Shown: piece by piece, positions 1-64,000 of the stretch
Position numbering within the stretch: the first letter of the stretch is position 1
Layout: every line of letters begins with the position of its first letter
Virus record (IMG/VR): IMGVR_UViG_3300046834_000025
Coordinates: 1 to 64,000 of that record
DNA length: 64,000 nt
Source of the DNA: a virus
Direction: 5' to 3' (one strand)
Notes under the pieces: model-generated
Told to the model about the DNA's origin: nothing
Seen by the model: only the letters and a program-made list of their open reading frames with translations
Database searches by the model: none
Position numbers and translations under genes: made by a program

Positions 1-82
1 CGAGAGTGTCATCTCCGACTTCGACTTCGTCCCACTTCTTCCATCCATCACGCGTCAGGATGCGTGAGCGGAGAGGTGTGCA
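1..82 (-). mobile_element. Intein/Hint domain N-terminus (block A), partial
   Basis: CTPLRSRILTRDGWKKWDEVEVGDDTL starting at Cys840 matches the C-x-P-xxx-ILT-xx-GWK...VGD intein start pattern. Confidence 0.75.
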
Positions 83-2599
83 GTACCCGCCGACATCGAT
101 GTTCGCGTGAACCTTGATGCGCTCGATGCCATTGTCAGAGTACCAGGACTCGAGGGTACTGGCGAGTTCTGTTGCCAGCCCACCACCCTGGAAGTTCTCT
201 TCGACGACAAAGTACACGTTGTCGAGTTCCCTGTCCCCCAAGCGGAATGTGCGATCGATGCTGCCGTACATCTTGCTGTCGCCGAATGACCAGCCGATCT
301 CGATGTTGCCGTAGTTGTCGACAGAGAAGTTCTTGAGCTGAGCCTCGAAGGGAAGGTTCAGTTCCTCCATGACGGCGTTGATGCGCGCGTTCATCCCCAG
401 CTTGAACTCATGCGTCAGCTTGGGATCAAGCTTGCCGGTCGACTCGTAGCCGTCCATCAAGTCTCGCAGGATGTTCTCTGTCGCAGCGATGATCTCTTCC
501 CGCGAGCGAATGTCGGACGCGTCCAGCGGGTCGATAGAGAGCATCTTAGAGTGGTAGTGCACCTTCTCGAACGCCTCGTCCAGAGACGCGATGTCCCACT
601 CCACCGGGTCATTGGCCGGGTCATAGATCGCATACTGCCCGCCTTCCTCGAAGATGCGATAGCCCTTCTCGTCGGCGTAGGCTGGGTCATCGCTGTTCGG
701 GTCCGTGATGACCTTCCAGCCTGCGGGCATCTTGGGGAGTTCCAGGTCTCCGAACCCGATGTCTGACTCTTCCTTCTTGGTCAGGTCAGTTTCCTCGTTG
801 AACAAGCTCCAGTCCCTACTCCCCAAGTCGCTGATGCGATCTGCAGCATCGCGGAGCAGGTACCAGGCATCCGAGCCACCATCCACACGTCCCTTGGCCG
901 TGTCCAGGTCGTAGCGCATCTCATCCAGCTCAACGCCAGCCTGGTCCGAGTCCTTCGCCGGATCGAAGAGCTCAGCAGCCTTGCGCGCGGTGCCGACAGG
1001 GCCATCAACCCGGTCGGCATCCTCGTAGTATGTCATCCCTAGCTTCTCGATCAGGTCGTCCATGATCTTGAGCGGGCTGTCCGTCCACCTACCGGAGAAA
1101 TCGCCGTTGCCGCGCGGGATGCGAATCTGGCCCTCGTCGAACCCGCTTGCGCGGAGAGAGGTTGCACCCAGAGGCCACTCCTGGCGCTCGTCTCCCCACC
1201 AGAGGCCGATACGGTCGAAGGGAACGCTCTTGACCTCGTTGATGGACGAGATCATGTCGCCGCTCGCCGGAACGTCGTATCCGATCGTGGTATGCGGCAG
1301 GTACTCTGGGTACTTGGTGAAGGTGCCCTGCTCGATCAGCGCGGCCACTTCGGGATCGTTGACCAGGGCTGAATTCACCTTTGCAAGACTGCCCTGCGGC
1401 TTGAAGAACCACACCAAGGCATTGTCGTCGCCTAGGCTGCCAACCTTGTCGACGACGGCCCGGAACGGTCGCGTGGACTCGGCTGTACGCTCGCAGAGAC
1501 CAGCCAGGTACGGTCGCATGTCGGCAAGCGCCGGAGCGCCGTCGCCGTCCATGTGACCCAGGTAGGCTAGCGTTGCGTGCGTCTCCTCCATCGACTTTCG
1601 GTCTGCGGGTGAGCCTGCCTCTGGCAGCATCACGATACAGACACTCGTGTCCAGGTCGTCGTGCGGGTTGCCCGCTGCCGTCAGGGTCTTGGGGTCGTCA
1701 GCACCCACAATGGTGCAACGACACGAAATCACCTCGTGTGCCGGACCTGCCGGGTCACCAGGGAACTGCAGCATGGACTCGCCGACCTTGAACGGGTGGA
1801 ACAGCGGCACTACCTGCCCGTCTGCTTCTCTATGGCTGTCTCTGGTTCGGCTATCCTTAGTAGCCATCCACCTCTTGTGAGTGCGGCCTTCGGCACCAAG
1901 CGCGGCAAGAGAACCCGAATTCCATGCCGAAGTACTTTCCGTCCTAGCTATGCGAGTTGCCCTTGTCTTCCAGTCACCCTGGTGCTCCATGATCTTGTCG
2001 ACGGCATCGGCACGAACAGACTGCCAGATCTTCACTGCCGGATCGTTGTCGCGGGCACGGTCGCGGTTCGGGCTGCCAGGCTTGCCGAGTGGATCGAGGA
2101 TCTTATCGATCTCGTCTTCAGCAAGCTGCTTCTGCTTGCGCCAGTACTCCTTGTCCGGCTCCCAGGATAGCCGCTCTGCGATGTCGCGGGCCTGCTCCTC
2201 GATCGTCCACCCTCCAAGCGCGCCTGCACTCAGAGTGTGTCGAATCTGTTCGAAGGCAGCCTCGGGAATCTCGGGCAGAGACGCGCGGCTCAAGCGGTCG
2301 CGAACTCGTGAGATGTGGGTCGCCATTGCCTCAGAACGAGCGATCATGCTCACATCGTTCGGGTTGCCGCCGTAGGCTGCTTTCCAAGTGCTCTCGATGT
2401 GTTCGGTAAGCTCCTGGTTGACCTCCTCCGACCACCAGTTCAACAGAACGCCGAGAGCCAGAACAGGTTGTGCGTTGTCGGTGCGACCGGAGCGCATCGC
2501 AGCGAGCACAGCATCCAGGACGCGGACCAGGAAGTCTTTGGTACTCTCATCAACGACAGTCGAGAGGTCCTTCTCGGCGGCATCAAGATTGGATGGCAT
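1..2599 (-). CDS. MuF-like minor head protein fused to 2H phosphoesterase, GNAT and intein (runs off window start)
   Basis: Hand-translated open frame from ATG 2599 to position 1, absent from the ORF track because it has no stop. MuF motif KRWMATKDSRTRDSH...FPGDPAGPAHEVISCRC; HAT and HTT motifs; FQGGGLATEL...HANIDVGGY; then CTPLRSRILTRDGWK. Confidence 0.85.
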   Translation of the reverse strand, partial: MPSNLDAAEKDLSTVVDESTKDFLVRVLDAVLAAMRSGRTDNAQPVLALGVLLNWWSEEVNQELTEHIESTWKAAYGGNPNDVSMIARSEAMATHISRVRDRLSRASLPEIPEAAFEQIRHTLSAGALGGWTIEEQARDIAERLSWEPDKEYWRKQKQLAEDEIDKILDPLGKPGSPNRDRARDNDPAVKIWQSVRADAVDKIMEHQGDWKTRATRIARTESTSAWNSGSLAALGAEGRTHKRWMATKDSRTRDSHREADGQVVPLFHPFKVGESMLQFPGDPAGPAHEVISCRCTIVGADDPKTLTAAGNPHDDLDTSVCIVMLPEAGSPADRKSMEETHATLAYLGHMDGDGAPALADMRPYLAGLCERTAESTRPFRAVVDKVGSLGDDNALVWFFKPQGSLAKVNSALVNDPEVAALIEQGTFTKYPEYLPHTTIGYDVPASGDMISSINEVKSVPFDRIGLWWGDERQEWPLGATSLRASGFDEGQIRIPRGNGDFSGRWTDSPLKIMDDLIEKLGMTYYEDADRVDGPVGTARKAAELFDPAKDSDQAGVELDEMRYDLDTAKGRVDGGSDAWYLLRDAADRISDLGSRDWSLFNEETDLTKKEESDIGFGDLELPKMPAGWKVITDPNSDDPAYADEKGYRIFEEGGQYAIYDPANDPVEWDIASLDEAFEKVHYHSKMLSIDPLDASDIRSREEIIAATENILRDLMDGYESTGKLDPKLTHEFKLGMNARINAVMEELNLPFEAQLKNFSVDNYGNIEIGWSFGDSKMYGSIDRTFRLGDRELDNVYFVVEENFQGGGLATELASTLESWYSDNGIERIKVHANIDVGGYCTPLRSRILTRDGWKKWDEVEVGDDTL

Positions 2600-2966
2600 C
2601 TCTGATCCGCCTCTCGAGTTCTTCGAACTTGTGTGGCTGCATCGAGAATACGAGTTCTCTTACGTAGCCATCGAGTAGGAGAGTCAACTTGCGTTCCTGC
2701 AGGGAGCAACAACCATGCTCGTTGACCATGCGAGGGAGGACGTTCCAGGCTCCCGCCAGGGCTGCTTCGACGTGATGCGGTTCTGGCTTCCAGACCGTAT
2801 GTACGTCGCTCCAGTCCATGCCACTGCGTTGCATCGCACCGAACCGGGCGCGGCCATCTCTAGCAACACGTTTCCCGATGAGCTCTAGTGCTCTCATCAC
2901 AGCCATGTCCGCTGCAGCACACAAGGCTGCAGCGTCATTGTTAGCCGTTGACCGGGCCAGAGCCAC
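2583..2966 (-). CDS. Hypothetical head-module protein
   Basis: GTG with AAGGAG RBS overlapping the portal end; VMRALELIGKR segment. Confidence 0.7.
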   Translation of the reverse strand: MALARSTANNDAAALCAAADMAVMRALELIGKRVARDGRARFGAMQRSGMDWSDVHTVWKPEPHHVEAALAGAWNVLPRMVNEHGCCSLQERKLTLLLDGYVRELVFSMQPHKFEELERRIRDAIQS

Positions 2967-4653
2967 TGGGTGCTCCTTCCGCCGCAACCGGTGGTCTCGC
3001 ACCGTTGGTGGGTCTGGCGGGAGCAGGCGTGCCAGCGACTGCAGGTCGGGCGCCAGGGACGGCAGGTGCACCGTTGGCTGACGCCTGTGGCGGTGGTGCC
3101 TGCGGGGTATTGCCTGGTGCCAGCGGCTTCAGAGTGTCCGGCACGCGCTGACTGCTGACCACATCTGCGCCAGACTCCGGCGTGCCGTCCAGAACTGCCA
3201 TGACGGATCTCACGATCTCTGGCATATTGTCGATCAGTTGCGGGTTACCCTGCGCGATGCTGAGCGCGATCTCGATTGCCTGTGCTGCGCTGTTCGGCGC
3301 ATCCGTCTCTTCGAAGCCCGCCGCCTCTCGGAGAGCCTTGTCGCTGATCGCGCCGACCGCGTGAAGGGTGCTGGCATCCTCGAGACGGTTTGGCCGCTGG
3401 ACCAGGTGAGAGACATCGAACTTGAGGGTGTAGCTGTCCGGGTCAGGATCGCCCTGCTGCTTCTTGATAGGCCGGTAGAAGCCGTGGGTGAGAGCATCCG
3501 CGATCAGGTCGAGACGCGGGACGACGTGGGTCTGAATGACTTCGTCGCGGACTAACCACATTCCCCAGTGGTTTGCGTCTCCCATGCCTTGCAAGAGTTC
3601 GGGAGGAGCGTCCAGACCCAGGCCAAGACGCCTGATCGCTTCCTCCCGAAGGCCGTGTGTCTCCTTGTCGAATGGCGTCGAGAACGTGTCGTAGCGAATC
3701 TTGGAGATTGAGTCGTCGGGTGCGCCCATCAAGACCGGCACGATCGCAGAAGCGTTGCTACGGTCCTCGATCGGAAGCAACATGCCCTGCATGATCGCGT
3801 TCAGAACAGGGTTCTCGGCGAAGGACTGCTGTTCGGCGGAGGATGGTGCGACCTTGGCGCTGTTCAGGATTGAGTTCGGAATCCAGTACACACCTGCTCC
3901 GGCCAACCGAGAGTCGATCTGCGCACTCACGTGCTGCGTGAGACCGACAAGCTCTCGCAGGACCGGCAAGCAGGAGATGACCGGACTGTCAGCCTGTTCC
4001 CACTCGGCAGGATGCGGATCCCAGATACGCTCGAGGTAGATCTTGTCCTCTTCGTACTCTTCGCCGCGAATCTGGACCCTGCCGTTGGTGGCCTTGACCT
4101 CGAGCTTGGAGGCGATGAACCAGATCGTGTCTTCGCCGGTCGCCGCGCCTGCGTCCGGCGCAATGGTCGAGCCGTCCAAGATCTCCTTGAGTTCCTTGCC
4201 GACCGGCACGCCGACCAGGTAGCCAGAGCCTGCCACGTAGATGTTGAGGCTCAAGCGTTCCACCATCTGCGGCGTGATGAGCGCGATGAGCGGGTCTTCG
4301 TCCTCGCTGTCGTCGACGCGTGCGCCGTCCTTCTCCACGTAGAGGATGGCCTGCGCGCATCGACCGGAGATCGCGTTGGCGATGTAGCGTAGCTCGCCAA
4401 CCTCGTTGTACATCCGCCAGACTTCCTCGTCAGCGGACGTAGAGGTTGTCGTCTGCATGGCGGAGACGGCACCTTTGGCCGTGCGCTTAGCCTTGCCCGT
4501 CACCACGCGGACAGCGGCACCTACGAGGGAGGGTGGAGGCGAGATGGCGGTGTTGTCACTGGTCGGCGCGTTGTACGACCAGGCTGGCGGGTTGACGTGT
4601 ACAGGTTGAGGCTGTGTGCGCGCCCGTCGGCGCTGCTCGAACCAACTCGCCAT
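2941..4653 (-). CDS. Portal protein
   Basis: 570 aa between terminase and MuF; RIWDPHP, SRLAGAG, IRRLGLGLDAPPELL, NHWGMW motifs of actinophage portals. Confidence 0.88.
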   Translation of the reverse strand: MASWFEQRRRARTQPQPVHVNPPAWSYNAPTSDNTAISPPPSLVGAAVRVVTGKAKRTAKGAVSAMQTTTSTSADEEVWRMYNEVGELRYIANAISGRCAQAILYVEKDGARVDDSEDEDPLIALITPQMVERLSLNIYVAGSGYLVGVPVGKELKEILDGSTIAPDAGAATGEDTIWFIASKLEVKATNGRVQIRGEEYEEDKIYLERIWDPHPAEWEQADSPVISCLPVLRELVGLTQHVSAQIDSRLAGAGVYWIPNSILNSAKVAPSSAEQQSFAENPVLNAIMQGMLLPIEDRSNASAIVPVLMGAPDDSISKIRYDTFSTPFDKETHGLREEAIRRLGLGLDAPPELLQGMGDANHWGMWLVRDEVIQTHVVPRLDLIADALTHGFYRPIKKQQGDPDPDSYTLKFDVSHLVQRPNRLEDASTLHAVGAISDKALREAAGFEETDAPNSAAQAIEIALSIAQGNPQLIDNMPEIVRSVMAVLDGTPESGADVVSSQRVPDTLKPLAPGNTPQAPPPQASANGAPAVPGARPAVAGTPAPARPTNGARPPVAAEGAPSGSGPVNG

Positions 4654-4656
4654 GTC

Positions 4657-5406
4657 TCATATTACCACGGCATCTGCCAGTTGAGTGCGAGTGGCAAGGT
4701 CGAAGATCGTACTGTCTACACGGTTGCTCTTTCTGATGTTGCAGCGGAGGTGTGCTAGCTGTACGTTTGCAAGGATGTCAGGACCATCGAGGCTGATCGG
4801 TAGAACGTGATCGATCGAGGGTGAGGCAGGATCAGGATGCTTGAGCTTGAGATCGACCGGCTCACCACAGAGACCGCAGTCGAGGCCATCTCGATCAATG
4901 ATGTCTTGCCTCGTGTAAGGCTCAGTCGGAACGGCTGCCTTGTTGGCTCTGCGCTTTGCCCTCCAGGATCGCACCTTGTCGGGATTCGCTAGCTTGTATC
5001 GCTTCTGTTGTGCCAGCGCCTGCTCTTTGTTTGCAGCGTACCATGCCTGAGCTTGTACAAGTAGGCGATCTGCATTCAGTGCGTAGTAGGCTCTCTTGCA
5101 CGGTATGCACTCACCATTGGTATTACGCTCGTTCATACCACATCGGTCACAAGGTTGTGACTTCCGACATGGTATGCAAGTTCCAGCTACAGTGCGTTCT
5201 GTTGCACCGCATGTCTTGCAAGGTCGAGCCTGCAGGCAGGATACACACTTGCCATCTGACAGTCGTTCAGTTGAGCCACATTGCTTGCAAGGAGGGGGGT
5301 TGAGCCTCATCTGCTCTCGGTACGCACGATTGAAGGCTAGCTTGCAGCTTCGACATTCACCGCTCTTGTACCATTCCGTTCCCTTGCAGCGCAAACACTC
5401 TTTCAT
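4657..5406 (-). CDS. HNH endonuclease with CxxC repeats
   Basis: CGLCGE...SIDHVLP...NVQLAHLRCNIRK; ATG overlaps the terminase stop. Confidence 0.88.
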   Translation of the reverse strand: MKECLRCKGTEWYKSGECRSCKLAFNRAYREQMRLNPPPCKQCGSTERLSDGKCVSCLQARPCKTCGATERTVAGTCIPCRKSQPCDRCGMNERNTNGECIPCKRAYYALNADRLLVQAQAWYAANKEQALAQQKRYKLANPDKVRSWRAKRRANKAAVPTEPYTRQDIIDRDGLDCGLCGEPVDLKLKHPDPASPSIDHVLPISLDGPDILANVQLAHLRCNIRKSNRVDSTIFDLATRTQLADAVVI

Positions 5407-7007
5407 CCGCGCCTCGTGAACCGAGGAATCGTGGGGTGCCTGGACGGGCCGTACCGACCACGGCTGCGCTGAGGCGTGCCCGCCGTGGGAGGTGCCGCGT
5501 AGGACCTCGAGACATGTCCCTGCGGGACGAACGGAGTCGTGGTGCCGGTGCTCCACATCCGGCGCAGGGCTTGAGCGGTGCAGTCGATCTGGTCGTCGTG
5601 GGCCGAGTTCGGGAAGTTGCGAGCCTCGCTGAGGAAGTCCGGCAACCAGTCTGCCTCTGCCGGGAGGAAGACGTGCTTGCTCTCCACGGTCGGACTGATC
5701 GAACGGGCTCGTGCTTCCTTGGATTCAGTGGGGTTGATGGCGATCAGGCCGGGAATCTCAGTGGTGAGGGTGTCGATGACGGCGGTCCCGTTCGCCTTGT
5801 CCTCGATCAGGTGCTCATGCACGCCGACGCCTTCGGGCAGCCAGAGGTTGCAGGAGTTGACGAATGAGCGCATCTCGGCAATCGACTCCGTGAACGTGAG
5901 CCTCTTCCTGATCTGGCGGAGCAGGAATCGGTCGGGTCCGGCGCTAGCCCAGAGTTGGCCGACCACGTAGTCGCTCGAGGACAAGTTCTTGAATGCCATG
6001 TCCCAACTCGTGAGCACGCGGTCGAACTCTGGCAAGTCGTTCTGTGTGCGCCAGAACTGCCACCAGTCGTTCGAGAAGATGTTCCCTGATGCAGGAGAAG
6101 GAGACTGCTGAAAAAGTGCGGACCACGCGTAGCTGCCGACTGCCTGCCGGATGTCGGCCCACCGTGCGAGGGCTTCCTGCGCCGTCTCGATCACGATCGG
6201 GGACAGTAGAGGCTCACCCTCCTTGCGGCCCAACACATCGTCACCTTCGGCCAGGGCTGGAAAGCTGATAACCTCCCACTGTGCGGGGTCGCCGTCATAC
6301 TCAGGGGAGAGAAGCCTGCCCACGAAATCGTCTTCGTGCCAACGAGTCTGAATAGCGATGACCAGCGACGGCGGGTGAAGACGGGTACGAGAGTTTGCAG
6401 TCCACCAGTCCCAGACGAAGTTTCGGATCGTCGGGCTGTGCGCATCAGCGAAGTCTTTCGTGATATCGTCGAGCACCATTACCTTTGCACCACGACCAGT
6501 GACACTCTCTCGGATTGAGCGACTCAAGACGACACCACGACGGTCGATGGTTTGGCCGTCCTTGACGCCCTTCAAGGCCGGTCGCTGGACCTCCCACTCT
6601 TTTGCTGCGCCTGCGTCCTTGGCGACTTGTAGGTCGAGGGAAGGCCCGTTGACGTCGATTGCGTTTCTGATCTGTCTGCCCCACCCTGCAGCAAGAGACG
6701 GATCGTGGGACAGCAGCATGATCTCCCAGGACGGGTGCTTGTGCAGCACCCATAAAGGTAGGTACACACTGGTAAGCATGGACTTGCCCGTCCTCGGGGG
6801 GAGACTCACTGCAAGATAACGACTCTTGCCTTGCTCGACATCGTGAAGCGCTGCGGCCAGCCGGTCAGACAAGTACTTGAGATGGTCGCGAACGACGTAG
6901 CCGCTGTCCAAGGACAGGGCTAGCTCGAGGGGGTTGGACCAGGTTTGCTTGGTTCCCAACTGAGAGAAGATCTCCTCTTGGAGGGAATCGATCCAATCAG
7001 CGCTCAC
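5403..7007 (-). CDS. terL: Terminase large subunit
   Basis: PPRTGKS Walker A, VLDD Walker B, TRWHEDD, SWDMAFK, IEDKANG, HDDQID nuclease motifs. Confidence 0.93.
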   Translation of the reverse strand: MSADWIDSLQEEIFSQLGTKQTWSNPLELALSLDSGYVVRDHLKYLSDRLAAALHDVEQGKSRYLAVSLPPRTGKSMLTSVYLPLWVLHKHPSWEIMLLSHDPSLAAGWGRQIRNAIDVNGPSLDLQVAKDAGAAKEWEVQRPALKGVKDGQTIDRRGVVLSRSIRESVTGRGAKVMVLDDITKDFADAHSPTIRNFVWDWWTANSRTRLHPPSLVIAIQTRWHEDDFVGRLLSPEYDGDPAQWEVISFPALAEGDDVLGRKEGEPLLSPIVIETAQEALARWADIRQAVGSYAWSALFQQSPSPASGNIFSNDWWQFWRTQNDLPEFDRVLTSWDMAFKNLSSSDYVVGQLWASAGPDRFLLRQIRKRLTFTESIAEMRSFVNSCNLWLPEGVGVHEHLIEDKANGTAVIDTLTTEIPGLIAINPTESKEARARSISPTVESKHVFLPAEADWLPDFLSEARNFPNSAHDDQIDCTAQALRRMWSTGTTTPFVPQGHVSRSYAAPPTAGTPQRSRGRYGPSRHPTIPRFTRRG

Positions 7008-7209
7008 GGATCATCCTCTTCAAGCGCCAGTGCCACCAGCAAACCGGGGACCAGACGGTGTTGAAGCCGAAGGCAGCGTAGAAGTCTGTGCGCCACCACC
7101 ACTGGTGACAGGTGGAGCACTGCGCTAGGGTTCGGTACGGGTACTCGTCGGGGTTGGGCAGGTCACAGCGCGAGTGCGGGCCGACTCGGGGAGTGATGAT
7201 GGCGCTCAT
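6997..7209 (-). CDS. Hypothetical Zn-ribbon protein
   Basis: MSAIITPR..., CSTC; packed into the operon. Confidence 0.55.
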   Translation of the reverse strand: MSAIITPRVGPHSRCDLPNPDEYPYRTLAQCSTCHQWWWRTDFYAAFGFNTVWSPVCWWHWRLKRMIRER

Positions 7210-7270
7210 GACCGTGGCCACCAGACCACCCAGAGGATCAGGAGCACGAGGCAGATGATGATGAGCATCT

Positions 7271-7510
7271 TCACAGGCGCACCTCAAGCTGCAAGATCTC
7301 CCACAGCACCTCGTCGTGGAACCGCTCTCCCGTGGACTGCACGATGAGGTCGATGAACTGTCGGCCCATGCCTTCAACCTCGACCTCCAGCGCAAGCTCA
7401 ACAGGCACGTGGGGTTTGATCCACGTGCCCAGGTCCATGCTCAGGCCCTCGACCAGGACACGCGGGCACTTGGCTCGAACATGCGGGGCGGCAGCCAGCA
7501 AGACCTTCAT
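7271..7510 (-). CDS. Hypothetical protein
   Basis: 79 aa, coupled start and stop. Confidence 0.55.
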   Translation of the reverse strand: MKVLLAAAPHVRAKCPRVLVEGLSMDLGTWIKPHVPVELALEVEVEGMGRQFIDLIVQSTGERFHDEVLWEILQLEVRL

Positions 7511-7704
7511 TGGTCCTCCGGTGGTGGGAGAGATGGCAACCAGTCCTCTGCGAAGTGTTCGAGTTGAACGATAGCGTTCAGGCGAGCATCGATACGTTCC
7601 GGTCCTTCGTGATCGTCCTTTCGAGCGCGAGTCTCAATGCGGTAATTCACCTTGTGAGGCCGTCCGTAGACCGGCAGGGTTCCCCAGGACAACTCAGTGC
7701 TCAT
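7507..7704 (-). CDS. Hypothetical protein
   Basis: 65 aa, ATGA overlap. Confidence 0.55.
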   Translation of the reverse strand: MSTELSWGTLPVYGRPHKVNYRIETRARKDDHEGPERIDARLNAIVQLEHFAEDWLPSLPPPEDQ

Positions 7705-7921
7705 GGTGAGTGCCCACCTTCACACCCATGCGGAAGCCCAGCAGTCCGACCAGGCCGGTGATGGCGACTGTGAGCACCTTCGAGCCGGTCGCACTGAGGC
7801 TGTCGTTGCCGATCGCGGCGGCGACCAGGACGGCGACCGCCAGAAGAACGATCGTGAGCGAAAGGCCAACGGCCAGGATGAGGCTCACCAGATCGCTCCT
7901 CTCGCGCAGACGCTGCATCAT
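7694..7921 (-). CDS. Small two-TM membrane protein
   Basis: Two hydrophobic helices; GGAGG RBS. Confidence 0.6.
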   Translation of the reverse strand: MMQRLRERSDLVSLILAVGLSLTIVLLAVAVLVAAAIGNDSLSATGSKVLTVAITGLVGLLGFRMGVKVGTHHEH

Positions 7922-7996
7922 GGTGAGCCTATCCTCCCAGGTCCCACCCTGGTTCCATTCTACCGCCTCAACAGTGCAAACTGGTGTGGGTGGCGG

Positions 7997-8002
7997 TACA
8001 AT
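7997..8002 (+). promoter_or_regulatory. -10 box TACAAT, probable leaderless start
   Basis: TACAAT ends 6 nt before ATG 8009; no RBS. Confidence 0.5.
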
Positions 8003-8008
8003 GATCGT

Positions 8009-8206
8009 ATGGACACACTCTACCTGGTGCTCTACATCGCCGCAGCGTTGTGCTTCGCCGTCGCTGCCTTCGTCGCCTCCGTGGTGACGCGAACGGACGG
8101 CACCGTCCGTTCCTCTGCCCTGACGGCGCGGGTCAACTTCGTGGCTCTCGGGCTGCTGCTCTGGGTGCTCGTGCCTCTGATCCACCTCATCGACACGATG
8201 GACTAG
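8009..8206 (+). CDS. Small two-TM membrane protein (only plus-strand gene in the left arm)
   Basis: MDTLYLVLYIAAALCF...NFVALGLLLWVLVPLI. Confidence 0.7.
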   Translation: MDTLYLVLYIAAALCFAVAAFVASVVTRTDGTVRSSALTARVNFVALGLLLWVLVPLIHLIDTMD

Positions 8207-8221
8207 TACCACAGACCCTGC

Positions 8222-8563
8222 TCACGTTGGGATGCTGCCGTCCTCCTCGAATCGCTTCTCTAGCATGAGGCAGAGGCTGTACATCGCGTGAGCGGGGTCT
8301 TGTCCTGTCGCCTCGAGGTCAAGGGCTGTTGCCGCCCACGGCGGGTGGATGCCTTCGAGCCGGAAGTCCTCTGTGGCGCGCAGATCGCCGATCAGTTCGA
8401 CTGAGGCGTCGTCGCCGAGAGCTCGTGAGACCTTGGTCGCAAGGCGGGACAGGGCAGCGAGAGGTGTCGGGGCACTAGCCTCGAAGCCCTCCATCGAAGC
8501 TTCCCAACTCCCAGTCTCGTCTTGAGCGTACAGGTCGCGGGACACCTTGTACACGAGGATCAT
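8222..8563 (-). CDS. Hypothetical protein
   Basis: 113 aa; two similar W-x-A...A.G/A..P..A half-repeats. Confidence 0.6.
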   Translation of the reverse strand: MILVYKVSRDLYAQDETGSWEASMEGFEASAPTPLAALSRLATKVSRALGDDASVELIGDLRATEDFRLEGIHPPWAATALDLEATGQDPAHAMYSLCLMLEKRFEEDGSIPT

Positions 8564-9198
8564 GACGCAAGCCAGACGATGTGGTGGGATGCCTCAGCCA
8601 GTTCCCTGCGGAGCCTCGTGAGTTCCTGCACGCGGAACGCTGCGTAGTCGCCATCGTTCTCGTGGTACGCGCTGGTGCCGTCGTCGAAGGCTACGCCGTG
8701 GCCCACCGTGGTGTCGTCTGCATCCAGAACAGCGAAGACGGCGGGGTCGTCATGCCTGCGCTCCGGTGGCTTGGCAGTGTGGCAAGGACAGGCACAGTCT
8801 CCCTCGCCTGCGTGGCGCTGAGAGCACTCGTCATGGTAGCCGATCGAGCACTGCCTGTACCTCGGGTGGTCGTAGGGTCGGCGGTCTGTCCGGTCGGCAC
8901 CCGTGAGGCGGTCGGTGTACTGCGCGTCCGTCTCGCCAGGTAGAGCAGGCGGCATCTCGGGGTAGTACCTGCCCTTGGCAGGCAAGAGGGTCACGACCAG
9001 GTGGTCGATGAGGGACTGCTCTGTGACCTTCGTGACCACGTTGTCACCCGGCCAGGACTGCACGGCTGCAGTGATCGCAGCGGCAGTGAGGTGGCCTGCA
9101 AGGGTCTCGGTGCGATCTTTCCAGAACTCGACCTCTGCCTGAAGTCGCTGCACCTCTTCGAGGGTGGGTGTGTAGGGTGCGCTCTCGTTGTGGGTCAC
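8560..9198 (-). CDS. Hypothetical protein
   Basis: GTG start; CSIGYHDEC...CACPCH metal motif. Confidence 0.6.
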   Translation of the reverse strand: MTHNESAPYTPTLEEVQRLQAEVEFWKDRTETLAGHLTAAAITAAVQSWPGDNVVTKVTEQSLIDHLVVTLLPAKGRYYPEMPPALPGETDAQYTDRLTGADRTDRRPYDHPRYRQCSIGYHDECSQRHAGEGDCACPCHTAKPPERRHDDPAVFAVLDADDTTVGHGVAFDDGTSAYHENDGDYAAFRVQELTRLRRELAEASHHIVWLAS

Positions 9199-9326
9199 AG
9201 ATTGCCTCTCGTCTCTGCCAGGGCTTCGCCGATCATGTGTGCGAGCTCGAGGCCGGTGACTGGGAGGTCGCCGACCTCGACCAAGCGTTCTTGCAGGTGT
9301 TCGAGGGCTGTTGTGCCGAGGCTCAT
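9195..9326 (-). CDS. Hypothetical protein
   Basis: 43 aa, coupled. Confidence 0.45.
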   Translation of the reverse strand: MSLGTTALEHLQERLVEVGDLPVTGLELAHMIGEALAETRGNL

Positions 9327-9505
9327 CGAGGCCACCACCAGTGACGGCGCTTGGTTCGTAGGACCTGTTGCGCTGCGAAGCCTCTCCTGGTGAGCACGTC
9401 CCACTCCTCAAGCGGGACGCGCTCGCCAGTGTTGTGCCTGCGCCAGAGGATCGCTGCCTCAGCTTGGATGTTGGCAAGCTCTTGTCGTGCCTCAGCCTTT
9501 GTCAC
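9323..9505 (-). CDS. Hypothetical protein
   Basis: 60 aa, coupled. Confidence 0.45.
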   Translation of the reverse strand: MTKAEARQELANIQAEAAILWRRHNTGERVPLEEWDVLTRRGFAAQQVLRTKRRHWWWPR

Positions 9506-9902
9506 GGGCGATCCATCGCTGCAGGCGAACGGCTTCGATCCCACGCCGGACGGCTCCACCTTGCGGGCCAGCCCACGTAGCGTAGTCGTCGTTGAGGCCG
9601 AAGTGGTTGTAGAGCCTCTGTTCCTGCGCAGCCTTGAGCGGGCTGTCAGGATCGAAGTTCGGCGCGTCCGTCACCTGCTCCTTGGTGTACGGGACCTCGA
9701 TGCCGGTCTCCGTGAGGACGGCATGGCTGGTGGGGATGACGTTCTCGTTGAGGCCGAACAGGCCGGTGTGCACGCCGATCCACTGCGGCTCGCCGGACTC
9801 GCTGTCCAGGTAGACCTCTCCTGCCTTGCCGATCTTCGCACCGTCGACCGTGCTGAACACGTCGGTGCCCTTGACCCTGGTGATCTGATCCTTGAGAAAC
9901 AT
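9492..9902 (-). CDS. PRC-barrel domain protein
   Basis: DGAKIGKAGEVYLDSESGEPQWIGVHTGLFG...VPYTKEQVTDAP...LYNHFGL; AAGGAGG RBS. Confidence 0.85.
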   Translation of the reverse strand: MFLKDQITRVKGTDVFSTVDGAKIGKAGEVYLDSESGEPQWIGVHTGLFGLNENVIPTSHAVLTETGIEVPYTKEQVTDAPNFDPDSPLKAAQEQRLYNHFGLNDDYATWAGPQGGAVRRGIEAVRLQRWIARDKG

Positions 9903-9932
9903 GGCGTTCCCTCCTTGGTTGGTATGTTGAAG

Positions 9933-9958
9933 GTACCCAAGAGAAGGTAGTTTGAAAC
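9933..9958 (-). promoter_or_regulatory. SigB/SigF-type stress promoter
   Basis: GTTT-N16-GGGTAC on the minus strand, 30 nt upstream of the PRC ATG. Confidence 0.65.
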
Positions 9959-10053
9959 GGGCTGGTGTGGGTAAGACGTTGGTGTCAGGAGTCCTCTCAA
10001 AGCCTGCCTCTCGCTCGCCCCCCTTCTTCGGGAGGAGGGCGAGCGTTGTGTTG

Positions 10054-10233
10054 TCAGGCATCATCTGCGCCACCCTTGTGTTGCTGCGCAGTCGCCTCAC
10101 GAACCATCTGTCCGACCAGGTAGAGTGCCTGGCTCTGCGTGAAGCCTGCCGCAACGTAGGCAAGGAAGATCTCGTGCAGGCTGACGGCCATCTCTGCCAT
10201 CGCGGTCATGGGGTCTTCTGGCTTCTGCTGCAT
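10054..10233 (-). CDS. Hypothetical protein
   Basis: AVSLHEIFLAYVAAGFTQSQAL resembles a common small actinophage protein family. Confidence 0.7.
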   Translation of the reverse strand: MQQKPEDPMTAMAEMAVSLHEIFLAYVAAGFTQSQALYLVGQMVREATAQQHKGGADDA

Positions 10234-10481
10234 CACGGGGTCCACCCATTCACTCGTGCGGAGAGACGGTATCGCGGGACGGTCGCGCGGACGAACGCAT
10301 CGAAGTACTCCTCGCTCAGACCGTGTTCGGTGAGTGCCCGCTTCAGGTCGTTGTAGGTGATGCTGCTGCCGTACTTCCGGTTTGCCCTGGTCGCGCTCTC
10401 GAAGACGACACGGAGCGCGGCATCCTGCTTGTCCTTGAAGAAGAACCCAAGCCGCTCAAGCTGCTTCTCAAGATCGCTCAT
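10233..10481 (-). CDS. Hypothetical protein
   Basis: 82 aa, coupled. Confidence 0.6.
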   Translation of the reverse strand: MSDLEKQLERLGFFFKDKQDAALRVVFESATRANRKYGSSITYNDLKRALTEHGLSEEYFDAFVRATVPRYRLSARVNGWTP

Positions 10482-10597
10482 CGACCCACCCAGTCCTTCC
10501 CGCAGGAGCAGTAGTACGCTCGCTTCCGAGAGTGGCCGTAGATGTCCGGCAACACGGCTGCGCGGTGTCCTCTCAGACGGTGCCACCAGGTCTTCAT
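10478..10597 (-). CDS. Hypothetical 39-aa protein
   Basis: MKTWWHRLRGH...YCSCGKDW; ATGA overlaps at both ends. Confidence 0.5.
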   Translation of the reverse strand: MKTWWHRLRGHRAAVLPDIYGHSRKRAYYCSCGKDWVGR

Positions 10598-10854
10598 GGC
10601 AGTGGGTAGTCGGGACCGGCGACGATCTCATACACGCCGTAGGTCCAGGAGTGCGAGCTACCCTGGTGGTCGCAGGACGCACCCATGAACCAGCCGTGAG
10701 CGTCGATCCAGGCGATGCGGTCTGCACGCTCGCTCTCGAGCAGGCAGGCACGCTGTGCGCTGGCTTTCTGTCGGGAGCGAACGAGAGAGCCCACGGGCGG
10801 CAGGATGATGGGCAGGTCGCCAGGAGTGCCCTTGCGCCGGTCGGTCGTGATCAT
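10594..10854 (-). CDS. Hypothetical protein
   Basis: 86 aa, GAAGGAAACC RBS. Confidence 0.55.
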   Translation of the reverse strand: MITTDRRKGTPGDLPIILPPVGSLVRSRQKASAQRACLLESERADRIAWIDAHGWFMGASCDHQGSSHSWTYGVYEIVAGPDYPLP

Positions 10855-10865
10855 GTTGGTTTCCT

Positions 10866-11363
10866 TCAGGGTCGACGGATGGTGACTGTGTCTGCCTCGT
10901 TGGAGAGGTAGTCTGAGAGAAAGCCTTCTGCGCGCTGCAGGCTCGCGAGGATGTGGTCACGGTCGGCAGGCTGCATCGTGACGCACACGTTGTACATCGC
11001 CTCGTAGCTGCAGAGCATCGCGGCTCGCAGGAGTTCCACGGCAAGCTCTTCGGTCGACGGCGGTCGTGGGACGTTGATGGAGGCCATCATCTGCCCGCGC
11101 TCGAGTTCCTTGATCTTGCGCTGCAGCCGCTCGACCTCCGGCTCCGGCATCTCCTCTGCTGCACGGCGGTTCTTGACAGTCTCCGGCTCGTTGGCCTCGA
11201 TCGATCCCATTGCGCTGGCACGTCCCTTCGGTGGCGGTGGTGGTGTGGTGATGTCGGTCGTGGGCTGCTTGTCGAGGATCCTTGCTGCCTGCCTGCGCAG
11301 CCTGCTGTTGAGCGTAGTCGGTTCCCCGTGCGGGTCACGCCAGTCCTGGTCGCCCCAGGCCAT
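10866..11363 (-). CDS. Hypothetical protein
   Basis: MAWGDQDW..., coiled segment. Confidence 0.6.
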   Translation of the reverse strand: MAWGDQDWRDPHGEPTTLNSRLRRQAARILDKQPTTDITTPPPPPKGRASAMGSIEANEPETVKNRRAAEEMPEPEVERLQRKIKELERGQMMASINVPRPPSTEELAVELLRAAMLCSYEAMYNVCVTMQPADRDHILASLQRAEGFLSDYLSNEADTVTIRRP

Positions 11364-11524
11364 CAGAGCCAGACCGGGTAGAACGACTGGACAACGGCGT
11401 TGCAGTCGATGCAGGCACGCGGCTCTGTGTTGGCGGGAAGCTGGACAGCGAACGTGCTGTTGCCTCTTGCCCTCCAACAGGTCGGGCAGAGCGCGTGCAG
11501 TTCGAGGTTGTTGCGCGGCTTCAC
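11363..11524 (-). CDS. Small Zn-ribbon protein
   Basis: CPTC...CIDC; GGAGGAG RBS. Confidence 0.55.
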   Translation of the reverse strand: MKPRNNLELHALCPTCWRARGNSTFAVQLPANTEPRACIDCNAVVQSFYPVWL

Positions 11525-11685
11525 TGCTCCTCCTTGATGATGCCGAGTAGCTTGAACAGACCAGCACGGCACCGTCTGCCTTCAGTGCCACGCTGCTTGT
11601 GGAACGGTGGTGGCGCGAGCAACCAGTTCTTCTGCCACCATTTCAACGGCGGCAACGGCTCTCCGCAGAATTGGCACTGCCTCAT
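11521..11685 (-). CDS. Small hypothetical protein
   Basis: MRQCQFCG...; coupled. Confidence 0.5.
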   Translation of the reverse strand: MRQCQFCGEPLPPLKWWQKNWLLAPPPFHKQRGTEGRRCRAGLFKLLGIIKEEQ

Positions 11686-11987
11686 CGGCCTTCCCTCCCA
11701 CTGTTGAAGCCTGCCTTGAACGCTTCGAAGACGGTCACAGGGTTCGTGAGCACGTCCTCTGTTCCCCAAGCTGCCCAAGCACGGTCGAACGCGCGGTCAG
11801 GACCAGAGCCGTCGCGGTTCACAACACGCTCGAGGTGGATGACCTCGATCACCTGCCACTTCAGGTCTGGTTTGCTGGCGTTCATCTCGTCGACGACAGC
11901 CCACGCGAACTCTGCCGTGCCGGTGACGGTGCCGTAGCTGATCCAGCCGTCGTTGGGGTCGAAGTACTCCAAGCGGTGTTGCTTCAT
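11682..11987 (-). CDS. Hypothetical protein
   Basis: MKQHRLEYF..., coupled. Confidence 0.55.
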   Translation of the reverse strand: MKQHRLEYFDPNDGWISYGTVTGTAEFAWAVVDEMNASKPDLKWQVIEVIHLERVVNRDGSGPDRAFDRAWAAWGTEDVLTNPVTVFEAFKAGFNSGREGR

Positions 11988-12078
11988 CGTGACAACCACC
12001 CACAACTCATCGCGTGACCCAGACCGAACCGCAATCGGAGACAGGCGGGACAGACGAACAGGTTCACCAACCAGGCCA

Positions 12079-12633
12079 TCAGAGGAGTTCCTGGTCTGGC
12101 GTGATCTCCAGCATGGTGACTTCCTCATCACTCTCGCCCGCCGCACGGAGAGCCGCGAGGAACGCCGTCGTCGCAGTACGCTTCTGGTCGTCGGTCGCCT
12201 CGATCGCGGACAGGGCTTGCACGAGCGCAACGGCCATGACACGGACTTTGGCTTGTTCTACCTCAACCAGCTTGCCACTGATCATGTCGGCGAAATCGAG
12301 TCCGAGAAGCCGTGCGCGGCGTTCCAGGACCTTGAGAGCGATCTCGACTGCACGCGGGTCGCCGGACAGTGCTCGTCCCCAGATGCCGTCCTGCAGGTCG
12401 TCGAGCCGCATCTCCTCGAGCCTGATCGCTTCTGCCCGCTTGAAACCGACGTTCTCAGGACGGCTGATCGCGCGGTGGAAGATCCTGCTGGCGTTCGAGA
12501 AGCCGTGTTCCTTCTCGATCTTGGTGAAGCTCTTGCCACGGATGCGCTCTTGCATCACAATCGCTTCGGCTTCGAGCATCGCCTTCTCTTGCTCAGCCGT
12601 CAGCGTTCTACCGAGGTTCTTCCTGGTCGCCAC
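12079..12633 (-). CDS. Putative terminase small subunit / HTH protein
   Basis: HTH-like GKSFTKIEKEHGF followed by RLDDLQDGIW...GDPRAVEIALKVLERRARLLGLD. Confidence 0.65.
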   Translation of the reverse strand: MATRKNLGRTLTAEQEKAMLEAEAIVMQERIRGKSFTKIEKEHGFSNASRIFHRAISRPENVGFKRAEAIRLEEMRLDDLQDGIWGRALSGDPRAVEIALKVLERRARLLGLDFADMISGKLVEVEQAKVRVMAVALVQALSAIEATDDQKRTATTAFLAALRAAGESDEEVTMLEITPDQELL

Positions 12634-12919
12634 CGTTGTCCTCTCCCAACAGACCGTCGATGAACGAGAGCAGGATGTCGGCAAGCTCAGGACAGTTGCC
12701 GAACGACGCACCAGGAATCCACGGGTGTCGCTTACCGTCGATGCCGATGTAGTCGAGGTTCGCTCGCGCGTGCCGAAGAGCCCATTCGAGTTTCGAGTGG
12801 TGGCCGATCGGAAAGAAGTCGGTCTCCAGGTCGAACGGTCCAGGTGCGACCGGCGTGCGGGTGATCAACAGACCGGGCTTGCCTTCGACGGTTGAGACAG
12901 ACCAGGAGTTCGCGCTCAT
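12608..12919 (-). CDS. Hypothetical protein
   Basis: Preceded by GAGAGGAAACCG start-associated sequence. Confidence 0.65.
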   Translation of the reverse strand: MSANSWSVSTVEGKPGLLITRTPVAPGPFDLETDFFPIGHHSKLEWALRHARANLDYIGIDGKRHPWIPGASFGNCPELADILLSFIDGLLGEDNGGDQEEPR

Positions 12920-12939
12920 CGGTTTCCTCTCAAGAGATG

Positions 12940-12978
12940 GCCGGTCCCCTGCCCTGTGACAGAGGGCAGGGGACCGGC
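12940..12978. terminator. GC-rich hairpin (terminator or processing site)
   Basis: GCCGGTCCCCTGCCCT / AGGGCAGGGGACCGGC 16-bp stem; no U-tract. Confidence 0.55.
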
Positions 12979-13037
12979 TCTGCAACCCGTGGTAGCTCAC
13001 CGCCTCTGTGTACGGACGGGCCTCACCGTGGGTTGTT

Positions 13038-13109
13038 CTAGAGGACGGCCACCAGCCACACGATCAGGCAGATGGCGACCAGGACGCCGACGATGGTCCA
13101 GATGTTCAT
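13038..13109 (-). CDS. 23-aa single-TM peptide
   Basis: MNIWTIVGVLVAICLIVWLVAVL; TGATG coupling. Confidence 0.5.
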   Translation of the reverse strand: MNIWTIVGVLVAICLIVWLVAVL

Positions 13110-13393
13110 CAGAGAACGTCGTCCTGCTGCTCCGCCGACTGGTCCGGCGAAACGAGGTCCGGGTGCGCCTGCAGGAACGCGACACGCTTCTCAGCGGCGG
13201 TGACGGCGGCGTCGGCGGAGATGACCTCGTCCTTCTTCTCGAGCAGGATGCGCTCGTACTTCTCGATCAGCGCGGGGTTCTCCGCGTCGATGCGCTCCTT
13301 GCGCTTGCGCGCCGTCTCGAGCACACGCTGCGCGGTCTCGAGCTCGTCCTGCGCGCGCTGCTGCGGGGTCCGGCGTTCCCTGGTGTTGGCCAC
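13109..13393 (-). CDS. Coiled-coil hypothetical protein, first gene of the leftward operon
   Basis: GTG with AGAGGAG RBS; TATGAT -10 at 13428-13433. Confidence 0.65.
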   Translation of the reverse strand: MANTRERRTPQQRAQDELETAQRVLETARKRKERIDAENPALIEKYERILLEKKDEVISADAAVTAAEKRVAFLQAHPDLVSPDQSAEQQDDVL

Positions 13394-13480
13394 CCTGATC
13401 TCTCCTCTGATTGATTCCGTTTGATACATCATACCGCGACCGGTGCGCTTTCGCTGCAGTTTCGCCGACCTCGATACACC

Positions 13481-13509
13481 TCGACAGTTCTTCCGGCTCA
13501 CGGTAGTTT
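13481..13509 (+). promoter_or_regulatory. SigA-like promoter of the ncRNA candidate
   Basis: TCGACA-N17-TAGTTT. Confidence 0.5.
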
Positions 13510-13515
13510 GCCGTC

Positions 13516-14075
13516 CTCGTGCCCGTAGGTGACGGTCTCTCTGCCGGTCTCCTGACGGTGGTGGTGGCCGGTCGCTACCGTCGGGCCGGGTCCAGAGATC
13601 GGCACGTAGGGCCAGACGGTAGGCTGGCACCTCTGTGCCTGGCCGCAACCTACTAAAGACCGCGTGCTCTGCGGGCTGCTCTCGCGACCGAGCACGGTCT
13701 GCTCTCGCTACCGGCAGGCCGGTCGCAAAGGCACCGCGCGGCGAAACGCCGCAGGCGTGCCGCTCTCGCGGGCGGGTGTACCCTGGTGCACGAAAGAACG
13801 ACTGACCGCTCTCTGGCAGAGACGGCAACCTCTGGCCACTCTGGGCCAGTTATGCCGTCTCGTCGAGAGGCCGGTCTGTATCAGCGACCGAGCACGGACG
13901 CCGTTGATCTTGAGCGCGGGCTCCTGGTACAGAGTGGCCGTAGGCGGGCATCTCTGGACCTGGACGGTTCGCGCGGTGTGCAAAGACGCGGCATGCCCGA
14001 GGCACGGCAGCCCGACCAGGTGCCACCACCGGTGGACAGAGGTGCAACTCGGCACGGTGACAGTCTGTGCCGAAG
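13516..14075 (+). ncRNA. Candidate large structured RNA (~560 nt), unknown family
   Basis: Nested long-range helices and local hairpins with G-U pairs on the plus strand; no credible CDS. Confidence 0.5.
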
Positions 14076-14137
14076 TACCGGCTGTTCGGCCTCAGTGTCG
14101 AGGCACAAGGTTGCGGAACTTGTTTCCTCGCGCCGAG

Positions 14138-14548
14138 ACCCGTTGTCCAGCTTTCAGTTTGGTTGTTGTTGGCGCGCAACGCCGTCCCGACCAGGTGGGA
14201 GTCCCGTGGGAGTGGGAAGACACTGGGAACAGTCCCGACCGTTCCAAATCGATTCTTATTCTTATCGATGAAAATTTAAATCGAATCTGCGTCCAACCAA
14301 TCTAATCCCACACACTCCCCACTCCCACCACCCATTTCCAGGACAAACCAGGACAAAACGGATCGTTTACTTTTCGATGGTGTACCGCCGTCGAAAGTTA
14401 TTGCACCGCAGTGAAATATACGCGCGGCGAAATCGGCTGCGACAGAAGCGACCGGCGCTTGATTCTAAGCGACCGGCGCTTGATTCTAAGCGACCGGCGC
14501 TTAAACCCGTTGTCCAGCATCCAGTTTGGTGGTTGTTGGCGCGCAACG
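14138..14548. repeat. Origin-like region: 44-bp direct repeat, GTGGGAGT inverted motifs, AT-rich core, 21-bp tandem repeats
   Basis: 14138-14181 vs 14505-14548 (41/44 identical); AT-rich 14247-14288; AAGCGACCGGCGCTT at 14446, 14467 and 14488. Confidence 0.7.
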
Positions 14549-14777
14549 GCTCTCGCCGTCGAGGTTTCTTCGCGAGTGGCGGTGGTCCGGCTGGCTGGCG
14601 GCGTGCTGATTTTGGGGGCTCTGCCAGGTTCTCGGCAGTCCGGTTCACTCCCCCACAGTCAACCACGGTGGGAGTCGATGGAAGTCCTTTGCAACCGAAC
14701 CACCCTCAAACCGTCATTTCACGGTTGTTAGTCCCGCAACCCCGCGAGCCCCGAACCACTCCCACACAAACCCCTGA

Positions 14778-17297
14778 TCAGAGCAACTTCGTGTTTGTGT
14801 CCACGATCTGCCACAGAGCCGTGTTCGACTTCTTCCCTGCATCTCGCACAGACAGCCCTCCGGCCCAACGGCCTTCACGGTACCGGAACCACTTCCCCAA
14901 CGTCTTGGCTGTTGAGGTGTGGTTGCCTCGCTTCGCGAGCACGTCCTCCGGCAACGCTTCCTCCGGCAGACCGCCTTCCAACCCCACACTGTCGAGCAGC
15001 TTCGCGACAGTGAACGGCTTGTCTCCGCACACCAGGTACGCCGCCTGCAGGAAGCTGCCCCACTCTTCTTCGTCCTCGAGCCCGGTCTCCCGGATCGAGT
15101 CCGGGTGGTTGACCCGTCCAACAAGCCCCGCGTGCTGCAGGATCGAGTCGCAGACCTGCTGCCACACTGCAAACGAGTCCGACCGTGCCGCCTCCACGAG
15201 AGGCCGACCGGCCACGACCCAGTCAGACACCACACCGAGCAGCGCAGCGAGCAGCCGACCACGGTTCGCCTCGACCCAACCCTCAAGGTCCGGGTGCAGG
15301 AAGTCGACCCGTGTCTCCGGGTGTTCCATCCTGGGATCGATCGTGACCCAGATCGTCCGGCGTTTCAGGTCTCCCCCGAGAGCCAGGTTGTTGCCCGTGA
15401 TCGTCCAGAGCCGGTCGTTCCGCATCGTTCGGTCTTCCGTGCGACCGAGAATCCGGTCTGTCCACTCGCGTGACGTCAACAGGCCGTCCAGAACAGCCGA
15501 ACGCAGCACGCCTGCCATGTTGTCGAACGTCACGACCGGCGCAGAAGTTGTATCCAGGATGGCCGTGATCTGCTTTCTCAGTTCCGCAACGTCGCGCGGC
15601 ATCTCCGACCGAAACACGCCGCCGTGGATCAGCCGCATCACAGAGGTACAGAGCGACTTGCCAGCACCGGGCTGAGGTGCGCCGACAGCGATCAGCGGGT
15701 ACGGTGGAGGCACTAACAGCCGAAGAACAGGCGTCAACAACGCCGCCAAGTAGTTTGCCTTGTCGTGCTCCGTTTGGAACGGGAAGTCCACCACCAGTTC
15801 CTCGAGCAACCCTAAACCGCCGTGTCTCGCAAGGTCAACCTCGAGCCCTTCGGGCGGCAAGTACAGAGTCCGTGTGTCTTGGTCGTATCCCGGCTTGTCC
15901 AGGATCGAACCGTCCTTCCGCACCAACGGAGTGTGCGTGATCGCTTCGAGATCGCGAACGGCTCGAAGCTCATCCGGCGCAGCGAGGAACATCGAGAACA
16001 CTTGAGTGGGAAAGACCGCTCGAACACGCTCGCCGCCCTTCCGCATCCGATAGACCTTGATCTTCTTCGCGACGAAGCGTGCAGCAAGAGCAGCCTCGTT
16101 CAGCCGTCGAACCTGTGCTGGCCCGTCGTCGCCGTCCTTCGGTGGCTCGTATCCATTCTCGCCGACTCTCGGCGTGTGCACCAGATCGAACCCTCTTCGG
16201 AACACGCCACCGTGCCGTGATCCCGGCATCCCCAACGTCATGATCAGCCACTCGGCAGCGTCGACGGCGTTCGTGACATCGACCTCGTGCGGGTTCGGTC
16301 CCGTCCGAACCGTCGTCCCGTCTCCCTGATCCGCGTCATCGTCCCACGCCTCGAAATCGTTCTCGACCGTTGGGCGTCCAGGCCCGACCTCATCCGCCTT
16401 CCGGCGTGCGCGTTCCGTGACATACTGGTGCTCCGACCAAGTCCACGGCTCGTTGCCCTTGGCCCGCTGTGCCGCGTGCCACATCGGCGTTTCGACCTCT
16501 TGCAGATCGAGGCACCCGCCGTCGACCAACTGATACAGGGTCACCATCATCGCGAACAGAGCGGAGTTCCGTCCGGCGAACTCCTCGCCCGTGTCCTTGC
16601 GTTGCAATGTCTCAAGCTGCTTGATGTACTTCTTCAGGATGCCGTGCGCGCGTTCGACTTGCCTTTCTGTCGGTTCGCTGTCTTCGTCGAAGTCTGTCTC
16701 GAGGGCACTCTTGCCCGCCTGCACCGTTGCAAGCCGTTCCGTGATGCCTGTCGAGTCCGCGATCGCGAGCCAGTCGTCCGCAACCAGGTACGCGCCGTCG
16801 AAGACACGGTACTGGAACGCTGACTCGTTCGCTGCTGGCCCGTACATCATCCGTGCCGGTTCGGCGCACGAGAGATCGAACTGCCCGACACCATGTTGCT
16901 CCATGAGAGCCCACACGATCCGGGTGTACTCTCCTGGCTCAACGTCTCTGTCCAGGGGCAGATGGATTCGGTACCGAGGGTTGACATCTGTGTGCGAGAA
17001 GGTTGTGTGCCAGACGAAAGCTGTTCCGTCTCGTGCCCGTTCAAAACCCTCGATGAACTCGAGCCCTGCTCTGTCAGCGTCCAGGTGAACGATCGACCGT
17101 GAGCGAACATTCGCAACAAGTTTGCGAGGCCCGGACAGATCGCCACCGAAGAACCCGTCGCACTCTTTATCTGCGGCAGGCTGGTCAAGATGAAGTAGCT
17201 CGACAAACTCATTCCAGGACAGATCGTGCCCTATCCAGTTTTTCGAGATCGCCGCTGGTGCATCTGCCGTCGCGACGTGGAATAGCCTCGCACTCAT
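14778..17297 (-). CDS. DNA primase/helicase
   Basis: LDAD...HTTFSH...PRYRIHLPL primase-like N-terminus; C-terminal P-loop QPGAGKS and VTFDN. Confidence 0.8.
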   Translation of the reverse strand: MSARLFHVATADAPAAISKNWIGHDLSWNEFVELLHLDQPAADKECDGFFGGDLSGPRKLVANVRSRSIVHLDADRAGLEFIEGFERARDGTAFVWHTTFSHTDVNPRYRIHLPLDRDVEPGEYTRIVWALMEQHGVGQFDLSCAEPARMMYGPAANESAFQYRVFDGAYLVADDWLAIADSTGITERLATVQAGKSALETDFDEDSEPTERQVERAHGILKKYIKQLETLQRKDTGEEFAGRNSALFAMMVTLYQLVDGGCLDLQEVETPMWHAAQRAKGNEPWTWSEHQYVTERARRKADEVGPGRPTVENDFEAWDDDADQGDGTTVRTGPNPHEVDVTNAVDAAEWLIMTLGMPGSRHGGVFRRGFDLVHTPRVGENGYEPPKDGDDGPAQVRRLNEAALAARFVAKKIKVYRMRKGGERVRAVFPTQVFSMFLAAPDELRAVRDLEAITHTPLVRKDGSILDKPGYDQDTRTLYLPPEGLEVDLARHGGLGLLEELVVDFPFQTEHDKANYLAALLTPVLRLLVPPPYPLIAVGAPQPGAGKSLCTSVMRLIHGGVFRSEMPRDVAELRKQITAILDTTSAPVVTFDNMAGVLRSAVLDGLLTSREWTDRILGRTEDRTMRNDRLWTITGNNLALGGDLKRRTIWVTIDPRMEHPETRVDFLHPDLEGWVEANRGRLLAALLGVVSDWVVAGRPLVEAARSDSFAVWQQVCDSILQHAGLVGRVNHPDSIRETGLEDEEEWGSFLQAAYLVCGDKPFTVAKLLDSVGLEGGLPEEALPEDVLAKRGNHTSTAKTLGKWFRYREGRWAGGLSVRDAGKKSNTALWQIVDTNTKLL

Positions 17298-17326
17298 CGC
17301 GAGCGGCACAAGCAAATCGTGAGCAT
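17294..17326 (-). CDS. 10-aa leader ORF coupled to the primase gene
   Basis: MLTICLCRSR after AGAGGGAAACCGAA; its TGA overlaps the primase ATG. Confidence 0.4.
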   Translation of the reverse strand: MLTICLCRSR

Positions 17327-17504
17327 TTCGGTTTCCCTCTCGTTGACGGTCGGTTTACAGCGATCCTACCAGTATACCCCCGCCGTCCCCGAAATGCTGC
17401 AGTTCCCACAAACCTCGACTATTCGTTTTGCTGCGGAACCCGACCTCCACAGGTTACAATGGTCGAAGTACACCACACGCCGACCAGGAAGGCACGACCT
17501 CACG

Positions 17505-18440
17505 ATGCCAGACAACGACTACCCTCTTGCCGACAGCGGTGATCGCACACCGCTGCATGGAGGCGCGATGCGCGACCGGCCACGAGGCAAAGGTCGGTTC
17601 GACTTGATCAGCCCGATCTTCCTGCAGGACCTTGCTCTCCTGATGGAGAAGGGTGCCGACAAGTACGCCGTGCGGAACTGGGAGCGTGGGTACTCGATCT
17701 CGCTCTGTGCCGACAGCGCGATGCGCCACCTGACGCAGTTCCTCGCAGGTGACGACACCGAGGACCACGTCATCCAGGCCGCGTGGAACCTGATGGTGAT
17801 ACACGCGATTCGGCGCATGGTCGAGCAGGGCAAGCTCCCCAAAGAACTGGCGGAGGGGTATGTCCCGCTTCACGTCGTGAACCCGATCACCGGCTCCATT
17901 TCGCACGACGGCGAGACGTATTCCAACAATGCCGACATCCCCGGTATCGAAGAAGACCCGACTACCCTTCTGGTGACCGAGGGAACGCCTTCTCTCGACG
18001 GCAGATTCATCGAGCCGAACGCGGTTCTCTGGGACGGCAATGAGGTACCGATCATCGCCTACCAGGGTGGCCGCCAGTACAACATGGGCCGTGCGACCGA
18101 CATCCGGCGCACGCCGACCGGCGAGATTCGAGCCGTGATCTTGCTCAAGGACGAGCCTGCCGACACGCCGACCTATGGCGCGTACCTGACCGGCTTGACT
18201 ACGCACACGAACGCAGACAACGTGATCGTCATCGAGACTGCAACACTCTTTGCCGTCTCCATGACCCTTGCCCCGCGATACGGTGCGCAGTCGCAGTGTC
18301 GGCTCTGCAAGGACGCGATCGGCTGGAACGGCTCGAGGTGGGTCGACGCCAGTGGAGACGCCGACCAGGCAGGCTTCTGCCGGGAGAGCAACGACCCTGA
18401 CCCGCAACACATCCCGAACATCGACGCGGACGGAGTCTGA
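17505..18440 (+). CDS. DUF5664 (dATP/dGTP diphosphohydrolase-like) domain fusion
   Basis: GKGRFDLI...GADKYAVRNWERG...SAMRHL...EDHVIQAAWN; TACAAT at 17455. Confidence 0.8.
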   Translation: MPDNDYPLADSGDRTPLHGGAMRDRPRGKGRFDLISPIFLQDLALLMEKGADKYAVRNWERGYSISLCADSAMRHLTQFLAGDDTEDHVIQAAWNLMVIHAIRRMVEQGKLPKELAEGYVPLHVVNPITGSISHDGETYSNNADIPGIEEDPTTLLVTEGTPSLDGRFIEPNAVLWDGNEVPIIAYQGGRQYNMGRATDIRRTPTGEIRAVILLKDEPADTPTYGAYLTGLTTHTNADNVIVIETATLFAVSMTLAPRYGAQSQCRLCKDAIGWNGSRWVDASGDADQAGFCRESNDPDPQHIPNIDADGV

Positions 18441-18444
18441 CAAG

Positions 18445-18675
18445 ATGAAGGTTCATATCGGATCTCGTGGCGGAACTTTCGACCAGAGATGCGACATGCC
18501 TGCAGTTCCGCATGTCGGAGATAAGATCATTCTGCCCGACGATGTAGGAACCGTGTTCGAAGTTACTTGGGCTCCGTTCCAAACGCACACGGAAGAGATC
18601 TTCGTGCATGTTGATCTGACGAAACCCGAGTACAACCCGCCTTCACCCAGGTGGGCAGGGTGGCCCGATGTCTGA
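18445..18675 (+). CDS. Hypothetical protein
   Basis: PAVPHVGDKI...VFEVTW beta-barrel-like segment. Confidence 0.6.
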   Translation: MKVHIGSRGGTFDQRCDMPAVPHVGDKIILPDDVGTVFEVTWAPFQTHTEEIFVHVDLTKPEYNPPSPRWAGWPDV

Positions 18676-18761
18676 CTGGGTGATCGTGAAGCGCAAGGGA
18701 AACAAGGTGCGCTACTTCAACACCAAGACCGCTGTCTGGACCGGCTGGATGCGAGAGACCG

Positions 18762-19028
18762 ATGGCTGAGACTCCTCGACGCAGTACCGTCACCTCCACC
18801 GAGACACACGTCTCGCACACCGCCAAGCCACTCGGCAGGTCCCGAGAGAACCCGCCACACCTCGGCGATCTTCGAGCGTTCGTGGCCGCGTGCGAGGGTC
18901 TGCCGGACGACCTATCTGTCTACATCAACAACGGCTCTCTGGACGAGGGTGGACGGCGTAACATCACCTTCTTTGTCCGGCATCGAGTCACGGACGGCAC
19001 CGAGGAAGCGGAGCCGGTCGATGTCTAG
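18762..19028 (+). CDS. Hypothetical protein
   Basis: 88 aa, in operon. Confidence 0.6.
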   Translation: MAETPRRSTVTSTETHVSHTAKPLGRSRENPPHLGDLRAFVAACEGLPDDLSVYINNGSLDEGGRRNITFFVRHRVTDGTEEAEPVDV

Positions 19029-19284
19029 CTTGCAGTACCTCACCGTGTTCGGGTGGGTGGTCGGCCACGGCAACATGGCCTTGCCAGAGCCGAAGAAGTA
19101 CCTCGACAAGCTGTACGCTGGCAAGGGCATCTACGGGCGGTTCGTCGACGACGGCGGTGTCCCAACATACCCAACAAACCCACGACCTGACCCGATACCG
19201 AGAGGAAAGGTCCCGATCACCCGCATCGCGGCCTGCATCCATTGCAACCAACCGCACTCGAAACCGTTCGAGTGCCTTCTGTAA
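19021..19284 (+). CDS. Hypothetical protein
   Basis: C-terminal CIHCNQPH. Confidence 0.55.
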   Translation: MSSLQYLTVFGWVVGHGNMALPEPKKYLDKLYAGKGIYGRFVDDGGVPTYPTNPRPDPIPRGKVPITRIAACIHCNQPHSKPFECLL

Positions 19285-19297
19285 GGAGAACCCTACC

Positions 19298-19525
19298 GTG
19301 GCTACGCCCGCGAACCCTGTCATGATGGCTGTCGGCAAGCTTGCTCTCGCGCAACGGCGAGACCGCTACGACCCTGCCAAGGTCGCCGACGCTCGAAACG
19401 AGTTGGTGGCTGTCAAGCTCGAGCGAGAGATCTTGCGCGCCATCAATCCCGAATCCAGTTCCGACTACGAGCCGCTGCGCCAGGAGGACCGGGCACGGCT
19501 TGCCGACATTCTGTTGAACGGCTGA
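19298..19525 (+). CDS. Small helical protein
   Basis: AAGGAG RBS; VADARNELVAVKLE...PLRQEDRARLADILL. Confidence 0.65.
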   Translation: MATPANPVMMAVGKLALAQRRDRYDPAKVADARNELVAVKLEREILRAINPESSSDYEPLRQEDRARLADILLNG

Positions 19526-19528
19526 ACC

Positions 19529-19801
19529 GTGCTGACGCACCTGGTCGATCGCACGACCCGCGAGCCGTGCCCAACCAACGACAATGCGCTCTGCACGATC
19601 ACCGATGAGGGACATCGGCACGTGTTCGCGTCAAACTGCCCGTGCGAACGGCACGAGAATACGAACGCACGCTGCACGTGCTTCTGTCCTCCGAAGGAGC
19701 ACGTACCGGAGCTATGCCGGAGATGTGGTGGTCGCGTAGAGACCATGATCCGGCGTGGTACCGGCGTCTGCTCCGGCCCGTGTGCAGACACAGTACCCTG
19801 A
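19529..19801 (+). CDS. Cys-rich Zn-finger protein
   Basis: Many C/H pairs, CRRCG. Confidence 0.55.
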   Translation: MLTHLVDRTTREPCPTNDNALCTITDEGHRHVFASNCPCERHENTNARCTCFCPPKEHVPELCRRCGGRVETMIRRGTGVCSGPCADTVP

Positions 19802-19971
19802 AGAACTTGCCGTGAAGGCGTCAACGCGTACGAATCGAGGTCAATCATGGAGGGACCGCGCGAAGGACGCCCACAAGGGAGCACGACAAAAGGGCCTGGA
19901 TCTCGAGCCTGCCTTCCGTGCATCATCCCGGCGTACCTGCGCCTTCACGGCCACCTATCCCAGAGTGGCCA

Positions 19972-20072
19972 GAGGTTGCCACCTCTGGACCTCGTGGGCC
20001 TTTCTGGTACCCTGACCATAGGGTGCCCTCGTTCGGTCGACTCCGGCAAAACGACAGGTCGCGTGGAAGGAA
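19972..20072. repeat. 101-bp intergenic repeat, copy A
   Basis: 85/101 identical to 31395-31495; internal hairpins. Confidence 0.9.
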
Positions 20073-20146
20073 GCTTTCGGTGCCCTCTGTCGCCCTGTCC
20101 CGCAACCCCGATTTTGATCATGAAAAAGTGCCCCTGATCAGCGGAG

Positions 20147-20175
20147 TTGCGTACTTTCCAAGTACATGGTATACT
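20147..20175 (+). promoter_or_regulatory. SigA-type promoter
   Basis: TTGCGT-N17-TATACT with extended TG; GTACTT/AAGTAC inverted repeat in the spacer. Confidence 0.75.
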
Positions 20176-20354
20176 GAGAACTCGACACCACACCTGCCGC
20201 TGCTCAGCGTGCACTGATCTCCGCTGCCGTTTGAGTGATCTTCTGGCCGGAGGGTACAGAAAGCCCTCCGGCCAGCCGATAGGAGGATCATGACCACCTC
20301 GCAGCGCCACCCGCGCATCTCGTCCGGCAAGACCTGGCAGTAAGGGAGAGCATC

Positions 20355-20585
20355 ATGGAACTGTTTGCGATCATCCGTCTCGACACCAACAAGCTGGTGT
20401 GGGCATCGTACACCTCTCAGGAGGTGGCCGACGACCACGCCGTTCGTTGGGCCGTGTCCGTGGGCATGATCAGCCTGCTGTCCGGCCAGGAACTCGTTGA
20501 CCACCTGGTCGACAACATGGACGAGTACGCGGGCCACCACGGTAGCCCGAAGAACGTCTACGGCGACCTGGACGTGACCCTGTGA
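20355..20585 (+). CDS. Hypothetical protein
   Basis: 76 aa, RBS present. Confidence 0.65.
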   Translation: MELFAIIRLDTNKLVWASYTSQEVADDHAVRWAVSVGMISLLSGQELVDHLVDNMDEYAGHHGSPKNVYGDLDVTL

Positions 20586-20833
20586 GCCGCTACCCGTGGG
20601 AGCAGGTCAGGTACGCCGAAGAGGCTCTGCAGGAGCAGGCCGAAGAAGACGCCGCCAAGGAAGAGGCCGTCCTGTACGCCGACAAGGCGTGCGAGGCCGG
20701 GGACCGCTGCCCCGCCTGCGGAGAGCTCATCGCCTTCTGCACCGGTCACGGCGAGATCGGCGACCCTACCGGATTCGCGATCATCGAGAAGCACGACAAT
20801 GACGACCACACCGATTGCTACGGAGACCTCTGA
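20582..20833 (+). CDS. Acidic Zn-finger protein
   Basis: CPACGELIAFCTGHGE...HTDC. Confidence 0.65.
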   Translation: MSRYPWEQVRYAEEALQEQAEEDAAKEEAVLYADKACEAGDRCPACGELIAFCTGHGEIGDPTGFAIIEKHDNDDHTDCYGDL

Positions 20834-21153
20834 TGTCCTACACCGCCCGCGTTCGCTGGACTGACACCAGGACGAACCGCACCGTCAACAACGCCGTCCA
20901 GATCATCACTGGCCACACCACGACCGACGACATTCCCGCGATTCTCTCGTTCAGGTACGGCGTGCCTGTCGAGAACATTGCCCTGGTCGAGGTGTCTCAG
21001 CCGCCGAAGAGCCGTCCGAAGCAGTTCCAGTTCTACGTCAACGGTGTTTGCCGGTCGTACTCCATGCTCGGGGCTGCGATGGCTCAGCGGACAATGGTCA
21101 TGGAGAACGACAACACCGCTGTTGTCTCGCCGGTCTACACGGTGGTGCTCTGA
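20833..21153 (+). CDS. Hypothetical protein
   Basis: TGATG coupling. Confidence 0.65.
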   Translation: MSYTARVRWTDTRTNRTVNNAVQIITGHTTTDDIPAILSFRYGVPVENIALVEVSQPPKSRPKQFQFYVNGVCRSYSMLGAAMAQRTMVMENDNTAVVSPVYTVVL

Positions 21154-21545
21154 TGAAGTATGAACTCAACCTGGACGGCGCGCGCAAGATCCTGCCGGTC
21201 GACGGCGACCTGACGACCGGCTTCTGGCAGCTAGCTGAGGCACTTCCGATCCACTCCATCGTGGCTCTCGGCTGGCCGGACGAGCTCTCCTACTGGGTCA
21301 AGGGAAGCAACGTCTCGTTCCACTGGATGCTCGCTCAGAGCGACAACCCGGACATGCTGGTCGGCTACGTCGAGACGGCAGACCCGGACACGCTGGTCGC
21401 TGGTGGTGACATCGAGGTTGCCTACCTGGTGGTGCCGCCCAACAGGATCGGTGGAGTCTCGCTGACCCTGGAAGACGTACTCGGAGAGGACGGTCTCTCG
21501 CACACCGATATCGCCGCGATCCTGGACAGGACGGAGGCACTGTGA
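21153..21545 (+). CDS. Hypothetical protein
   Basis: TGATG coupling. Confidence 0.65.
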   Translation: MKYELNLDGARKILPVDGDLTTGFWQLAEALPIHSIVALGWPDELSYWVKGSNVSFHWMLAQSDNPDMLVGYVETADPDTLVAGGDIEVAYLVVPPNRIGGVSLTLEDVLGEDGLSHTDIAAILDRTEAL

Positions 21546-21955
21546 GCCGCGAACTGGTTGTCAAGGCAACCGCTGTCGAGCCAGGCAAGATGTTGGGCCT
21601 GCGCACCAACTGGATCAGTGGCAAGGGCAAGGGTGTCACCTTCGACCTGAACTCCGGTGCGGGTGTGGGCAACTCGGCTCTCAGCCTCACTGTCCGGCGT
21701 GACGGAGAGGTCATCGCCAGAGAGGTCATCGACATGGCGGTCATGGTCGAGGACTGGATCAGGAACATCCTGCGCTGGTCCCTCTTGGGACCAGACACCT
21801 GGAAGAACAACGAGACTGGTTTCACCGTTGCCAGCTTCGCCGATGACTACCTCGTGTACGACGCCGACGATGAGATTCGCGCAGACGGCGGGTTCACCTC
21901 CCTGCTCGACGCCCAAGCTGCCGCAGACGCATTCGCAAAGGAGATCAAGAAGTGA
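21542..21955 (+). CDS. Hypothetical protein
   Basis: GTGA coupling. Confidence 0.65.
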   Translation: MSRELVVKATAVEPGKMLGLRTNWISGKGKGVTFDLNSGAGVGNSALSLTVRRDGEVIAREVIDMAVMVEDWIRNILRWSLLGPDTWKNNETGFTVASFADDYLVYDADDEIRADGGFTSLLDAQAAADAFAKEIKK

Positions 21956-22692
21956 GCATCGAAGACACCAAGAAGAAGATTGCGTTCCTGCTCAACAAGG
22001 CAGAGAACACCGACAACGAGCACGAGCGCGACACGTTCAACGCCGCTGCCGAGAAGATGATGCTGCGCTTGGGCATCGACCGGGCCGAACTCGAGTCCGT
22101 TGGGGAGGCGAAGCCGGAAGACATCGTGAAGCAGTTCCGCACCTGGACGACCATCTACGCTCCGGCCATGAACACGTTCACGTGCTGGATCGCGGACGGC
22201 TACGGTGACCTGACGTGCTTGCAGACCCGTCGAGGCAAGGACCTGATCCTCACGCACATCATCGGCCACGAGAGCGATGTGGCAGAGTTCCTGGTCCTCC
22301 TGGACAGCCTCAACCTGCAGGTCTGGGAGGCCGTGCGACGGTTCCGCAAGGAGTACGCGGAGCTTCGTCGGTTCCACACGATCCACGAAAACTTCGTGGC
22401 CGACCGCTCGTTCATCCAGAGTTTTGCGCTGGCCGTCTCCAACAGGCTCGCTGCGGAACGCAAGGAGGTGTCCGAGGACATCACGCCAGGGACGGCGCTC
22501 GTGCTGGCCAGCAAGCAGTCTCGCGTCGACGCTCAGGTCGCACTCTGGCACCCAACCATGAAGAAGTCGAACAAGGGTCGTTCGAGCCAGTGGAACGGTC
22601 TCGGTTCGCAGGCTGGGCACGAGGCTGGCAAGAAGGCGAAGCTCAAGGAAGACAAGGCCATTACCGGTGCACGTCGAGCGATCGGAGGATGA
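21952..22692 (+). CDS. DUF2786 domain protein
   Basis: KIAFLLNKAENT-NEHERDTFNAAAEKMM; IIGHESD; GHEAGKKA. Confidence 0.82.
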   Translation: MSIEDTKKKIAFLLNKAENTDNEHERDTFNAAAEKMMLRLGIDRAELESVGEAKPEDIVKQFRTWTTIYAPAMNTFTCWIADGYGDLTCLQTRRGKDLILTHIIGHESDVAEFLVLLDSLNLQVWEAVRRFRKEYAELRRFHTIHENFVADRSFIQSFALAVSNRLAAERKEVSEDITPGTALVLASKQSRVDAQVALWHPTMKKSNKGRSSQWNGLGSQAGHEAGKKAKLKEDKAITGARRAIGG

Positions 22693-22694
22693 TC

Positions 22695-23174
22695 ATGGAT
22701 ATGGAGTTCGTCAGAGACGACCACAACCAGATCTACAAGGTGGAGGAGGTGATGTTCGAAGGCAAGGTGGTTTCGGTGCGTAATGTGCACACCGGAGAGC
22801 CGTCAACCTTTGCCGTCGACACCGTCGAAGTGCTGGACGGTGAAGCACTGCACTACTGGCAGAGTCAATTCCCTCTCATGGAGGGTGGTGACCCGACCAG
22901 GTTCAAGAGCCGTGTGGTCGTGGAGAGCCCGGACGGCTGGTCCGACGAAGAGATCATCGCGAGTGTCGGTGCACAGTTCTCGGCACAGACGTTCGTCAAC
23001 GAGATCTCCGTTGCAGCCCTTGGCTCTCGACTCACGATTACCACAATCTACCAGGCCGACGACCTGGACCAGGCTCGTGAGATTGCCGACCAGGTGTTCT
23101 CCGGCTTCACCGTCGTCCATCGAGCGGACATGCAGCGTACCAACAAGCGCGGGATGTTCGAGGTGGCACGATGA
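22695..23174 (+). CDS. Hypothetical protein
   Basis: GGAGG RBS, 159 aa. Confidence 0.65.
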   Translation: MDMEFVRDDHNQIYKVEEVMFEGKVVSVRNVHTGEPSTFAVDTVEVLDGEALHYWQSQFPLMEGGDPTRFKSRVVVESPDGWSDEEIIASVGAQFSAQTFVNEISVAALGSRLTITTIYQADDLDQAREIADQVFSGFTVVHRADMQRTNKRGMFEVAR

Positions 23175-23410
23175 AGATGTACCCACAGTTCCGCATCGTG
23201 ATCACACCGCAAGACCCGTTCGGCGACCGTTGGGTCAATGTGGAGCGCAAGCTCGAGTTCGCCCGCATCCAGAACTCGATGCCGACCGAACAGGTCATCA
23301 TCCAGTGGGAACTCATTGAGGGAGAGGTGGTGAAGGGTGGTGACATCGACCAGGCTGTCGCAATTGCTCAGGAACGGCTCACAGAGATCAACTCCGGTGA
23401 CTACACGTGA
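23171..23410 (+). CDS. Hypothetical protein
   Basis: ATGA coupling. Confidence 0.6.
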   Translation: MKMYPQFRIVITPQDPFGDRWVNVERKLEFARIQNSMPTEQVIIQWELIEGEVVKGGDIDQAVAIAQERLTEINSGDYT

Positions 23411-23666
23411 TGCGCGGATCAGCGAACACGCGCGGCAACGGTGTCGCGAGATGGGCATTAGTACGAAGGTGGCTAAGCGCATCGCTCGCAACCCAACGAT
23501 GGTGCTACCAGACTTCGGCGGCATCACGACTCGCCGCTTCATCTACTCCTCTGATGAGCCGCTGTATGCGATCGTCATTGCAGAGATCGACAACGATCGA
23601 CCGCTCGTTGTCACCGTCCTGCACTACTCCCAGACCTACACACCCCGAAGGAACTCCAATGTTTGA
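23397..23666 (+). CDS. DUF4258-like (RelE/BrnT-fold) protein
   Basis: ISEHARQRCREMGIS...PLVVTVL. Confidence 0.6.
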   Translation: MTTRDARISEHARQRCREMGISTKVAKRIARNPTMVLPDFGGITTRRFIYSSDEPLYAIVIAEIDNDRPLVVTVLHYSQTYTPRRNSNV

Positions 23667-23865
23667 GGCTCTGTACCAGCTTCACAGGACCGTCTACAAC
23701 ACCGACTACGATCCCAACGAGCCGGAGTACCCCGGCAACTTCTCCTACCCGATGCCGAGTGAAGAGAAGGCAGGCCGAATCGTGGCCGTTGACTGGTCCA
23801 CGCCCGGACAGGTCACCGTGACCCGCCTCACCGTCAACAGCGTTGCCGTGGGTATCAGGTCATGA
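23659..23865 (+). CDS. Hypothetical protein
   Basis: GAAGGA RBS. Confidence 0.6.
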   Translation: MFEALYQLHRTVYNTDYDPNEPEYPGNFSYPMPSEEKAGRIVAVDWSTPGQVTVTRLTVNSVAVGIRS

Positions 23866-24224
23866 CCATCTACGAGTACCGGCTTGGCCTGCAGGGACCG
23901 TGGACACAGGTCGCTGCCGACACCATCGCGTTCGTCCACAGTGGTCACGTGGTGTTCTCCGATCAGCGCGATAGGCTGATCCTGGCCGTCGACCGACCGG
24001 CGAACGTCCGACTGGCACCCGACCAGACACCACAGGACACGCCGGAATCGGAGTCGCTACCGATGGCAGAGGAGGAGAACGTCAACCTGGACTTCTACGA
24101 GAAGCGCCTTGAGAAGGGCATTACCCCACCGTGGGAGATCTGGTACAAGCGTGACGTTCCGCGTCTGATCGCAGAGATCAGACTTCTTCGCCAGCACATC
24201 CGCTTCCTCAAGGGGGGTCTCTGA
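23862..24224 (+). CDS. Hypothetical protein
   Basis: DVPRLIAEIRLLR C-terminus. Confidence 0.6.
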   Translation: MTIYEYRLGLQGPWTQVAADTIAFVHSGHVVFSDQRDRLILAVDRPANVRLAPDQTPQDTPESESLPMAEEENVNLDFYEKRLEKGITPPWEIWYKRDVPRLIAEIRLLRQHIRFLKGGL

Positions 24225-24619
24225 TGCTGAACCGCCTCGAGCACCGCTTCAACGAGCCCGTCTTTCTCACCGGCTGGTATCCGTTCTTCGAGGAGGGTTC
24301 GCACATCATCCGGCCACTCCTGTTCGGTGTCCTGGTCGAACTGGCCGAAGGCAAGCTGCAGGAGTTCCGTGGCGACCTGTTCCACGATGCCAAGTGGCTC
24401 GAGGAGAACGTCAACGGGCCAATCAAGTTCCCATTCATGGTCCGGCACTCTGGCACGCACATCGGTGACCAGGACGTGCAGACCGCGATCGATATCAAGA
24501 GCCCTGGCATGATCTACGACATCGAGCTCACGTGCAGGCGTGGAGCCTACTACGTCACCGTGACGGAGCGCACGAGGGAGAGCGAGACCGTATCAGCGCA
24601 ATGGGCTACCGTAGCCTGA
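24224..24619 (+). CDS. Hypothetical protein
   Basis: 131 aa, coupled. Confidence 0.65.
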   Translation: MLNRLEHRFNEPVFLTGWYPFFEEGSHIIRPLLFGVLVELAEGKLQEFRGDLFHDAKWLEENVNGPIKFPFMVRHSGTHIGDQDVQTAIDIKSPGMIYDIELTCRRGAYYVTVTERTRESETVSAQWATVA

Positions 24620-24634
24620 AGGAGTACAAGAGCG

Positions 24635-24934
24635 ATGACTGAGATCGAGAGACTGCGTGCCTGGATTCGGCTCTCCAACAAGGCCGGTCTGCGCACCGAG
24701 CACGTCAGGGATGTCGAGACCGTTGTCGACCACCTGGAAAGTGCGCGCGACACCATGAGCCGCATGGCAGATACCATGACCGAGATCTGTCAGGCTCTCG
24801 GCTTGCCGGAAGCCACACATGTCAACGAGCTACCGGCTGCCGTCACCAAGGCTCTCAAGGAGTCCTACGACAAGGGCTACGCGCAGGCCGAATCAGGTGG
24901 CCGGATCGATCTAGGGAGAGACACCGATGACTAA
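24635..24934 (+). CDS. Hypothetical protein
   Basis: AAGGAG RBS. Confidence 0.65.
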   Translation: MTEIERLRAWIRLSNKAGLRTEHVRDVETVVDHLESARDTMSRMADTMTEICQALGLPEATHVNELPAAVTKALKESYDKGYAQAESGGRIDLGRDTDD

Positions 24935-25139
24935 GATCGGGACGAAGGACCTGACGAAGTGGGCGGTTGTATCGTCATCACCGTTCCTCACCGCCAGTGG
25001 GTTGACCGAGGTGGTTGCCTTCACGGTGACAAAAGCTCAGGCCGAGTCGTTCATCGCTCTCCTTGAGCCGAACCGCAAACACCGACGTGAATGGAAGGCT
25101 GTGCGTAAAGACGACCTAGGGAGAAACACCGATGGGTGA
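24927..25139 (+). CDS. Hypothetical protein
   Basis: 70 aa; flanked by duplicated DLGR-TD ends. Confidence 0.55.
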   Translation: MTKIGTKDLTKWAVVSSSPFLTASGLTEVVAFTVTKAQAESFIALLEPNRKHRREWKAVRKDDLGRNTDG

Positions 25140-25515
25140 GATCATCCACAACAGGGAGTTCTGCCGTGGCTTCTCAAGCCCGGATGAATGTTGCGGCTGC
25201 CCGAACTGCACGGCAACGGAACACGTGCCTGGCTGCCACTTCGCTCTCGAGCGCGGAGGCATCACGATCACGGTCAACAGCCTTCTGTCGATCCTGACCG
25301 ATATCCGCAAGGGTCTCCTTCTGCCAGGGACCACGCCCGTCGACACGCTACCGACTGCTGTTCGCGAAGCAATGCAGGCAGCCTACACGAAGGGTCGGCT
25401 GGAAGGCTTCGCAGAGGCGAACACTCTGTGGCAGACTGGCCGTGCTGGTCGCTCTGAGAACGAGCCGGACTACCAGGCATGGCTCGCCCAAGCCAAGAGG
25501 GAAGGCTGGCTCTGA
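25132..25515 (+). CDS. Hypothetical protein
   Basis: Cys/His-rich N-terminus. Confidence 0.6.
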   Translation: MGEIIHNREFCRGFSSPDECCGCPNCTATEHVPGCHFALERGGITITVNSLLSILTDIRKGLLLPGTTPVDTLPTAVREAMQAAYTKGRLEGFAEANTLWQTGRAGRSENEPDYQAWLAQAKREGWL

Positions 25516-25516
25516 G

Positions 25517-25804
25517 ATGGACACCCGCACCTGGACAATGGGTTACTATCCCATGCCTGCAAAGAAGCCCTACTCTGATGCCGATCTGGTTGCACGAGCA
25601 AGGATGTTCAACCACAACGACATCGCCGATCGCTTAGAGGCTCTGATCTACAAGGACTTGTGCCTCTGCAACATTGGTGTGCAGGCGTGTCCGGTGCATC
25701 CCGGCAACCTCCGCACCAAGGAGGAGAAGATCTCGTTCCGCAAGAGGTGGGACGAGGATGTGGAAAGGGCTGCGCAGGCCGCACATTCAAGGGATAATGA
25801 GTAA
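25517..25804 (+). CDS. Hypothetical protein
   Basis: CLC...CPVH. Confidence 0.55.
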   Translation: MDTRTWTMGYYPMPAKKPYSDADLVARARMFNHNDIADRLEALIYKDLCLCNIGVQACPVHPGNLRTKEEKISFRKRWDEDVERAAQAAHSRDNE

Positions 25805-25884
25805 TGGGCAAAGCACAACAGTACCAGATGCCGAACGCTACAGGACCGAGGCCCGTCCGCGTGCCTCCCAAAAGAGGGAAACCG

Positions 25885-26499
25885 ATGAGCAACAACACTG
25901 TGCCCGCCGACGGGCGAGAGATCTGCCCTGGCGACCCGGAGCACTACAAGGACGCCCACGGACCTGGCCAGGTCTGGTGGGGCGTCCCATTCAGCCACGA
26001 GGGCAAGGATGGTGGCAAGGACTACTCGGAGTGGGTGATCTCAAAGCACGACGCCGCGCCGTCTGCCCTGGTCGAGGACGTTCTGCCGGACTGGCTGAAG
26101 GTCGATCCGCGTGCGTGGGTGTACTACAACCGCGAACTCGATGTCGTGCAGGCCGCGAAGGAGAAGTGCACCGAGTGGTCCTTTGATCAGGACTCTCACG
26201 GCTACTGCCACGACCGTGTCGTCCTGCAGGGTCTCCTGCGCAAGATCGAGACCGTCAACGGTCTGCTGGCCGACCTGCCCGACAGCGTACCACCTCCCGT
26301 CTGGACTGACGGATACCGGGAACTGGCCGATGCCATCCCGTCTGTCCATGATCTAGCTCATCAACTTCTGCGCGCAGCGATGCGCGGCGACAAGGGTGAG
26401 ACGGCTCGCATCGTGCGAACCCTGGACCGCGAGACCAGGGACCACTTCCGTGCGAGCTTCGACCGGGTGATCGAGGCGATCGACCACGAGGACATGTGA
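25885..26499 (+). CDS. Hypothetical protein
   Basis: AGAGGGAAACCGATG start. Confidence 0.7.
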   Translation: MSNNTVPADGREICPGDPEHYKDAHGPGQVWWGVPFSHEGKDGGKDYSEWVISKHDAAPSALVEDVLPDWLKVDPRAWVYYNRELDVVQAAKEKCTEWSFDQDSHGYCHDRVVLQGLLRKIETVNGLLADLPDSVPPPVWTDGYRELADAIPSVHDLAHQLLRAAMRGDKGETARIVRTLDRETRDHFRASFDRVIEAIDHEDM

Positions 26500-26541
26500 T
26501 GAGTGCCATCGTTGCCGAGAACTATGGCAGGGGGAGACCAC

Positions 26542-26946
26542 GTGGCAAGGTGTGAAGGCTCTGGCGACCTGGTTGACCTCGCTTGGGTGCCGGACGACAA
26601 GGGCTATCCTGGTGCCGCTGTCTGTCTGCATTGCAGTGGCGGCATACAGGTCCGCAAGGGCTCTGCCAAGCTGTACACGCTCGAGGACGGTCGAGAGGTC
26701 TGGGCCGGAATCCTCAAGGTGCACACCTTCCCGAAGGCGTGGAAGGACGCCGATGAGCACTTGGAGAAGCACGAGTCTCCGCCGATCGAGTGCTCTGAGC
26801 CGGATTGCCCTGAGACTATCCCGAACCACATGTGGGGTAAGGTCAAGAGCAACTGGTTCTTTCAGAAGGACGGTAAGCAGTACTGCCCCAAGCACACACC
26901 GGCTTGGGTCGCAGGTTGGCGTGCACGGAAAGCAAAACGCAAGTAG
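26542..26946 (+). CDS. Zn-finger hypothetical protein
   Basis: CEGSG, CLHC, CSEPDC, YCPKH. Confidence 0.6.
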   Translation: MARCEGSGDLVDLAWVPDDKGYPGAAVCLHCSGGIQVRKGSAKLYTLEDGREVWAGILKVHTFPKAWKDADEHLEKHESPPIECSEPDCPETIPNHMWGKVKSNWFFQKDGKQYCPKHTPAWVAGWRARKAKRK

Positions 26947-26989
26947 AGCTTTCGAGACATCCGGTCTCGGAGAAACAAAGGAGAGTAAC

Positions 26990-27175
26990 ATGGCAAAGGG
27001 TTCCAGCAGTGGTAGTCGCAGCAGTGGTGGCGGCTCGCACTCCTACGGCGGCAAGAGCTACCCCAACACGGGTGCCAGTCCCGCCCGTCAGAGCCAGCCG
27101 TCCGGCACCACGGTCGGCGGGTACACGAAGGTCGCGAACCCGGACGGTACGTACCGGATGAAGCCGAGCAAGTAG
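26990..27175 (+). CDS. Gly/Ser-rich basic 61-aa protein
   Basis: AAGGAG RBS; followed by hairpin 27186-27213. Confidence 0.6.
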   Translation: MAKGSSSGSRSSGGGSHSYGGKSYPNTGASPARQSQPSGTTVGGYTKVANPDGTYRMKPSK

Positions 27176-27240
27176 CAGTTCCGATGGGGGAGAGGCAACA
27201 CGGCCTCTCCCCACTGCGCCTGGAAGGAGGTGATGCCACG

Positions 27241-28594
27241 ATGACCTATGATCCCCGCTTGCACGAATATCAGTTGCGAGCGATCGAACATCTGCTTGGA
27301 ACCGGCGAACGCGGTTCAGCGTTGTTACTTGACATGGGCCTCGGTTGAAGGCAAGACCGCTACCGTCTTGCAGGCGATCGACGAGCGCCACCTTCCGATG
27401 CTTGTGTTGGCACCCAAGAGGGTTGCCGAAGAAGTGTGGCTGGAACAGCGTGACCTCTGGCGACCTGGTCTGGACATGGTCGTGGCGACCGGCAGCCCGA
27501 CCACGCGGGCCAACAAGCGTGCCAGAGACGCCGATGTCGTCGTCATGACCCGCGACAACGTGGGTGACTTCGGAGACCGGAAGCACCCGTTCCGCACTGT
27601 CGTCCTGGACGAGTCGTCCGGCTACAAGGACAAAGGTACCGCCCGTTGGAGGGCGACTAACAAGGTAGTCAACAAGAGTCACTTCACTTGGGCATTGACT
27701 GGCACACCTGCGCCGAACAGCTACATGGACCTCTGGGCACAGATGTACCTGCTCGACCACGGCAAGCGACTTGAGACCACGTTGGGGGCGTATAGGAACC
27801 GCTACTTCGACGCTGGACGCCGGACGAAGATCACCAACATCGTCTACGAGTGGTTGCTCAAGCCTGGTGCCAAGGACTCGATCAACAAGAGGCTTGAGGA
27901 CCTTTGCCTCTCAATGAGAGCCGAAGACTACCTGACGCTTCCAGAGCTCACCTTCAACGAGGTACGGGTCAAGATACCGCCCGTGGCGAAGCGAGCTTAT
28001 GAAGACCTGCATAAGGTCTTGGTCGCCGACCTGACGCTCATGGGAGGGTATGTCCACACTGCAGCGAACGCGGCTGTCCTCTCGAACCGTCTGCGTCAGG
28101 TGTGTGCCGGATTCCTCTACGAGGACGGCAACACGGACAACCACACCTGGTTGCACGACGAGAAGATGCGTGCGTTGCAGGAGATCGTCGATGGTACTGG
28201 CTCGCCGGTCCTGGTCTTCTACCAGTTCAAGGAGGAAGAGCGAAAGATCCTCTCTGTCATCGATGGTGCCGTCTCGATCCGCGAGCCAGGCATCATTCCT
28301 GCCTGGAACCGTGGAGAGGTACGAGCCCTGGTCGCACACCCGCAGTCAGCCGGTCACGGTCTCAACCTGCAGCACGGCGGTCACACGATCGTCTACACCA
28401 CCTTGCCGTGGTCTGGTGAGGAGTGGGAGCAGTCCGTTCACCGCCTGCACCGCCAGGGACAGCGCAACGCTGTTGTCGTCCACTGGCTCTGGGCAGGCCC
28501 GATCGACCGTACCGCCTTCAACACGGTGCAAGACAAGAAGTCCGTACAGGACGGGCTCAAGTCGTACCTCCGAGAGACAGACCTGTGGCTATGA
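27241..28594 (+). CDS. SNF2-family DNA helicase, interrupted in Walker A
   Basis: Frame from 27241 gives MTYDPRLHEYQ...LLDMGLG-stop; +1 frame resumes GKT...VLDESS...LTGTP...SAGHGLNLQHGG...RLHRQGQ. Confidence 0.85.
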
Positions 28595-29130
28595 ACTACG
28601 ATGCAGCACACTATAGTCTTCGCAAGGCGCGAGGACTCGCTTCCGCATACGCGTGCGTGAACTGCGATGCGCAGGCACGCGACTGGTCATACCAGTACAA
28701 CGCAGGGGCAGATGAGCTTACAGAAGGTCGGAGACGATACTCAGCCAACCCGGATCACTACGTGCCGATGTGTCGGCGCTGCCACAAGGCTTTCGATGCA
28801 GAGCATGATCCCTCGATCACAGAAGCTCTAGCAGCCAGTGGGCGGAGAAACATCGTACACTGCCTAGAGGTGAAGGCTGAACGGTTAGCGACTGACCCTG
28901 AATACGCTGCACGAGTTGCCGACCATGCGCGTACCATGTGGACACCAGAAGGCAGCCTGGCAGGTGGGCTGGCCGTCATGGAGAAGATCGGTCCAGAACA
29001 GTGGAGCGAGAACGCAAGTCGAGGAGGTACAACCGTCAGCAAGCAAACACGAGAGTGCGAGTGCGGGTTAATCAGCAACCCCGGAGCAGTTGGAAGACAT
29101 CTGAGTGCAACAGGGCACTCACTGAAGTGA
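28591..29130 (+). CDS. HNH-like (His-Me finger) endonuclease
   Basis: CVNC..ARDWSY...YVPMCRRCH; paralog of 45075. Confidence 0.75.
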   Translation: MNYDAAHYSLRKARGLASAYACVNCDAQARDWSYQYNAGADELTEGRRRYSANPDHYVPMCRRCHKAFDAEHDPSITEALAASGRRNIVHCLEVKAERLATDPEYAARVADHARTMWTPEGSLAGGLAVMEKIGPEQWSENASRGGTTVSKQTRECECGLISNPGAVGRHLSATGHSLK

Positions 29131-29149
29131 AGGAGACTGATCTATGGCT

Positions 29150-29377
29150 ATGAAGCTCAAGACGATCTGGACCATGCCTGCGATGAGCTTGCGAGAGCGG
29201 TTCGGTCGCACCTACGACCTGGTGCTGATCAAGCTGGCGCACCATCTGCCTGCCTCTCTCAAGTACCGCGTCTTCCTGGATGTCGGGGCAGCCAACATCC
29301 GGCCCGACGAGACCGTGCCCAGCGTGTACTATTTCGATATCCTGCAGCGCATGGAGGTTGGTCGCCGTGGCGAGTGA
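29150..29377 (+). CDS. Hypothetical protein
   Basis: AAGGAG RBS. Confidence 0.55.
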   Translation: MKLKTIWTMPAMSLRERFGRTYDLVLIKLAHHLPASLKYRVFLDVGAANIRPDETVPSVYYFDILQRMEVGRRGE

Positions 29378-29467
29378 GTGTCCATACTGCCAGTACCGCT
29401 TCGAGACGGAAGCCGAGCTCGCAGAACACGTTCCTTGTCCTGAAACGATCGGTGACCTGGAGGTTCC

Positions 29468-29620
29468 ATGCTAAGAGCCTGGCGAGGGCTAGTAGACGCC
29501 TTCAAAGGGGTGCTCAACGGCTTTGTCCGAGCTATTTCCATCGAACCACCGTGGGCACTGCTCTACTGCGTGATGGCGCTCGCGTTCGTTTTCGTTGTGG
29601 TGTTTGGAGGCAAACGATGA
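29468..29620 (+). CDS. Small membrane protein
   Basis: 50 aa with C-terminal TM; GGAGG RBS. Confidence 0.5.
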   Translation: MLRAWRGLVDAFKGVLNGFVRAISIEPPWALLYCVMALAFVFVVVFGGKR

Positions 29621-30330
29621 CCAAGAAGTGTAATGCGATCATGACCAGCGAAGGTGGTGTCTGCGAGCTTCACGGCGCTGCCTGGTCGAAGGACGGCTGT
29701 ACGACAGCCGTTGTACTGGAAGATGTGCGCGAGCACCGGCAGTGGCAGTTCGACCACCACGGCTCGAACCGGAATGTGCCGGATGGCACTGGTCCGCAGG
29801 TCGAGTGGCTGATGCCAGTCCTCGGTGCAGACGGCGCAAAGCAGGCATACGTCGGCTCTGTCGGTGCAGCCACGATCGAAGCCCTGTTCCGCGAGGACTG
29901 GGACTGGCCGAAGGACGGCACCGACCAGGAGAAGGCCGATGCCTACGCGGCAATGACCTGGTTGGGTCTTGTGCGCGAGGAGACCGCAGAAGCGTTTGCC
30001 AAGGAAGACCAGGACGAGCTCTACGGTGAGCTCAAGCAGCTTGCCTCACTTGCGATCTCCTGGATGGAGAAAATCCGTGAGCGCAAGCAGTGGCAGTACG
30101 GCCAGCTTCATGACGACGGCACCGTCTACAGCCTGCCCTACTGGCACTCTCCCGACCAGGTGATCGCTGCACAGCATGGTCTGATGCCGGTCCCTGGCAT
30201 GCAAGTCATGGTCGTTCGTCGTCGCCCTGGTCAGCCGTGGGAGCCGATGCCGGACACCTACTGGGGAGGAAAGCATGAGCCGCCTGATCTGCCCGGTCTG
30301 CACAGCACCACACGGCACGCCGCATCGTAA
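29617..30330 (+). CDS. MazG-like nucleotide pyrophosphohydrolase-fold protein
   Basis: VLEDVREHRQWQ...PDGTG...TWLGLVREETAEA...LYGELKQLASLAISWME. Confidence 0.6.
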   Translation: MTKKCNAIMTSEGGVCELHGAAWSKDGCTTAVVLEDVREHRQWQFDHHGSNRNVPDGTGPQVEWLMPVLGADGAKQAYVGSVGAATIEALFREDWDWPKDGTDQEKADAYAAMTWLGLVREETAEAFAKEDQDELYGELKQLASLAISWMEKIRERKQWQYGQLHDDGTVYSLPYWHSPDQVIAAQHGLMPVPGMQVMVVRRRPGQPWEPMPDTYWGGKHEPPDLPGLHSTTRHAAS

Positions 30331-30457
30331 GACCTGCGCTGAAGAGGCACGCAGGATGGTCGATCACCTGACCACCGAACTCGAGAGGCTGCGAGCGCAA
30401 AACGAGCAGCTACACATCGAGATCCAGAACCCAGAGATGAGGATCGATTGGAACTGA
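30275..30457 (+). CDS. Small hypothetical protein
   Basis: CPVC...H...C followed by a coil. Confidence 0.5.
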   Translation: MSRLICPVCTAPHGTPHRKTCAEEARRMVDHLTTELERLRAQNEQLHIEIQNPEMRIDWN

Positions 30458-31005
30458 TCAAGCCGTGTCGTCGAGGTCTCCACGATCTCGCCGATACGGT
30501 CAACGTCTACGTGCAGCCAAGTACCGGCAAGCCGCAATGCAAGCGGTGCATGGCTGACCGGCGCAAGAGGAACAGGCAGCGCAAGGCAGATCAGTATGCA
30601 GCAGTTACCAAAGCCTGGAGAGAACAGAACAAAGAGAGGAATGCTGCAGTACGACGCGCCAACAAGGAGGGTGTAGCTAAGTGGAACAAGACGTATCGCC
30701 AGAACAACCCGGAGAAGTTCCAAGGGTACCAACGAAAGAGACGTGCGCTGAAGGCTAGCCTGCCTTCGGAGCCGTACACCAGGCAGGACATCATCGATCG
30801 TGATGGAACGGACTGTGGTCTCTGTGGAGAGCCTGTCGATCTTGAGCTCAAGTACCCAGATCATCTGTCGCCGTCGATCGACCACGTCATCCCGATCACC
30901 AGGCAAGGACCAGATACCCTTGCGAACGTGCAACTCGCGCACCTGATTTGCAACATACGCAAGCACAACCACCTGGAGGAGAAGGACCTTGAACGAGCGT
31001 CCTGA
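30448..31005 (+). CDS. HNH endonuclease
   Basis: CRRGLH...CKRC; nuclease domain near-identical to 4657-5406. Confidence 0.88.
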   Translation: MELIKPCRRGLHDLADTVNVYVQPSTGKPQCKRCMADRRKRNRQRKADQYAAVTKAWREQNKERNAAVRRANKEGVAKWNKTYRQNNPEKFQGYQRKRRALKASLPSEPYTRQDIIDRDGTDCGLCGEPVDLELKYPDHLSPSIDHVIPITRQGPDTLANVQLAHLICNIRKHNHLEEKDLERAS

Positions 31006-31387
31006 TTGGCATAGCTATTTCTTGATCATCGCTCAAGCCGTCGCGACCCGTGGCGAGTGCGTCAGGAGCAAGGTAGGTGCCGTGATCGTTCGCGATCAGC
31101 GCATCCTCGCGACAGGCTACAATGGCGTGGCCGCAGGAGAGCCGTCGTGCCTGGATGGCATCTGTCCGCGTGCTCAGAACCGAGTACCACACGGTACTCC
31201 TTATACTGGCGCTGGTGCCTGCATCGCCAAGCACGCCGAGATGAACGCGATCGAGGACGCAGAGCGCAGAGAGATCGATATCGAAGGTGCCTGGATGTAC
31301 CTCACGAAGGAGCCCTGTGAGCAGTGTGTCGGCCAGCTTGACGCCTACAGGCTCTCCGTCATGTGGCCGGACGACCCTACATCCTAG
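30989..31387 (+). CDS. dCMP deaminase
   Basis: RPDW-YF, VGAVIV, ATGYNG, HAEMNAI, PCEQC. Confidence 0.9.
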   Translation: MNERPDWHSYFLIIAQAVATRGECVRSKVGAVIVRDQRILATGYNGVAAGEPSCLDGICPRAQNRVPHGTPYTGAGACIAKHAEMNAIEDAERREIDIEGAWMYLTKEPCEQCVGQLDAYRLSVMWPDDPTS

Positions 31388-31394
31388 CTTGCTG

Positions 31395-31495
31395 GAGGTT
31401 GCCACCTCTGGACCTCGAGGCCCACTTGAGTACCCTCACCATAGGGTGCCCTCGTTCGGGCCACTCTGGCGTTTTGACAGGTCGCGTGGAAGGAA
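31395..31495. repeat. 101-bp intergenic repeat, copy B
   Basis: 85/101 identical to 19972-20072. Confidence 0.9.
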
Positions 31496-31666
31496 CTCCG
31501 GCAGGCCGTGCTCCCCCGTGCCCATGTTGATCATGGAAAGGGGCCAAATGGGTGATCTTCCGCCGAAAGACGCGAGGATGCTCGTGCTCTGGCCGATGAG
31601 GTAAGTGCAAGCACACACCGAGGAAGGGAGGTCGCCAGGTCACTGACCTGGTAAAACACCTGAAAG

Positions 31667-31695
31667 TTGCATTTGAGCGAGATTCATGCTATGAT
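31667..31695 (+). promoter_or_regulatory. SigA-type promoter
   Basis: TTGCAT-N17-TATGAT with extended TG; followed by GAGAACTCGA as at 20176. Confidence 0.75.
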
Positions 31696-31756
31696 GAGAA
31701 CTCGAACAAGACGTGCCCGCCACCAGGGTCGGCACACCGAGGAAGGGAAGCCCACC

Positions 31757-32797
31757 GTGGCCCACGAAATCACCGACACCGACACCGTCATCTCCGTCCG
31801 TGACGCAGGCTGGCACGGCCTGGCCAAGGTGCTCGACGACTACGTCACGCCGGAAGAGGCTCGCAAGGCTGCCTTCGACTGGGAGCCGATCACCACGCCT
31901 CTCTACCGTGGCGTTCCGGTCATTGGTGACGACGGCTATGTCAGCCGGGGATACGAGCTCATCGAGGGCACTGTCGGCGTGGAGCGCAGCGACAACGGCG
32001 TCTTCTTCGGCGCTGTCAGCAAGGAACTCGGCGAGACGCTGGAGCACACCAACAACAAGACCCTGACCGAGGTGGCCGAAGCCGTCGAGGGCATCGCCGC
32101 TGGTGATGTCCGGGTCGAGACCGCTGGCAGCCTCAAGGGTGGCCGGAAGGTCTGGATGCTCCTCCGCCTCAACGAGCCGATTGCCATCAAGGGTGACCCG
32201 CACGGCGACACGATCCCCTACTTCGCGCTCCAGACCTCCCACGACGGCACCGGCTCGTTCCGTGGGCAGGCTCTGTTCACCCGCGTGATCTGCGACAACA
32301 CCGCTCAGATGGCCGACCTCGAGGCCGCGAAGCGCGGCACGGAGTTCACCTTCCGCCACACCTCCGGCATCAAGGACCGAATCGAAGAGGCGAAGGCTGC
32401 CGTCGCCATGTGGCGCAAGAGCGTGGAGGACTGGAACACGCTCATGGGCAACCTGATGGATCTCAAGATCACCGTGAAGCAGCAGGAACTCTTCGTCGAC
32501 CAGTGGCAGCCGCTGATGCTGCCGGAGGGTCTGGCCGTCAGCCAGCGCGTGCAGAACAACATCGAGACTGCTCGCGGTGAGTTCTGGGGCATCATGAACG
32601 GCGTCACCACGGAGGGCATCGACCTCACGGCCTACGGACTGGTGCAGGCCGCGATTGAACACCAGCAACATGTTCGGAGCGTCCGCGCTGACTCGGATCT
32701 CGCTCGTGCTGAAAGCCGCTTCAACCGTGCCTACCTGCAGCGCGATAGCCTGACCACCCTCGCCGTGAAGCTCGCTCGTGAGGTTGCGGCAGCCTGA
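31757..32797 (+). CDS. DUF932 family protein
   Basis: AGWHGL, ETAGSLKGGRKVW, TSHDGTG, RVICDNT, FRHT. Confidence 0.88.
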   Translation: MAHEITDTDTVISVRDAGWHGLAKVLDDYVTPEEARKAAFDWEPITTPLYRGVPVIGDDGYVSRGYELIEGTVGVERSDNGVFFGAVSKELGETLEHTNNKTLTEVAEAVEGIAAGDVRVETAGSLKGGRKVWMLLRLNEPIAIKGDPHGDTIPYFALQTSHDGTGSFRGQALFTRVICDNTAQMADLEAAKRGTEFTFRHTSGIKDRIEEAKAAVAMWRKSVEDWNTLMGNLMDLKITVKQQELFVDQWQPLMLPEGLAVSQRVQNNIETARGEFWGIMNGVTTEGIDLTAYGLVQAAIEHQQHVRSVRADSDLARAESRFNRAYLQRDSLTTLAVKLAREVAAA

Positions 32798-33306
32798 TGA
32801 ACTCCGGCGTGCCGACCCTGGCCAACCTGCTCAGCAAGTTCGAGCAGGTCGGCTCGGGGTGCTGGGAGTGGGTCAACCCGACTCACAAGCAGGGCTACGG
32901 TACGATCAGGTGGGACGGGCGAACGGTCTTCGCTCACCGGCTGATGGTGGCTGCAGTCTACGGCGTAACGCTCGAACAGATCCGAGAAGATGTAGTCCGG
33001 CACTCATGTGACAACACGTCGTGTGTCAACCCGCTTCATCTGCTCGTAGGAACACAACAGCAGAACTGTTTCGATCGGCTAATCCGTGGCCGACGCGTCG
33101 AACGACTAAACAACACAAGGCGTCTCTCCGTCGACATCGTTACGGAGATGCGACGTCGAGCACGGCAAGGCGAACGAGGTGTTGCTTTGGCACACGAGTT
33201 CGGAATTTCGAAGAGCAGCACCTATCAAGCAATCCGAGGCTACACATGGTCATGGATTGAAGAACCACCCGTCACAACACTGAGAGGAAACCGACATGAA
33301 CAGTAA
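32797..33306 (+). CDS. HNH endonuclease with C-terminal HTH
   Basis: CWEW...GYG...AHR...VRHSCDNTSCVNPLHL. Confidence 0.88.
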   Translation: MNSGVPTLANLLSKFEQVGSGCWEWVNPTHKQGYGTIRWDGRTVFAHRLMVAAVYGVTLEQIREDVVRHSCDNTSCVNPLHLLVGTQQQNCFDRLIRGRRVERLNNTRRLSVDIVTEMRRRARQGERGVALAHEFGISKSSTYQAIRGYTWSWIEEPPVTTLRGNRHEQ

Positions 33307-33640
33307 GAACACCGGCGCAGTCAAGATGGTCACGGACCTGTTGAAGCACGAGTGGGCATCAAGGGAGGTTGGTAAAAGCGTTCTCATCAATCCCGTCATC
33401 TTCGCAGCAAAGAACAATCTCTCAGCAGAGGTAGTCACGGGTGCCTTGCAGGATATCGCTCGCCCCGGTGCACCTCACACCTGGATCACCCGTGTTGCAA
33501 AGGGTGTCTATGAGATCGTAAGCGAGCCCATGAGTGCGCGTGAAGCGAGCGGTAATACCTCGCATCACTCGCGTATCAGTGCGCTCGAAGCTGAAGTCGC
33601 AGATCTCCGTGACATCCTTAAGCGTGCTGGACTCATCTGA
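33296..33640 (+). CDS. Winged-helix-like hypothetical protein (array unit 1)
   Basis: ITRVAKGVYE wing plus coil; start-associated sequence. Confidence 0.6.
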   Translation: MNSKNTGAVKMVTDLLKHEWASREVGKSVLINPVIFAAKNNLSAEVVTGALQDIARPGAPHTWITRVAKGVYEIVSEPMSAREASGNTSHHSRISALEAEVADLRDILKRAGLI

Positions 33641-33702
33641 TCCTGCCGACCAGGATGGTGCCGGTCTTCGGAGAGACCGGCGCTGTCTGGGCCGACTGGC
33701 TC
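33636..33702. repeat. Gene-boundary hairpin repeat R1
   Basis: TCTGATCCTGCCGACCAGGATGGTGCCGGTC..GACCGGCGCTGTCTGGGCCGACTGGCTC. Confidence 0.95.
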
Positions 33703-33728
33703 ACCACCGCCAAGAAGGGAAACCGACC

Positions 33729-34250
33729 ATGAGCAACGCCGACCGGACTCGCGAAGCGAAGCCAGCCTGCCCGTTCGACGGCGCGACCGTCCGTGACAGC
33801 AACGGACAGTGCCACTGCAGGAACGTCCTGTACCGTGAGTGGCAGAAGGACCTCTCCATCAAGGACGACATGACCCTGATCTTCAACAAGGCTCTCCTGG
33901 ACGGCGACTCGATCGAGACCGCTCTCGCTGCCGTGCGCGCCGAATTCCCTCACCTGGTTCGCACCCGGAAGATCAACGCGACGCCCACGCCCGCTGCCCC
34001 GCCTGCCGTGGTCGAGACGCCTGCCGTGGTCGAGGACGAGAAGAAGCCGACGACCGCCGAGATCATCAAGGACGAGGTGGCCGTGGAGAAGGCGGAGAAG
34101 CCTCGCTACGTCCTCGCGTTCGTGCCGTCCGGCCAGACCACGGAGTACGCTCGCAAGGACGCCGCCATCAAGGCTGGTGTGCGCTCTGGTGGCGAGTGGA
34201 CCGTCAGCTACAAGGGCAAGAAGGTCGCTCAGTCCGATGAACTGCTCTGA
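33729..34250 (+). CDS. Hypothetical protein (array unit 2)
   Basis: 173 aa with Pro/Ala linker. Confidence 0.7.
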   Translation: MSNADRTREAKPACPFDGATVRDSNGQCHCRNVLYREWQKDLSIKDDMTLIFNKALLDGDSIETALAAVRAEFPHLVRTRKINATPTPAAPPAVVETPAVVEDEKKPTTAEIIKDEVAVEKAEKPRYVLAFVPSGQTTEYARKDAAIKAGVRSGGEWTVSYKGKKVAQSDELL

Positions 34251-34307
34251 TCCTGCCGACCAGGATGGTGCCGGTCTCCGACCGGCGCTGTCTGGGCCGA
34301 CTGGCTC
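34246..34307. repeat. Gene-boundary hairpin repeat R2
   Basis: Identical to R3; differs from R1 only in the apical loop. Confidence 0.95.
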
Positions 34308-34335
34308 GATTCGAACCGAGAGAAGGAAACTTACT

Positions 34336-34647
34336 ATGAGCACCATCACCACCACCGTTCTCCCCGCCAAGCAGTCCCGTGGCACCGTTGCGATCCTCAA
34401 CACCGTGCGCTGGATCGGCACCGGCTTCCACCTCCTGATCGCCGCGATCCTCCTGCTCATGTCCCTGGTCGCGATGTTCACGGCTGACAACGGCTTCCTG
34501 GTCTTCCTCGGTGGCCTCCTCGGTGTCGGCATGACCCTCGTGTTCGGCGCGCTGTTCTACGCGACCGTGGGTTGGTTCGTCGACACGCTGAGCCAGCTCA
34601 ACCAGATCGCTGCCAACACTGCTCCCACCAGCATCACCGCTCTCTGA
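34336..34647 (+). CDS. Membrane protein (array unit 3)
   Basis: Two long hydrophobic helices. Confidence 0.75.
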   Translation: MSTITTTVLPAKQSRGTVAILNTVRWIGTGFHLLIAAILLLMSLVAMFTADNGFLVFLGGLLGVGMTLVFGALFYATVGWFVDTLSQLNQIAANTAPTSITAL

Positions 34648-34704
34648 TCCTGCCGACCAGGATGGTGCCGGTCTCCGACCGGCGCTGTCTGGGCCGACTG
34701 GCTC
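34643..34704. repeat. Gene-boundary hairpin repeat R3
   Basis: Identical to R2. Confidence 0.95.
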
Positions 34705-34738
34705 GTGATTGCACCACTCACCTCACGGAAGAGAGACC

Positions 34739-36061
34739 ATGACTAGGTTCAGAATCGCAACGATCGCCATCCTGGCGGTGGTGATCGCTTGCTTCGCATG
34801 GAACTTGACTGCTCCTGCGCAGGCAACCAGCACGGACTGCGTGCCGCAGGCTGCCTACGACGAGACCGTCGTGGACAAGGCTGCCTGGGACGAGACCGTC
34901 ACCGACAAGGCTGCCTGGGACGAGACCGTCATCGACACGGCTGCCATCGATCGGTGGTACTCCTGGACGGGTGGTCCCTCCGACTCGCACCCTGCTCCGC
35001 CTGCAGGCTCGTGGCAGGTGGACAACGGTAGCCACGACGGCTTCGACCAGAGCCCTGGTTTGCTGCAGCGGGACAAGGGCAACAGTGGCAACAGCGACTG
35101 GTTCTACCACCTGGTCGTTGCGGAGGTGTCTCACGTCGTCCACCACGCCGCTGAGACTCACGTCGTCCACCACGCCGCTGAGACTCACGTCGTCCACCAC
35201 GATGCTGTGACGTGCCCGCCTCCGGCGACCACCACGATCACCACACCTCCGGGTGACGACGAGGAGACGACCACGCCTCCGGTCACCACCACGCCGACCG
35301 GCCACAAGTACTACGTCTGCAAGTACGTTGGCACGCCTGGTGAGGACGAGCGTCCTCAGCCGAGTGACCAGAACCCGATCTTCGTCGACGAGCACTCCAT
35401 CGCCTCGTTCCCGAACATCGTCATCGGCGCGTTCTTCGCTGACGCACAGGGTCGCTCGAAGGTGATCGCTGGTCCGTACGACAAGAAGCTCGATGTCGAG
35501 CCTGGCATCGAGGCATGTGGCGGAACGACAACCACCACGACCACACCGCCGACCACCACCACGCCGAACGGCTTCCCGGTTCCGGCTCTGTTCAACGCTG
35601 CGCCGACTCCGGCAACGTGTGTCTCTGCCGGAGTGTTCAACGATGGCGCTCTCGGTGGTGTCCTGATCGACACCTCTCCCTCGGGTCTGACCAAGGTGTA
35701 CTCCTTCGCGGACGACGCCTTCCGGCTCGTGGTCAGCCGCGAGACTGCCGGAGAGGTGGGCCTGTGGCTGGTGCCGTTCGAAGAGGGCCTTACGTTCTCG
35801 GGTCTGTCCGATGCCTGGACCGACAACGGTGACGGAACATTCTCTCGCACCATCATTCTCCCCGCTCAGTTGAGCGGTGAGGACTGCCCGACGACCACGA
35901 CCACGCCGCCGACGACGACCACCACGGTCCCGCCGACGACGACCACGACCGTGCCGCCGACGACGGTGACCACGACCGTGCCACCGACGGAGAAGCCGAA
36001 GCCTGCTCCCAAGCCGGTCACGCCCAAGCCGTCTCGTTCCGTTCTGTCGCACACCCTCTGA
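34739..36061 (+). CDS. Secreted Pro/Thr-rich surface-type protein (array unit 4)
   Basis: Signal peptide ending AQA; AAWDETV and HVVHHAAET repeats; PT linkers; ends VLSHTL. Confidence 0.8.
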   Translation: MTRFRIATIAILAVVIACFAWNLTAPAQATSTDCVPQAAYDETVVDKAAWDETVTDKAAWDETVIDTAAIDRWYSWTGGPSDSHPAPPAGSWQVDNGSHDGFDQSPGLLQRDKGNSGNSDWFYHLVVAEVSHVVHHAAETHVVHHAAETHVVHHDAVTCPPPATTTITTPPGDDEETTTPPVTTTPTGHKYYVCKYVGTPGEDERPQPSDQNPIFVDEHSIASFPNIVIGAFFADAQGRSKVIAGPYDKKLDVEPGIEACGGTTTTTTTPPTTTTPNGFPVPALFNAAPTPATCVSAGVFNDGALGGVLIDTSPSGLTKVYSFADDAFRLVVSRETAGEVGLWLVPFEEGLTFSGLSDAWTDNGDGTFSRTIILPAQLSGEDCPTTTTTPPTTTTTVPPTTTTTVPPTTVTTTVPPTEKPKPAPKPVTPKPSRSVLSHTL

Positions 36062-36086
36062 TCCACTAGCCCGAAGGGAGAGCACG

Positions 36087-36719
36087 ATGAAGACAACTGC
36101 AGCAGCGATCACCGTGCTCTCCCTTCTGGCCGGAGGAGCTACCCTCTTCAGTCTTGACCAGCAGGCACCGCCTGCGCGGCGCACTCTGCCCGTTTCTGCA
36201 CCGCTCTCGGTACCAGCACCCGTCACCATCACCGTGCCGACCACGGCACACACGACCACGACCAGGGCCGTCTCTGTGCCGAAGGTGAAGGTTGGGCAGC
36301 GCATGGCTGTCCTCGACCTCCCTCATGCCGGAAAGATCACGATCAAACAGGGCACCAACAACCTGGACCGCGAGACCTCGATCCTCAACACTGGCGCAGC
36401 AGTTCACTACGTGGACAGCGCGAAGTGGTTCGGAGACGGCGTGTTCGCGATGTCCGGCCACCGAACGACCTACGGTGCCGTCTTCAACAAGCTAGACAAG
36501 ATGAAGAAGGGAGACATCGCCACTGTCACGACCAAGGACGGCGTCTTCAAGTACCGCTACCTGGACACCCGAATCGTGACGCCGGACAAGATGTGGGTGC
36601 TCGATCCCACCGAGAAGAAGGAGTACCGACACCTCAAGGATGGTGGTCTCGTGATGACTGCCTGCCACCCGAAGCACTCAGCCCGTCAGAGGATCGTTGT
36701 CCTCTGGAAGGAGATCTGA
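36087..36719 (+). CDS. Sortase, class E-like
   Basis: N-terminal anchor; HY, FAMSGHRTTYGAVF, MTACHPKHSARQRIVV (His/Cys/Arg triad). Confidence 0.88.
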   Translation: MKTTAAAITVLSLLAGGATLFSLDQQAPPARRTLPVSAPLSVPAPVTITVPTTAHTTTTRAVSVPKVKVGQRMAVLDLPHAGKITIKQGTNNLDRETSILNTGAAVHYVDSAKWFGDGVFAMSGHRTTYGAVFNKLDKMKKGDIATVTTKDGVFKYRYLDTRIVTPDKMWVLDPTEKKEYRHLKDGGLVMTACHPKHSARQRIVVLWKEI

Positions 36720-36862
36720 TGCACGTCAACGGCCAGGAGGCGACCCGCTGCGAGCGGTGCAGTCACCCGCAGGGTGCCTGGGCCACCTACATCCCCACGG
36801 ACGAGTGGGAAGCACACGTTCAGTGGCACAAGGAAACTGACGCAAAGGAGAAAGAAGCATGA
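36719..36862 (+). CDS. Small Zn-finger protein
   Basis: CERC...H...H. Confidence 0.5.
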   Translation: MHVNGQEATRCERCSHPQGAWATYIPTDEWEAHVQWHKETDAKEKEA

Positions 36863-37089
36863 GCGCGCCAGGAGTGCTCCGCACCAAGAAGAAGCGGTGC
36901 GTCTGGTGCGCCAATGAGAAGGCTCGCACGTCGAAGACGGCCTGGCCGATTGTCGACACGACCGGCGTGGTCATCAGGTGGATCACGCTTTGGGCCTGCC
37001 AGCCGTGCCTGTGGGTCAACATGGAGAAGCGAGAGTGGCTGACTGCGCGTGAGCTACGAATCGCCGAAAGAATGAGGGTACCAGCATGA
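36859..37089 (+). CDS. Zn-ribbon protein
   Basis: CVWC...CQPC. Confidence 0.55.
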   Translation: MSAPGVLRTKKKRCVWCANEKARTSKTAWPIVDTTGVVIRWITLWACQPCLWVNMEKREWLTARELRIAERMRVPA

Positions 37090-37400
37090 GTGACAACGTG
37101 ATTCGGATGGACCGGCTCTCGATCCCGCCGACTCCTGAGCTCGACAAGCGCAACAAGATCCTGCACAGTAACGCTCACCCGCAGGATACGCTCACGGACT
37201 TCTGGGACTGGATGGAGGGACAGGGCTGGCACGTGTGTGAACTGGTCGTGCGCAACCCCGAGGTCTCCGACACGCGAGAGTTCGTGCCGGTCAGGGAACG
37301 CGTCGAGAGCATGTTCGAGCGGTTCTTCGGCCTGGACGGCGCGAAGATGGAGCAGGAGAAGCGCGCGATCCTGGCGCACTTGAGGGAGCAGCAGGGATGA
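37086..37400 (+). CDS. Hypothetical protein
   Basis: 104 aa, coupled. Confidence 0.65.
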   Translation: MSDNVIRMDRLSIPPTPELDKRNKILHSNAHPQDTLTDFWDWMEGQGWHVCELVVRNPEVSDTREFVPVRERVESMFERFFGLDGAKMEQEKRAILAHLREQQG

Positions 37401-37485
37401 GCCCACAGTGGAGACGGCGCATCATCGCTGTCGACCTCGTGATCATCGTGTTCGGCCTGTCCTACATCGCGTACAGGCTGTTCTC

Positions 37486-37671
37486 GTGAAGCCGGTCAGG
37501 GCTGAGGCTGCAGTTCTCCACTGTCCCAACTGTGGTGCCAAGCCGAACCGTCCATGCACCAAGGCCGCTGAGCGCGGTCGGCGTCCGATTCCCTGGTTGC
37601 ACCTAGGCAGAGAGCTTGCCGCTGACCGGCTGTTGGAGCCTGATGACCTCTGGAAGGAGCCAGAGCGGTGA
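37486..37671 (+). CDS. Zn-finger protein
   Basis: CPNCGAKPNRPC...H. Confidence 0.55.
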   Translation: MKPVRAEAAVLHCPNCGAKPNRPCTKAAERGRRPIPWLHLGRELAADRLLEPDDLWKEPER

Positions 37672-38117
37672 TCCCTGGTCTGGGTGAGCCAGAATGCGAG
37701 CTCACGTACAAGGAGATTGACGCGCGGTTCGTCAGCATCCCTGAGCTCGCTCAGCTAACCGGCTTCTCTGCCAGGCAGATTGACTACCTCATCCGGTCGG
37801 ATCGGCTCTACCCAACGCACTACACGTGGAGCAATCTGCACCTCAAGGCACCCGTGTGGGTTTGGTTGCCAGGCACCGAGATCAGCAGCGGGTACCGCCG
37901 CATCTGGGAGCGAGGCAGCGACCGGCTGAGGTACGTGCTCCTGCTTTCCGCCTGGGTGAAGATGGGCATGAGCACTGCGTCAGCCGTTGCTCTGGCCAAG
38001 CACCATGTCTTTGGAACGGAACTGCCAGTATTCCTTCTCCCGCTGGCGGATGTGGAACTGAGAGAGGAAACCGATGAACGACGCAATGAAGCGAGTCAAG
38101 AAGGCTCTCAAGGGTGA
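37668..38117 (+). CDS. MerR-like HTH DNA-binding protein
   Basis: SIPELAQLTGFSARQIDYL...SGYRRIW. Confidence 0.6.
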   Translation: MIPGLGEPECELTYKEIDARFVSIPELAQLTGFSARQIDYLIRSDRLYPTHYTWSNLHLKAPVWVWLPGTEISSGYRRIWERGSDRLRYVLLLSAWVKMGMSTASAVALAKHHVFGTELPVFLLPLADVELREETDERRNEASQEGSQG

Positions 38118-38349
38118 TCTGGCCGACTTCGAGGTTGGCACGATCATCACCTGGACACGTGTTGTGGAGAAAGAGCCGTTCCCCTACGCGGCGATCAGAA
38201 CGCCGCGAGCCTGGCTCACGACGGCTCCCAACGATCTCATCGTGAAGCGGGTCTACTCCTTCGACAATCTGCTCGAGGTGCTGTCCCGTGAAGGTATCGC
38301 TGACGTGCGGGTCATCGGTCGAGACGATGGCACGAAGGTCGAGCCGTGA
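38074..38349 (+). CDS. Hypothetical protein
   Basis: Exact start-associated sequence. Confidence 0.7.
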   Translation: MNDAMKRVKKALKGDLADFEVGTIITWTRVVEKEPFPYAAIRTPRAWLTTAPNDLIVKRVYSFDNLLEVLSREGIADVRVIGRDDGTKVEP

Positions 38350-38699
38350 GTAGCCTCTACCAGACCGAGACCTGGACGGACAAGGACGGCAACGTCTTCC
38401 GGCTCAAGGACATGGACGCGCGCTACTGTGCCGGTCTGCTGATGTTCCTCGAGCGCAACGCAAGAGCGTTGATGTGGAACGAGTACCAGCACGCTGACGC
38501 TGATGTTGTGCTGCACGACGGTGGAGACATGGCGCACGCTGCCTTGGAGCGAATCGCTGATGAGCTCCTGGACGGATTCTTGGAGGGTGCGTGGGACGAG
38601 TGGCTGGCCGAGTTGCCGTTCGTCATCGCGCTCAAGAAGGCTCTCAAGAAGAAGCGCAAGAAGCTGAACAAGGCGTTCAAGAAGGAGCTAGTGCGATGA
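38346..38699 (+). CDS. Hypothetical protein
   Basis: WTDKDG..RLKDMD; basic C-terminus. Confidence 0.7.
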   Translation: MSSLYQTETWTDKDGNVFRLKDMDARYCAGLLMFLERNARALMWNEYQHADADVVLHDGGDMAHAALERIADELLDGFLEGAWDEWLAELPFVIALKKALKKKRKKLNKAFKKELVR

Positions 38700-38971
38700 C
38701 AACTACGCACGTCGACTGGATGGAGAGTGGTCTGTGCCGCCAGGTCGATGTGTCAGATGCCATGTTCGTCTCTGGCAAAGACCAGGCGAAGGCAAAGGTG
38801 TTGTGTCGGACGTGTCCTGTCGCACTTCTCTGTCTGGCTGATGCCCTGGACAACAAGACTGAGTTCGGTGTCTGGGGAGGGTTGACGGAGCGCGAGCGTC
38901 GTCGGCTTCTCAAGCAGCATCCGAACGTCACGTCCTGGAGGCGAGTCTTGGAGAGGAAGTTCGGTGGGTAA
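38696..38971 (+). CDS. whiB: WhiB-family transcription factor
   Basis: C...CRTCPVALLC...FGVWGGLTERERR; close to host WhiB4-type sequences. Confidence 0.92.
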   Translation: MTTTHVDWMESGLCRQVDVSDAMFVSGKDQAKAKVLCRTCPVALLCLADALDNKTEFGVWGGLTERERRRLLKQHPNVTSWRRVLERKFGG

Positions 38972-39245
38972 GTACGGGTCTGCAACCTGTCAGACATGCC
39001 GCAAGCCCTGCGCGCTGCGCTGGAACGGCAGGCTGTACACGCACCGCGCACCGAACGGGCGCGTCTGTGACGGCGTCAACCAGATGAGCGGGTTGCCAAC
39101 TCTCAACGGACACACGGCAACAGTACTTGCCAATGGCTCCATCGACTGCAGTTGCGGAGAGGTCTCGCCAGTCTTCTCCGCCGCGAGGTTTCGCGAACGC
39201 TGGTGGGGCTGGCACGTAGGTGATACAATCACAAAAGACGGCTGA
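38964..39245 (+). CDS. Zn-finger protein
   Basis: CQTC...H...C; CSCG. Confidence 0.55.
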   Translation: MGKYGSATCQTCRKPCALRWNGRLYTHRAPNGRVCDGVNQMSGLPTLNGHTATVLANGSIDCSCGEVSPVFSAARFRERWWGWHVGDTITKDG

Positions 39246-39370
39246 CGGCGGTTTTCTCGAACGACTCCGACCGGCGTCAGAAGCGCGAAGGGCTTTTCGC
39301 GCTGGCCCGGACCCTGCTGTCTTCCCTGGAGCAGGGTCCGGGTCCTCCCCCTTCCGAGAGAGGAAAACCG

Positions 39371-39508
39371 ATGGCAGGCAAACACGCAGCACTCGGCGTT
39401 CTCACACACGACCGCACTGAGCCTGGCAAGCATGTCGACACGACCAAGCCAGTGGAAGAGGAACCCGCTTGGCTCGACCCGGACGACTGGGCCGACCTGG
39501 ACGACTGA
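39371..39508 (+). CDS. 45-aa acidic peptide
   Basis: Start-associated sequence variant; ends WLDPDDWADLDD. Confidence 0.5.
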   Translation: MAGKHAALGVLTHDRTEPGKHVDTTKPVEEEPAWLDPDDWADLDD

Positions 39509-39548
39509 GCCTACCTGGTTCAGTTCCAACAAGAGAAAGAGGAAACCG

Positions 39549-40310
39549 ATGGATCACATCTCTGTCAAGGGAAGCGAGCTCCGTATCGACCCCGATGCGC
39601 AGCGTCTCTTCGAGCAGCACCGCGCCAACAAGATCGCAGAGGAGTGGGACGAGCGTTCTGTCGGCGCGATCACCGTTTCCCTCCGGGACGATGGCGGCAT
39701 GTACATCCTCGATGGGATGCACCGCGTTGCTGCCGGTCTCCTGGTCGACCCCGACATGATGTTCTTCTGCATCATCCACAAGAACATGTCGGCAGAGGAC
39801 GAAGCGACCCTGTTCCTGCGCTCAAACAACGAGCGCAAGAGCGTCAACAGGTTCGACACCTACCGGATGTACCTCCGGGCGAACGACGAAGTCGCACTCC
39901 GCATTCAGGCGGAGGTGATGGCTGCCGGACTGTCGGTCGGACGCAGGGCATCTACCAACCAGGTATCTGCCGTCGTTACCCTCCGGCGCTGGGCAGAGAA
40001 GGACGTACCTCCGTACGGTCTGATCACCCGCGCACTCAACATCAACGAGGTTGCATGGGGGCGCACCGCTGAGGCATGGGACAACACCGTCATCGCCGCA
40101 GTCTGCGAAGTCTTGCACAAGAACCCGCACATCCAGATCAACCGGCTGGTGCATACCCTTCAGAAGTTCGTCGTGGCTCAGTGGGCTGCAAAGGGTGTGG
40201 AGCGCATCGGCGGTAGCGGTGGTTCCGCGTCACGTCCGAGCAGCACTGCAGCCTGCATCTGCGACGAGTACAACAAGAGGCTGAGCTTGGCCAAGCGCAT
40301 CGGTCTCTGA
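39549..40310 (+). CDS. ParB-like (DUF6551-type) protein
   Basis: LRIDPDAQR...ITVSLRDDG-MYILDGMHR...EATLF. Confidence 0.75.
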   Translation: MDHISVKGSELRIDPDAQRLFEQHRANKIAEEWDERSVGAITVSLRDDGGMYILDGMHRVAAGLLVDPDMMFFCIIHKNMSAEDEATLFLRSNNERKSVNRFDTYRMYLRANDEVALRIQAEVMAAGLSVGRRASTNQVSAVVTLRRWAEKDVPPYGLITRALNINEVAWGRTAEAWDNTVIAAVCEVLHKNPHIQINRLVHTLQKFVVAQWAAKGVERIGGSGGSASRPSSTAACICDEYNKRLSLAKRIGL

Positions 40311-40313
40311 CTC

Positions 40314-40619
40314 ATGAGGGAGACGGCTGTCGAGAAGCGACTCATCAAGAAGGTCAAGGAAGCTGGCGGGGCGTGCATGAAGATCATGCCCGTCGTCGCC
40401 GGTTACCCCGACCGGCTCGTGTTGCTTCCCGGTGGCCGTCTCTTCCTCGTGGAGACCAAAGCTCCGAAGGGTGCGCTCCGACCAGCGCAAGTTGTCTTCA
40501 TCGCTCGCGCTGAGGCGATGGGCATCCCAGTCGCAGTCTTGTACACGAGCAACGAGGTTGACAACTGGGTGAACGAGGTTTCACGTTTGTCAGCGGACCC
40601 CCCGCTCGACCAGGTATGA
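40314..40619 (+). CDS. VRR-NUC endonuclease
   Basis: E..VE...GYPDRLVLLPGG..LVETKAP. Confidence 0.9.
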   Translation: MRETAVEKRLIKKVKEAGGACMKIMPVVAGYPDRLVLLPGGRLFLVETKAPKGALRPAQVVFIARAEAMGIPVAVLYTSNEVDNWVNEVSRLSADPPLDQV

Positions 40620-40671
40620 TGATTCTTGTCAGCAAGCCTGACCCCCAAGATTCATCGTTGAGAGGAAACCG

Positions 40672-41058
40672 ATGATCATCACCATCGACACGAGCCAGCC
40701 TCTGTCTCAGATCGACTTGGACGCGCTCATGGCGCTCACGGGTGTCGTCGCCCCTTCGCCGAACGGCCAGGAACCGCCGTCTGCGCCGGTCTCCGTCGTG
40801 CCCACCAAGAAGGCTGCGCCTGCCAAGAAGGCCGCTGCACCGAAGGCTGAGCCGAAGCCGGAGACGCCCGCAGAACTCGCTGCGGACGAGGACGAGGCTG
40901 CCAAGCTGCAGGAGACCGCTCACGCCAAGGCGAGTGGCCTTCTCGCCGATGGTCAGCGTGACCGCGTGATCGCGGCTCTCAAGGAGATCGGCGCTGCACG
41001 TGTCGCCGAAGTCCCGGCTGACAAGCTGCAGGAGTTCATCGACGCTCTGGGTGAGTGA
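40672..41058 (+). CDS. Hypothetical protein typical upstream of DUF2800
   Basis: Ala/Lys linker and LKEIGAARVAEVP C-terminal domain; exact start-associated sequence. Confidence 0.7.
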   Translation: MIITIDTSQPLSQIDLDALMALTGVVAPSPNGQEPPSAPVSVVPTKKAAPAKKAAAPKAEPKPETPAELAADEDEAAKLQETAHAKASGLLADGQRDRVIAALKEIGAARVAEVPADKLQEFIDALGE

Positions 41059-41064
41059 TCTCCG

Positions 41065-41319
41065 ATGGAGGAGTTCACTCCCTTCGCGCGGAAGTGTCCT
41101 TCCTGCGGAGGCCAGATGCGCCTACGTCGGCAGGCACAGATTCATGATGCCTGTCTTTCCCGTCCGTCACAGACGCCGTGGTACCGGCCACAGAAGTGGG
41201 TCGGTGGGGACGACACTTGTGCTGTCTGCCAAGAGGCACTAGCTGACACACTCTACACATGTGTCCACGGCGACTGTGCCGACTACCTTGCACGGCGTCG
41301 ACAGTCGGTGCGAACATGA
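41065..41319 (+). CDS. Zn-finger protein
   Basis: CPSC, CAVC, HGDC. Confidence 0.55.
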   Translation: MEEFTPFARKCPSCGGQMRLRRQAQIHDACLSRPSQTPWYRPQKWVGGDDTCAVCQEALADTLYTCVHGDCADYLARRRQSVRT

Positions 41320-42509
41320 GCGAGCACATGCGGCTTCACGCAACGCTCTCACCTTCAAGTGCAGAGCGGTGGCTGGAGTGTCCGGCATCAATCCGGCTCA
41401 TCAGTACTCTCGAGCGCGGTGAAGACAGCAGTACCGTCTACGCCGAAGAGGGTACGCGGGCACACAACCTGGCCGAGATCGAAGCCTCCTACCAGTTCGA
41501 CATGATCACGGTGGAAGACTACCGGACTCGCCGGACAGCCTGGTTGCGAATCGCCGAGACACACGGTGACGATGTGGAGGAAATGGATCGGCACGTTCGC
41601 GTGTACGTCCGTCTCCTGCAGGACATTATGGCTAGCAGGCCGCACGCCACCCTACGCCTGGAACAGCGGGTGCAGACCGGCGTTCCTGGTTGTTGGGGAA
41701 CGGGAGACGCAATCATCATCGCGCCGACCACGATCGATGTCGTCGACTTCAAGTACGGCCAGGGCGTCGGCGTCATCGCACACGAGAACCCGCAACTCAT
41801 GCTCTACGGCCTCGGTGCGCTCGAGATGTTCGATGGTGTGATCGGAGACACGCAGTCTGTCACCGTTCATATCTGTCAGCCACGGGTCGGAGGGATGTCA
41901 CACTATACCATCGGTGCGAAGGAACTTCGAGCCTGGCGCGACGATGCCGTCATGCCGATCGCACGAGAGACGCAGCACCCTGATGCCCGATTCGGGCCGT
42001 CCGAGGTTGCCTGTCGCTGGTGTCCGGCATCAGGTATCTGCAAGGCACGAGCGCGCTACATCACGGAGCGTGACTTCGGCAGTCCTGACGTGCTGTCGAT
42101 GGACGAGCTCGCGGAAGCCTTCAAGACACTCACCGACATCCGAGACTGGTGCAATGCCGTTGAGGCAGAAGCCTTGAAGCAGGCGTACAGCGAGGGTGAA
42201 GAACTGCCTGGACTGAAGGTCGTGATGTCGGGCGGCAAGCGGTCGATCCCTGATCCTCCGGCTGCCATCAAGAAACTGCAGGCAGCAGGCTTCTCGCTCG
42301 AACAGGTGAGCCGTCTCTCCATGAAGACATTGGGAGACTTGGAGCGCCTGGTCGGCAAGGACAAGCTACCCAACGTGCTAGGTCCCTTGCTAGTCAAGAG
42401 CCCTGGCAAACCTGCTCTCGTGCCTGAGAGCGACAATCGGCCAGCCGTCACCGCACTAACGGCTGCCGCAGAAGACTTCCAGAGTCCTCTGGAGGATGAG
42501 CAAGGATGA
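41316..42509 (+). CDS. Cas4-like exonuclease (DUF2800)
   Basis: HATLSPSSAERWLEC, GTGD, VVDFKYG, NPQLMLYGLG, CRWCP..C. Confidence 0.88.
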   Translation: MSEHMRLHATLSPSSAERWLECPASIRLISTLERGEDSSTVYAEEGTRAHNLAEIEASYQFDMITVEDYRTRRTAWLRIAETHGDDVEEMDRHVRVYVRLLQDIMASRPHATLRLEQRVQTGVPGCWGTGDAIIIAPTTIDVVDFKYGQGVGVIAHENPQLMLYGLGALEMFDGVIGDTQSVTVHICQPRVGGMSHYTIGAKELRAWRDDAVMPIARETQHPDARFGPSEVACRWCPASGICKARARYITERDFGSPDVLSMDELAEAFKTLTDIRDWCNAVEAEALKQAYSEGEELPGLKVVMSGGKRSIPDPPAAIKKLQAAGFSLEQVSRLSMKTLGDLERLVGKDKLPNVLGPLLVKSPGKPALVPESDNRPAVTALTAAAEDFQSPLEDEQG

Positions 42510-42525
42510 GAGAGATGAGAACGCT

Positions 42526-43119
42526 ATGGCAGAGAACGACACCACCGAGGCACGCCGTGTCATCACGGGCCGTGTCCGGCTGAGCTTCCCGTACCTGTTC
42601 AAGCCGCGACCCCCGATGGCTGGCCAGGAGGGAGAGCCGAAGTACAGCGTGATGCTGTTGATCCCCAAGAGCGACACCGTCACGATGGAAAAGCTCCGCA
42701 AGGCCGAGAAGCTTGCCCTCGAACAGGGCAAGGCCGGAACGTTCGGCTCGAACTTCAAGATGTCCTCTCTTGCACCGTCCATCATCAAGGACGCCGACGA
42801 GGACGGCACTGCGGAGGACTACCCGGAGCGTGAGGGCATGTACTACATGACCGTCAACGCTCAGGAAGCCTTCAAGCCGCAGGTGGTCGACAAGAACCTC
42901 AACCCGATCATCGACCAGAGCGAGGTCTACTCCGGCGTCTGGGCCAGGGTCTCCGTCTCCGCGTTCCCGTACAAGTACGGGGACATGAAGCGGGGCATCT
43001 CCTTCGGCCTCAACAACGTCCAGGTTCTCGGCTACGGTGAGAGCCTGCGCGGTGGCAAGAGCGCCGACCAGGACTTCGACGCGGTCGAGATCGCGGAAGA
43101 GGACGCGAGTCTGCTCTGA
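42526..43119 (+). CDS. ssDNA-binding protein (DUF2815)
   Basis: VRLSFPYLF, KYSVMLLIPK, VYSG, GISFGLNNVQ, acidic tail. Confidence 0.88.
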   Translation: MAENDTTEARRVITGRVRLSFPYLFKPRPPMAGQEGEPKYSVMLLIPKSDTVTMEKLRKAEKLALEQGKAGTFGSNFKMSSLAPSIIKDADEDGTAEDYPEREGMYYMTVNAQEAFKPQVVDKNLNPIIDQSEVYSGVWARVSVSAFPYKYGDMKRGISFGLNNVQVLGYGESLRGGKSADQDFDAVEIAEEDASLL

Positions 43120-43146
43120 TTCACCCCCACGTCGGGCTCGACGTGG

Positions 43147-43236
43147 TAAGATAGGTGTGGTGCCGCGCGGCGGTTGGGTTATGTCGGTTTCCTCTCCCTC
43201 GCGCGGCACTACTCCCTCCCTGAGAGGAAACCGATG
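43147..43236 (+). promoter_or_regulatory. Extended -10 promoter plus hairpin carrying an anti-SD/anti-SAS loop
   Basis: TGG-TAAGAT; stem 43157-43170/43199-43212; loop ATGTCGGTTTCCTCTC. Confidence 0.6.
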
Positions 43237-43461
43237 ACGCAGTACGTGAAGGTCGAAATCGACGAGGGTCGTGCCTACACCTACGGGTGGGACGGCGAAG
43301 AGCCTCTCAAGCCTGGCGACCAGGTGGTGCTTCCTAGCAACATGGTCCGCAATCGGACCTTCTCCGGACGAGTTCTGCGAATTCTGGCAGAGTCGGATTT
43401 CAAGGGGCCGATCAAGAACATCCTCTCGAAGGTCAATGACGACTTGGAAAGCCTTCTGTAG
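43234..43461 (+). CDS. Hypothetical protein
   Basis: YTYGW..PLKPGDQVVLP. Confidence 0.7.
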   Translation: MTQYVKVEIDEGRAYTYGWDGEEPLKPGDQVVLPSNMVRNRTFSGRVLRILAESDFKGPIKNILSKVNDDLESLL

Positions 43462-43464
43462 AGG

Positions 43465-43493
43465 TTGCGTTGTAGCATCAAACATGCTACAAT
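43465..43493 (+). promoter_or_regulatory. SigA promoter overlapped by a palindromic operator
   Basis: TTGCGT-N17-TACAAT with extended TG; TTGTAGCAT-N5-ATGCTACAA. Confidence 0.75.
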
Positions 43494-43542
43494 GATCGAA
43501 CGTACCAGTCGACCGGCTGGACGAGTAGTGGAAGGAATCACA

Positions 43543-44823
43543 GTGTTCAAGAAGAGCCTGCTCTGTCTGTGTTCGAGCGTTGCGCTCATTCTCGGCATGG
43601 GCCTCATCGCCTCTCCGGCTGAGGCTGCTCCGGGTGACGAGTTCATCGTCAACGGCGACTTCAGCGACTACGACCCGGCGACTGGCGCGATCACGGACGG
43701 CGTGACGACGACCGACTTCTCGCTCACCACCTCTCTCGCTGAGGCATCTTCGCCTGGCAACGGGGACATGTACGACCCCGGCGTGTACGCCGTCTCGACC
43801 AACGCGGGCGCGCTCCACAACCAGTGGATCGAGCAGGCGGGCGACAACCCCAAGATGGTCCTCAACGGCTTCACCGAAGGCGTGCAGACCGTCTGGCAGC
43901 AGACCGCTGACGGCGTCACCTGCGACACGCCCGGATCGACCATCGGGTTCGAGTTCACCGCTGATGTCGCCAACGTCCTTCCGCTCGACCAGTACAGCGA
44001 CGGCGGAGCGAACATTTCGGTCTACATCAACGACCAGCTCATCGGCTCCGCCGACCTCACATCCAACGACGGTACGCCCGTGTCGATCTCGAGCGCGATG
44101 GTTCCGGCTGCTGATGCGTTCGTCATCGAGGTTCGGAACAGCGCGACCGTCTATGTCGGCAACGACTTCTCGCTCGACAACCTGTCGCTGGTCCAGACCG
44201 GCGATTGCACCGCTCCGGTGGCCGTCCTGTTCGATGTCGCGCCGACCGACCCGACGTGTGAAGCCGATGGCTCGCTCGACACCTCGCTGTTCCCGATCGT
44301 CCGCGAGGGCTACACCCTCACCGTCGACCGGGCCTTCGACGGTCCCGGCGACTACGTGATCACTGCCACCGCTGCTGACGGCTTCTTCTTCTCCGGCGAC
44401 GGCGACCCGTTCGTCCGCTCCGTGACTGTCACCGTGGGCGAACGTCTGCCCGCTGCGGAGTGCCGTGTTGGTGGGCTCACGATCGGCTACTACAAGAACC
44501 ACGCCGTCTCCGAGGCTACCTGGGATGCGGCACGCGCCGGTCTGAACACCCTGTTCGGGGCGTACCCGAACTGGAACAACGCGCTCGCGGTGCTGAACGC
44601 CAAGCCGACCAATGACGGCTCGGTGCAGTTGCTCCGTCAGGCAATCGCGTTCGCTCTGAACGTCGAGACCATCGACGGCTTCGCTGAGAACATCATGCCG
44701 AACGGCATGACCGCCGAGGCGTACCTCGACTACCTGAACGCCACGCCGACAGCGTGGGACACCAGGTCGGAACGGCTCGCGATCGCTGCGATCCTCGACG
44801 CTGCCAACCAGCACGTCGTCTGA
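43543..44823 (+). CDS. Secreted acidic protein (moron)
   Basis: Signal peptide ending AEA; IVNGDF jelly-roll-like domain, PTDPTC domain, GLTIGYYKNH domain. Confidence 0.8.
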   Translation: MFKKSLLCLCSSVALILGMGLIASPAEAAPGDEFIVNGDFSDYDPATGAITDGVTTTDFSLTTSLAEASSPGNGDMYDPGVYAVSTNAGALHNQWIEQAGDNPKMVLNGFTEGVQTVWQQTADGVTCDTPGSTIGFEFTADVANVLPLDQYSDGGANISVYINDQLIGSADLTSNDGTPVSISSAMVPAADAFVIEVRNSATVYVGNDFSLDNLSLVQTGDCTAPVAVLFDVAPTDPTCEADGSLDTSLFPIVREGYTLTVDRAFDGPGDYVITATAADGFFFSGDGDPFVRSVTVTVGERLPAAECRVGGLTIGYYKNHAVSEATWDAARAGLNTLFGAYPNWNNALAVLNAKPTNDGSVQLLRQAIAFALNVETIDGFAENIMPNGMTAEAYLDYLNATPTAWDTRSERLAIAAILDAANQHVV

Positions 44824-44831
44824 CCCGAACT

Positions 44832-44864
44832 GGGCCGGAGCATCCCACGGGGGTGCTCCGGCCC
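44832..44864 (+). terminator. Hairpin after the moron gene
   Basis: GGGCCGGAGCATCCC / GGGGTGCTCCGGCCC. Confidence 0.6.
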
Positions 44865-44885
44865 TACACCATTGAGAGGAAACCG

Positions 44886-45071
44886 ATGAGCTACCTCGAT
44901 AGACTCCTGACAGAGCCTGCCGTCAAGTGTCAGTGCCCGTCCCGCGACTCTGGTGCTGCAGCCTTCCACGGCGGCAAGCCGGACGGCTGCCCACGGGATG
45001 CCCTGGTGCCACGCGGAGTGGTCACCAGTCCAGCACTCTGTGCCGCCTGCCTGCACGGCTGCATGGACTGA
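44886..45071 (+). CDS. Small Cys-rich protein
   Basis: Exact start-associated sequence; CQC, CAAC. Confidence 0.6.
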   Translation: MSYLDRLLTEPAVKCQCPSRDSGAAAFHGGKPDGCPRDALVPRGVVTSPALCAACLHGCMD

Positions 45072-45074
45072 CCG

Positions 45075-45614
45075 ATGGACCTCACCCCGGCAAAGACCTA
45101 CGAACAGATGCACAGTGGTCTTCACTGGGCCTTTGGACGGGCGAAGGACTACGTGTGCATCGAGTGTGGCCAGCAGGCTGAAGATTGGGCGTACCAGTAT
45201 ACTTCCATTGATCCTCAAATAGATACGAAGAACAGAGTCTACAGCGAGTCTTTCGATGATTACGCGCCCATGTGCCGTAGCTGCCATCGTCGGTTCGACA
45301 TGCTCAGACCCGAACGGCGCGAAGCTCAGCTAGCCCACCTAGCTCGAGTGCATGCTGCGATCGCAGCCGATCCTGTTGCGCAAGAACGACGCCGCGAAGC
45401 AGGAGTCAAGGGACGACAGGTAATAGCTGAAATGCGGGCACAAGGGGTGCCTATGGCTAGAGGACGGAGAACGGACACTGCAAACCTACGCGTACTAGGG
45501 AAGATGGTTGGGAGTATACGACGACGTTGCAACACTTGTGGACTAGAGACGGCGGCAGGCCCGCTAGCGCGTCATCAGACTAAGTCTGGACATACAGGCT
45601 GGACGGTAGCATAA
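45075..45614 (+). CDS. HNH-like endonuclease
   Basis: CIECG..AEDWAY...YAPMCRSCH. Confidence 0.75.
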   Translation: MDLTPAKTYEQMHSGLHWAFGRAKDYVCIECGQQAEDWAYQYTSIDPQIDTKNRVYSESFDDYAPMCRSCHRRFDMLRPERREAQLAHLARVHAAIAADPVAQERRREAGVKGRQVIAEMRAQGVPMARGRRTDTANLRVLGKMVGSIRRRCNTCGLETAAGPLARHQTKSGHTGWTVA

Positions 45615-47404
45615 TGGATCTACTAGATTGTGACGTGGAGACTTTCAGTACCGTCAACATCAAAAAGACGAACCCGTATGCTTACGTAGAGTGTCCGTCG
45701 TTCGAGGTGTTGATGTGCGCGTGGAGTCTCAATGATTCGCCGATTGAGATCGCCGTGGGCGAAGCTGCAATACGAAAGATTCCGGGACTGCTTGACCCCG
45801 AAGTGAAAAAATGTAGCTTTAACGCGGGCTTCGAGCGGATCGTTTTCTCTGCCATGAGCGGTATGCCAGTCGGCTCGTATCTTCCTCCTGAGATGTGGTT
45901 CGACCCGGCTGCTGTCGCTGCGGAGTATGGACTACCGCGCTCTCTCGAAAAGGTAACGGAAGCATTGAACCTCGAGCGCAAGGATTCAGCAGGCACCAGA
46001 CTGATCAACCTGTTCTGCTCTCCCTACCGTGGTCGGCGGGTGTTCGGCCACGAGCGACCGGAAGAATGGGCTCGCTTCCAAGCCTACTGCATCCAAGATG
46101 TTGTCGCACTTCAGGATGTCCGGCGCAAGCTGAAAGGCTGGCCGTCTACCTTCGAGCGGGACCTCTGGTACGTCGACCAGCGCATCAACGATCGTGGCTT
46201 GAGGGTCGACCTGGACATGGCTCGTGCAGCCGTCAAGGCAGCGCAGGCCAACGCCGAAGAAGCCGAACACGAGCTCATCGAACTAACCGGCGTCAAGAAT
46301 CCCAACAGCATTCAGCAACTCATGAAGTGGCTCATCGACAACGACTGTCCTCTTGCAGACCTGAAGGCTGAGACGGTCGCTATTGCCCTGGAAGCACCGT
46401 TCCCAAAGACGATCATCCGTGTGTTGGAGCTTCGCCAAGAGCTAGCCCTGGTCGCGTCGAACAAGTACATCGCGGCTCTGCGTAGCGTCTCGACGGACGG
46501 CAGGCTTCGTGGGCAGTTCAAGTTCCACGGGGCTCATACTGGGCGATGGAGTTCCAGTGGAGTACAGTTGCATAATCTTCCTCGACAGTCCGATCCCCGT
46601 GAGGCAGAAGCGATTCTCGATCTGGCGCTAGGTCTTGGTGCCCCACCTGAGATGCTGAAGTCTCTCGTGCGACCGATGTTCCTCGGACCCTTCACGATCT
46701 CCGACCTTGCCGGAATCGAGGCCCGCATCCTGGCTTGGCTGGCCGGACAGCAGTGGGTGCTCGATGCGGTTGCAGCCGGTCGAGACATCTACGAGGAAAC
46801 CGCCAAGCGTATGGGGGGCATGACCAGGCAGCAGGGTAAGGTTGCCGTCCTGGCACTCGGCTACCAGGGTGCCGTAGGGTCGATGCGGAACATGGGCTAC
46901 GGTGGTCGAGCCGATCCCAAGAGTGACGCTCAGATCAGGATCATTGTCGATCGCTGGCGAGAGGCAAACCCGAAGATCGTGCAGTTCTGGTACAACCTCG
47001 AGCGCGCGTTCCGTAGTGGTGGCAAGGCGGGTCGCATCATCGTTGAGGCACAGGACAAGGAGCGCCGGATTCTCCTGCCGTCCGGTAGGAAGCTCTACTA
47101 CCACAATGTGACTGCGGGGCAGCGTCTGACGTACCGCCACATCCGTGGGTACCAGGAGGAGACCTACGGTGGTCGGCTGACAGAGAACGTCACGCAGGCG
47201 GTTGCACGAGACGTGTTGGCTGACGCGATGATCCGGCTCGACCGAGAGGGCTACCCGATCGTGGCCCACATCCACGACGAAGCCGTGGTCGAGAGCGATG
47301 CCGTGGAAGAGATTCGAGCCATCATGAAAAAAGTGCCGGACTGGGCAGAGGGTCTTCCTCTGGACGCGTCAGCCGATTACGTTCAACGCTACACGAAGGG
47401 ATAA
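45614..47404 (+). CDS. DNA polymerase, family A
   Basis: DVETFS and FNAGFE exonuclease motifs; HTGRWSS, DLAGIEAR, KVAVLALGY, HIHDE. Confidence 0.92.
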   Translation: MDLLDCDVETFSTVNIKKTNPYAYVECPSFEVLMCAWSLNDSPIEIAVGEAAIRKIPGLLDPEVKKCSFNAGFERIVFSAMSGMPVGSYLPPEMWFDPAAVAAEYGLPRSLEKVTEALNLERKDSAGTRLINLFCSPYRGRRVFGHERPEEWARFQAYCIQDVVALQDVRRKLKGWPSTFERDLWYVDQRINDRGLRVDLDMARAAVKAAQANAEEAEHELIELTGVKNPNSIQQLMKWLIDNDCPLADLKAETVAIALEAPFPKTIIRVLELRQELALVASNKYIAALRSVSTDGRLRGQFKFHGAHTGRWSSSGVQLHNLPRQSDPREAEAILDLALGLGAPPEMLKSLVRPMFLGPFTISDLAGIEARILAWLAGQQWVLDAVAAGRDIYEETAKRMGGMTRQQGKVAVLALGYQGAVGSMRNMGYGGRADPKSDAQIRIIVDRWREANPKIVQFWYNLERAFRSGGKAGRIIVEAQDKERRILLPSGRKLYYHNVTAGQRLTYRHIRGYQEETYGGRLTENVTQAVARDVLADAMIRLDREGYPIVAHIHDEAVVESDAVEEIRAIMKKVPDWAEGLPLDASADYVQRYTKG

Positions 47405-47478
47405 CTGATGAAGCTCATCATGTTCGCGTTCCTGGTCGGCGCGATTCTTTCTGTCAGTATCACACCGAGAGGAAACTG

Positions 47479-47646
47479 ATGAGAGTTGCAGCGCGGGTCA
47501 CCATCGTCATGCCGGACGGCACTACCTACGACTACGCTCCTGGTGAGGCACAGGTCCAACTAGTTGACACCGTCGTTGAGGACAAGAACACCAAGAAGAA
47601 GTCGCCGGTCAGGTACTTCAACATCGTTGCGCCGGTTGTGCCATGA
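47479..47646 (+). CDS. 55-aa hypothetical protein
   Basis: GAGAGGAAACTGATG start. Confidence 0.55.
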   Translation: MRVAARVTIVMPDGTTYDYAPGEAQVQLVDTVVEDKNTKKKSPVRYFNIVAPVVP

Positions 47647-47864
47647 AGGAGTTATGGCCACGACCAGCTAAGCCAGTGAAGGCTCAGGTCTGGCGGAAGT
47701 GGCGGGTCGACTATCAGCTTGCTTACGACGGTGGAGAACTGGCGATGTTCTCCACCTACCACCGGACGAAGTTCGGTGCCTACGTTGCTGCCTGGTGGCA
47801 CTACAACATCGCTTCCTACGGTGGGACAGCGACTCTCTTTCTGAATCAGGAGGACCGGGCATGA
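47643..47864 (+). CDS. Hypothetical protein
   Basis: Coupled. Confidence 0.55.
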   Translation: MKELWPRPAKPVKAQVWRKWRVDYQLAYDGGELAMFSTYHRTKFGAYVAAWWHYNIASYGGTATLFLNQEDRA

Positions 47865-48049
47865 GCTACCAGTTCACCTCTATCGAACGGAGGCATGTGC
47901 TTCCAGACATCTCAGTGCGCGATGGCAAGGCGTACTGGGCCGACACGGACACGCTTATCAACTGGGAGGAACTGAAGACTCTCGGATACGTCATCGAGAT
48001 TGCGGACTGCCCGACATGCGGACAGCCGTTGCCGCAGAAGGAGGAGTGA
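47861..48049 (+). CDS. Hypothetical protein
   Basis: AGGAGG RBS; CPTCGQ. Confidence 0.55.
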   Translation: MSYQFTSIERRHVLPDISVRDGKAYWADTDTLINWEELKTLGYVIEIADCPTCGQPLPQKEE

Positions 48050-48408
48050 TGCCGTCTCGCGCTGAGCTCGCATTGACGGTGCGGTGTCCGTTCTGCCGTG
48101 CCCGACCAGGTGCGCCATGCCTGTACTCCGATGTCAAGCCGAACAAGTACCGCTACGACTGGAAGAAGGACCGGGAAGCTCTCAACGGCACGCCGACCAA
48201 GATGCCTCACCAGCAACGCTTCCATGCTCTCTTTGACAAGGAGACTCGAGATGCGATGCGAGAGCGGTACAGAGACGTGATGGCTATTCGGATGCTGCCC
48301 TACCAGGTGGCCAACATCCGGGCCTTGCGTGAGTTCGATCGGCATGAGGCAGAACAGCTTGCGACCTGGTTCCGTACCTACGGCAGCATCTTCGAGGAGA
48401 TCCGATGA
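48049..48408 (+). CDS. Zn-finger protein
   Basis: CPFCRARPGAPC...PH. Confidence 0.6.
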   Translation: MPSRAELALTVRCPFCRARPGAPCLYSDVKPNKYRYDWKKDREALNGTPTKMPHQQRFHALFDKETRDAMRERYRDVMAIRMLPYQVANIRALREFDRHEAEQLATWFRTYGSIFEEIR

Positions 48409-48423
48409 CCAAGAGAGTGCTTC

Positions 48424-48897
48424 ATGGCTAAGAAGGGCGAGCGGACTGCTGACCGGGTGCAGGTCACCTGTCCGTGTGGCACAGAGTTCGAAGTCACCAG
48501 ACGCCGGTTCGAGGAAGGCCGTGGTCGGCGGTGCTCCAAGCCGTGTACCTACAAGTACATGGAACGCCCAAGTGGTTTGACGTACAACATCGTTCAGGAG
48601 AACGCAGCCTGGAAGAAGCCTGGCGATGAGCCCTGGAACAAGGGCATGGTCATGAAGGACGAGATCACCTACAAGGAGCTTCACAAGTGGGTTGCACGAC
48701 ACCGTGAGAAGACTGGTGTGTGCGAGCACTGTGGAGAAACACGCAAGACCGAGTGGGCAAACAAGAGTCATACGTACCAACGCGACCTGGCCGACTGGCT
48801 TGAGTTGTGTAAGAAATGTCATGGCAAGCATGACAGCGGAGAGAATCGAGGCAAAGCCGTGGAAAAGTTCGGAGTGAAGCAGGTGGCTTGCAGATGA
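48424..48897 (+). CDS. HNH-like endonuclease
   Basis: YKELHKWV...CEHCG..EWAN...WLELCKKCH. Confidence 0.75.
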   Translation: MAKKGERTADRVQVTCPCGTEFEVTRRRFEEGRGRRCSKPCTYKYMERPSGLTYNIVQENAAWKKPGDEPWNKGMVMKDEITYKELHKWVARHREKTGVCEHCGETRKTEWANKSHTYQRDLADWLELCKKCHGKHDSGENRGKAVEKFGVKQVACR

Positions 48898-49988
48898 CCA
48901 AGCGCGTACTCCTCAGCGGAGCGGGTGGCTTCGCTGGCTCGCACGCTCTGCGGCACATCCTGGCGACGACAGACTGGGATGTCGTTGCGCCGGTCACGTT
49001 CTCTCACAAGGGTCTCAGCGACCGTATCCGACTTGCGATGGACGACATGCCGGAAGCCGCCACACGAGTCAAGGTCCTACGCTGCGACCTGGCCGCGTCG
49101 ATCAGTCCCGTGACGGACGACGCCTTCGGCCACATCGACTACGTGCTGAACTTCGCCTCTGAGTCGCACGTCGATCGCTCCATCCGGCAGCCTGGTCCGT
49201 TCATCCGCAACAACGTTGCACTCATGACGCACCTGCTCGACTGGGCGGCCAGCCGTTCAGAGCTCCAGGCTTTCATCCAGATCTCGACGGACGAGGTGTA
49301 CGGTCCCGCGCCAGTCGGCTACAACCACCACGAGTGGCACGACCAGCACTTGCCGTCGAACCCGTACAGTGCGAGCAAGGCTGCGATGGAGGACATCGCC
49401 TTCGCGTACTGGCGCACCTACGATCTGCCGATCGTGATCACGAACACGATGAACCTCGTCGGCGAGACGCAGGATGCCGAGAAGTTCGTGCCGATGACGA
49501 TCAGCAAGGTTCTCAACGGCAAGCCGATGACCATCCACGCCAGCAGGTCCGGCAAGCCTGGCAGTAGGTTCTACCTCCACGCTCGCAACCAGGCTGACGG
49601 CGTGCTGCACGTCCTAAAGTACCTCACGCAGGCAAGGACGGTCGAGTTCCAGGGCAGCACCCGCCTCTCGTGGGATCACGTCACCGACCAGGAGACCGGC
49701 GAAAGCCTGCTCCATAGCGAGGGTGGCACCAAGCCGTTCCGCTACCACATCGTTGGTGAGCGCGAGGTTGACAACCTCGAGATGGCACAGATGATCGCTC
49801 AGGCAGTTGGAAAGCCGCTGCAGTATGACCTCGTGGACTTCCATTCGAGTCGTCCTGGACACGATCTTCGCTACGGGTTGGACGGCGAGAAACTGGCAGG
49901 CATCGACTGGGCACCTCCGGTGCCGCTGGACGAGAGCCTGCAGCGCATGGTGAAGTGGACCCTCGATCACCCGGAATGGCTGCTATGA
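48894..49988 (+). CDS. dTDP-glucose 4,6-dehydratase-like (RmlB) NAD-dependent enzyme
   Basis: GAGGFAG, ASESHVDRSI, ISTDEVYG, PSNPYSASK, RPGHDLRY. Confidence 0.9.
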   Translation: MTKRVLLSGAGGFAGSHALRHILATTDWDVVAPVTFSHKGLSDRIRLAMDDMPEAATRVKVLRCDLAASISPVTDDAFGHIDYVLNFASESHVDRSIRQPGPFIRNNVALMTHLLDWAASRSELQAFIQISTDEVYGPAPVGYNHHEWHDQHLPSNPYSASKAAMEDIAFAYWRTYDLPIVITNTMNLVGETQDAEKFVPMTISKVLNGKPMTIHASRSGKPGSRFYLHARNQADGVLHVLKYLTQARTVEFQGSTRLSWDHVTDQETGESLLHSEGGTKPFRYHIVGEREVDNLEMAQMIAQAVGKPLQYDLVDFHSSRPGHDLRYGLDGEKLAGIDWAPPVPLDESLQRMVKWTLDHPEWLL

Positions 49989-50504
49989 CCAAACGGTGTC
50001 CCCGGTGTACGCGAGATCTTCCACACTCTGAGTTCGGAAGGGATAGCTGGAAACGAGACGGCCTTCAAACCTACTGCCGGACATGTTGTTCAGCGAGAAT
50101 GCAAGAGCACAAGATTCGGACAAACAAGCGTTGTCCAGACTGTGAGGCTCTCATCAGCCCCTATCGAGATCGTTGCCGCAAATGTTCTACTCTGGGTGAG
50201 AGAAGTGCTCGTTGGATCAGTGGACGGCAGAGGGATCGGAAGGGCTACGTTATCCTCAGCATAGCACAAGCACCGGGTGCTCTCAAGACACGACAGGGGG
50301 GGACAGATAGCTGAGCACCGATACGTCATGGAGCAGATCCTTGGTCGCGCTCTCCTCCCAACAGAAACCGTCCACCACAAGAACGGGGTCCGGGATGACA
50401 ACCGACCTGAGAACCTCGAGCTCTGGTCTACCAGTCAGCCACCAGGCCAGCGAATCGAGGACAAGCTCCAATGGGCTCGTGAGTTCATCCGGCTGTACGG
50501 TTGA
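49985..50504 (+). pseudogene. HNH endonuclease frameshifted at a G7 tract
   Basis: N-terminal part stops at 50314; EHRYVME...VHHKNGVRDDNRPENL lies in the +1 frame; G6 at 50296-50302 would fuse them. Confidence 0.75.
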
Positions 50505-50517
50505 TCACCCGGAATGG

Positions 50518-50547
50518 TTGCGTTGAGGCAGGTCACCGCGTTATGAT
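50518..50547 (+). promoter_or_regulatory. SigA-type promoter
   Basis: TTGCGT-N18-TATGAT. Confidence 0.6.
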
Positions 50548-50661
50548 GACGAACAGCAGGGTCCGTGGTGGCCCGGAGGCAACGAAGACTACGAGCACTA
50601 GAGGTACACGTAGCTCGCTTCCCCTGTTACTAGTCTCCCTTTCAAAGACGAGAGGAAACCG

Positions 50662-50964
50662 ATGTCAACTGCCTCAATCTCAGGCACCATCGCCGGTTCC
50701 CGTCCTCTGTCACTAGGTTTCAACGTCGCCACTCCTCCACTTCTCATGGGTCGCAGCGTACTTCCGTGCGCCGGTCGTGCGAGCTTGTTCTTCCCCGCCA
50801 CCTACCGAAACTGGGCACGAGTCCGAGAGGCTTGTGCCCTCTGTGACACTTGTCCTGTAGTTCGCGAATGTCTGGCATGGGCCGTCGCCAGACCTGACCT
50901 CGACGGTATCTGGGGCGGGACCACACCGCCTCAACGTCGCCGAATACGAACAGGGAAAATCTGA
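50662..50964 (+). CDS. whiB: Second WhiB-family protein
   Basis: C...LFFP...CDTCPVVREC...GIWGGTT. Confidence 0.85.
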   Translation: MSTASISGTIAGSRPLSLGFNVATPPLLMGRSVLPCAGRASLFFPATYRNWARVREACALCDTCPVVRECLAWAVARPDLDGIWGGTTPPQRRRIRTGKI

Positions 50965-52040
50965 TGCCAAAGCACGTCGTTGTGATCCCTGCCGACCACG
51001 GCGGATGCGGCCAGTACCGGCTTGTCTGGCCAGCACAGGCAGTCGCACACGCCCGACCAGACTGGCACGTCACGGTTCTTGAGCCAGATGGAATCCAGGC
51101 AGGCTTTCGCGACGGCATGTTCACTGGTGTTCGAGGCTTTCCGAACCCGCAGCCAGACTTGCTCGTAATGCAGAGAGTTGGCACGCCTGCGCAGTTCCAC
51201 ATCTTCAAGTGGGCGAGCGAGCAGGGTATCGCTACCGTGGTGGACTTCGATGACGCTATGTGGTGCATCGACAAGGACAACCTCGCGTGGAGAGCGTGGA
51301 ACGTCCGCAACCCTTACAACCAGCACTGGCGCACCTGTGAGGACGCCGCGAGGATCGCGGACCTGGTGACCGTAACAACTGTTGCACTGGCACAGCGGTA
51401 TGGCAAGAACCACCATCGTACCGAGGTCATCCCGAACAGGGTGCCGATCGCGGCGACCGGTCTTCCTCGCCACGAGGACAACGAGGTCTTCACGGCAGGG
51501 TGGTGCGGGTACACCAAGACGCACCCTGGCGACTGTACGGTGAGCGCGCCTGCAGCCCACGCCGTCTTGGACGACGGCGGTGCTCTCCGGGTCGTGGCCG
51601 ACCCCCTTGGTGCCGCGACCGAGTGGGGCATCGATCCGGCCAGGGTCGACCCCATCGGGCCGCAGAAGTTCGGGCCGGAGTACTACCGTTCGATCTCGAG
51701 GCTCGACCTCATGTTGGTGGGCCTCAAGGACACACCCTTCAACAGAGCCAAGAGCTTCCTCAAGGTACTTGAGGCTGGTGCCGTAGGCACGCCGTCGATT
51801 GCACCGGACAACCACCCGCACCGAGCCCTTGCCGCCACGGGTTACCCTGTCATTCTTGCGAGCTCACCGAGTGAGTGGGCCGATGCTGCAAAGCAGATCA
51901 AGGGCATCTGGGAGGCAGACGGACCAGAGTATATGCGCGAGCTTGTGTCTGACGCAACCGCCGCCAACTGGACGATCGAAGGCAACGCTGAACACTGGGC
52001 ACAAGCTTGGGAGCGCGCGATGCAAAGGAAGCACGGATGA
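50964..52040 (+). CDS. Glycosyltransferase (GT-B-like)
   Basis: GCGQYRL, VVDFDD, ADLVTVTT, FNRAKSFLKVLE. Confidence 0.8.
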   Translation: MPKHVVVIPADHGGCGQYRLVWPAQAVAHARPDWHVTVLEPDGIQAGFRDGMFTGVRGFPNPQPDLLVMQRVGTPAQFHIFKWASEQGIATVVDFDDAMWCIDKDNLAWRAWNVRNPYNQHWRTCEDAARIADLVTVTTVALAQRYGKNHHRTEVIPNRVPIAATGLPRHEDNEVFTAGWCGYTKTHPGDCTVSAPAAHAVLDDGGALRVVADPLGAATEWGIDPARVDPIGPQKFGPEYYRSISRLDLMLVGLKDTPFNRAKSFLKVLEAGAVGTPSIAPDNHPHRALAATGYPVILASSPSEWADAAKQIKGIWEADGPEYMRELVSDATAANWTIEGNAEHWAQAWERAMQRKHG

Positions 52041-52621
52041 AGAGACTGAAGTTCGCTGTCATCACAACGCACAACCGGCCAAGAGACTACCGGGACTGCT
52101 TGGCAGCGATTCGACCTCAAGTCGACCAGGTCTACACCGTCAGCCACCATGCGCCGTACACCAAGAAGTACCACGACCAGACAGCGGTGATCACGTTCCC
52201 GGATGCCCTGATCAACATCTCTGAGGCATGGAATCTCGGCTTGCGCGCGGCTGCTGTCAGAGCCAACTCTCATCCCTACGATGTTGCCGTCCTGAACGAC
52301 GATGCGATCGTGCCGGAGACTTGGTTCGAGACTGTAACAGCCTCAATGCGTAGGCTCAAAGCTTCTGCCGGTGCAGCACGTCGTAGGGACGATCCTCGCA
52401 TGGCAGGCTTCGCCTTCATCCTGGACGGCGGAGCAGGCATCTACGCCGACGAGCAGTTCCAGTGGTGGTATGGCGACACTGACATCGAGCGCCGTGTCGG
52501 CACGGTCGCTCAGCCCAACGGACTCGTGGTCGAACACCGGCATCCGAACTCGACCACGATCGGTGCCCTGGCCGAGATCGCCAAAGCAGATGCCCGTCGC
52601 TACGATCGGAAGTGGGCCTGA
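52037..52621 (+). CDS. Glycosyltransferase (GT2-like)
   Basis: VITTHNR, WNLGL, VLNDD, WWYGD. Confidence 0.8.
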   Translation: MKRLKFAVITTHNRPRDYRDCLAAIRPQVDQVYTVSHHAPYTKKYHDQTAVITFPDALINISEAWNLGLRAAAVRANSHPYDVAVLNDDAIVPETWFETVTASMRRLKASAGAARRRDDPRMAGFAFILDGGAGIYADEQFQWWYGDTDIERRVGTVAQPNGLVVEHRHPNSTTIGALAEIAKADARRYDRKWA

Positions 52622-53121
52622 TGCACCCTGAAGCGCGAGAGGGCTTCGCACGGATGCTGGTGGATTCCGGCATCGATCCGTCCGACCGGATGCAAGTTCT
52701 CGATCTCGGTGGCCAGAACGTCAATGGGACGGTTCACGACCTGTTCACGCACCCTGGCACTGTCGTCACTACACTCGACCTGGAGAACGCCGACATCATC
52801 GCTGACGCGACGAGGTGGTCATCCGGCAAGCGGTACGACCTGGTGATGGCGACAGAGGTCTTCGAACACGTCAAGAACTGGCGTGCCGTGATTGAGACGG
52901 CATGGTCTGCACTGCGACCGGCTGGTGTCCTGATCGCCACCTGCGCCTCGACCAACCGGCCAGTCCACGGTGCGACCGGCGCACCGGCTCCGGCACCAGG
53001 GGAGTGGTACGAGAACGTCACGCCGGACGAACTGTCCGATGTGCTTGTCTACCTGTTCCACCGCTACAACATCGAGTACCGTTATCCTCCTGGCGATGCG
53101 TACATGTGGGGTGTCAAGTGA
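52621..53121 (+). CDS. SAM-dependent methyltransferase
   Basis: VLDLGG, YDLVMATEVFEH, LRPAG. Confidence 0.85.
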   Translation: MHPEAREGFARMLVDSGIDPSDRMQVLDLGGQNVNGTVHDLFTHPGTVVTTLDLENADIIADATRWSSGKRYDLVMATEVFEHVKNWRAVIETAWSALRPAGVLIATCASTNRPVHGATGAPAPAPGEWYENVTPDELSDVLVYLFHRYNIEYRYPPGDAYMWGVK

Positions 53122-53318
53122 GCGTTCAAGAGTCGATCGTTCGCGTCCAGAACCACGTCTGGACTCTCGACCTGGCCACGAACATGTGGAGCCTGTACGA
53201 CATGACTTTGCACCAAGTCAATCACTACTGGTGGTTGACGTGTGGCGATGGCTCGCAGTACAACTGTGGACCGGAGTCCGGTCCTGCATTCGAGCGAGCA
53301 ACCCGCTATGCACAGTGA
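53118..53318 (+). CDS. Hypothetical protein
   Basis: GTGA coupling. Confidence 0.5.
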   Translation: MSVQESIVRVQNHVWTLDLATNMWSLYDMTLHQVNHYWWLTCGDGSQYNCGPESGPAFERATRYAQ

Positions 53319-53889
53319 CGTGACGGTTGTCATACCGACCATCGCACCTCGTGCGCACATGCTCGAGCGCGCGCTGAGAAGCGTTGACATCCAAACCTAC
53401 TCTCAGCTAGGTACCATCGTGGAGACCGACACGCAGCATCTCGGCGCAGCCATGACCAGGCAGCGCGGACTCGAACAGGTGCATACCAAGTGGGTTGCGT
53501 TCCTGGATGACGACGACGAGTTTGAGCCGTATCACGTTGAGTCCCTTCTCGAACACGCTTGGAAGACAGACGCAGACTTCGTCTTCTCTTGGTACCGTGT
53601 AATCGGCGGAACCGACCCTCGTGCAGACGAGTTCGGCAAGCCGTGGGACGAGTACAACCCCCGCCAGACCACGATCACGACCCTCGTTCGCACGGAACTC
53701 GCTCTGGCCGTTGGAGGATTCGTCGACCCGGACGACGATCTGCTGTCACCTGGTCGGCAATGTGCCGGAGAAGACTTCCGATTCACTAAGCGGATCAACA
53801 AGGCGGGCAAGATCGTTCATTTGCCAGAGAAGACATGGCGCTGGTACCACCACAGTTCGAACACGAGCGGTCTACCAACTCGCTGGTAG
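53308..53889 (+). CDS. Glycosyltransferase (GT2)
   Basis: VTVVIPT, WVAFLDDDD, GEDF. Confidence 0.88.
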   Translation: MHSDVTVVIPTIAPRAHMLERALRSVDIQTYSQLGTIVETDTQHLGAAMTRQRGLEQVHTKWVAFLDDDDEFEPYHVESLLEHAWKTDADFVFSWYRVIGGTDPRADEFGKPWDEYNPRQTTITTLVRTELALAVGGFVDPDDDLLSPGRQCAGEDFRFTKRINKAGKIVHLPEKTWRWYHHSSNTSGLPTRW

Positions 53890-53922
53890 TCTGTGTTACA
53901 ATGGAAGCGAAGGGAGACCGAC

Positions 53923-54201
53923 ATGATCTTACGCCCGCACCCACGGTTCACCACAGCGCGCTTCCGCGCGATTCAAGAGGTAGAGGAGGGCCGAGTCACG
54001 TACTGGCATGGCATGATCTCCGAACACGAGCACCAGGAAAACTGGCTCGTGGATGGCCAGCGAGTCAACCCGACGGCATACAACTGGTTGCGCGAGTTGG
54101 ATCTTGTCAAGCGCGTTCCAGGTATCGGCCAGCCGCACGCGATGATGCTCACCCCGCGCGGCCTAGAAGCCCTCGAACGAGAGACGGTGCGTACCGCATG
54201 A
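53923..54201 (+). CDS. Winged-helix-like hypothetical protein
   Basis: LTPRGLEAL; upstream TG-TACAAT. Confidence 0.55.
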   Translation: MILRPHPRFTTARFRAIQEVEEGRVTYWHGMISEHEHQENWLVDGQRVNPTAYNWLRELDLVKRVPGIGQPHAMMLTPRGLEALERETVRTA

Positions 54202-54560
54202 TCCAGTACAAGACAATCAATCTCGGTGAGATGGTTGCTGCGTTGCAGGCATTGCCTGCCGATGCAGTGATCCTCGACACTGATGGTACCATGTTCTCCT
54301 ACCGTGGCTACTACGATCAGTTGGCACTCAATCTCGCCCCTGGTGAGCAGGCCGACAAGGACGTGCTGTTGACCTTCGCCACGGCGGCTCTCGCCGGACA
54401 GACCTTCCACGGGTACCGAGGTGGTGAGTACTTGGCAACTGACACCACCGCTGTCTTCGTGGCTGCATTCGGTGAGACGAGCGACCTGCGGCTGATGGGC
54501 TTCCGCCCGTCAAATGCAGCCTACGAAATCGAGGTAGTCAGCGTGGTACCGATCTTCTAG
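54198..54560 (+). CDS. Hypothetical protein
   Basis: SYRGYYDQLA...FHGYRGG, a recurrent phage family. Confidence 0.7.
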   Translation: MIQYKTINLGEMVAALQALPADAVILDTDGTMFSYRGYYDQLALNLAPGEQADKDVLLTFATAALAGQTFHGYRGGEYLATDTTAVFVAAFGETSDLRLMGFRPSNAAYEIEVVSVVPIF

Positions 54561-54766
54561 AGGCTACCACGACGGCGTAGCTGCATCAGCGACAGCACCA
54601 GAGTGGCCACCAGGGCAGCCGCCACCGTCCTGACGGCACCGGCATAGACTGCGCTGGCCGCGATCAGACCGACCACCAGGGCGACCGCCAGGAGCCGTCC
54701 GACCAGGGTGCTGATGACTTCGCGTGTCGTCAGTGCCTCTCGCCAGCCTCGAAGTTCGTCGCGCAT
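54557..54766 (-). CDS. Small membrane protein (holin-like)
   Basis: Two TM segments at the end of the tail operon. Confidence 0.55.
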   Translation of the reverse strand: MRDELRGWREALTTREVISTLVGRLLAVALVVGLIAASAVYAGAVRTVAAALVATLVLSLMQLRRRGSL

Positions 54767-54768
54767 GA

Positions 54769-55089
54769 TCAGTCCAACCTAGAACCGATATGTCCCGTGA
54801 TGTAGTTCAGCGCGAAGACGCCGGTCATCCACCGCCACCACTCGGCAGCCTCACCAGGACCGCCGACCAGCCAGAGCGAGATGCAGGCGGCAACGCCGAT
54901 CCAGAAGCCGACGCAGAAGGGACACTGCAACCCTTCAACGTACTTGGCCCACCGTGACTCCTTGCCTCGGTAGGCTCTCTTGGCTATCGGCTTGTAGAGC
55001 CACCACTGGCCGATACTGTCCGTGGTCACGACTCGCGTGAGGCGAAGCGTGACAAGGACCAGGAGCACAAGGTCTAGTGCGATGAACAT
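54769..55089 (-). CDS. DUF1360-like membrane protein
   Basis: RLTRVVTTDSI...LQCPFCVGFW. Confidence 0.8.
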   Translation of the reverse strand: MFIALDLVLLVLVTLRLTRVVTTDSIGQWWLYKPIAKRAYRGKESRWAKYVEGLQCPFCVGFWIGVAACISLWLVGGPGEAAEWWRWMTGVFALNYITGHIGSRLD

Positions 55090-55098
55090 GTTCCCACC

Positions 55099-56958
55099 CT
55101 ATATCTTGATGATGTACTGCACCGCTCCAGATGGCTGGAACGAGTTCTGGCTGTCAGTGTTGCCCATCAGGCCGATGCCGAACGAGTGTGTAACATTCGA
55201 AACCGTTCTGGTGGCTGCATAGAACACTTCGGAAGTCCATGAGCCAGTAGCCGCACCGCTCTGTACGCGGAAGCCGGAAGTCGTGTTCGATGCGAGCTTG
55301 GCTGCACCGTCGTCGGATAGCGGATGCGTGTGTGTCTTGGTGCCATAGTACTTGCCAACTGCCGGAAACTCTGTGGAGCCATCGAAACCGACAGCGGTAC
55401 GACCTCTGAAGTTCGGCAGGCGGAACTGATCGGCTGTTTCACCACTAGTATTCCAGAGAGTCCCGATCACACCGAACAGATCTGGATAGGCCTTACGGCT
55501 TAGAACGGTACCATCGCAGAGGAGCCAGCCTGCTGGAGCCGTGATCCCGCCGAACATGGTGATCGAGCCAATCGGCGGAAGCACACCGACCGGGGCCGTT
55601 TCAGTCTTGCCTGTTGAGAGGTCGAGCCGCACAAGACGAATGCGCTCACGCAATGTGTTCGGGTTGCCGACCGTTTCGACCAAGGCGGAGACAGACCACG
55701 GACTCCAGTCTACGTGAGCACCCTTGGTTCGCACCTGCCATTCGATCTCGCTGTTGTCAGGGAACGTGTTCGCGGCCATGCTTGCTGATGCCGACGAGGA
55801 CGCAATCTCTGCCTCGATCGTCCAGGCTGGTGCACCGACGACACGCCACTGTATCTGTTCCTTCGTCTGTGCCGTGGTGTCCGAGGTGTTGTACTTCCAG
55901 GAGAATGTGTTCGCCGTGGTCGGACTGATGATCGAGCCATTCGGCGCGAGATTCGTTGGAGCGAATGGCGCAGAGGTGATGCCAGCCGTTTCTGTTGTCT
56001 CACCCGTATAGGCACTGTAGAGTGTGCCCTGGATACCAGTAGTTGTCTTGGCTCGAAGCTTGTACTTAGTCTTCTTGGCGGCGTTGGCCGTTGTGTCGAT
56101 GTAACTCTGAGAAGAACCAAGGCCAGTGTGCGCGATCGTGGCCAAGAGTGCGTACACGCCGTCCTGTGCTCGCCACACCTCGATAGAGAACTCATCGTAG
56201 CCACCGGACTTGTTCTTCCACGAGACGGTCTGTTGTGCGCCAGATGGCCCGTCATAGCGAGCTGGTCCCAACGGAGGAGCTGGAGCAGTGTAGATGTAGC
56301 TCGTGTAGTCCCAGGCCGATGATCCCTTGCTGTTGGATGATCTGACTGCGTACCTGTACTTGCGATCCTCGAGAACACTGTCGGTGATCGATGTGCTGGA
56401 GCCGCTTGTCGTACCGAGATCGACGTAGTCGCCGTCGAGTGTCTGAACACGGGTAAGAACTGACTCCCACGGCCTCTCGGGAATGCTCTTGTTCGACCAG
56501 GTGATCTTGTGAGCGGTCGAGGAAACACGAGCCACTTCACCGTTGGTCGGCGGGTTCGGTGCCGCGATCGGACGGGCCGGAATCGTCGTGGTGACAGAGA
56601 TCGTCGGCGTGACGCCATTGAATGCACCACTCAGTGTTGCAACGAGAGTCCATGTGCCAGGAGACTCACCGTAGGAACTATCAGAGTAGTCACGGAAGAA
56701 GGAAACTAGGTCTCGCTGAACCGCTGCAGTGCCATCGTTATTGGTGAACGAGATCGATGAGCGGCCCTGGAAGTTGTTGTCCAACTGGTTCGAGTAGTTG
56801 ATGACCTGGCTGTCGTTGTACGGGTCTGTGTTCTGCGAGTAGATCTTTACGATGAGGTGGGCCTCGTCGTCCGAGGTCTGGACTGCATCCCATGCGACAT
56901 CGAGCCCAAGGCGGATACCGATGCCGCTGGACTCGTAGCTGCCCCACTGGATAGCCAT
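55099..56958 (-). CDS. Minor tail protein with FN3-like and tail-collar domains
   Basis: PIGSITMFGG..PAGWLLCDG...F.LPNFRGR. Confidence 0.85.
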   Translation of the reverse strand: MAIQWGSYESSGIGIRLGLDVAWDAVQTSDDEAHLIVKIYSQNTDPYNDSQVINYSNQLDNNFQGRSSISFTNNDGTAAVQRDLVSFFRDYSDSSYGESPGTWTLVATLSGAFNGVTPTISVTTTIPARPIAAPNPPTNGEVARVSSTAHKITWSNKSIPERPWESVLTRVQTLDGDYVDLGTTSGSSTSITDSVLEDRKYRYAVRSSNSKGSSAWDYTSYIYTAPAPPLGPARYDGPSGAQQTVSWKNKSGGYDEFSIEVWRAQDGVYALLATIAHTGLGSSQSYIDTTANAAKKTKYKLRAKTTTGIQGTLYSAYTGETTETAGITSAPFAPTNLAPNGSIISPTTANTFSWKYNTSDTTAQTKEQIQWRVVGAPAWTIEAEIASSSASASMAANTFPDNSEIEWQVRTKGAHVDWSPWSVSALVETVGNPNTLRERIRLVRLDLSTGKTETAPVGVLPPIGSITMFGGITAPAGWLLCDGTVLSRKAYPDLFGVIGTLWNTSGETADQFRLPNFRGRTAVGFDGSTEFPAVGKYYGTKTHTHPLSDDGAAKLASNTTSGFRVQSGAATGSWTSEVFYAATRTVSNVTHSFGIGLMGNTDSQNSFQPSGAVQYIIKI

Positions 56959-56961
56959 GCG

Positions 56962-59900
56962 TCACCTCAGAAGGTAGGACTGTTGCGGATGGAAGTGGAA
57001 TGTCGTTTCGTCAGAAGCAAAGCCGACCTGTTGGACGATCTGCCCGACTGCATTGGGGTTCTTCGTACCGATCTGGCCGGGTTGTGTCTGGAGGAATTGC
57101 AGACCGGGCTGCAGTCCGACCAGGGCTGGAACGTAGCCAAGAGTGAAGACTGGGACGGCATCTCCTGGCTCGGCATCCTCCAAGACGAAGCCGTGGGCCT
57201 CATGCGGTTCGATGGTTCCGGCATGATAGGGTGAGAGGACCGAACTTGCTTCCACCATCAGCGCATCCCAGTACACGAGCTCTGTGGGGATGTTGGATCC
57301 ATTGAAGATTCGAATCAGCGCACTTGTCGTGTCTCCCGGCAGAGTTACAGTTACGGAGACTCTATAGGTGCCTACAGCATTGGCTGCAGCGACCCCCGGT
57401 ACAGTGTACTGCACACCGCCGTTGTTTGATGGAGACGTGATGTATACCCAGATGTTTCGTGCTGCCGCACTGAGAGACCCAGTCTGGACGTTCGCCACTC
57501 TGATAGTGCCAGAGATAGTATACGTTCTGCCTGGAACCAGGAAGGAGGGCATGCCAGCAGAGACACCGATGTAGGCACTGCTGTTGACAGTCGCGCCATT
57601 CGGCGTGATCAGCAATGAGGCGACTCCATCAGCCGCAAAGCTAGTCGACCTGGCTATGGTTGCGTTGCTAGCGATGTATCCACTGGCGTCTGTTTCGATC
57701 GATGGGTTCGGAAGCAGGTTCATGGCACCCGCCTGCGCTGGTCGAACGAAGAACACTCCGTTGTTGTCCCATGTGTTCACAAGCATACCATACCGAACGG
57801 CGTCACTGACCCGCATCGAGTTCGTCAGGAGCTTGTACGGCGGCAGGCTGTTGTATGCGATGCGATCTGGGTCCAGAATGCCGGTCGTCAGGTCGCTTGC
57901 GTCAGAGTCATACTGCGTGGAGCCCGTGAAGTCTAGTGGGAGCCAAGCACCGTCGTAGAGCTCGTAGACAGCGGTGATCTTCCCGCCGACCAAATGGGAT
58001 GTCGAGGCGTGCGGTGCGCCGTCCCACACGGCATCGTAGGAGTCGCCATCGAAGTACCGACCAGTGGCCTCTTCCTGCTCGATCAGGGCAGCGTTGATGC
58101 GCCAGACGGCGCTTGCATTCGGGTTGACAACCTGGATACCACCGAGATATGCTACAATGCCGCCACTGGGAACCGGCGCTGCGACTTTCAGTTCCACCCA
58201 TTCATCTGTCAGCAGAGTGACTGGTGGGCTGTTGAAGTGCTCTACGAGGCCTGCAGCGGCATCGTAGTAGCGAAGGCTGACATAGGACCCCACGCCAGAG
58301 CCGGACTCGAGACGGGCAAAGACGGTGATCGCCCACGACTGTCCCTCGCTCACCGGGAAGCCAGGAATGCCGCCGTCCCACGAAATCGAATGCAACTCAG
58401 CGGCAGCCGTGTTCAGCGCCCGCGCGTCATGGGTGCCCGTGCCAGGAATCGGCACGGAGACATCAGTGAGTTCTCGTGTGAAGGTACCTGTGCCGGTCGA
58501 TGTCCAGCCTGCCAGGTCGAGTTCGAACGACGGGTTGGAGCAGTGGTTCTGCCTCGCACGGGTACGAGTGTACCACATCGAGCCTGGCTCGCGACCCTTG
58601 ATGAGCGTGTTGGCTCCGACACCATCAACAGCGTGGGCCGGGTCGGCAGCCTCAGCGATGTGATACGAAACTGTCCACGGCGCAACCTCACTGAATGACG
58701 AGACCGTCCAGGTGCCGTCGTAGGGTGCCCCTACGCGGGTAACGACGATCAGGCCACCGATCGGCATTGTCATGCCGCCCACGTCGTCCAGGGTCAGCCT
58801 GGCGACACCGCCTGTGGATGTGCCCTCGATGTACGTGTCCAGGCCGGGAGCTACCTCGAGCAGGGCTGCATCCACCTGCCAGACATCTGCGTTGGCTACA
58901 CTCGGAGAGGAGACACCTGGTGCCACCGTCACGGCAGTGGCCGGGACTACTGCCGTGACGTATGGTCGCACCCAGGTACCATCAGCGGGTAGCTGAACCG
59001 GCGCACCGGAGATACTAACGCCGCCAACGATTGCGCCGACTGAGTCGTAGAACCACACCGTCGCAGTGTAGTCGGCTCCACCGATACCAGACATCAGTCT
59101 AGCGTAGGCAGAGAACGTGATTGTCTGGCCGACTGTAACTGGGATGCGATTTGCAGTTGCAAGAGTAAGATAGTGCGTGTTGGCAGTTCCGTCGTTAGTC
59201 AGTTGTGCTACGGCAGTACCAGACTGCATGCGCGCCGAAGGCGTTCGGACCACGGGTGGTATCACCCTGGTCAAGGCTGCACGCACGCCCGACCAGCCCG
59301 CTGTGTCGATCTCGAAAGACGGATTGGGGAACAGGTTGGACCTAGAGCCTAGAATCTCTGCCTGCACGATCCGCCACAAGCCATCCGGCAGAAGGTTGCC
59401 ACCATCGGAGCTCGCGTAGTAGAGAACGTCCTCTGCCGTAGGCTCGTAGTCAGAGATCGAGATTCGACCATCAGCCGTGTTAGCGAGGTTGTGTGCGTCA
59501 ATCGCCGTCACACCAGAGATCGCGGCCTTAATCGCAATCTCGTTCAGGGTCGAGTCACCGACCACGAGATCGCCTGCGTTCTCAATGATCTCATCAACCT
59601 TTGGGTCTGAGGCATCGACCCAGATCATGTTGTCGGCGTCCCAGACCCACGGTTTCATGTTGTCGTTCGTGTCATACCAAAGATCGTTGTCTGGCATATC
59701 CGGTGTGCCGTCCGGCCACGGCGGCTCGTCCTGGCGATAGATGTCATTGCCACCATCACCGCCAGATGGTGTGGGTGCGGGTGGCAAGGAGTCAGGCGGG
59801 ATGTACTCACCAGAGATAACCGGCTGCGCACCAGGGAGATCGATCACACGCTGATAGTCATCGCTGATCAGAATGGTGACTGGCTGCTCATACGGGCCTT

Positions 59901-60252
59901 CAGGCATGACAGCGAGATCGTGGATCGTAAGCGGAACCTCGATCGGTTCCTCTGCATCGATGATCGTGACCTCTGCGACCCATCGCTTTCCGGGTGCGCC
60001 ACCGATGTCGGGAGAGACGTTGGTGCTCTCCTCCCAGGTCTCGATGAGCGGTGACTCGATGGTGATGGTGACGGCTTCGTCGTCGTTCTCTGTGACGATG
60101 AATGGACCTTCACTGCCAACCCAGACACGCTCACCAGCAGAGATTTCTGCGAAGTCTAGCTCGAGGATCGTTGAACCAGAGGGCATGTCTACTGCCAGTG
60201 TGGGACCGATGTACTCCCACCTGACCTCGTTGAGAAGCCCTTCGATCGCCAC
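56962..60252 (-). CDS. Minor tail/receptor-binding protein with three carbohydrate-binding-like modules
   Basis: NLFPNPSFE, NHCSNPSFE and NLLPNPSIE repeats; DLWYDT motif. Confidence 0.8.
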   Translation of the reverse strand: MAIEGLLNEVRWEYIGPTLAVDMPSGSTILELDFAEISAGERVWVGSEGPFIVTENDDEAVTITIESPLIETWEESTNVSPDIGGAPGKRWVAEVTIIDAEEPIEVPLTIHDLAVMPEGPYEQPVTILISDDYQRVIDLPGAQPVISGEYIPPDSLPPAPTPSGGDGGNDIYRQDEPPWPDGTPDMPDNDLWYDTNDNMKPWVWDADNMIWVDASDPKVDEIIENAGDLVVGDSTLNEIAIKAAISGVTAIDAHNLANTADGRISISDYEPTAEDVLYYASSDGGNLLPDGLWRIVQAEILGSRSNLFPNPSFEIDTAGWSGVRAALTRVIPPVVRTPSARMQSGTAVAQLTNDGTANTHYLTLATANRIPVTVGQTITFSAYARLMSGIGGADYTATVWFYDSVGAIVGGVSISGAPVQLPADGTWVRPYVTAVVPATAVTVAPGVSSPSVANADVWQVDAALLEVAPGLDTYIEGTSTGGVARLTLDDVGGMTMPIGGLIVVTRVGAPYDGTWTVSSFSEVAPWTVSYHIAEAADPAHAVDGVGANTLIKGREPGSMWYTRTRARQNHCSNPSFELDLAGWTSTGTGTFTRELTDVSVPIPGTGTHDARALNTAAAELHSISWDGGIPGFPVSEGQSWAITVFARLESGSGVGSYVSLRYYDAAAGLVEHFNSPPVTLLTDEWVELKVAAPVPSGGIVAYLGGIQVVNPNASAVWRINAALIEQEEATGRYFDGDSYDAVWDGAPHASTSHLVGGKITAVYELYDGAWLPLDFTGSTQYDSDASDLTTGILDPDRIAYNSLPPYKLLTNSMRVSDAVRYGMLVNTWDNNGVFFVRPAQAGAMNLLPNPSIETDASGYIASNATIARSTSFAADGVASLLITPNGATVNSSAYIGVSAGMPSFLVPGRTYTISGTIRVANVQTGSLSAAARNIWVYITSPSNNGGVQYTVPGVAAANAVGTYRVSVTVTLPGDTTSALIRIFNGSNIPTELVYWDALMVEASSVLSPYHAGTIEPHEAHGFVLEDAEPGDAVPVFTLGYVPALVGLQPGLQFLQTQPGQIGTKNPNAVGQIVQQVGFASDETTFHFHPQQSYLLR

Positions 60253-61499
60253 TAGACAGCCGCACCTCCAGCCGTCTTCTCCCTGATCTTCGATCCGGCA
60301 TATGTGGCCTTCTGGACCGTGACGCCTGCGCTCACGATATTGGTGCGACCAATGGTCATGTTCCCGCCTGTGCCGAGTGGGATGCTGATGTTGTCGAACA
60401 GCACCTCACCGACACCCTGCGGGAGAACAAACTTGTCGTACACGTCCATGTGGAAGAACGGGATGATCTCGTAGGACTGGTCACCCTTGATGCCGGACGA
60501 GCCTTTCAGCGTGGAGATTGCGCGCTTGGTGAGCTCAGACGGCGTGTCCAGGTTGTCATCTTGAACCACGATCGGCAGATAGCGGTACTTCCCGTTGCGC
60601 CGGAGCGCGTACGCGCTCAACGGGTGAGAGCTAACGAGTTGCGCCGTCGATACGCGTAGGGTTGAAAACGTGTAGTCGTCTGCGATCTTCTTCTCTGCCT
60701 TGGTGAGGTTGCGTTCCTCGATCTGGCGCTTCGAGGTTACTTTTGCGTAGTTCGAGAAGTCGGTGAATGATGTACTCGCACTAGGAAGAGCCAGCAAAGA
60801 GTTGACCACGACGGGATACTTCGCGGTGTTGGTCGGCTCACACGTTGCATAACCGTCTGCGGAGTAGTACGACCGCCAGCCCATCTCGCTACCTGCGATA
60901 CGCCGGAACAGCTTCCACGGCGTCAGTGCGTCGTCGCCCATGCCCATCGCGTATACCTTGGAGGTTCGCTTGGTGGTCGTGGGGATACGAAACTTCTTCT
61001 CTCCCGTGGAACCGAGAATATCCAGGAGAGCAGAGCGGACGTTCGTACCAGCCTTGTAGGACTTCGGTAGTGTCCCGTGATGGGAGACAGCGGACTTGTC
61101 GTTGAGTTCGAGACCAACCTCTGCGCCTTCACGGCTTACGGCAGTCGGCAGGCCGACGAATACGGTCGTGTAGATGTTCTTGTTCAGCTTGGGGACAAAG
61201 ATCATGTGCATGATGCGCAACAGGCGGTTCACCCACAGCACGCCATCGTCGTCTGTGGTGTAGCTGTTGCCGTAGCTGAGCCGACCCTCCGGGTCGCTGA
61301 TCGTGATGCTGGCCGTTCGCAGCGGGCCGTCCTCACCAATCGTGAGGTTTACCTGTCCGTCCAGGAGCTCGAGCGTATCGACTTCTACCTCTTCGAGAGT
61401 CAGCACCTCCACCCACACCTTGAAGTCGTGGTCCGACTGCAAACGCTCATGATACGCCGCGCGCTCTGCGGCGTCCTTGAGAACGGGATAGGTCTGCAT
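60252..61499 (-). CDS. Minor tail (baseplate hub-like) protein
   Basis: LLDGQVNL...RTASITISDP; second gene after the tape measure. Confidence 0.75.
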   Translation of the reverse strand: MQTYPVLKDAAERAAYHERLQSDHDFKVWVEVLTLEEVEVDTLELLDGQVNLTIGEDGPLRTASITISDPEGRLSYGNSYTTDDDGVLWVNRLLRIMHMIFVPKLNKNIYTTVFVGLPTAVSREGAEVGLELNDKSAVSHHGTLPKSYKAGTNVRSALLDILGSTGEKKFRIPTTTKRTSKVYAMGMGDDALTPWKLFRRIAGSEMGWRSYYSADGYATCEPTNTAKYPVVVNSLLALPSASTSFTDFSNYAKVTSKRQIEERNLTKAEKKIADDYTFSTLRVSTAQLVSSHPLSAYALRRNGKYRYLPIVVQDDNLDTPSELTKRAISTLKGSSGIKGDQSYEIIPFFHMDVYDKFVLPQGVGEVLFDNISIPLGTGGNMTIGRTNIVSAGVTVQKATYAGSKIREKTAGGAAV

Positions 61500-63304
61500 T
61501 AGGAGTTCGACAACCTCTCCCACCAGTTGAAGCTGATCAAGAGTCGGTCAGGACCGCAGTTCTCCGAGTAGAAGTCATCCACAGGTGAGTAGTCTCCGAT
61601 GATGACTGACATGTTCACCTTGCCGAAGATGAGGCGGTACTTGCGTCCGCTGTCAGCCCGTGTCCAGTCGTCCAGAGTCTGCTCGTCCTGATCGAATACC
61701 AGGCCGGTGACGCTGCCAGCCCTGGTGGTACGCATCAGCCTACGCCGGACGACCTCGATGCGGAGATCGCCGTGAACTGGTGCATGGAGAATCGCGCCTT
61801 CTTGTGTCTCCTGTTCGACAGTGGGGACATCGCCTGCGCCGAAGATCTCGATCTTCCTGCCATCGGTCGGATCAACAATCCAGACGCTCTGAGTCCATAG
61901 CTTCGCTGTCACGGTCGGGCCGTCGCCATCTACGATGCCCGCGTTGCGAACCTTGACACGCCATGTGTGTTCGTGCCGGAGGTCTGCCGTGAAATCTGCG
62001 ATGTTGGCGAAGTTCACGTTGTCCGGGAAGAAAACCGAGCCAGGCGCCCACTTGTAGTTGACACCGGTTTCTGGATCCCAGATGTCTACCTGTACGTTGT
62101 CACGGAACAGGCTGATCTCGTCCGGGATGCCTTGTGTGCGTGTTCCTCTGAACACCGGGATAGGATCATTGAAGTCCATCGCGAGTGTCGAGACAGCGAG
62201 ACCAGTTGTCGCGGAGATCGTTGTGAAGTCGTGCGAGACAGTAACCTCAGTCGGTGCATCATTGGCTGCGACCCGTGGAGCTACGTTGTCACGCACCCGG
62301 ACTGTAACCCTGCCGATGCCGCCGGGAACCTTAATGCCCTTCTGAGGATCCCATTCCTTGTCCGTGCCGCTCTTCAAGCCGCTGATGTCCTTGCGGACAG
62401 CACCCTCGTAAAGGGCTGCCTCCCATGCAGTCTGGGTGTCCGGCGTGACCGTCCAACGCACCGTGGGTTCGCCGTCCTGAGAGGTAGCAAGCGGAGAAGT
62501 GATCACGACAGCAGGCAGGCTCTTGTACGAGTAGTCGGCAAACTCGCTCCACTTGCTCTCACCCTCTGGTCCGTTGGTCATGGCACGCCAGAAGATGCCA
62601 GGCCCGCCGTCGATCAGGGCAGGGTTGGCACCAGGGTCCAGCACTGGGTCGTACATGCCGTCTGTGGCAGCCAGGAAGCCGGTGTCGTAGGTGATGTCCG
62701 CTGCGCTGCCCGTGGGGGAGAACTGGATGCGCTGCTGTGTCATGTCCTGGTCGCCTGCGAACTGCAGGACCGGCTCTGGCACGGAGACCGCTCCGCCGTC
62801 CGGCTTCAGACTCGTGGGCACCTTCGGGATGATGGTGTAGGTGACCTCGACATACGGCTTGTTGACCGAGGCTGCAGAGCCCTTGATCCAGCCGTAGGAG
62901 TTCGTGTTGGTGCTGACGCGCAGGCCGTACCGTGGCCGAGTCTTCACCCAGTTGGTGATGTTGAGCGCGATCGCTGTTCCACTGACCGGACTCGGAATGG
63001 TGATGCCAGTGAGCTGAGAACCGTAGGTCGGCTGCGTCTTCCAGGTGACCTTACTGTTCCACGTCTTCGTGATCGGAAATGCATTGATGTGAAAAGGGTT
63101 CGCTGCAGCCTTGTGGAACCACATGCGCAAGATAGCTGACGTGATCGTCGCGTCGGCAGGAATCACGTTGGTATCGAACTTGACCGACACCAAAATACGG
63201 TGCGTGTTGACCTTGTTCGGAAGCGCACCAGGAGAGCCGAAGGCGTAGGTAGGCTTGGGTGACTGGATGGAGTACGTAGAGACTGGAACTCGCACTACGG
63301 CCAT
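61499..63304 (-). CDS. Minor tail protein with DNRLRE/CBM-like N-terminal domain
   Basis: IPADATITSAILR...TWNSKVTWKTQP; immediately after the tape measure. Confidence 0.75.
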   Translation of the reverse strand: MAVVRVPVSTYSIQSPKPTYAFGSPGALPNKVNTHRILVSVKFDTNVIPADATITSAILRMWFHKAAANPFHINAFPITKTWNSKVTWKTQPTYGSQLTGITIPSPVSGTAIALNITNWVKTRPRYGLRVSTNTNSYGWIKGSAASVNKPYVEVTYTIIPKVPTSLKPDGGAVSVPEPVLQFAGDQDMTQQRIQFSPTGSAADITYDTGFLAATDGMYDPVLDPGANPALIDGGPGIFWRAMTNGPEGESKWSEFADYSYKSLPAVVITSPLATSQDGEPTVRWTVTPDTQTAWEAALYEGAVRKDISGLKSGTDKEWDPQKGIKVPGGIGRVTVRVRDNVAPRVAANDAPTEVTVSHDFTTISATTGLAVSTLAMDFNDPIPVFRGTRTQGIPDEISLFRDNVQVDIWDPETGVNYKWAPGSVFFPDNVNFANIADFTADLRHEHTWRVKVRNAGIVDGDGPTVTAKLWTQSVWIVDPTDGRKIEIFGAGDVPTVEQETQEGAILHAPVHGDLRIEVVRRRLMRTTRAGSVTGLVFDQDEQTLDDWTRADSGRKYRLIFGKVNMSVIIGDYSPVDDFYSENCGPDRLLISFNWWERLSNS

Positions 63305-63305
63305 G

Positions 63306-64000
63306 TCAGAACCCCCGCCATTCGAGCGAGTCTCGCGCACTGATTCGCTTGTCTGCAACCTCAGTGACATACGCCACGAAGTCTCTCGCACCGATGCGCA
63401 GGATCACAGTCTTCGGCAGTCTGCTTTCGTTCTGCGCCATGCCCCTACTCTCCTGATTGGAGTGGACACGGCTGCCACGTGGCAAGGTCACGATCTCTGG
63501 CCCCTTCTCTCCGACCAGGGCTGCGCCACCTGGAGCCACACCACCAGTGGCGAACGAGGGGATCGTGAACTTGAGCGGTCCCTTGCCGATGGTTCGAGGC
63601 AGGCCCAGCATGCTGTTGATGGCACTGCGGATCTTGCCCACGATGTCAGAGGCGAAACCGCCTGCGGCAGAGAAGCCGTCCTTGATCCCCTGGATCACCT
63701 TGCCGCCCAGTTCAGTCCCAGCATGGAGGAAAGATGATGCCATGCCAGCGATCTTACCAGGTAGGCCCTTGATGAAGTTCACGACCGTGCGAATGCCATT
63801 CTGTACCGTTCGACTCAGACCGCTGATAGCGAATCGTGCGCCAGCCACCAGGTTGGTCCAGACAGTAGAGACAAAGCTTTGGATGGCCCTGAAGCCGTTA
63901 CGGAAGAGGCCACGTATGAAACTGATGCCGCCGCTGATAACTCGCCGGATGACCGACCAAGCAACGCGGATCACTCGCACGATCACATTGAAGACAGTCG
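63306..64000 (-). CDS. Tape measure protein, C-terminal part
   Basis: Amphipathic W/F repeats; IPSFATGG...ALVGEKGPEIVTLPRGSRV. Confidence 0.88.
   Translation of the reverse strand, partial: TVFNVIVRVIRVAWSVIRRVISGGISFIRGLFRNGFRAIQSFVSTVWTNLVAGARFAISGLSRTVQNGIRTVVNFIKGLPGKIAGMASSFLHAGTELGGKVIQGIKDGFSAAGGFASDIVGKIRSAINSMLGLPRTIGKGPLKFTIPSFATGGVAPGGAALVGEKGPEIVTLPRGSRVHSNQESRGMAQNESRLPKTVILRIGARDFVAYVTEVADKRISARDSLEWRGF

Follow-up and report, generated by a model that had tools for sequence, protein, structure and literature searches.

A MuF head protein of an uncultured soil phage with a 2H phosphoesterase cassette and an intein-split GNAT-like domain as candidate virion cargo

At the very start of a soil phage record we found the 5' part of a gene whose product joins a MuF head-morphogenesis module, a 2H phosphoesterase cassette and a probable GNAT domain which is interrupted by an intein. 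The phage has not been cultured, and its kinship with actinobacteriophages is a distant one. On balance we consider it fairly probable that the product is a MuF-anchored polyvalent head protein, whose 2H and GNAT-like domains would be packaged as cargo and delivered to the host; virion packaging, injection and substrate we infer only by analogy with known systems. The idea itself is not new, for 2H and GNAT fusions to MuF or portal proteins, and the proposal of their packaging and injection, were already published in 2017 and 2022. The protein joins the "polyvalent" head proteins with enzyme domains described there and is in this respect largely ordinary: it adds one well-documented case to the class of capsid-carried enzyme cargo and opens no new kind of biology.

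The window, namely the whole stretch of 64,000 nucleotides which was analysed, covers bases 1-64000 of a linear record of 77,833 nt, and the record is about 94% complete. In the ORF listing with open ends, an uninterrupted frame of 866 codons lies at 2-2599 on the minus strand, beginning with ATG, containing no stop and running off the first base of the window. This confirms the single frame of more than 860 codons claimed in an earlier sequence-only reading. A Shine-Dalgarno-like box, GAGAGG, is located about 10 nt 5' of the ATG. Since the window begins at the record's end, the gene is cut short, and the same reading's view of the protein as a complete fusion architecture has to be given up: the record end cuts the gene, and an intein splits the GNAT-like domain. 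The features of the gene, with the evidence for each, are listed below.

2..2599, minus strand: first 866 codons of the gene encoding the MuF polyvalent head protein, its 3' end lost at the record start (ORF and translation)
1700..2599, minus strand: MuF / head-morphogenesis module, residues 1-300 (PF04233, phrog_2468, identity to P0012)
1142..1672, minus strand: 2H phosphoesterase cassette, residues 310-486 (PF13563, AF2 model, structure comparison)
1082..1141, minus strand: junction motif Q-I-R-I-P-R-G-N-G-D-F-S-G-R-W, residues 487-506 (also in the protease-scaffold protein)
425..1081, minus strand: acidic, mostly helical middle region and a small module, residues 507-725 (conserved with P0012)
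83..424, minus strand: GNAT-like domain, N-extein part, residues 726-839, with motif A QGGGLA at bases 173-190 (sub-threshold matches)
2..82, minus strand: opening 27 residues (840-866, beginning with Cys840) of a LAGLIDADG intein, cut by the record end (identity to P0003)

The genes stand in the order terminase, HNH endonuclease, portal, MuF polyvalent gene, protease-scaffold, major capsid protein, and both this position after the portal and the domain content bear out the earlier proposal of a MuF-anchored multi-enzyme protein of the head module. For the MuF part, PF04233 (Phage_Mu_F) of Pfam matches residues 199-297 with 46.5 bits against a cut-off of 29.6, and phrog_2468 matches residues 3-300 with an E-value of 3e-40; the NCBIfam model TIGR01641 gives 32.4 bits, which is under its cut-off of 39.65. 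Residues 6-309 show 61% identity to the orthologue P0012. A polyvalent protein combines at least two unrelated effector-type domains within a single phage chain that is linked to virion proteins, and the MuF, 2H and GNAT-like parts in one frame within the head module agree with this definition.

Because the gene is incomplete in the record, its 3' part was deduced from P0003, a relative with 87% identity. This relative and the orthologue P0012 (863 aa, with neither intein nor 2H domain) both stop about 195 residues past the intein site. We also considered whether the two record ends could be joined as one giant gene, and rejected it: P0002, the 5'-open frame of 1095 aa at the other end, is in a different phase, and the ends of P0003 and P0012 about 195 residues after the intein site likewise rule out a continuation into it. 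P0002 instead represents the C-terminal portion of the protease-scaffold protein, which a distinct gene encodes, and its first residue aligns with residue 394 of the L069 homologue. Past the record end we would expect some 277 further intein codons, about 195 C-extein codons and then roughly 390 codons from the 5' end of the protease-scaffold gene; the sequence is present in soil runs X1-X4. A related-locus search with the whole protein found no relative in viral contigs, and a metagenome scan with P0012 returned the L069 contig only.

Regarding the 2H cassette, its two HxT motifs are H341-A-T (His341, bases 1577-1579) and H436-T-T (His436, bases 1292-1294), exactly where the sequence-only reading had placed HAT (base 1579) and HTT (base 1294); the strings which it quoted, FDRIGLWWGDERQEWPL, FDEGQIRIPRGNGDFSGRWT, FQGGGLATEL and HANIDVGGY, are all found in the translation. 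PF13563 matches residues 340-446 at 27.5 bits against a cut-off of 27 in the Pfam search of the protein, and bases 1196-1582 at 30.9 bits in the genome-wide search, while the best Pfam/NCBIfam models for the cassette belong to the 2'-5' RNA ligase / RNA 2',3'-cyclic phosphodiesterase families. Across 106 aligned homologues, each motif keeps its His and Thr almost without exception, and the cassette looks catalytically intact, as far as can be predicted from its residues. A 2H fold had been proposed for this region and the structure prediction agrees: the AF2 model of the cassette has a pLDDT of 85.6 and a pTM of 0.81, and its top 40 Foldseek matches are 2H enzymes, with LigT at E 6e-6. In the structure comparison (VIA), ranks 1-45 are all 2H-type entries, among them the plant cyclic nucleotide phosphodiesterase (CPDase) 1jh6 (Z 12.8, rmsd 2.8, 143 aligned), YjcG (Z 12.5), Usb1 (Z 12.2) and LigT (Z 11.7). 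A phmmer search of the 2H domain against PDB sequences gave no match.

The orthologue P0012 has no 2H cassette; by alignment, the 2H domain is an inserted cassette which is present or absent between orthologues, and this phage and P0012 form a natural pair with and without it. A homologue search with residues 310-480, at near lengths, found no match, and one with residues 300-866 found P0003 as the sole match. Among actinophage-type head proteins with a length of 700-1200 aa, at least 167 have the same 2H type; capsid protease/MuF fusions of Microbacterium phages belong to them, and so do portal fusions.

The link to Acb1, the anti-CBASS nuclease (PF23474; PDB 7T26/7T27) that the sequence-only reading had brought in, proved weak. 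Acb1 is also phage-encoded and shares the 2H fold and two HxT motifs; however, Acb1 is synthesized once infection has begun, as a free-standing protein of about 150 aa, whereas the cassette here is part of a head-protein fusion. Its Pfam model PF23474 stays below the cut-off, with 13.2 bits against 27, over 24 residues around the second HxT motif, and 7T26 compares with the cassette model at Z 8.9 (122 residues aligned, 19% identity), outranked by CPDase, LigT, Usb1 and VP3 at Z 11.5-12.8. Because the structure is nearer to the LigT/CPDase/Usb1 group than to Acb1, there is no specific support for a role against cyclic-nucleotide signalling. No relevant literature was found on MuF with Acb1 or on the BCSR5 phosphodiesterase.

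Beyond the cassette, residues 487-840 show 37% identity to P0012. The middle region (residues 507-725) has no family match in Pfam or PHROG; its small module (residues 616-690) was compared with the P0002 repeats, and the similarity is marginal, so that we do not claim a kinship. The domain which follows is probably a GNAT, to judge from its sequence. Motif A (Q/R-x-x-G-x-G/A, which in GNATs follows strand beta-4) is present as QGGGLA at residues 804-809 and is kept as RGQGFA, QGSGFA or QGSGIG in P0005, P0006, P0008 and L071. The Pfam model Acetyltransf_1 matches the MuF polyvalent protein at 17.8 bits against a cut-off of 20.7 (E 0.004), with E 0.0016 in P0003 and 0.009 in L071, and stays under that cut-off in all four members (17.8, 19.1, 13.9 and 16.7 bits). 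NCBIfam GNAT models match the domain weakly, and hhalign against E. coli RimI gives a probability of 25%. When the family profile was searched against PDB sequences, GNATs made up 10 of the 13 matches, the best at E 0.01, and the nearest ESM Atlas cluster scores 0.94. In the AF2 model of P0003, the strand-strand-strand-strand-helix-strand order of the extein parts fits a GNAT. For the GNAT-like domain of the sequence-only reading, motif A and HANIDVGGY are thus in place, but every profile match falls below threshold and the extein parts are modelled at a pLDDT of 40-65. Elsewhere, the GNAT-like module is joined to minor capsid protein 2 in a Microbispora prophage and to a lambda-type portal, and many other phages have domains of these types attached to MuF, minor capsid protein 2 or portal.

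Residues 840-866, which directly follow HANIDVGGY, are identical to residues 97-123 of P0003, and it is P0003 that holds the whole intein of 304 residues (C97-N400, Thr+1). The insertion point is GGY|T within the GNAT-like domain. Residues C97, T159..H162 (the block B T-x-x-H), N400 and T401 of P0003 are nearly invariant among 71 sequences, and there are 2,492 library proteins whose matches fall chiefly within the intein. Residues 100-400 of the P0003 model reach a pLDDT of 90-98, and Foldseek relates the intein model to the TliVMA intein (E 3e-11) and also to PI-SceI, PI-PfuI and I-DmoI. Pfam detected no intein model in P0003 and phmmer of P0003 against PDB sequences no match; since the sequence-profile searches missed it, the intein was established instead from its boundaries, the empty allele and the fold. 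The empty site is seen in the orthologue P0012 as ...NIDVGGY-TWARLGF, and L071 and L073 are also intein-free. In addition, a contig of the soil run matches exactly to base 83 and then translates to TWAKLGFEVD, which is the empty site; occupied and empty alleles of the intein coexist in one soil sample, and this coexistence probably explains the assembly break. By sequence and by the Hint plus LAGLIDADG fold of the model, it is a class-1-type intein with a LAGLIDADG endonuclease domain, for which splicing is predicted. Split in this way, the GNAT-like domain cannot be active before protein splicing.

The junction motif has the general form Q-x-R-[VI]-P-[RK]-G-N-x(3-4)-G-[RQ]-W over 15-20 residues. 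By regular expression it is present exactly twice in the whole record: in the MuF polyvalent gene, past the MuF(+2H) part, and at 77351-77386 in the neighbouring protease-scaffold ORF, past the protease domain. It stands after MuF at the same position in L004, L006, L067-L069 and P0012, and it follows the protease domain as well in L067 and L069. Soil contigs have the motif in common and diverge immediately upstream or downstream of it. Being common to cargo and protease-scaffold proteins, it is a candidate cleavage or loading signal, and no such motif was found described in the polyvalent-protein work of Iyer et al. We put forward tentatively, and as a rather doubtful proposal, that it is a dedicated signal for processing or capsid loading, with its conserved DNA possibly serving as a recombination joint for swaps of cargo modules. 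If this were true, cargo loading in this phage clade would obey a simple and portable address-and-cut rule.

For the reading of packaged and delivered cargo, the following course can be envisaged. The protein would probably enter the procapsid via its MuF part, which we infer because SPP1 gp7, a protein of MuF type, binds the portal and is present in 1-2 copies per capsid (PMC5576092). The neighbouring maturation protease might then cut it at the junction motif, and it would be released into the host together with the DNA. The intein would splice out and rebuild the ...GGY-TWAKLGF... helix of the probable GNAT domain. The putative 2H enzyme would most likely hydrolyse a 2',3'-cyclic or cyclic-oligonucleotide phosphodiester, either in defence second messengers or at RNA ends, and the spliced GNAT-like domain, as a putative acetyltransferase, would most likely acetylate a host target. 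That 2H domains fused to MuF or portal are packaged and degrade defence nucleotides was predicted before (PMC5512222 section 20; PMC9503650 section 3.4.5).

The choice of RNA ends leads to a different explanation, which we consider unlikely but serious: the packaged 2H domain would be a repair enzyme and not a signal degrader. Where host anticodon nucleases or ribotoxins have cut RNA, it would open the resulting 2',3'-cyclic phosphate ends, after which host or phage ligases would reseal the tRNA or mRNA. Its best structural neighbours (LigT, YjcG, TT0787 and plant CPDase, Z 11.7-12.8) and the RNA ligase / cyclic phosphodiesterase families among its best models speak for such healing. However, profile searches found neither an RNA ligase (PF09414) nor RtcB in the record, which argues against a heal-and-seal repair pair, although with the record about 94% complete this absence is weak evidence; moreover, Iyer et al. 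2017 (PMC5512222 section 20) report that the 2H domains of polyvalent proteins are in no case linked with an RNA ligase.

Two further explanations, each quite improbable in our judgement, dispense with counter-defence or with delivery. By the logic of MuF polymorphic toxins, the domains could serve host shutdown or competitor killing, with the 2H part cutting RNA in the manner of Usb1 and the GNAT blocking translation by acetylation. The Z of 12.2 with Usb1 fits this, as do the widespread MuF-toxin fusions (PMC5576092) and the papain-fold glutamine deamidase toxin domain (PF15644) which sister phages have attached to this MuF scaffold; however, an immunity gene was not found, the region past the gene lying outside the record, and the sequence has nothing to separate toxin from counter-defence roles. 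The domains could equally be confined to the producer cell and head assembly, cleaved off and left outside the capsid in a scaffold-like manner and never delivered to a new host. A junction motif common to the protease-scaffold protein is compatible with proteolytic removal at maturation, and some relatives have a single chain in which a 2H of the same kind is flanked by MuF and the maturation protease. Against this, the cargo is highly variable among close relatives, as one would expect of domains involved in conflict but not of assembly functions, and portal proteins also have these modules fused to them. Among the sister phages, the cargo attached to this MuF is Gln_amidase or ParB_N, and in one of them the gene that follows encodes a 2H domain.

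Returning to polyvalent head proteins carrying delivered cargo, those described before (PMC5512222, PMC9503650) share with the present one the MuF anchor in a head-gene module, several unrelated enzyme domains per chain, a 2H domain without an RNA ligase partner, GNAT as a recurrent cargo and the shuffling of domains between close relatives. In contrast to those of Iyer et al., the GNAT-like cargo here is split by an intein, the 2H domain is a presence/absence cassette relative to an orthologue, and a short junction motif is common to the protease-scaffold protein. MuF polymorphic toxins, which are widespread in temperate phages as MuF-toxin fusions (Jamet et al. 2017, PMC5576092), likewise begin with MuF and end in an enzymatic domain that varies. 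That paper mentions neither 2H nor acetyltransferase cargo, and our protein differs in having several cargo domains instead of one, with no immunity gene seen where the record ends within the gene. Inteins also occur in actinophage minor capsid proteins (bioRxiv 10.1101/2025.01.02.630785), with the same MuF/SPP1-gp7-type host protein, sporadic spread and intein-free alleles. However, every homing-endonuclease arrangement which that survey reports for minor capsid proteins is non-canonical, whereas the LAGLIDADG domain here is in frame and the intein sits in the GNAT-like cargo domain, not in the MuF part.

The closest parallel in culture is offered by Microbacterium phages (Nike gp23, Hyperion, Squash, Namago), whose capsid maturation protease and MuF-like fusions have MuF followed directly by the same 2H subfamily, with 31% identity over residues 216-520 (E 1e-30), both HxT motifs conserved and the gene at the same place after the portal. 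There a single chain includes the protease, and a GNAT-like module is absent, whereas the protease-scaffold has a gene of its own here and in the sister contig L069. The cultured Microbacterium phages (Nike, Hyperion, Squash and others) are practical systems in which the presence of 2H cargo in virions and its substrate could be studied. The annotations of these fusions leave the 2H domain unnamed.

The gene under study, encoding a head protein with MuF, 2H phosphoesterase and GNAT-like parts, lies at 2..2599 on the minus strand and is an ORF of 866 codons, with an ATG start, a GAGAGG box about 10 nt upstream of it, and no stop down to the first base of the record in an ORF listing with open ends. 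The sequence-only reading had described a single fusion here; its frame holds, and His341 (1579), His436 (1294) and all the strings it quoted are correct, but it overlooked the start of an intein in the last 27 residues. The N-terminal 300 residues fall in head-morphogenesis families (PHROGs), and the Pfam matches along the protein are listed below.

Pfam matches of the subject protein
residues 199-297, Phage_Mu_F, 46.5 bits (cut-off 29.6)
residues 340-446, 2_5_RNA_ligase2, 27.5 bits (cut-off 27)
residues 796-831, Acetyltransf_1, 17.8 bits (cut-off 20.7)

The final 27 residues (C-T-P-L-R-S-R-I-L-T-R-D-G-W...) have an exact match in residues 97-123 of P0003. No close relative of the gene's 3' part was found other than this protein of 595 aa (87% identity over residues 744-866), and it carries the whole insert of 304 residues, ending ...L-T-G-N and followed by T-W-A-K-L-G-F. 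The closest orthologue, P0012, has an empty site reading ...H-A-N-I-D-V-G-G-Y-T-W-A-R-L-G-F, and the insert is likewise missing from a protein of a Microbispora prophage and from a portal fusion. P0003 has 2,492 significant matches in a library of 1.84 billion proteins, and most of the best 150 of them cover just residues ~96-401, within many unrelated host proteins. Near-invariant in 71 sequences are C97, T..H162 (block B), D221-G222 (LAGLIDADG), W378-C379 and T398-G399-N400. The AF2 model of residues 100-400 (pLDDT 90-98) resembles homing-endonuclease inteins (TliVMA with E 3e-11, PI-SceI, PI-PfuI) and I-DmoI; the intein escaped detection by Pfam and in searches of PDB sequences. Judged by these sequence features and the predicted structure, the insert is an intein. 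It also occurs at the same site in three further proteins of other architectures (P0005, P0006 and P0008). The last of these, a library protein of 1447 aa, joins DUF2786 and DUF7168 to this GNAT-like module, which the intein again interrupts, and to a CCA-type poly(A) polymerase head domain (CCA-type nucleotidyltransferase). The intein-bearing module thus moves between different polyprotein architectures.

One contig of the soil metagenome run X3 agrees with the window as far as base 83, exactly where the Tyr839 codon ends, and continues with 50 differing letters, with a 30-letter consensus translating to T-W-A-K-L-G-F-E-V-D; a second X3 contig spans bases 1-112 and extends 205 nt past the window start. 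Since contigs with and without the intein are both present, occupied and empty alleles coexist, and we infer that this coexistence likely caused the assembly break.

The record is a linear IMG/VR virus of 77,833 nt with 94% completeness (CheckV), of which the window covers bases 1-64000. Its source is a soil phage, the window sequence being present in soil metagenomes, and the host is probably an actinobacterium: the major capsid protein has its best match in Microbacterium phage Hendrix (39.5% identity), and every hit is an actinobacteriophage. The opposite record end holds a 5'-open ORF of 1095 codons (P0002), followed by the major capsid protein, the major tail protein and an adaptor.

Genes near the two record ends
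5403-7007, minus strand, terminase large subunit, upstream of the subject gene
4657-5556, minus strand, HNH endonuclease, between the terminase large subunit and the portal
2941-4653, minus strand, portal, with a 162-codon piece at 2583-3071, upstream of the subject gene
record 74546-77833 (L002 10546-13833), minus strand, outside the window, P0002 protease-scaffold, 5'-truncated, 1095 aa

P0002 was considered as a continuation of the subject gene and ruled out, for it begins within a capsid-maturation-protease domain (phrog_859 positions 630-769; phrog_18402), and in an alignment its residue 1 falls on residue 394 of the homologue from the sister contig L069 (14442-), where the protease-scaffold gene stands on its own, so that it belongs to a distinct gene. 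It consists of the C-half of the maturation protease, a junction motif, modules duplicated in tandem (three kinds, ~90-100 residues each), and a long acidic tail. The subject gene itself is cut off by the record end. P0012 and P0003 end at the same homologous point, ~195 residues past the intein site, and thus the full gene probably encodes ~839 + 304 + 195 residues; at least ~2.6 kb is missing between the record ends.

The portal (2583-4653, minus strand) apparently lies in two overlapping frames. The ORF at 2941-4653 covers phrog_776 positions 21-504 and that at 2583-3071 covers positions 515-618; these successive parts indicate a +1/-2 frame change between ~3061 and ~2972, which may reflect an indel introduced in assembly, true frameshifting or a portal gene that is really split. 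The HNH endonuclease ORF as listed overlaps the terminase ORF by ~150 nt, and its true start is therefore probably further in.

For the 2H domain, an AF2 model from an alignment of 106 homologues (mean pLDDT 85.6, pTM 0.81) gave significant Foldseek matches to 2H enzymes, namely E. coli LigT (6e-6), Arabidopsis CPDase, YjcG, Usb1, rotavirus VP3 and AKAP18. VIA-align Z scores were 12.8 for 1jh6 (rmsd 2.8, 143 aligned), 12.6 for TT0787, 12.5 for YjcG, 12.2 for Usb1, 11.7 for LigT, 11.5 for VP3, 9.9 for the Burkholderia phage BCSR5 phosphodiesterase and 8.9 for Acb1 (7T26). The interpretation given in the sequence-only reading is supported in part: the 2H fold and catalytic motifs are established on the predicted model, whereas membership in Acb1, whose Pfam model scores 13.2 bits against a cut-off of 27, is not. 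Neither RNA ligase nor RtcB was found in the record. MuF shares 61% identity with P0012 (863 aa) over residues 6-309, residues 310-486 have no counterpart there, and the alignment picks up again at the junction motif, which makes the 2H domain a cassette. In Microbacterium phage Nike, gp23 has a member of this 2H subfamily directly after its MuF part (E 1e-30). At least 167 proteins of 700-1200 aa contain the subfamily, and their sources name them as portal, as MuF fusion or as capsid maturation protease. In L069 a 2H domain lies in the gene following the MuF gene.

The junction motif, Q-I-R-I-P-R-G-N-G-D-F-S-G-R-W at residues 491-505, has its only other copy in the 77.8-kb record just past the P0002 protease domain (Q-W-R-V-P-R-G-N-E-R-G-G-Q-W), and relatives carry it in the same two places. 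Three low-depth soil contigs diverge from the window immediately upstream (break 1125) or downstream (break 1093) of it; in runs X1-X3 such contigs share the 33-nt core at 1093-1125 with differing flanks. Other contigs hold divergent alleles in the 2H domain (break 1362) and the GNAT-like domain (breaks 246, 298, 330). The contigs suggest a population of module variants, and the motif would fit a module boundary for processing, loading and/or recombination. No description of such a motif was found in Iyer et al. 2017 (PMC5512222).

The C-terminal domain quite likely has a GNAT fold, as far as sequence comparison goes. Acetyltransf_1 matches four divergent members with E 0.0016-0.07, always at the motif-A segment; with NCBIfam GNAT models the subject protein has E 0.16, while the Microbispora homologue reaches 9e-4 across 87 residues; and 10 of 13 hits of the family profile among PDB sequences are GNATs (best E 0.01). 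The nearest ESM Atlas cluster (score 0.94) has Acetyltransf_1 in 20% of its members, and hhalign against RimI gave a probability of 25%. These lines of evidence agree with one another, though each of them falls short of threshold. Motif A (Q/R-x-x-G-x-G/A) is kept in nearly all members, and the strand and helix order of the low-confidence AF2 extein model fits GNAT. The intein interrupts the conserved stretch ...G-G-Y|T-W-A-x-x-G-F, which corresponds to the alpha-4 region of GNATs; until splicing has occurred, the domain cannot be whole. Minor capsid protein 2 and a lambda-type portal are further fusion partners of the module, which makes it a recurrent head-protein cargo.

Iyer et al. 2017 (PMC5512222) and 2022 (PMC9503650) report polyvalent proteins with 2H and GNAT domains, as well as 2H fused to MuF/portal. 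They predict that such domains are packaged and injected, and that they break down defence nucleotides or work as RNases. The subject protein is of this same described kind, and the proposal that the virion injects a 2H enzyme against cyclic-nucleotide immune signals, or for RNA-end repair, with an acetyltransferase restates that prediction. To this the present analysis adds an intein for which an empty allele also exists, the recognition that the 2H domain is a cassette, and a junction motif shared with P0002. MuF is known to carry variable toxic C-termini (Jamet et al. 2017, PMC5576092), and SPP1 gp7 binds the portal with 1-2 copies per capsid (as summarised in PMC5576092); inteins in actinophage minor capsid proteins were described in a 2025 preprint (bioRxiv 10.1101/2025.01.02.630785).

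In the related viral contigs L068 (3308-8194) and L069 (8001-12410), the orthologous MuF proteins, 1,469-1,628 aa long, have 2H/GNAT replaced by a toxin domain, a papain-fold glutamine deamidase (PF15644). The L068 protein has a ParB_N match below threshold (18.4 bits, cut-off 26.3), and in L069 a 529-aa 2H gene, preceded by the motif variant H-P-R-G...G-G-Q-F, adjoins the MuF gene.

Follow-up and report, generated by a model that had tools for sequence, protein, structure and literature searches.

What role does a GC-rich, ORF-poor and highly paired tract of 566 nt play between two gene blocks of a phage genome? This question is raised by an IMG/VR virus contig of 77.8 kb, 94% complete by CheckV, of which bases 1-64000 were analysed; this 64-kb stretch of DNA is called the window below. 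The terminase encoded in the window is ~50% identical to its Microbacterium phage counterparts (47-53% identity for the closest TerL relatives), and the relatives of its primase-helicase, which share 50% identity or less with it, come from Pseudonocardia, Nocardioides, Actinoplanes and related actinobacteria. The source is therefore an uncultured soil actinophage without a close sequenced relative. The stretch is found in 17 soil and rhizosphere DNA sequencing runs, and the number of RNA runs among them is zero.

The tract, at 13510-14075, is best described as a structure-constrained non-coding element: it has no coding signal, it folds better than chance, and its natural variation is compatible with its structure. 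As to its identity, we give a probability of about 0.40 to the reading that it specifies a plus-strand early non-coding RNA, analogous but not homologous to the Pleft RNA of mycobacteriophages L5 and D29. The sections below set out the locus, the folding of the tract, and the evidence by which this reading and its competitors can be weighed.

Locus layout and the probable origin

Positions 13394-14777 form a 1.38-kb gap in which codon periodicity is absent, with the GC-rich tract inside it and genes of the minus strand on both sides. To the left, GC3 periodicity is strong from 13393 downward, in the first gene of a leftward, minus-strand structural operon. The start of this operon (13393-13433) includes a GTG at 13393, the ribosome-binding site (RBS) GAGGAGAG and a -10-like TATGAT at 13433-13428, and because the operon has its own -10 and RBS near its start, a long minus-strand leader is not required. 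The operon continues to the terminase gene (5403-7007) and then to the portal gene (2941-4653), and an HNH endonuclease gene (4657-5556, minus strand) lies between those for the terminase large subunit and the portal. To the right, a primase-polymerase/helicase gene (14778-17315, minus strand) has its 3' end facing the non-coding region; its Walker A motif is invariant, PF09250 is present in its relatives, and no match to the primase-helicase was obtained in PDB or NCBIfam. The first-pass annotation of this DNA had described the tract as divergent from the packaging operon and as pointing into an origin-like region. Both descriptions hold, since the minus-strand operon contains terminase and portal and comparison with relatives now places the probable origin at 14194-14333.

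The tract does not encode a protein. Codon periodicity is absent across 13400-14750, the ORFs of the tract have no match in Pfam or PHROG, and the substitutions that distinguish a natural variant allele (see below) comprise 7-10 synonymous versus 19-22 non-synonymous changes across the six frames, with stops in every frame. A protein-coding gene or a pseudogene is thereby ruled out. Covariance models of Rfam 15 gave 0 matches at the gathering score over the whole 64-kb window; at E<=10 there were chance-level matches (E 2.6-4.7) in 13300-14450 and none within 13510-14075. ARAGORN found neither a tRNA nor a tmRNA, hence also no adjacent tRNAs, and this identity is rejected for the tract. The early remark that RNase P, tmRNA and intron cores could not be recognised was thus borne out by Infernal/Rfam and by ARAGORN.

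Where, then, does the replication origin lie? Folding was scanned in 14 loci around homologues of the primase-helicase, and in most of them the sequence that directly follows the stop codon has an extreme fold, with z between -5 and -8 for L004, L005, L007, L008, L012 and L027. Locus L017, from a genome flagged as unpublished, has the same design with z -12, and the conclusion on the origin is independent of it. The design common to the relatives consists of three tandem iterons of 9-10 bp and, across a spacer of 60-100 nt, three inverted ones, which together make up a large hairpin; both in actinobacterial elements and in viral contigs, it directly adjoins the 3' end of the PrimPol-helicase gene. 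Origins of the SaPI and pRN1 types have the same iteron/stem-loop layout (PMC9371898, PMC4234260). Within segment 14194-14333 of the phage, iterons GTGGGAGT (14195 and 14206) and an inverted iteron (14321-14328) flank a 77-nt AT-rich core; the segment folds with z ~ -4 and is ~450 nt from the primase-helicase stop codon. By this resemblance, it is probably the true origin, next to the tract.

Beyond the ~200-nt iteron hairpin, no further structured tract was seen in the helicase relatives, so that the conserved origin does not extend to the GC-rich tract. The proposal that the tract is the origin itself is rejected for the related reason that relatives put the origin in the iteron hairpin. Whichever reading of the tract is correct, a probable origin has been located both for this phage and for a family of actinobacterial elements. 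A cos site seems less likely, as far as contigs, which do not reveal the ends of a molecule, allow a judgement: for Microbacterium phage Terij, one of the closest TerL relatives, the genome is annotated as circularly permuted, and the note in its record, in the part displayed, reads 'circularly permutated genome; the cohesive ends of the phage virion ...'.

Several repeats surround the origin hairpin. It is bracketed by a 52-nt direct repeat (14130-14181 and 14497-14548, 88% identical), the second copy of which comes directly after three tandem 21-bp repeats (14446-14508, plus strand). These have the core AGCGACCGGC, which is also found inside the GC-rich tract, and each of them contains the palindrome AAGCG-ACCGG-CGCTT.

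Folding of the tract and a natural second allele

Measured against dinucleotide shuffles, the 566-nt tract has fold z-scores of -3.93 (plus strand) and -4.49 (minus strand) with RNA energies, and its strongest value, -5.58, is obtained with DNA energies. The signal is local when followed in windows of 200 nt: those at 13500 to 13900 have z values of -3.5, -1.5, -4.6, -3.0 and -2.3 for the plus strand, and of -2.1, -2.3, -3.3, -4.6 and -0.5 for the minus strand, compared with a genome baseline of -0.6 +/- 1.5 (40 windows elsewhere) and with ~0 in the flanking genes. The extensive pairing reported in the first-pass annotation thus passes the shuffle check, and every helix listed there exists, with good duplex energy. 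Its claim of G-U mismatches on the plus strand finds no statistical support: the ratio of G-T to A-C mismatches in long helices is 28:21 versus 22:18 in shuffles. Contiguous helices of at least 10 Watson-Crick or G-U pairs number 20 on the plus strand versus 14.2 in shuffles (P 0.05), and 8 versus 7.1 on the minus strand. A second local fold signal, at 12800-13100 (z -2.4 to -3.8 on both strands), is situated among small minus-strand genes and may be an intergenic hairpin.

A natural second allele of the tract exists. Alleles were examined in 4 of the 17 DNA runs, and the variant is present in contigs from two soil runs, X2 and X5. Relative to the window, it is identical over 13034-13582 and 14119-14475 and differs by one base over 14473-15364; between these near-identical flanks, segment 13583-14118 carries 29 substitutions, and there are three insertions, located after 13626 (11 nt), 13650 (6 nt) and 14118 (21 nt). 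A divergence of ~5.4% in the 536-nt segment beside ~0.1% in the flanks (1 difference in ~1.8 kb) points to exchange of a maintained homologous module, rather than decay. Mutagenesis by a diversity-generating retroelement is rejected, as the substitutions are not adenine-specific. Blocks of 43-52 nt are invariant in the variant, and these take in a 22-mer that forms the apex of a triple-nested hairpin. Soil run X2 also contains short contigs that are 9-16% divergent in coding regions (12650-12931 and 13171-13321); these soils thus also harbour more distant relatives of the phage, from which additional alleles might be obtained.

How do the differences between the alleles fall on the helices of the plus strand? 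The long-range closing helix 13560-13568/14022-14030, with 9 perfect pairs, is unchanged, and in a 13-bp hairpin with three G-U pairs (13551-13585), G13583A turns G-U into A-U. Long-range helix 13586-13600/13949-13963 grows from 14 bp in the reference to 16 bp in the variant (-31.7 to -34.5 kcal/mol): U13599C and A13950G make up a double compensatory change within 13586-13599/13950-13963, C13600G adds a pair, and A13598G yields a G-U pair. The 14-mer GCGACCGAGCACGG, previously noted as a repeat, does occur at both 13684 and 13884, and its second copy is used in helix 13632-13646/13884-13898, where C13643U mends a C-A mismatch and the energy goes from -17.8 to -22.5 kcal/mol. In the triple-nested hairpin (13804-13876), the block 13809-13851 around the apex is invariant; the apex itself, 13824-13845, is the 22-mer, and its exact reverse complement is found at 19959-19980. 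Five of the six helices touched by variant changes are stabilised, and the one that is weakened is the outer stem of the triple nest. Both internal insertions lie between helices in a nested long-range model built with the helices as constraints, a model that is 13.5 kcal/mol above the unconstrained consensus.

The real substitutions were compared with controls that had the same substitution types at random positions. For the fold of the variant itself, z is -1.65 on the plus strand, where 3 of 60 controls were as good, and -2.76 on the minus strand, where 0 of 60 were. The two-allele consensus fold has z -2.28 on the plus strand, where it beats 70 of 70 controls, and z -1.36 on the minus strand, where 5 of 70 controls are not beaten. 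A compensated pair in a helix of at least 14 pairs arises in 1.4% of plus-strand controls (p~0.014), and on the minus strand there is none. These results, which come from a single variant allele, suggest with moderate support that pairing in the tract is under constraint. As to the strand, a neutral test took structures predicted without G-U pairs and classed each substitution by its effect on its pair; plus- versus minus-compatible outcomes were 5:5, 6:5, 4:8 and 4:5.

Promoter-like site, repeats and competing readings

If the tract were transcribed rightward, where would its RNA begin and end? The motif TCGACA-N17-TAGTTT is indeed present at 13481-13509 (plus strand), at the exact 5' edge of the paired tract, and is the same in the variant allele. 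Its -10 fits the actinobacterial TANNNT, and it is one of only 6 matches to the relaxed pattern T[TC]GAC-N16-18-TANNNT genome-wide, both strands together. The original description 'promoter-driven' survives in part: the motif is there, but it does not qualify as a strong promoter, because a standard sigma-70 scan misses it and it lacks an extended -10, whereas the phage's two clear early promoters have a TGN-extended -10. At the other end, a hairpin at 14050-14072 (plus strand) comes without a U tract, and the variant alters only one base of its loop (14062); no clear U-tract terminator was seen at the tract. In the variant, the 21-nt insertion after 14118 gives rise to a perfect hairpin, GGAACUUG-AAAU-CAAGUUCC, with a U-rich run behind it on the plus strand. 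This terminator-like hairpin is ~50 nt beyond the 3' hairpin, and the reference allele has a 4-bp version only.

Under the preferred reading, a weak SigA-type promoter, divergent from that of the structural operon, would start plus-strand transcription at ~13516. The product would be a folded RNA of ~560 nt or longer that runs toward the iteron/AT-rich origin at 14194-14333, and it might regulate or activate this adjacent origin, or else act in trans as an early RNA via its 22-nt apex; the primer, packaging or sponge roles named in the first-pass annotation are likewise conjectural. This reading is favoured by the L5 precedent, by the compensated long-range helix and by the promoter-like site at the 5' edge; it is weakened by the strand symmetry of the signal, by the repeat architecture, by a weak promoter with no terminator, and by the lack of a homologue. 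A more ambitious version is somewhat less probable. It would make the tract a large structured phage RNA of a new class, ~560 nt or longer and without a homologue in the collections searched, directed toward a PrimPol-helicase iteron origin, carrying CUCUG/GUAGG repeats and a 22-nt apex that reverse-complements an early-promoter element, and having either a trans effect on early transcripts or a cis effect on origin firing.

The collections searched are the following. Positions 13400-14380 had no match by blastn (word 11) in 50,697 phage records including L5, and scans of IMG/VR with the primase and TerL proteins did not find a close relative. DNA patterns gave no homologue either in IMG/VR (promoter 29-mer, paired 14-mers, early-element 20-mer) or in JGI metagenomes (22-mer, degenerate motif). 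Against 88 loci around primase homologues, blastn and nhmmer found no homologue of the tract, and in 4, then 401 Actinomycetes genomes the matches were limited to fragments of 27-70 nt, most of them on the GGTGGTGG stretch.

A different reading, which we consider somewhat less probable, is that the tract is a DNA-level accessory or regulatory element of the replication region. It would consist of oriented arrays of binding sites, for an initiator or an early/late regulator, and/or of single-stranded DNA hairpins by the unwound origin, and the fold potential would then reflect inverted copies of binding sites. The tract does adjoin the iteron/AT-rich origin 3' of the PrimPol-helicase gene (PMC4234260, PMC9371898), but the helicase relatives have the ~200-nt iteron hairpin only. 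The fold signal shows strand symmetry, peaks with DNA energies and lacks a G-U bias; however, pairing between segments 350 nt apart, and a compensatory change that improves pairing but not motif identity, are hard to reconcile with sites on double-stranded DNA. Dense oriented motifs are a further argument for binding sites, although no candidate binding protein was identified. For example, CTCT[CG] occurs 12 times on the plus strand versus 4 on the minus strand in 13500-13999 (genome mean 1.8 per 500 nt); all three plus-strand genome copies of GTAGG-N7-CTCT are in the tract, and one minus-strand copy is at 38187; and 8 of the 31 genome copies of GCGACCGR are in 13394-14790, three of these in the 21-bp tandem repeats. 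In addition, the GGTCCAGAGRY/GGCCACTCTG family, which includes the 22-mer 13824-13845, is common to the tract and to palindromes upstream of both early promoters.

The repeats also bear on how well defined an RNA fold could be. The long-range helices are made of inverted copies of motif families (GGTCCAGAGRY, GGCCACTCTG, GCGACCRRGCAC), both orientations being present, and repeat families in both orientations as helix material are unusual for a well-defined RNA fold. The phrase 'new large phage RNA' in the first-pass annotation is thus upheld in that the tract is non-coding and unusually paired, but its fold is strand-symmetric and its repeats fit a DNA element about equally well. If the tract is a DNA element, the control region of a PrimPol-helicase replicon can reach well past the iteron hairpin.

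Further details of these families were observed. A ~30-nt unit, CCGTAGG-N7-CTCTG-N2-CCNGG, is present in three direct copies (13522-13550, 13616-13645 and 13937-13966), one of which is replaced in the variant by an inserted copy with the spacing kept. One GTAGG-N7-CTCT is lost in the variant by T13620C and rebuilt, at the same spacing, by the 11-nt insertion, and another is lost. The palindrome CCAGAGGT-TGCC-ACCTCTGG lies at 19959-19993 and its copy B, GGAGGT-TGCC-ACCTCTGG, at 31395-31415, and they are 160-255 nt upstream of two strong extended -10 early promoters; a role as operator, terminator or RNA target is possible for them.

Could the tract be a functionless spacer, a recombination-prone mosaic of repeats whose pairing is a by-product of direct and inverted duplications? 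We regard this as improbable. The tract does contain many short repeats and an internal duplication (13515-13645 ~ 13829-13966), for which P~0.01 is weak evidence, but the variant keeps or improves folding beyond what position-shuffled substitutions achieve. It is the only strongly divergent part between the strains, and the searches for homologues were empty; yet a divergence of ~5% beside ~0.1% in the flanks fits the exchange of a maintained module and not decay, and the invariant blocks of 43-52 nt include the 22-mer apex.

Less probable still is a minus-strand leader or inter-operon spacer, transcribed with or after the primase gene, whose hairpin terminators or processing sites would insulate the late structural operon from early transcription: the flanking genes are both on the minus strand, the minus-strand z is -4.49, the variant's minus fold beats 60 of 60 controls (z -2.76) and, by reading of the sequence, a hairpin is followed by UUUAGU at ~13700-13645 (minus strand), but the structural operon owns a -10 and an RBS (13433-13393), the G-U pair of the compensated helix corresponds to a C-A mismatch in minus-strand RNA, the plus strand does better in consensus folding, and a clear U-tract terminator was not seen.

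Comparison with known systems

Among the RNA families represented in Rfam, GOLLD, ROOL, HEARO and OLE are like the tract in size class and phage context, but the tract matches no covariance model at E<=10 and has no neighbouring tRNAs.

Transcription into an origin is a feature of ColE1 RNA II and of T7-type systems. The tract is similar to these in its promoter-like site, ~600-700 nt upstream of an AT-rich origin, and in the highly folded putative transcript directed toward that origin; it is different in that the phage encodes its own primase-polymerase and in that neither an RNase H-type processing site nor an antisense regulator is evident in the phage. For the reading as a DNA element, a comparable case is RSF1010, in which ssi priming signals sit next to iterons. 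Another is the stem-loop origin of pRN1, and the pRN family has variable sequence with conserved structure between conserved flanks (PMC4234260). The phage shares with pRN1 and SaPI the kind of replication protein and the side of the gene, and 14194-14333 shows the matching architecture. The tract is unlike these origins: it is GC-rich, it is 560 nt long, it starts ~700 nt from the stop codon, and it is absent in relatives. Inverted iterons or a stem-loop around a lower-GC core 3' of rep are found at 14194-14333 and in the relatives, not at 13510-14075.

The Pleft RNA of the Cluster A mycobacteriophages L5, D29 and StarStuff, an abundant non-coding RNA of ~500 nt from the right genome end, is the precedent for the preferred reading of the tract as a plus-strand early RNA (PMC5712189). 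In L5, its promoter, start site and RNA species have been mapped experimentally, and the Pleft region is markedly variable among close relatives (PMC5712189). The function of these abundant ~500-nt RNAs of L5 and D29 is still unknown. The two cases differ in several respects. There is no sequence similarity between them, and the tract is known from its sequence alone, whereas the L5 transcript has been mapped. In L5, early genes of the same orientation follow the RNA; the gene next to the tract, in contrast, is on the opposite strand, with the origin between. As a calibration, the verified L5 Pleft RNA was put through the same folding test and gave z -3.66 in the sense and -1.96 in the antisense direction; this asymmetry is not shared by the tract (-3.93 versus -4.49), but the L5 sense value and the plus-strand value of the tract are alike. 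Also alike are the actinophage source, the length of ~500 nt, the lack of ORFs, a position adjoining the start of the structural operon in a non-coding region, and the high divergence of the region in phages that are almost the same elsewhere (for the tract, 29 substitutions and 3 indels over 536 nt). If the plus-strand RNA is real, the tract would be a second, unrelated and more strongly structured actinophage example of such an RNA, and its fold-keeping alleles would provide a comparative handle on function.

Follow-up and report, generated by a model that had tools for sequence, protein, structure and literature searches.

Does a perfect inverted match between two distant non-coding regions of a phage genome signify that one RNA targets the other, or that both regions carry the same DNA element? 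The window, by which we denote the whole 64,000-nt stretch analysed here, raises this question for the region ahead of the virion genes and the region upstream of an early promoter. It belongs to a 77.8-kb metagenomic virus record, for which no collection searched held a close relative. The source virus is an uncharacterised, apparently lytic phage of actinobacterial type, in which the virion genes run leftward from 13393 (TerL at 5403-7007 on the minus strand) and the replication genes run rightward.

Extent of the inverted match

As the earlier note stated, 13824-13845 and 19959-19980 are exact reverse complements of each other. The 22-mer GGCAACCTCTGGCCACTCTGGG occurs once on the plus and once on the minus strand, with no further matches at up to 3 mismatches, and 100 dinucleotide shuffles produced no such match, which places it beyond chance as had been claimed. 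The match lengthens to 27 of 29 nt (93%, 13817-13845 / 19959-19987). The left site forms the apex of a long hairpin (13801-13879) and the right site shares 9 nt with repeat copy A (19972-20072), both as previously described. The core GGCCACTCTG was found again at the two further places listed before, 13930 (minus) and 31459 (plus), and additionally at 54599 (minus), which was absent from that list.

The genome holds a second perfect inverted match, of 20 nt, between 12914-12933 and 44872-44891. This is a same-sense element consisting of a hairpin, an RBS and an ATG, which is used by genes on opposite strands. Since its same-sense nature is plain, a perfect inverted match alone does not imply antisense pairing in this genome. 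The two 22-mers also have equal sense relative to local transcription.

A family of dyad elements

The 22-mer pair is one pair in a small family of roughly palindromic elements of 30-40 bp. Copies, symmetry, spacing, clustering and gene map can be read directly from the letters: the family dyad is CAGAG-TGGCC-N12-CTCTG with a fixed length of 27 nt, and there are three full copies (b, c and d), two weaker ones (a and e) and several orphan half-sites (Table 1).

Table 1. Coordinates of the dyad elements and of neighbouring features.
Feature	Position	Strand	Description
Virion-block head	13394-13433	-	-10-like TATGAT (13433-13428) without good -35; RBS GAGGAGAG; GTG start 13393
Copy a	13586-13621	-	Left arm degenerate; ~170 nt upstream of leftward TATGAT -10; profile marginal, E ~1
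Orphan half-site	13626-13635	-	CAGAGGTGCC
Copy b hairpin	13801-13879		Long imperfect palindrome, copy b at apex; then CGUUCUUUCGU in minus sense
Copy b	13811-13846	-	Contains 22-mer 13824-13845; minus-strand reading CCCAGAGTGGCCAGAGGTTGCCGTCTCTG; c+d profile E=1.4e-4
Copy c	13927-13964	+	CAGAGTGGCC-GTAGGCGGGCAT-CTCTGGACC; arms and 27-nt span as d, spacer differs
Orphan half-site	14037-14046	+	CAGAGGTGCA
Origin-like region	14190-14777		Downstream of primase-helicase gene
Primase-polymerase/helicase gene	14778-17309	-	Between sites b and d
Copy d	19958-19994	+	Contains 22-mer 19959-19980; CCCAGAGTGGCCAGAGGTTGCCACCTCTGGACC; ~196 nt upstream of promoter A -10
Module A	19972-20175	+	101-nt conserved upstream block, then promoter TTGCGT(20147)-N17-TGG-TATACT(20170-20175)
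Copy e	31391-31418	+	Right arm and spacer only; profile E=1.4e-4
Module B	31395-31695	+	101-nt block, 107-nt insertion, promoter TTGCAT(31667)-N17-TGC-TATGAT(31690-31695)
Orphan half-site f	31459-31469	-	GGCCACTCTGG, within module B
Orphan half-site g	54598-54609	+	CCAGAGTGGCCA, within small minus-strand gene where two gene blocks converge

In the five-copy alignment CTCTG and T.GC are invariant. The distance from CAGAG to CTCTG is the same in b, c and d although the spacer of c differs; overall, the arms are conserved, a and c have variant spacers, and only b and d have the spacer in common. Copy d is identical to b over its left 22 nt and to e over its right 23 nt. The latter copy stands where module B begins, immediately 3' of the dCMP-deaminase stop codon. 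Module A carries GGTCGACTCCGG at the place homologous to half-site f, and half-site g may be a chance occurrence.

With only c and d as its input, a profile search returned b and e as the best other matches in 78 kb. Half-sites are strongly clustered: 9 of the 18 genomic matches to CAGAG.?[TC]G[GC]C fall within 1.06 kb (1.4% of the genome) and CAGAG.?TGGC has 10 matches versus 2.5 in shuffles, both patterns being derived from copies that are themselves among the matches counted. The density of CAGAG peaks genome-wide at 13500-14050 (10 per 500 nt versus a mean of 1.76). The 10-mer CAGAGTGGCC occurs 5 times here and is absent from 1.5 Mb of related actinobacterial loci. Counts of 10- and 11-mers alone are no genome-wide outliers (199 10-mers occur at least 5 times), such that the evidence for the family comes from the copy alignment and from the leave-out profile.

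Within the 600 bp that separate the origin-like region from the first leftward virion gene, 3-4 sites cluster together with orphan half-sites, whereas the duplicated rightward promoters A and B each have a single site ~200-300 nt upstream. The cluster is part of a non-coding stretch (13394-14777) that includes the origin-like region. There, inverted GTGGGAG/CTCCCAC iterons (14194-14228 / 14306-14328) flank a spacer of ~30% GC, with more such iterons at 14665-14677 / 14750-14765, three tandem 21-nt palindromic repeats at 14446-14508, and 52-nt direct repeats at 14130-14181 / 14497-14548. A hidden protein gene in 13394-14777 or 19526-20354 was rejected, as neither codon usage nor a Pfam match supported one. 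The conserved block of module A (19972-20072) is 84% identical to 31395-31495. Outside the element, alignments of the late upstream region with modules A and B scored at null level, while A against B gave 87 versus 17. The late upstream region is thus no third module copy, and what is shared is a discrete element rather than a larger duplication.

Searches for relatives of the two regions were negative: neither blastn of both non-coding regions nor megablast of 25 kb matched GenBank phages, exact-pattern scans of IMG/VR did not find the motif, and a pattern scan of genome contigs gave 7 scattered matches, at or below the ~20 expected by chance. Primase-based locus searches of viral, genome and metagenome contigs yielded only relatives at 30-56% amino-acid identity, all of which lack the motif and module A/B.

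A proposed shared DNA-binding factor

The reading that we favour, at a probability of roughly 45%, is that the family represents predicted binding sites shared by one dimeric DNA-binding factor. Elements b and d would be two members of a small set of pseudo-palindromic double-stranded DNA sites, each built from a pair of inverted half-sites, CAGAG-(0/1 nt)-TGGC; the pentamers of a pair span the fixed 27 nt, and their centres, 22 bp apart, would be separated by about two helical turns. We infer that one dimeric or tetrameric factor, phage- or host-encoded, binds all sites and exerts a regulatory effect. It may couple the three transcription units and possibly the nearby origin, for instance through looping or in the role of a distal activator or silencer. 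The reverse-complement relation would then follow from the dyad symmetry together with the opposite orientation of the flanking units, and the perfect 22/22 identity may stem from shared ancestry or gene conversion, combined with selection acting on one arm together with its spacer.

The earlier note had offered two readings, a shared protein-binding DNA motif and an RNA-RNA or RNA-DNA contact. The former fits best with at least 4-5 copies in both orientations, conserved dyad arms, the fixed 27-nt span with some variable spacers, and the lack of a shared RNA fold. In b, c and d several inverted half-sites stand at fixed spacing with a variable spacer tolerated, as for operators. No common RNA fold is kept across the copies: the shared 22 nt form the apex in the b fold and the 5' arm in the d fold, and c is unable to form the inner hairpin of d. 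It is thus the primary sequence and the dyad that are conserved, and not an RNA structure.

Several findings argue against the factor reading. The distance of 170-500 nt between the sites and the -10 elements is large for classical operators, neither a nor e is a complete copy, and the half-site model does not require the perfect spacer identity of b and d. Within the 77.8-kb record no HTH_3, HTH_17, integrase or resolvase match was found that could represent the cognate protein; the small early proteins had no Pfam domains and no PHROG function, and the 75-aa protein at 19298-19525 gave a weak CopG-like structural hint only.

If one factor does bind, the sites mark control points at the virion-block head, at two early/middle promoters and possibly at the origin, and a 40-bp probe would provide a handle for fishing out the regulator of the phage.

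Alternative explanations

The best surviving alternative, which we nevertheless consider unlikely, is that the elements are same-sense boundary hairpins (terminators, insulators or processing signals) at operon ends that are alike by descent. Copy b would mark the 3' end of the leftward primase unit, d the rightward 17505-19525 operon and e the dCMP-deaminase operon. Indeed a, b, d and e are all oriented with local transcription, but c is oriented oppositely. CGUUCUUUCGU lies 3' of the b hairpin and CCUUUCUGGU 3' of the d hairpin (19959-19998), in that sense only, corresponding to U-type tails UUCUUUC after b (minus sense) and CUUUCU after d (plus sense). These U tracts are weak, e has no U-rich tail, and a terminator scan called none of the sites; moreover, b stands ~900 nt past the primase stop codon. 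The syntenic relative L098 has a canonical GC-rich hairpin followed by TTTT between the homologue of 19298-19525 and a TTGCGC-N17-TATGAT promoter, i.e. at the position of d here. Also the C-to-U and A-to-G substitutions from A to B in the CCAGAGGT/ACCTCTGG hairpin preserve pairing on the plus strand only, and the genome has other hairpin-type intergenic repeat families. Terminators, however, can work without any identity of sequence, and the common 22 nt fall in a different part of the hairpin in b than in d.

Targeting by RNA we regard as improbable. It would require a plus-strand non-coding RNA of ~13481-14075, whose apical 22 nt pair in trans with plus-strand RNA (or DNA) at 19959-19980 and, for example, open the d hairpin. 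In a cis variant the complement provided by c would, within a leftward transcript, pair alternatively with b or a and thereby form a switch before the late genes. The 22 perfect pairs amount to a duplex of -49.4 kcal/mol, and the complementarity between b and c (25/33, -45.5 kcal/mol) would permit the alternative pairing. Both 22-mers are, however, buried in stable local hairpins. Opening them costs 23.4 + 19.4 (+42.8) kcal/mol, so that, with the initiation penalty still to be counted, the net gain is no more than about -7 kcal/mol; the folds contained no complementary loops or loop-loop seed between the two sites. Given the equal sense of the 22-mers, pairing also needs an antisense transcript. 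A consensus scan of 12800-17500 revealed neither a sigma-70-type promoter nor a convincing plus-strand terminator, including at 13.5-14.1 kb, and the sole plus-strand candidate left is the weak promoter TCGACA-N17-TAGTTT proposed in the earlier note. The supposed RNA region of 595 nt is unusually structured (z -4.5 on plus, -3.85 on minus) and 19526-20146 is more structured on plus (z -3.1) than on minus (z -1.35). The hairpin 13801-13879 folds with -53.8 kcal/mol (z -4.5) on plus and -49.4 kcal/mol (z -2.9) on minus. Similar scores on both strands are, however, expected for DNA palindromes. A known RNA family was rejected, as Rfam gave no match in the whole window at gathering thresholds and none at E<=1 in 13300-14900 or 19400-20400; tRNA or tmRNA genes were not found either. 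As in antisense sRNA-mRNA pairs, a structured non-coding region here shows extended perfect complementarity to a distant site. In contrast to such pairs, it has no defined sRNA promoter or terminator, its sites lie within stems rather than offering an accessible seed with favourable net hybridisation energy, and pairing explains one pair only, leaving copies a, c and e and the orphan half-sites aside. Where gene blocks diverge within a genome, the simpler reading of a perfect reverse-complement match is a palindromic or same-sense cis element rather than antisense targeting.

Just as doubtful is a timing circuit built on such an RNA switch. Here the structured origin/virion region of 600 nt would be transcribed, and the complement in c would pair with b or a and gate b as a terminator-like hairpin before the late operon. 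The same 22 nt in d, the hairpin that in this circuit ends the first rightward operon, would allow read-through of the early operon and entry into the late genes to be coordinated by one and the same trans-acting RNA or RNA-binding factor.

Still somewhat less probable are single-strand hairpins acting in replication. As accessory elements of the adjacent origin they would provide signals for primase recognition or priming, be exposed during unwinding by the primase-helicase and lie on opposite strands either side of the origin. The arrangement may resemble that of phage P4 (ori/crr) and RSF1010 (ssiA/ssiB), where both strands carry a repeated motif or hairpin at two places that flank or adjoin the primase-helicase gene and an origin with iterons. 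In the present genome, 230-600 nt separate copies a, b and c from the iteron/AT-rich region, the copies adjoin the primase-helicase gene, and they fold strongly on either strand. With a and b left of the origin on minus and d, e and g right of it on plus, they would sit on the lagging-strand template of outgoing forks. However, the direction of transcription explains this orientation equally, c and f break the strand pattern, and d and e lie 6 and 17 kb away inside the duplicated promoter-upstream module, which sets the case apart from P4 and RSF1010. The putative iteron GTGGGAG differs from the CAGAG motif, and origins of the relatives have iterons with no comparable hairpin pairs noticed.

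Least probable among the scenarios retained is a neutral remnant of illegitimate or homologous recombination between modules, without function of its own. Phage genomes are mosaic, the b and d spacer has no other holder, and a 22/22 run at the 84% identity of the modules has a computed probability of ~0.02, which is small but not negligible. Yet the independent copy c keeps its arms at identical spacing around a different spacer, the half-sites cluster, and flanking homology is absent. An invertible segment of Gin/Hin/Cin type was rejected, since the 77.8-kb record lacks a resolvase, an invertase and a tyrosine recombinase, although the sites are inverted at a distance of 6.1 kb.

Comparison with known repeat systems

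Stoperators of Cluster A phages, which are temperate and possess a repressor and an integrase, comprise dozens of asymmetric 13-bp sites within transcription units, oriented with transcription. The present elements were rejected as members of this class: there are ~5 sites, they are dyad-symmetric, and no repressor-type or integrase gene was found. In phage D29, GC-rich repeats are sites of the MerR-like regulator Gp36 (PMC12266134). The factor reading shares with both systems the idea of one sequence-specific factor that acts on repeated sites and affects both genome arms. It differs in that the sites are dyads far upstream of promoters, neither direct repeats nor 13-mers inside transcription units, and in that the search for a regulator gene was negative.

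Closer in kind are the 17-bp dyad repeats TGTTCGG-N3-CCGAACA of Cluster O mycobacteriophages, which are present in more than 30 copies, are predicted to bind a dimeric DNA-binding protein and have no known function (PMC4351075). As here, short repeated dyad sites occupy intergenic DNA of an apparently non-temperate actinobacteriophage. The sequences are unrelated, and the present elements are fewer (~5 versus >30) and longer (27 nt with a 12-17-nt spacer). The motif is new, while repeated dyad sites in a phage are biologically of an ordinary kind. While the Cluster O repeats are spread genome-wide, the copies here adjoin the origin and sit upstream of three operon heads.

The repeated element behind an exact inverted match

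The 22-mer GGCAACCTCTGGCCACTCTGGG is found on the plus strand at 13824-13845 and on the minus strand at 19959-19980, which bears out an earlier note, made from the sequence alone, that the two places are exact reverse complements. The match is far beyond chance: no further occurrence with up to 3 mismatches exists and none arose in 100 dinucleotide shuffles. It lengthens to 29 nt at 93%. Of all exact inverted matches that a self-comparison of the genome revealed between widely separated positions, the 22-mer is the longest. The second longest, a 20-mer (12914-12933 / 44872-44891), comprises a GC hairpin followed by TTGAGAGGAAACCGATGAGC and is an RBS-plus-start element that genes on opposite strands use in the same sense. 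A perfect inverted match can thus be a same-sense cis element of oppositely transcribed units in this genome. The core GGCCACTCTG occurs at 13930(-) and 31459(+), as the note had also reported, and additionally at 54599(-).

The source record in IMG/VR comprises 77,833 bp (completeness estimate 94%, GC 61%), of which the window makes up the first 64 kb. Its gene map was obtained from a codon-usage gene call and domain searches (see table). The latter found no integrase, resolvase, HTH_3 or HTH_17 domain encoded in the whole record, such that the phage is probably lytic. An invertible segment was rejected because the record lacks a recombinase.

Element copies, promoters, genes and further repeats of the window
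Feature	Position	Strand	Remarks
Leftward genes	13393 to 1	-	TerL 5403-7007, an HNH gene; part of virion block
Second minus-strand block	54557 onward	-	Tail-fibre genes; counted with leftward genes as virion block
Head of leftward block	TATGAT 13433-13428	-	No recognisable -35; then RBS GAGGAGAG, GTG start
Non-coding stretch	13394-14777		1.38 kb
Copy a	13586-13621	-	...CGTCTGGCCCTACGTGCCGATCTCTGGACC
Copy b	13811-13846	-	CCCAGAGTGGCCAGAGGTTGCCGTCTCTGCCAG
Copy c	13927-13964	+	ACAGAGTGGCCGTAGGCGGGCATCTCTGGACC
GTGGGAG/CTCCCAC array	14194-14228 / 14306-14328		Around ~30% GC spacer
GTGGGAG/CTCCCAC array	14665-14677 / 14750-14765
Primase-polymerase/helicase gene (843 aa)	14778-17309	-
Rightward genes	17505 to 54560	+	dNTP pyrophosphohydrolase domain, SNF2 helicase, dCMP deaminase, DUF932, DUF2800 nuclease, Enc34-type SSB, DNA polymerase A
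Second non-coding stretch	19526-20354		Contains copy A (19972-20072) and promoter A
Copy d	19958-19994	+	CCCAGAGTGGCCAGAGGTTGCCACCTCTGGACC
Promoter A, extended -10	20147-20175	+	TTGCGT-N17-TGG-TATACT
Copy e	31391-31418	+	...GCTGGAGGTTGCCACCTCTGGACC
Copy B	31395-31495	+	Begins directly past deaminase stop codon, ahead of promoter B
Promoter B	31667-31695	+	TTGCAT-N17-TGC-TATGAT
Collinear similarity, first part	14731-14744 / 20097-20110		GTCCCGCAACCCCG
Collinear similarity, second part	14771-14781 / 20131-20141		CCCCTGATCAG
TGAGAGGAAACCGATGA	12919(-), 33283, 38063, 39538, 40661, 43184, 43223, 44875, 50651		RBS plus ATG
HNH endonuclease genes	30448-31005, 4657-5136	+, -

Five stretches (copies a to e, with the paired 22-mers in b and d) were aligned in one orientation to define the family. 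CAGAG-(0/1)-TGGC makes up both arms as an inverted repeat. In copies b, c and d, CTCTG lies at a distance of exactly 27 nt from CAGAG. The spacer is common to b, d and e and different in c and a. Copy d is a hybrid whose left 22 nt are as in b and whose right 23 nt are as in e. With c and d as the sole input to a profile, the best other matches in the genome were b and e (E=1.4e-4 each), with copy a being marginal. Half of the genomic matches to CAGAG.?[TC]G[GC]C (9/18) fell within 1.06 kb (13394-14130, 19900-20100 and 31380-31500) and CAGAG.?TGGC occurred 10 times versus 2.5 times in shuffled genomes, an enrichment that is partly circular since both half-site patterns were taken from the very copies counted. 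CAGAG density has its genome-wide maximum at 13500-14050, and CAGAGTGGCC did not occur in 1.5 Mb of related actinobacterial loci; raw 10-/11-mer counts alone were not outliers. Outside the element, nothing in the late upstream region resembles modules A or B, the duplicated promoter-upstream blocks. Judged by sequence comparison, only a discrete element of ~35 bp is therefore shared.

DNA sites versus RNA-level roles

We regard the copies, with a probability of roughly 0.45, as operator-like sites on double-stranded DNA to which a single factor, dimeric or tetrameric, would bind; both its binding and its effect are our inference. Such sites would connect promoters A and B, and perhaps also the adjacent origin, to the head of the block of virion genes. 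No cognate DNA-binding protein was found. The earlier note had left the choice between RNA-RNA or RNA-DNA targeting and a shared protein-binding DNA motif; the latter is preferred here and targeting by RNA is less supported. The closest described analogue is provided by 17-bp repeats with dyad symmetry in Cluster O mycobacteriophages, for which binding of a dimeric protein is predicted and whose function is unknown (PMC4351075). Comparable as well are regulators of the type of D29 Gp36, whose repeated target sites are found in both arms of the genome (PMC12266134). In the present case the sequence, span, copy number and placement of the motif are unlike those of either. The kind of element is ordinary; this motif is new.

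Less probable are hairpins or terminators at boundaries, read in the same sense and related by descent. Copies a, b, d and e all have the same direction relative to local transcription. Short U-rich runs follow b and d in the transcription sense only, and in the CCAGAGGT/ACCTCTGG hairpin both A-to-B substitutions preserve pairing on the plus strand only; both observations speak in favour of some RNA-level role. 

In b the 22 nt lie at the tip of hairpin 13801-13879, the apex of an arm in the note as well; in d, hairpin 19959-19998 has them as its 5' arm. For 19526-20146 folding gave z -3.1 on the plus and -1.35 on the minus strand. Compared with shuffles, the region 13481-14075 folded more stably on either strand (z -4.5 on plus, -3.85 on minus), an outcome also expected of clustered DNA palindromes. 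The inner hairpin of d is impossible for copy c, and what is conserved is primary sequence and dyad, not a fold.

RNA pairing in trans or cis is unlikely. The 22-mer duplex amounts to -49.4 kcal/mol versus 23.4 + 19.4 kcal/mol to open both sites. Due to the common direction of a, b, d and e, natural transcripts hold identical, not complementary, 22-mers, and complementary pairing needs an antisense RNA. A promoter and terminator scan revealed no consensus promoter or terminator for such an RNA, and no Rfam match was obtained. More doubtful still are primase-recognition hairpins accessory to the origin. A neutral remnant is the least probable reading.

Origin-like region and further repeats

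Directly downstream of the primase gene, a conserved origin-like layout is present in this primase-helicase family: 2-3 tandem 9-nt iterons come first and, after a spacer of ~80-90 nt, 2-3 inverted ones follow. It was observed in the window at 14190-14777 and, just past the primase match, in relatives L003, L004, L006, L007, L011-L013, L015, L016, L019, L020 and L026. The iteron sequence varies between elements (AAACCCTGC, AAACCCCG, GTCCCGGCA, CCCAGCAGA and others). At 14446-14508 there are three tandem 21-nt repeats, each palindromic (AAGCGACCGGCGCTT + GATTCT), with 52-nt direct repeats on either side (14130-14181 / 14497-14548, 88% identity); they probably belong to the origin or to a different array of protein-binding sites. 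A second, collinear similarity connects the 3' end of the primase gene to module A just upstream of its -35.

The 17-nt element TGAGAGGAAACCGATGA occurs 9 times at gene starts, often directly after a GC-rich hairpin, and is similar to the start-associated sequences known from Cluster K mycobacteriophages. An intergenic repeat of 62-67 nt has three copies (33636-33702, 34245-34308, 34642-34705), two of them identical. An inverted similarity (30769-30852 vs 4840-4923, 84 nt, 83%) lies between two HNH endonuclease genes, which are paralogous copies.

Relatives

None of the collections searched yielded a relative at the nucleotide level. The nearest primase-helicases, 40-56% identical, belong to Pseudonocardia, Actinoplanes and Nocardioides elements and to metagenomes. 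The nearest syntenic relative, L098, encodes a primase of 56% identity together with a homologue of gene 19298-19525. The b-d link had no counterpart there, but L098 is distant (75% GC) and its sequence stops 1.3 kb past the primase gene. In L098 a canonical hairpin and TTTT terminator lies directly ahead of its own duplicated TTGCGC-N17-TATGAT promoters. The two core promoter copies (AAACGCTTGCG..TGC.T.CGCAGGGGGTATGATGGT) are at L098:710-860 and L098:1880-2030 on the minus strand, one preceded by the terminator with its perfect GC hairpin; the group thus seems to have duplicated early promoters as a common trait. Gene 19298-19525, directly upstream of the non-coding stretch with site d, has 72% nucleotide identity in L098 and encodes a helical 75-aa protein with a CopG-family regulator among its Atlas structural neighbours at low confidence (pLDDT 0.58).

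Follow-up and report, generated by a model that had tools for sequence, protein, structure and literature searches.

A stop-containing gap in the Walker A motif of phage SNF2-like helicase genes: candidate minimal translational bypass sites associated with HNH endonucleases

How can a phage helicase be made from a gene whose Walker A motif is broken by a stop codon and a change of frame? The question is raised by a gene in the window, i.e. the whole stretch of 64,000 nucleotides analysed here, taken from a 77.8-kb IMG/VR virus record (estimated completeness 94%, 61% G+C) of an uncultured actinobacterial phage. An earlier sequence-only reading had drawn attention to the matched glycine codons on either side of the break and had proposed a short ribosomal bypass from one to the other. 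On re-reading the sequence, the arrangement it described proved exact: a Shine-Dalgarno sequence, the ATG at 27241, and then GGT(27343) TGA A GGC(27350) AAG ACC (Table 1).

The interrupted helicase gene

The first open reading frame (ORF1), read in frame 1 from the ATG at 27241, translates as MTYDPRLHEYQLRAIEHLLGTGERGSALLLDMGLG. The source of the intact homologue P0003 calls it an SNF2 family helicase; residues 1-35 of ORF1 align with the first 35 residues of this protein at 71% identity (E 2e-15), and the downstream 414 residues match its residues 35-453 at 64% identity. Gly35 of P0003 is the last residue of ORF1 and also the first of the downstream alignment, so that both glycine codons of the window stand for one Gly of the normal DMGLGKT; skipping from GGT to GGC restores the motif, as had been claimed. 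The remainder of the gene had been called intact, and it is: frame 2, which carries the second open reading frame (ORF2), stays open until the stop codon at 28592-28594, and its product matches the Pfam domain SNF2-rel_dom (PF00176) above the cut-off (E 6e-10) and PF00271 weakly. The gene has the domain content of an SNF2-like (SF2) phage DNA helicase and lacks a contiguous Walker A motif, TGA-A (27346-27349) lying within it. Judged from the sequence, DMGLGKT would be whole again only if seven bases are skipped. No start codon was found 3' of the gap in the window sequence.

Table 1. Features of the helicase region in the window
Feature	Coordinates	Strand	Basis or remark
Shine-Dalgarno AAGGAGGTGA of the helicase gene	27224..27233	+	read from the sequence
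ORF1, 35 codons: start Met, YQ motif, LLLDMGLG	27241..27345	+	71% identity to P0003 1-35
Open +1-frame stretch 5' of the gap, spurious N-terminus	27248..27349	+	automatic gene call of 448 aa from ATG 27248
Split Walker A stretch ATG GGC CTC GGT TGA A GGC AAG ACC	27334..27358	+	DMGLGKT in relatives without the gap
Candidate take-off codon GGT (Gly35)	27343..27345	+	GGT/GGC in 114/115 unique gap-bearing contexts
Non-coding gap, TGA (27346-27348) and A (27349)	27346..27349	+	sequence; gap shared with relatives
Candidate landing codon GGC	27350..27352	+	downstream alignment begins at P0003 Gly35
ORF2 (+1 relative to ORF1): Walker A KT, SNF2-related domain, C-terminal helicase domain	27353..28594	+	Pfam; alignment to P0003
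HNH-like gene at the helicase 3' end	28591..29130	+	phrog_4160, E 1e-18; weak phrog_1271 HNH match
Recoded duplicate of the helicase end ETDLWL-stop (cf. 28574-28594)	29133..29153	+	18/21 bases identical

The automatic gene call takes its N-terminus from the +1 frame in front of the gap. Alignment shows this stretch to be closed in relatives, which makes the called N-terminus of the window spurious. A miscall of the same kind is found in Streptococcus phage Javan422 (L350 / L028, S. porci DSM 23759), where the helicase CDS in GenBank starts on a spurious +1-frame sequence (MKCQHYFWIWAWAEGKT...) and the real N-terminus, MKFNPHNYQ...LFLDMGLG, lies in the other frame.

The database protein P0002 is a 97% identical relative. 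Phage records gave no match for DNA near-identical to the window, and a search for related loci with the single helicase protein gave no match either. The GGAGGTGATGCC context upstream of the helicase start is also present in an alignment of the GC-rich relatives L188, L189 and L191. A perfect 10-bp GC-rich hairpin (27193-27217; GGGGAGAGGC ... GCCTCTCCCC) separates the helicase ribosome-binding site from the gene 5' of it; the hairpin is probably a terminator or an RNA-stability element. The 64-kb window contains no tRNA genes, and a phage-encoded tRNA-Gly as helper of a hop was rejected for this reason.

Proposed route of translation

The reading that we favour, at a probability of roughly 0.7, is that the helicase would be made by a short programmed translational bypass, or stop-hop. 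The ribosome would read 35 codons to GGT 27343 and hold peptidyl-tRNA-Gly in the P site as the slowly decoded stop codon TGA enters the A site. The tRNA would then unpair, the mRNA would slide by seven bases, and pairing would be resumed with GGC 27350. Decoding would restart at AAG 27353 and yield a 448-residue protein with the canonical DMGLGKT Walker A motif, whose junction peptide would be GSALLLDMGLGK. Ribosomes that do not hop would terminate and release a 35-residue peptide, so that the gap would also throttle helicase output. The layout is observed, and from it and the comparisons given below we infer the hop and its efficiency.

Recurrence of the gap in related genes

Most of the 120 closest database proteins read ...LFLDMGLGKT, and four deviate. 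P0006, P0010 and P0047 start with an out-of-frame read-in ...W.W/SVEGKT that matches the +1 frame of the window, and the implied DNA is GGT TGA A GGC; for P0104 the read-in ...SVDKT implies GGT TGA C AAG, with GAC as the landing triplet. The gaps of P0010, P0047 and P0104 were deduced from these read-in peptides, i.e. at the protein level. A pattern scan of metagenome contigs for GC-rich relatives gave four loci. Two of them have the TGA-A gap of the window with GGT (L189, GGT TGA A GGT) or CGC (L191, GGT TGA A CGC) as landing codon; the others read GGT TGA GGT (L190) and GGT TGA GC AAG, with landing triplet AGC (L188). Relatives with the matching gap, for which the sequence-only reading had suggested a search, are thus found as L189 and L191 and, by implication, as P0006, P0010 and P0047.

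Among isolated phages the closest is Glutamicibacter phage Montesquieu, whose helicase gene reads DM-TAG-CTA-ATC-GLGKT. In this cheese phage (L002, OV696619.1, positions 1474-1510) an in-frame TAG and six bases lie between DM and GLGKT, and the deposited CDS begins 3' of the break, after the Walker A motif; a hop would here go from ATG to ATC, with two of the three positions pairing. The helicase of Brevibacterium phage LuckyBarnes has no gap, and the isolated phages P9, phiFL4A, Fontainebleau and Emery are likewise intact.

The degenerate pattern MGLG-TGA-N-GGN-KT was found at 19 loci in IMG/VR, and 19/19 are this SNF2-like helicase. In species-representative genomes there were 41 loci, about 26 of which are the helicase; the remaining chance matches, about 15, serve as an internal control: each of the four Gly codons is represented among them, and the base that follows TGA is mostly T or C. 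Gap-bearing prophages occur in Streptococcus porci, S. pluranimalium, S. hepaticus, Helcococcus bovis, Oribacterium and Acidaminococcus fermentans, and in the complete genomes of Lachnospiraceae JLR.KK009 and Phosphitispora TUW77. The pattern scans also revealed versions of the gap with TAA and TAG, and brought the helicase loci of the type GGY-stop-(0 or 1 base)-GGN to at least 134; no GGA or GGG take-off codon was seen among those of this type in the scans. One gap allele recurs in at least ten assemblies, which excludes sequencing error for it. Among the matches listed for the in-frame form MGLG-NNN-GKT in helicase context, at least 80 loci, with 70 unique contexts, have a stop codon as the extra triplet, and a single one (L117) has a sense codon; with sense codons nearly absent, the triplet is not simply a tolerated residue. 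A variable-gap scan added forms with two, three, four and six bases after the stop.

Throughout the pattern scans the gap sites consist of a take-off Gly codon, a stop, 0-6 bases, a landing triplet and AAR-ACN. For comparison we used 215 unique contexts, 115 gap-bearing (for the in-frame form, those among the matches listed) and 100 from intact relatives. The pattern scans presuppose MGLG and a stop; the set sampled through the HNH gene, described below, is the only one free of this bias. Overall, similar gaps of 3-14 bases stand at the same spot in more than 150 related phage and prophage genes, which have diverged to about 40% identity and belong to phages of Firmicutes and Actinobacteria. 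A different SNF2 helicase family is represented by L193 (metagenome contig Ga0256405_10026899, positions 3717-3744), which reads …LLLDDMGLG | KTATIIYLAETL and has GGT-TA-GGT. The landing codon of this 5-base form shares bases with the stop. Gaps in the Walker A motif therefore extend beyond one helicase family.

Codon usage, frames and selection at the gap

In the pattern sets of the 215 unique contexts, gap and landing triplet together measure 5, 6, 7, 8, 9, 10 or 12 bases, so that all three frames occur, among close relatives too. The HNH-sampled set extends the range to 4-17 bases (4-, 5-, 10- and 17-base forms), and some of its gaps follow the first Gly of GLG. The take-off codon of the 115 gap contexts is GGT in 87, GGC in 27 and GGA in 1; the equivalent Gly of the 100 intact genes is GGC in 43, GGT in 25, GGA in 24 and GGG in 8. 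GGY thus accounts for 114/115 against 68/100 (Fisher p 2e-11). The landing codon is GGN in 113/115 gap contexts (GGC 51, GGA 35, GGT 27); with GGA in 35/115 and non-Gly codons in a few, re-pairing would be imperfect. The window itself has the matched codons of a T4 gene 60-type bypass site, GGT 27343 and GGC 27350, and a stop codon, TGA 27346, at the start of the gap. A stop also begins 39 of the 42 unique gaps of the HNH-sampled set, the other three beginning with CCA. These stop-less gaps (L358, L376 and L406) each start GGY-CCA (Gly-Pro) and are 5 to 17 bases long; a slow Gly-Pro step perhaps substitutes for the stop.

The frame after the landing codon is full length in 97/97 gap-bearing genes that are not cut by a contig end. 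Read in the proposed frames, the 22 codons that precede MGLG have a pN/pS of 0.48 and the 100 codons that follow KT one of 0.62; in the wrong frames it is about 1.0-1.4 (at least 1.03). Both halves of the helicase are under purifying selection.

Two further codons of the motif differ synonymously between the classes. The first Gly codon of MGLG is GGC in 103/115 gap genes and 20/100 intact genes, and the Leu codon is TTG or TTA in 88/115 and 19/100, respectively. The GGC bias was retained in phylogenetically independent contrasts (9.1 vs 1.3 of 18 pairs, median p 0.02), in which control sites showed no effect. It could be a determinant of the hop or a recoding of a nuclease target.

With 186 complete genes placed on a tree, the distribution of gap and intact states needs at least 25 changes, compared with a mean of 62 and a minimum of 52 for shuffled labels, and the gap-length classes need 46. 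The gap has therefore often been gained, lost and resized, which is expected if its content is untranslated. The window clusters with L188, L191 and LuckyBarnes.

RNA structure around the site

The folds of the window around the site are unremarkable (z -1.2 and -0.85). Some loci fold into a stem whose end is the take-off codon. The 54 bases ending at the take-off codon, however, have equal minimum free energies and z-scores in gap-bearing and intact genes (p 0.22 and 0.12), and the pairing of the 3' arm of the upstream stem does not differ between the two classes; an upstream hairpin as a gap-specific signal was rejected on these grounds. Neither the 48 bases after the landing codon nor the site itself showed a fold difference between gap-bearing and intact genes. 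A take-off and/or 5' stem-loop of the T4 gene 60 type was found neither in the window folds nor in the comparison of the two classes, and the stimulators that make the T4 bypass efficient seem to be absent here. The peptide preceding take-off, LLLDMGLG, is conserved helicase sequence in gap-bearing and intact genes alike.

Association with HNH endonuclease genes

In 21 gap-bearing loci and in Montesquieu (MONT_60), a gene of the Pfam HNH_3 family lies directly 5' of the helicase; it is encoded on the helicase strand, and its end is at the helicase ribosome-binding site. Of the loci with enough flank, 17/100 gap-bearing and 0/85 intact ones have HNH_3 directly upstream (p 1.5e-5), as do 3/3 of the GC-rich gap relatives with upstream flank. 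For a bias-free sample, 80 IMG/VR loci were fetched solely by similarity to the helicase-associated HNH. The SNF2-like helicase is immediately downstream in 80/80: 55, with 42 unique contexts, have the gap, 7 have the canonical motif, and in 18 the motif is intact but recoded. In the 18 recoded loci the Met of the Walker A motif is replaced by Cys or Leu (DCGLGKT, ACGLGKT, DLGLGKT). Gapless helicases beside HNH_3, mostly with Met replaced (DCGLGKT, ACGLGKT, ECGLGKT, DLGLGKT), are L388, L389, L407-L413, L416, L419 and L420, and further ones, again mostly Met-replaced, are L422, L423, L425-L427 and L430. Replacement of this Met may be an alternative, protein-level escape from the nuclease target.

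The association is observed, and from it we infer a role of the gap in immunity: the gap would most likely have arisen, or been kept, because it disrupts the DNA target of the HNH_3 homing endonuclease. For the window this role would be carried over from the relatives. No HNH_3 gene adjoins the 5' end of the window helicase; the HNH_3 genes of the window are at about 50.3 kb and 32.9 kb, and its gap is an orphan without adjoining HNH_3, as in most gap-bearing loci. A supposed HNH remnant 5' of the window helicase was rejected, the RLEGGDA similarity reflecting a shared Shine-Dalgarno sequence and the alignment showing no further homology. The HNH gene near the small terminase gene in L028 was likewise set aside; it was judged to be of a packaging type found in both the gap and the intact class.

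Two other sites in the window concern its HNH genes. The HNH-like gene at the 3' end of the helicase (Table 1) has no Pfam match and belongs to another family than the gap-associated HNH_3. Its point of insertion is exactly the helicase stop, with the recoded copy of ETDLWL-stop 3' of the gene (28574-29153); this arrangement is typical of the insertion of a free-standing homing endonuclease. In the region 48888-50526, an epimerase/dehydratase-like gene with the end ...DHPEWLL has an HNH_3 gene after it. This HNH_3 gene appears split into the overlapping frames 49955-50314 and 50277-50504, and has up to 47% identity to the helicase-associated family in BLAST segments of 45-61 residues; DHPEWL recurs at the end of the frame 50341-50526, which suggests another insertion with a duplicated gene end.

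Taken beyond the window, we consider it somewhat better than an even chance that these genes represent a large natural family of minimal stop-hop sites, 3-14-base gaps that follow GGY within the Walker A motif and owe their origin or retention to immunity against a helicase-specific HNH_3 homing endonuclease. This wider reading covers SNF2-type helicase genes of phages of Firmicutes and Actinobacteria, without detectable dedicated RNA structure.

Alternative explanations

A programmed +1 frameshift at GGT-TGA, reading GAA in the +1 frame, would give GLGEGKT, as the sequence-only reading had noted and as we agree from the sequence; the GxGKT core would be kept and the junction peptide would be GSALLLDMGLGEGK. 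We regard this as unlikely. The stop after the shift codon is the layout of prfB (RF2), where an A-site UGA triggers recoding, and the shift of the window is formally +1. The 7-base TGA forms always have a purine next, which makes the +1 codon Glu, and two homologues have an in-frame sense insertion within the motif or beside it (DMLPIGLGKT in P0120, GLGLGKT in L117), so that some insertion is tolerated. In prfB, however, the tRNA re-pairs on CUU-U with a codon that overlaps the first, and a Shine-Dalgarno stimulator lies about 3 bases upstream; the window has neither: GGT-T becomes GTT in the +1 frame, and there is no Shine-Dalgarno-like run in GACATGGGCCTC. GGU-U and GGC-U re-pair poorly in +1. 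The relatives need shifts of every frame, the 4-, 5-, 6-, 8-, 9-, 10- and 12-base forms at the same site calling for -1, +2 or readthrough, and the TAA-T, TAA-A and TAG-G forms would insert Asn, Lys and Arg. L191, with the same 7-base geometry as the window, would read GLGERKT without the Walker A Gly; taken together, the landing triplets CGC (L191), AGC (L188) and GAC (P0104) mean that a frameshift yields RKT, SKT and DKT, without the Gly of GKT. Moreover, GLGxGKT with an in-frame sense codon exists in a single homologue, against the stop of the loci counted above. The sole event that would give GLGKT across all gap forms is a hop of peptidyl-tRNA-Gly to the triplet before AAR. The short bypass from GGT to GGC over TGA-A, as first proposed, is in this respect supported by the comparative data, which favour it over a +1 frameshift.

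That the helicase gene is dead or dispensable, with the insertion a scar, for example of homing-endonuclease activity, and with no full-length protein made, appears improbable to us. In its favour, the phage of the window has several HNH genes and a remodelled helicase 3' end, and low efficiency has been described for synthetic stop-hops (work cited in bioRxiv 10.1101/2022.08.31.505936), which counts against the hop as well. Against a dead gene stand the full-length downstream frames, the pN/pS values below 1 in both halves and solely in the proposed frames, the persistence of the gap to about 40% identity across phages of Firmicutes and Actinobacteria, and the conservation of the take-off and stop features. 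It is very improbable that the break is removed before translation or does not matter, through RNA excision, stop readthrough or two separate polypeptides. The in-frame 6-, 9- and 12-base forms could in principle be translated by readthrough, and nothing else speaks specifically for these routes; readthrough is unable to join the two frames of the window, where separate polypeptides would also lack a start codon after the gap. We know of no splicing system that removes 3-14 bases, which we count against excision. An alternative genetic code or readthrough was rejected, since all three stop codons occur and the frames differ; hosts such as Streptococcus use the standard code. Least credible of all is an artefact of assembly or sequencing, or a minority DNA variant of a real phage with intact DMGLGKT. 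The record of the window is indeed metagenome-assembled, but GGT TGA A GGY is also present in the independent contig L189, the translated read-in of P0006, P0010 and P0047 implies the same layout, and genomes of isolates, as well as complete genomes, contain the gap class. An insertion of 7 bases without repeats is not what errors typically look like, and the remark that the insert is unlike a homopolymer error holds.

Significance and comparison with known systems

If the stop-hop reading is true, hopping over short gaps by ordinary bacterial ribosomes would be frequent enough to provide a replication enzyme, and bypass cassettes driven by endonucleases would be general and not an oddity of T4. 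More than 150 phage and prophage helicase genes, several of them in cultured hosts, offer a hop layout that is easily assayed, and which makes testable the efficiency of an unaided hop, the tRNA and landing pairings that suffice, and whether the gap gives protection against the neighbouring HNH. For annotation, such genes are called with false N-termini (Javan422), truncated (Montesquieu) or open to dismissal as pseudogenes.

To our knowledge very few cases of natural bypassing are on record, namely T4 gene 60 and its homologues, yeast mitochondria and, as a candidate, the Hau3 terminase. Literature searches yielded no account of bypassing within the Walker A motif of a helicase. The background given in the sequence-only reading, the layout of T4 gene 60 and the bypass of the Streptomyces phage Hau3 terminase, is correct (PMC5009743, PMC10732093). 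With T4 gene 60 the genes described here share a Gly take-off codon, an immediate stop, a matched Gly landing codon and the proposed resumption of decoding in another frame, as well as a position of the gap about 35-46 codons into a replication gene. In the relatives they also share with gene 60 and MobA an HNH gene directly upstream whose end overlaps the start region. In both systems the gap is a plausible immunity device: the T4 insert is thought to guard against the element's own nuclease (PMC5009743; bioRxiv 10.1101/2022.08.31.505936), the latter being a 2022 preprint with the topoisomerase/MobA element as its only scope. The differences are that the T4 gap has 50 bases and the gap of the window 4 (about 2-14 in relatives, landing triplet excluded), that no take-off or 5' stem-loop was detected here, and that gene 60 encodes a topoisomerase subunit whereas here the site is inside the Walker A motif of an SNF2-like helicase. 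The nuclease here is a Pfam HNH_3 protein, the hosts are Firmicutes and Actinobacteria, and the window has no adjacent HNH_3.

The synthetic stop-hops that Weiss et al. (1987; cited in PMC5009743 and PMC10732093) studied in E. coli have in common with our sites the matched codons around a stop and, as proposed here, re-pairing a few bases downstream, independent of frame and without an elaborate RNA signal. Those were engineered, whereas the layout described here is natural and conserved, and the gene that has it is under selection; a 2016 recoding review stated that no natural in-frame stop-hops were known. The terminase of Streptomyces phage PhiHau3 is the nearest actinophage precedent, with a short coding gap in an actinophage gene and a proposed hop, which has mass spectrometry support in E. 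coli (Smith et al. 2013, as presented in PMC10732093). In PhiHau3 the take-off codon is a rare UUA of the terminase gene, and that hop is considered regulatory; the sites described here differ in having a stop as A-site codon, a Gly tRNA and a link to a homing endonuclease. Set beside these systems, the sites described here would be a minimal, widespread and new form of the theme that joins translational bypass to a homing endonuclease.
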